The notes beneath the pieces were generated by a model that was given only the letters and a program-made list of their open reading frames with translations, made no database searches and was not told the DNA's origin. Shown here piece by piece: positions 1 through 565 of a stretch of 565 bases of DNA; positions within the stretch are counted from its first letter, which is position 1; the number at the start of each line of letters is the position of its first letter. Made by a program: the position numbers and the translations under genes. Origin of the DNA: a phage; sequence record EF517097.1, one strand, 5' to 3'.

Positions 1-441
1 GTTCCGGCTGCTGACCGTGTGTTCTACTGTGACCCAGATAGCTATTCTGCGATTCTGGCAGCACTGATGCCGAACGCAGCAAACTACGCTGCTCTGATTG
101 ACCCTGAGAAAGGTTCTATCCGCAACGTTATGGGTTTTGAGGTTGTAGAAGTTCCGCACCTCACCGCTGGTGGTGCTGGTACCGCTCGTGAGGGCACTAC
201 TGGTCAGAAGCACGTCTTCCCTGCCAATAAAGATGAGGGTAATGTTAAGGTTGCTAAGGACAACGTTATCGGCCTGTTCATGCACCGCTCTGCGGTAGGT
301 ACTGTTAAACTGCGTGACTTGGCTTTGGAGCGCGCTCGCCGTGCTAATTTCCAAGCGGACCAGATTATCGCTAAGTACGCAATGGGCCACGGTGGTCTTC
401 GCCCAGAAGCTACTGGTGCAGTGGTTTTCAAAGTGAAGTAA
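1..441 (+). CDS. 10A: Major capsid protein 10A, C-terminal ~147 aa (5'-partial; the gene starts upstream of the window); stop TAA at 439-441
   Basis: Frame 1 is open from nt 1; the ORF track's 19..441 is the same frame, started at an internal GTG. The translation (VPAADRVFYCDPDSYSAILAALMPNAANYAALIDPEKGSIRNVMGFEVVEVPHLTAGGAGTAREGTTGQKHVFPANKDEGNVKVAKDNVIGLF...AVVFKVK) matches my recollection of the T7 gp10A C-terminus except for about three residues. Codon usage (GGT, GCT, CGT, CTG, GTT) is that of a highly expressed E. coli-adapted gene. Confidence 0.93.
   Translation, partial: VPAADRVFYCDPDSYSAILAALMPNAANYAALIDPEKGSIRNVMGFEVVEVPHLTAGGAGTAREGTTGQKHVFPANKDEGNVKVAKDNVIGLFMHRSAVGTVKLRDLALERARRANFQADQIIAKYAMGHGGLRPEATGAVVFKVK
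423..429 (+). promoter_or_regulatory. -1 programmed ribosomal frameshift slippery site G GTT TTC (Val-Phe codons, third and fourth from the end of 10A)
   Basis: The heptamer GGTTTTC is 10 nt upstream of the 10A stop, in register G|GTT|TTC in the zero frame, and reads GGT TTT in the -1 frame. This is where I recall the T7 gene 10 frameshift being mapped, and the -1 frame downstream encodes the 10B tail. Confidence 0.75.
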
Positions 442-565
442 TGCTGGGGGTGGCCTCAACGGTCGCTGCTAGTCCCGAAGAGGCGAGTGTTACTTCAACA
501 GAAGAAACCTTAACGCCAGCACAGAAGGCCACACGCACCCGTGCTGCTAACAAAGCTCGAAAGGA
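423..565 (+). CDS. 10B: Minor capsid protein 10B C-terminal extension, read in the -1 frame after programmed frameshifting from the 10A frame (3'-partial; continues past the window end)
   Basis: The -1 frame (codons at positions divisible by 3) has its nearest upstream stop at TAA 372-374 and no stop from 375 to 565. From GGT 423-425 it reads G F Q S E V M L G V A S T V A A S P E E A S V T S T E E T L T P A Q K A T R T R A A N K A R K, matching my recollection of the T7 10B-specific tail (FQSGVMLGVASTVAASPEEASVTSTEETLTPAQEAARTRAANKARK...) with about three substitutions. Confidence 0.85.

Follow-up and report, generated by a model that had tools for sequence, protein, structure and literature searches.

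The 565-nt window (the whole stretch of phage DNA analyzed here) very probably carries the programmed -1 ribosomal frameshift site of phage T7 gene 10, in a variant of T7. This assignment rests on sequence features, T7 identity and conservation among relatives that were observed directly, and no evidence inside the window contradicts it. The 10A/10B frameshift is known biology and was correctly recognized as such in an earlier sequence-only reading: the T7 record V01146 annotates a joined 10B, and the G_GU site of T7 gene 10 is named in a review (PMC5009743). The finding thus adds little to what is known of 10A/10B.

The 3' end of gene 10A and the slip site

The window aligned gap-free and collinearly over its 565 bases with positions 23564-24128 of T7 (V01146), with 97.5% identity. 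The top match in INPHARED was T7_AGU (97.7%), and no identical record was found in the phage collection. In V01146 the gene for the major capsid protein (10A) spans 22967-24004, and that for the minor capsid protein (10B) is a two-piece joined CDS with its end at 24162, followed by the Tphi terminator at 24210 and then by gene 11. Product lengths from these coordinates are 345 aa for 10A and 398 aa for 10B, in agreement with the two capsid bands of about 36 and 42 kDa expected by the sequence-only reading. The 0-frame product of the window matched the Pfam family PF21703 (Gp10A-like, E 1.8e-51), as a T7-type capsid C-terminus does, and residues 200-344 of the T7 major capsid protein 10A in PDB 2xvr (E 3e-90). 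T7 genes all lie on one strand. Two antisense ORFs, at 204-431 (75 aa) and 428-553 (41 aa) on the minus strand, were presumed to be spurious, lying opposite the conserved capsid gene. The features of the region are listed in Table 1.

Table 1. Features of the 10A/10B junction. Positions are those of the window, except in the last row, where they are given by locus.
Feature	Position	Strand	Description
3' part of gene 10A	1..441	+	Last 146 codons and TAA 439-441; from frame 1 translation and T7 annotation
Overlap zone	375..438	+	No stop in either the 0 or the -1 frame; preceded by TAA 372-374 in the -1 frame
-1 shift site G GTT TTC	423..429	+	Encodes Val-Phe, aligned with T7 10A residues 341-342
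10B-specific tail, -1 frame	429..565	+	45 codons up to the window end; T7 has 56 codons, then TAA
Predicted local hairpin, 12 bp, 5-nt loop	443..473	+	13 nt 3' of the heptamer; seen in both MFE and centroid folds, for the window as for T7
Small ORF annotated as "minor capsid protein" (10B tail)	838-996 in L003, L004 and L005; 834-974 in L007; 1109-1246 in L010		GenBank records

The heptamer GGTTTTC had a single match in the window, on the plus strand, where the 10A frame reads it as G GTT TTC; 0.07 matches per window are expected by chance, and 13 of 200 shuffled sequences contained at least one. It is identical to T7 23986-23992 and occupies the same homologous position. Nine nucleotides (AAA GTG AAG) separate it from the 10A stop, which begins 10 nt after the last base of the heptamer, so that the distance of 10 nt given by the sequence-only reading was essentially right. 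The zone in which both frames are open is of similar extent in T7 and most relatives (64-67 nt). Compared with the canonical X XXY YYZ pattern, the YYY Z part is present, with full A-site re-pairing of tRNA-Phe from UUC to UUU, while the X XX part is not, being G GU here, where re-pairing in the P site is weaker than at X XX. The Atkins 2016 review (PMC5009743) names G_GU UUC of T7 gene 10 as a -1 shift site and places it between the hexamer and the heptamer types.

As in T7, most ribosomes would read GTG GTT TTC AAA GTG AAG TAA and terminate, with the major capsid protein 10A as their product. The remaining few, put at about 5-10% for T7 in the literature, would move one base back with tRNA-Val and tRNA-Phe on GUU and UUC. 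After the slip tRNA-Phe would pair perfectly with UUU, and tRNA-Val would pair with GGU at two of three positions; judged from these pairings, tandem -1 slippage of the two tRNAs would be the most likely mechanism. The C at 429 would then be re-read as the first base of CAA, giving ...AVVF-QSEVMLGVASTVAAS... and the minor capsid protein 10B, with an extra tail of about 53 residues on the capsid surface. The translation from 429 agrees with the transframe sequence ...AVVF-QSEVML... anticipated earlier, and the tryptic transframe peptide expected from the fusion would be PEATGAVVFQSEVMLGVASTVAASPEEASVTSTEETLTPAQK. For T7 itself, gene 10 frameshifting of about 10% has been reported (PMC1635266), and 10B makes up 5-10% of the capsid subunits, with an unstructured surface tail that is replaced in T7 display vectors (PMC8923235). 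We infer from the literature that slippage itself, its efficiency and its dependence on the distal Tphi element would hold for the variant as well. The 10A/10B frameshift has reportedly been known since the T7 genome sequence of Dunn and Studier in 1983, and Condron, Atkins and Gesteland are reported to have dissected it in 1991 (cited through PMC5009743 and PMC1635266).

The slip site includes a run of four T (425-428), on which T7 RNA polymerase could slip, so that the longer product would arise from transcriptional rather than ribosomal slippage. Four residues are fewer than the homopolymer runs known to cause appreciable polymerase slippage. Furthermore, the unit conserved among relatives is the phased GTT TTC codon pair and not a longer T run, and the T3 group carries C CCA AAG, a classic tRNA-slippage motif. 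The Atkins 2016 review also classes T7 gene 10 under ribosomal frameshifting (PMC5009743), and we give transcriptional slippage almost no probability.

The -1 frame, the 10B tail and their conservation

The -1 frame contained no stop from 375 to 565, confirming that it stays open to the window end, while the other two frames after 441 contained stops, one of them at 511 and the other at 470 and 548. However, 19% of mononucleotide shuffles of 441-565 were likewise stop-free, so that openness alone is weak evidence, and the case rests on homology and conservation rather than on the open frame. Translation of the -1 frame from the re-read C at 429 gave QSEVMLGVASTVAASPEEASVTSTEETLTPAQKATRTRAANKARK, which begins with QSEVMLGVAS and ends with ANKARK. 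The T7 10B tail is QSGVML...AQEAARTRAANKARKEAELAAATAEQ followed by the stop, and the window tail was identical to it at 42 of 45 residues, which supports the earlier identification of this frame as the 10B tail. The tail also matched PHROG 12582, "head protein" (E 6.8e-22). Variable sites in the tails of T7, ESh6, N30 and Pila fell at -1 frame codon positions 1, 2 and 3 in the numbers 5, 5 and 14, a third-position bias indicating that the tail is translated in the -1 frame.

An early stop in the -1 frame or the absence of 10B similarity had been named by the sequence-only reading as observations that would count against it, and neither was found. Its description of the junction as intact holds for the junction and for 45 of the 56 tail codons; for the full 10B it exceeds the evidence in the window, which ends at 565, before the final 11 codons of the tail, the 10B stop and Tphi. 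Measured on T7, the window falls 34 nt short of the end of the 10B stop, and the CCCC of Tphi lies 180 nt 3' of the heptamer, 44 nt past the window end; from the window alone, neither a complete 10B nor the distal stimulator can therefore be certified. An intact Tphi would contain AACCCCTTGGGG. It is true that no 10B ORF appears in the ORF list, as had been remarked, but the reason is partly trivial since the listing omits ORFs running off the source end.

Residues 15-44 of the tail (window 471-560) had a sole match in the PDB, the N-terminal 30 residues of 8rcx chain A (VirS), DPEEASVTSTEETLTPAQEAAETEAANKAE. This stretch resembles an expression tag engineered from the T7 10B tail with altered charges, rather than a natural homologue.

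The comparative set comprised 80 IMG/VR loci (L013-L092) encoding relatives of the 10A C-terminus, with 75 distinct junctions. An in-phase N GTT TTC was found 6-18 nt before the 10A stop in 68 of the 75, as GGTTTTC in 63, AGTTTTC in four and CGTTTTC in one, A or C being tolerated at the first base. Extensions of at least 30 aa in the -1 frame were present in 78 of the 80 loci (median 53), compared to a maximum of 17 aa in the +1 frame. Two different cassettes were found behind GTTTTC: a basic tail of 40-55 aa with the motif LTPxQKAAxTRAxNKA, in 41 loci of several genera, and a domain of 91-100 aa ending in ...TRRTNTLYFKG...KLVVTN, in 27 loci. The T3-type loci carry a third domain, behind C CCA AAG. 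The presence of GTTTTC before unrelated cassettes points to selection on the site itself.

It is noteworthy that the basic tail motif is strongly conserved, although the tail is described as unstructured and dispensable. Three loci departed from the common arrangement: L044 has no slippery motif and a -1 extension of 4 aa, L049 keeps GGTTTTC but a stop shortens its tail to 16 aa, and L052 has GTC TTC with a -1 frame of 217 aa, apparently running into the next gene. In Salmonella phage Vi06 (L006 and L027) the junction is GTG GTT TTA AAG, with the C of GTT TTC replaced by A; this A creates an in-phase canonical T TTA AAG one codon downstream, by which the slip site may have been displaced or made stronger.

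Among the known systems, T7 gene 10 is the same gene, with an identical heptamer, the same 9-nt distance to the stop and most of the tail residues shared, and differs from the window by 14 G:C>A:T substitutions and by the part of its tail, stop and Tphi that falls past the window end. The Kvp1 and phiA1122 type (Berlinvirus and relatives, poly-U Phe) has the same in-phase G GTT TTC and the tail motif LTPxQKAARTRAANKA, but a different sequence between slip site and basic motif, a shorter tail of 45 aa and no ATG after the stop. For Kvp1, a 10A fusion was identified by mass spectrometry and the -1 shift was placed at TTTTC (PMC2579914). In T3, phiYeO3-12 and phiSG-JL2 the shift site is C CCA AAG (Lys codons), unlike the G GTT TTC of the window; the extension of T3-type loci is a domain of about 85-93 aa, Ig-like for T3 (PMC5009743), and in phiSG-JL2 the tail measures 45 aa and includes the basic motif.

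Substitutions and RNA structure around the junction

The 14 differences from T7 are at window positions 45, 111, 135, 233, 246, 309, 325, 348, 412, 436, 525, 531, 542 and 557, and all are G:C>A:T transitions (seven C>T and seven G>A). Nearly all natural relatives lack 13 of them; the remaining one, A525, is present in every relative and in T7_AGU. Natural relatives differ from T7 by G:C>A:T transitions, A:T>G:C transitions and transversions in roughly equal numbers. The exclusive G:C>A:T spectrum of the window therefore looks like that of a laboratory T7 line subjected to a chemical mutagen or to deamination; nitrosoguanidine-mutagenized T7 populations have been described (PMC8923235). A 38-nt pattern spanning G412A and G436A gave no exact match in the viral, metagenome or genome contig collections.

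Seven of the 10 changes in 10A are synonymous, suggesting that the lineage is still under purifying selection; the other three are G to D (233), A to T (412) and E to K at the last residue (436). In the tail-coding region, three of five substitutions (436, 525 and 531) alter 10B residues, as G to E, E to K and A to T, respectively. Two changes are close to the slip site. G412A, the Ala to Thr change of 10A, lies 11 nt 5' of the heptamer and was absent from all 18 relatives checked, while G436A lies in the spacer between heptamer and stop and affects both products (E to K in 10A and G to E in 10B). A436 occurs naturally in ESh6 and L014, where the whole arrangement is kept, so it is unlikely to be disabling.

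This load of mutations raises the alternative that the junction works poorly or not at all in the variant, owing to G412A, G436A or changes in the distal Tphi stimulator, which lies outside the window. There are 14 substitutions in 565 nt, most of those in the tail-coding region alter 10B, G412A is private among the relatives checked, and a heavily mutated lineage could tolerate the loss of 10B, since this protein is reported to be dispensable. On the other hand, the heptamer is unchanged, no stop was gained in the -1 frame, A436 and A525 are natural variants of phages that keep the system, and the synonymous majority of changes in 10A speaks for continuing purifying selection. As no sequence feature points to loss of function, we consider an impaired junction unlikely, and a functional T7-type frameshift site remains the preferred reading.

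The frameshift sites of E. coli dnaX and of IS elements (A AAA AAG) likewise involve tandem -1 slippage of bacterial ribosomes at a heptamer, but those sites come with stimulators close by, an SD-like element about 10 nt upstream or a stable hairpin or pseudoknot on the 3' side. In the window, no SD-like GGAG, GAGG or AGGA was found in 400-422, and the nearest predicted hairpin is 13 nt away, compared to 5-9 nt in the dnaX and IS type; the stimulator reported for T7 is a terminator sequence 180 nt downstream. This effect of the distal Tphi CCCC on the T7 gene 10 shift is long-range, and had no mechanistic explanation according to the 2016 review (PMC5009743). Variants with changes near the slip site could for this reason be useful test material.

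The stability of the window fold was not significant (z-score -0.9 against shuffles). Across 16 Teseptimavirus sequences, 95% of the cells of the predicted hairpin were pairable, through one-sided G-U/A-U changes only; no compensatory pairs were found among these 16 relatives, and the shuffle control was unsupportive. As the stem overlaps the codons of the conserved VASTVAAS, selection on the protein may account for the conservation of the stem. An Rfam search of the window returned no relevant family, just a sub-threshold chance hit to a miRNA. It is rather improbable that the hairpin is a real proximal stimulator acting together with the Tphi CCCC, and that G412A and G436A shift the 10B:10A ratio; if this were true, the hairpin and the private changes would provide a natural handle on long-range stimulation in T7 gene 10. 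Pairing of the GGGGG at 446-450 with the Tphi CCCC was also considered, and was rejected: relatives do not conserve the G run (they have CTAGGAG, CTAAGGG and CAGGAAG), whereas Tphi is nearly invariant.

Annotation of the tail as a separate gene

In GenBank, the 10B tails of ESh6, N30, Pila (with an annotated RBS), avDM11 and Yepe2 are annotated as separate ORFs, and PHROG 12582 matches the tail from its Met onward. These records correspond to a different reading of the junction, in which the tail is a small gene of its own: ribosomes would stop at TAA 439-441 and re-initiate at the ATG at 441-443 (TAATG), producing a free peptide of about 6 kDa. A Met within eight codons after the slip point is, however, present in only 19 of the 68 distinct GTTTTC junctions, compared to the -1 extension found in nearly all loci, and the ATG at the 10A stop is missing from Vi06, Kvp1 and AttikonH3. 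Moreover, the literature describes T7 10B as a capsid isoform of about 41-42 kDa that arises by frameshifting (PMC1635266, PMC8923235), and the Kvp1 10B identified by mass spectrometry is a fusion (PMC2579914). In the window itself, G436A also removes the sole SD-like element from which re-initiation could have benefited. Re-initiation at TAATG was therefore rejected, on comparative grounds and from the documented fusions of T7 and Kvp1, and we hold a separate gene to be very unlikely; a -1 frameshift fusing the tail to 10A is the reading retained. The change at 436 can be seen in window 434-443, where T7 has a GGAG two bases before the ATG, and where the variant has GAAG, with loss of the only SD-like element there.

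In many T7-like GenBank records, annotation pipelines even now detach the 10B tail as a spurious small "minor capsid protein" ORF that stands free and is not part of a joined frameshift CDS. PHROG 12582 appears to have been built from such tail fragments, since the first residue of its profile is the Met that follows the 10A stop.

Follow-up and report, generated by a model that had tools for sequence, protein, structure and literature searches.

The window, as we call the whole stretch of 565 bases analysed here, aligns without gaps to positions 23564–24128 of the phage T7 genome (V01146) in a BLAST search. From T7 gene 10 it covers the 3' end of 10A, the site of the frameshift and the greater part of the 10B extension. 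Specifically, the 3' part of gene 10A, which encodes the major capsid protein, occupies positions 1–441 of the plus strand (codons 200–345 followed by a TAA stop codon at 439–441), as assigned from the BLAST alignment and the annotation of V01146, and translation of the window in frame 1 stays open until this stop codon. The heptamer GGTTTTC at positions 423–429 of the plus strand is the location of the join between 10A and 10B in the joined 10B coding sequence annotated in V01146, and we take it to be the −1 slippery site. This stretch is unaltered, with the window identical to the reference over positions 418–435. After the shift, the 10B reading frame (the −1 frame, plus strand) runs from 424 to the end of the window at 565 and continues beyond it to V01146 position 24162, as indicated by translation and the V01146 annotation. 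Translation of positions 423–563 in the 10B frame contains no stop codon, and the frame is open at the window end.

The top database matches to the window are all T7 itself, with 97.0–97.7% identity. The nearest natural relatives, namely Bas104, ESh2, JB01, phiA1122, C5, 3A_8767 and PHB20, are at most 93% identical to it. A 3-base indel is present in each of these seven relatives, whereas the window keeps the T7 length. Judged from the alignments, the window is a derivative of the standard T7 laboratory strain.

An ungapped position-by-position comparison of the window with V01146 reveals 14 differences in 565 bases, or 2.5% per site. All 14 are G:C→A:T transitions, and there are no A:T→G:C transitions, no transversions and no indels. 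On the coding strand of the window they split into seven C>T changes (positions 45, 135, 246, 325, 348, 542 and 557) and seven G>A changes (positions 111, 233, 309, 412, 436, 525 and 531). Nine of them are synonymous, five are missense and none is nonsense. Their placement along the window is even (KS p = 0.56). The first-pass annotation of this stretch had stated that all apparent differences from T7 are transitions, which is confirmed and strengthened by the single class of change found here. The seven sites it named (233, 412, 436, 525, 531, 557 and, with less certainty, 542) are all correct, including the codons and residues. However, its list was only half complete, as the differences at 45, 111, 135, 246, 309, 325 and 348, all of them synonymous, had been missed. 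Two of its statements are wrong: G→A does not predominate on the coding strand, where the two types are equally frequent, and synonymous changes are not scarce, as it had implied, but outnumber missense changes and are enriched over the 31% expected.

The synonymous differences in 10A, all on the plus strand and all absent from the earlier list, are TAC→TAT (Tyr) at 45 (T7 23608), AAG→AAA (Lys) at 111 (T7 23674), GGC→GGT (Gly) at 135 (T7 23698), GTC→GTT (Val) at 246 (T7 23809), AAG→AAA (Lys) at 309 (T7 23872), CTG→TTG (Leu) at 325 (T7 23888) and AAC→AAT (Asn) at 348 (T7 23911). At three of these sites the base of the window also occurs in nature: phiA1122 has T at 135, JB01 has T at 246 and four natural relatives have A at 309. 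In the 10B frame, CGC→CGT (Arg) at 542 (T7 24105) and GCC→GCT (Ala) at 557 (T7 24120) are synonymous as well.

Three missense differences change the 10A protein. GGT→GAT at 233 (T7 23796) replaces Gly277 with Asp, GCT→ACT at 412 (T7 23975) replaces Ala337 with Thr, and GAG→AAG at 436 (T7 23999) replaces Glu345, the final residue, with Lys; in the 10B frame the change at 436 reads GGA→GAA and replaces Gly with Glu. Gly277Asp sits in a segment, approximately residues 260–284, that is variable among the natural relatives, one of which has the same residue, while Ala337Thr and Glu345Lys are located in the 10A C-terminal tail. The two remaining missense differences belong to 10B, namely GAG→AAG (Glu→Lys) at 525 (T7 24088) and GCA→ACA (Ala→Thr) at 531 (T7 24094). 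All seven natural relatives also have A at 525, as do the T7 isolates P, P82, T7_AGU and PV223880/1, and this change therefore may not be a new mutation.

As a control for natural divergence, the same stretch of the seven Teseptimavirus relatives was compared with T7, giving 30–52 substitutions for each. In these relatives 18–47% of the substitutions are GC→AT, 24–42% are AT→GC and 23–50% are transversions, compared with no transversion in the window. The probability that 14 of 14 substitutions are GC→AT is 3.4e-7 at the pooled natural fraction of 34.5%, and 2.7e-5 if the most GC→AT-rich relative (47%) is used. The pattern in the window thus far exceeds chance under the natural spectrum. A second control is T7_270S, a heat-adapted laboratory clone evolved without chemical mutagen, in which only 16% of 45 substitutions genome-wide are GC→AT. 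Nine of the 14 sites have a base in the window that none of the seven natural relatives carries; at eight of them the relatives have the T7 base, and at 233 one relative has C. Because these nine sites are unlike all natural relatives, and because there are no AT→GC changes, T7 represents the ancestral state and the window the derived state.

A third control is provided by the T7 lines K (AY264775) and P (AY264777), the substitutions of which were counted against the wild type AY264774. Both lines are reported to come from the phylogeny experiment with nitrosoguanidine and to have been grown in this mutagen (Hillis et al. 1992; Bull et al. 2003). K contains 417 substitutions and P contains 307, about 93% of which are GC→AT in both lines, with C>T:G>A ratios of 191:196 in K and 159:127 in P. 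Under the combined K and P spectrum, the probability of 14 GC→AT changes out of 14 is 0.36. The check proposed in the first-pass annotation, alignment with T7 and its relatives, therefore comes out in favour of its main proposal: the T7 reference lacks the bases of the window, and all three controls favour mutagenesis of T7 by a GC→AT-specific agent over natural divergence.

The effects of the changes on the coding sequence bear the mark of selection. Of the possible GC→AT changes in the window, 97 would be synonymous, 212 missense and 6 nonsense; 9, 5 and 0 of these, respectively, are observed. The synonymous share of 9 out of 14 compares with 31% expected (binomial p = 0.01, which is suggestive but not overwhelming), and the per-site nonsynonymous-to-synonymous ratio in the window is 0.25. 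K and P show the same tendency over 16 large genes, where 53–54% of the changes are synonymous (34% would be expected), the per-site ratio is 0.43 in one line and 0.45 in the other, and nonsense changes are absent. The synonymous excess and the absence of nonsense changes therefore indicate that selection acted on viable phage. This pattern fits descendants of viable phage; neither damage to the DNA as such nor a mutagenised clone free of selection would give it.

The order of the two types of change along the window, CGCGCGCCGGGGCC, contains nine runs, compared with eight expected at random; the two strands are thus balanced and finely interleaved. When one molecule is treated once, a clone inherits the lesions of one parental strand, and all of its changes are of one type. 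Fine-scale alternation between the strands therefore implies many independent rounds of replication and accumulation. Single-dose mutagenesis in vitro by hydroxylamine or bisulfite was accordingly rejected, as the changes of both strands are interleaved and as the extrapolated load of about 1000 changes per genome compares with at most 8 per hydroxylamine kill. For nitrosoguanidine at a high level, PMC6042481 gives about 4 viable mutations per T7 genome per infection. At this rate the load of the window would correspond to about 210 generations if all sites are counted, or 450 if only synonymous sites are counted, figures to be read as orders of magnitude.

The load of the window is high even by the standard of K and P. 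Its 14 changes in 565 bases compare with means of 5.8 in K and 4.3 in P, and are thus 2.3–3.2 times more numerous (Poisson P = 2.8e-3 and 1.6e-4, respectively); the maxima per 565 bases are 13 in K and 11 in P. Its per-site load of 2.5% is above the 0.8–1.1% of these sequenced lines. The excess is larger at synonymous targets, 9.3% of which are altered in the window versus 2.7% in K and 1.9% in P (3.5–4.8 times higher). The window is therefore either from an independent line more heavily mutated than K and P, or an extreme stretch of a comparable line. The high load points to a different or longer experiment, rather than being evidence against the mutagen mechanism. Extrapolated from the window, it amounts to about 1000 changes per genome.

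The bases adjacent to the mutated sites provide some information about the agent. In K and P combined, 82% of the mutated guanines have a purine on the 5' side, with relative rates by the 5' base of 1.9 for G, 1.4 for A, 0.5 for C and 0.3 for T. The context in K and P is that expected for alkylation. In the window 10 of 14 mutated guanines (71%) have a 5' purine, versus a background of 51% (binomial p = 0.10), and the likelihood ratio over a model with no context is approximately 2 with purine and pyrimidine classes, or 1.4 with a four-base model. The 5'-purine context thus leans toward nitrosoguanidine and is not significant alone. The agent is most likely a GC→AT-specific chemical of the nitrosoguanidine type, 14 sites being too few to name it.

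We infer that the window derives from a T7 laboratory line that went through many rounds of growth under a GC→AT-specific mutagen, most likely an alkylating one of the MNNG type, as used in the T7 evolution experiments of Hillis, Bull and Cunningham, and we put the probability of this reading at roughly three in four. The descent from T7, the pure GC→AT spectrum, the balanced and interleaved strands, the selection filter and a load above that of K and P are observed, whereas the chemical cause, the identity of the chemical and the number of generations are deduced. The phage would have gone through hundreds of generations, as an order of magnitude, in the presence of a mutagen that gives almost only G:C→A:T transitions. 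O6-alkylguanine, as is well established, would pair with T at replication and give G→A on the strand with the lesion and C→T on the other strand. If both strands received lesions in every generation, G→A and C→T would build up equally, interleaved along one line of descent. Only phage able to form capsids would leave descendants, and nonsense and most missense hits in 10A would be purged, leaving synonymous hits and a small number of tolerated substitutions at the surface or the C-terminus. A one-directional GC→AT load in mutagenised T7 is already known, with descriptions going back to the 1990s. Secondary sources (PMC5850294, PMC2491900 and PMC6042481) document serial propagation of T7 with nitrosoguanidine for the work of Hillis et al. 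(1992), of Cunningham et al. (1997) and of Springman et al. (2010), and in PMC5850294 and PMC2491900 the nonsense mutations reported for mutagen-propagated lines are all GC→AT.

The same history with another GC→AT-specific chemical is unlikely, though far from negligible. It would involve repeated treatment of free phage with hydroxylamine, or with an agent like ethyl methanesulfonate, in cycles of treatment and regrowth. Hydroxylamine modifies cytosine, which then pairs with A. Such an agent would also give 14 of 14 GC→AT changes with equal strands, and the 5'-purine share of the window, lying between the background and the value for K and P, is consistent with an agent insensitive to context. 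According to PMC6042481, T7 treated with hydroxylamine has a GC→AT-dominated spectrum, as does T7 treated with nitrosoguanidine. However, by the figures quoted in the same source, hydroxylamine treatment to a survival of 1e-3 to 1e-4 yields at most about 8 mutations per genome, or about 0.1 per 565 bases, and the 14 changes in the window would therefore need on the order of 100 cycles of killing and regrowth. The purine context, with its likelihood ratio of about 2, weakly favours the alkylating signature.

An origin outside biology, either through cytosine-deamination damage or conversion chemistry in a low-coverage assembly or through alteration in silico, is very unlikely. Deamination damage also produces C→T and G→A changes alone, and the absence of the window sequence from every collection searched fits such an origin. 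However, random hits would not favour synonymous sites as observed here (p = 0.01), and all six nonsense targets are untouched. Conversion of the bisulfite type would alter nearly all C residues of one strand, whereas 4–5% of C and G are altered in the window, with the strands interleaved.

Enzymatic deamination of cytosine in the cell, with the uracil copied as T, ranks lower still and is improbable. The enzyme could be of the APOBEC, AID or DddA type, a fusion to T7 RNA polymerase of the kind built for directing mutagenesis to chosen targets in vivo, or a host defence deaminase, and here too C→T and G→A changes alone would be expected. Because the strong phi10 promoter precedes gene 10 and the Tphi terminator follows it (V01146 annotation), the gene would be a prime target for a deaminase tethered to the polymerase. 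The sequence contexts of known deaminases, however, are near background in the window, with TC at 4 of 14 sites (background 18%), CC at 2 of 14 (24%) and WRC at 5 of 14 (31%), and the commonest base 5' of the mutated C is G (5 of 14). Clusters of changes on the same strand are absent, as shown by the nine runs. For a tethered deaminase, the probability of at most seven C>T changes out of 14 is 1.8e-4 with a coding-strand bias of 90% and 0.012 with a bias of 80%. We give even less credence to the more specific version in which a DNA cytosine deaminase, from bacterial defence or engineered, acted on replicating T7 over many infections while the phage stayed viable; it would require an enzyme without marked sequence context or strand preference, and would make the window a phage counterpart of APOBEC hypermutation.

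Least probable of all is that the window represents a natural close relative of T7 that diverged in the ordinary way. Five of its 14 states (135T, 246T, 309A, 436A and 525A) do occur in at least one natural relative, and the synonymous majority matches natural purifying selection. However, after divergence from a common ancestor, mutations of the T7 lineage itself would show up as A:T→G:C, of which there are none, the spectra of the relatives with their transversions and AT→GC changes put the pattern at a probability of at most 2.7e-5, and the window lacks the 3-base indel of all seven relatives. Recombination with one natural relative was rejected, since the five shared states are scattered over different phages.

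Three further signatures were considered. Hotspots of deamination at Dcm sites were rejected, as the window contains no CCWGG site. A CpG bias was likewise rejected, with 2 of 14 changes at CpG versus 23% of G/C positions. A UV-type dipyrimidine signature, counted by eye at 11 of 14 sites versus roughly 75% expected, is uninformative.

With mutagenesis of T7 in the laboratory as the preferred reading, the sequence should be labelled as coming from an artificially mutagenised derivative of T7 instead of being counted toward the natural diversity of its capsid gene, and should be excluded from studies of natural variation, codon usage and capsid evolution. It also adds a little to what is known of tolerance. 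Changes accepted by the capsid protein are Gly277Asp, in a naturally variable loop, and Ala337Thr and Glu345Lys, in the C-terminal tail, while the dispensable 10B extension tolerates three further substitutions. If the load is genome-wide, at about 1000 changes, the genome would be one of the most mutated among viable T7 phages, and would have some relevance to work on mutation load and lethal mutagenesis.

The sequence of the window is in none of the collections searched. In three segment-wise BLAST searches, no variant of the window other than 525A is shared with deposited sequences, and the closest deposited phage genome has at least 13 differences from the window. The protein collection contains no exact match to the 146-residue product of the window or to its 140-residue open reading frame starting with GTG. 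IMG/VR does not contain a 38-mer that spans four of the variants. A 20-mer with 531A and 542T has two matches each in the JGI metagenomes and the GTDB genomes, all four of which are chance matches (20–21 nt, otherwise unlike T7). PLSDB contains nothing close, only one distant T7-like match, and the combination of substitutions is not found in the 15 listed members of the 136-member cluster of T7 gp10A.

Compared with known systems, the window resembles retroviral hypermutation of the APOBEC3 type, where a viral genome also accumulates G→A/C→T changes in one direction. However, APOBEC hypermutation is strand-specific, clustered and bound to TC or CC, whereas the changes in the window are strand-balanced, interleaved and free of that context.

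K and P resemble the window in several respects. Like the window, these lines have the same T7 strain as ancestor, balanced C>T and G>A changes, an excess of synonymous changes and essential genes without nonsense changes; their GC→AT share is about 93%, versus 100% in the window. The missense changes in K gp10A (V31I, T167I, A172T, A179V, A194T and T260I) are typical products of GC→AT changes. K and its derivative K115 have no mutation in common with the window, and P and its derivative P82 share only 525A with it. K, P, K115 and P82 are linked to Bull, Badgett, Rokyta & Molineux 2003 (J Mol Evol 57:241), and so is the wild type AY264774. As summarised in PMC6042481, GC→AT changes dominate, as in the window, in T7 populations propagated at a high nitrosoguanidine level (Springman et al. 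2010) and in T7 exposed to hydroxylamine (Bull et al. 2013).

Two mutagenised T7 populations are of interest as regards the load. The population genomes of Springman et al. 2010 reportedly averaged about 245 mutations (0.6%), well under the 2.5% of the window. Hahn, Rausher & Cunningham 2002 reportedly sequenced short stretches of four genes in clones of a T7 line propagated for 2500 generations. This line is a possible lead: it would fit both the shortness of the record and the high load.

Base comparison at window position 525 (T7 coordinate 24088) shows that all seven natural relatives (Bas104, ESh2, JB01, phiA1122, C5, 3A_8767 and PHB20) carry A, and that the G of the T7 reference is the exception. 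A is also present at the equivalent position in T7 isolate P (AY264777), its derivative P82, T7_AGU (LC730325), and recombinant clones PV223880/1. Either a G-to-A change recurs at 525 in laboratory T7, or T7 stocks are polymorphic at this site, and therefore the 525 change may not belong to the induced mutation set.

The Gly277Asp substitution of 10A (window position 233) falls inside a stretch, residues ~260–284, that diverges widely among natural members of the cluster. Asp is also found at residue 277 in one Logan-derived relative. The stretch from ~260 to 284 is probably a tolerant surface loop.

MES8771830.1, encoded on a 2.4-kb contig, is a 263-residue fragment of the major capsid protein of T7; it is labelled "hypothetical protein, partial [Cutibacterium acnes]" and probably represents T7 contamination of a bacterial assembly. 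NZ_CP155630.1, a 38,276-base Yersinia pestis "plasmid" of marmot source, has 76% identity to the T7-like capsid gene; its size and content suggest that it is a T7-like phage genome entered as a plasmid.

The heat-adapted clone T7_270S (MZ375286), which was evolved in the laboratory without a chemical mutagen, contains 45 substitutions, three of which are located inside the region of the 565-base window. The substitutions are mainly transversions and A:T-to-G:C changes, with G:C-to-A:T changes accounting for just 16%. This spectrum differs from that of natural divergence and from that of chemical mutagenesis alike; replication in an error-prone background may be what it reflects.

Isolate K (AY264775) has a tandem CC-to-TT change at the equivalent of window positions 182–183, and a C-to-T change at the equivalent of 558, adjoining the window's own change at 557. 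Counting of gap columns in whole-genome alignments indicates that K and P each lack ~840–850 bases compared with wild type (AY264774), and that K115, a derivative of K, lacks ~2280 bases. Gene tables place the loss in the early region, with gene 0.7 absent. Parallel deletions have been reported for T7 lines propagated in the presence of mutagen (PMC5850294), and the early-region loss fits this pattern.
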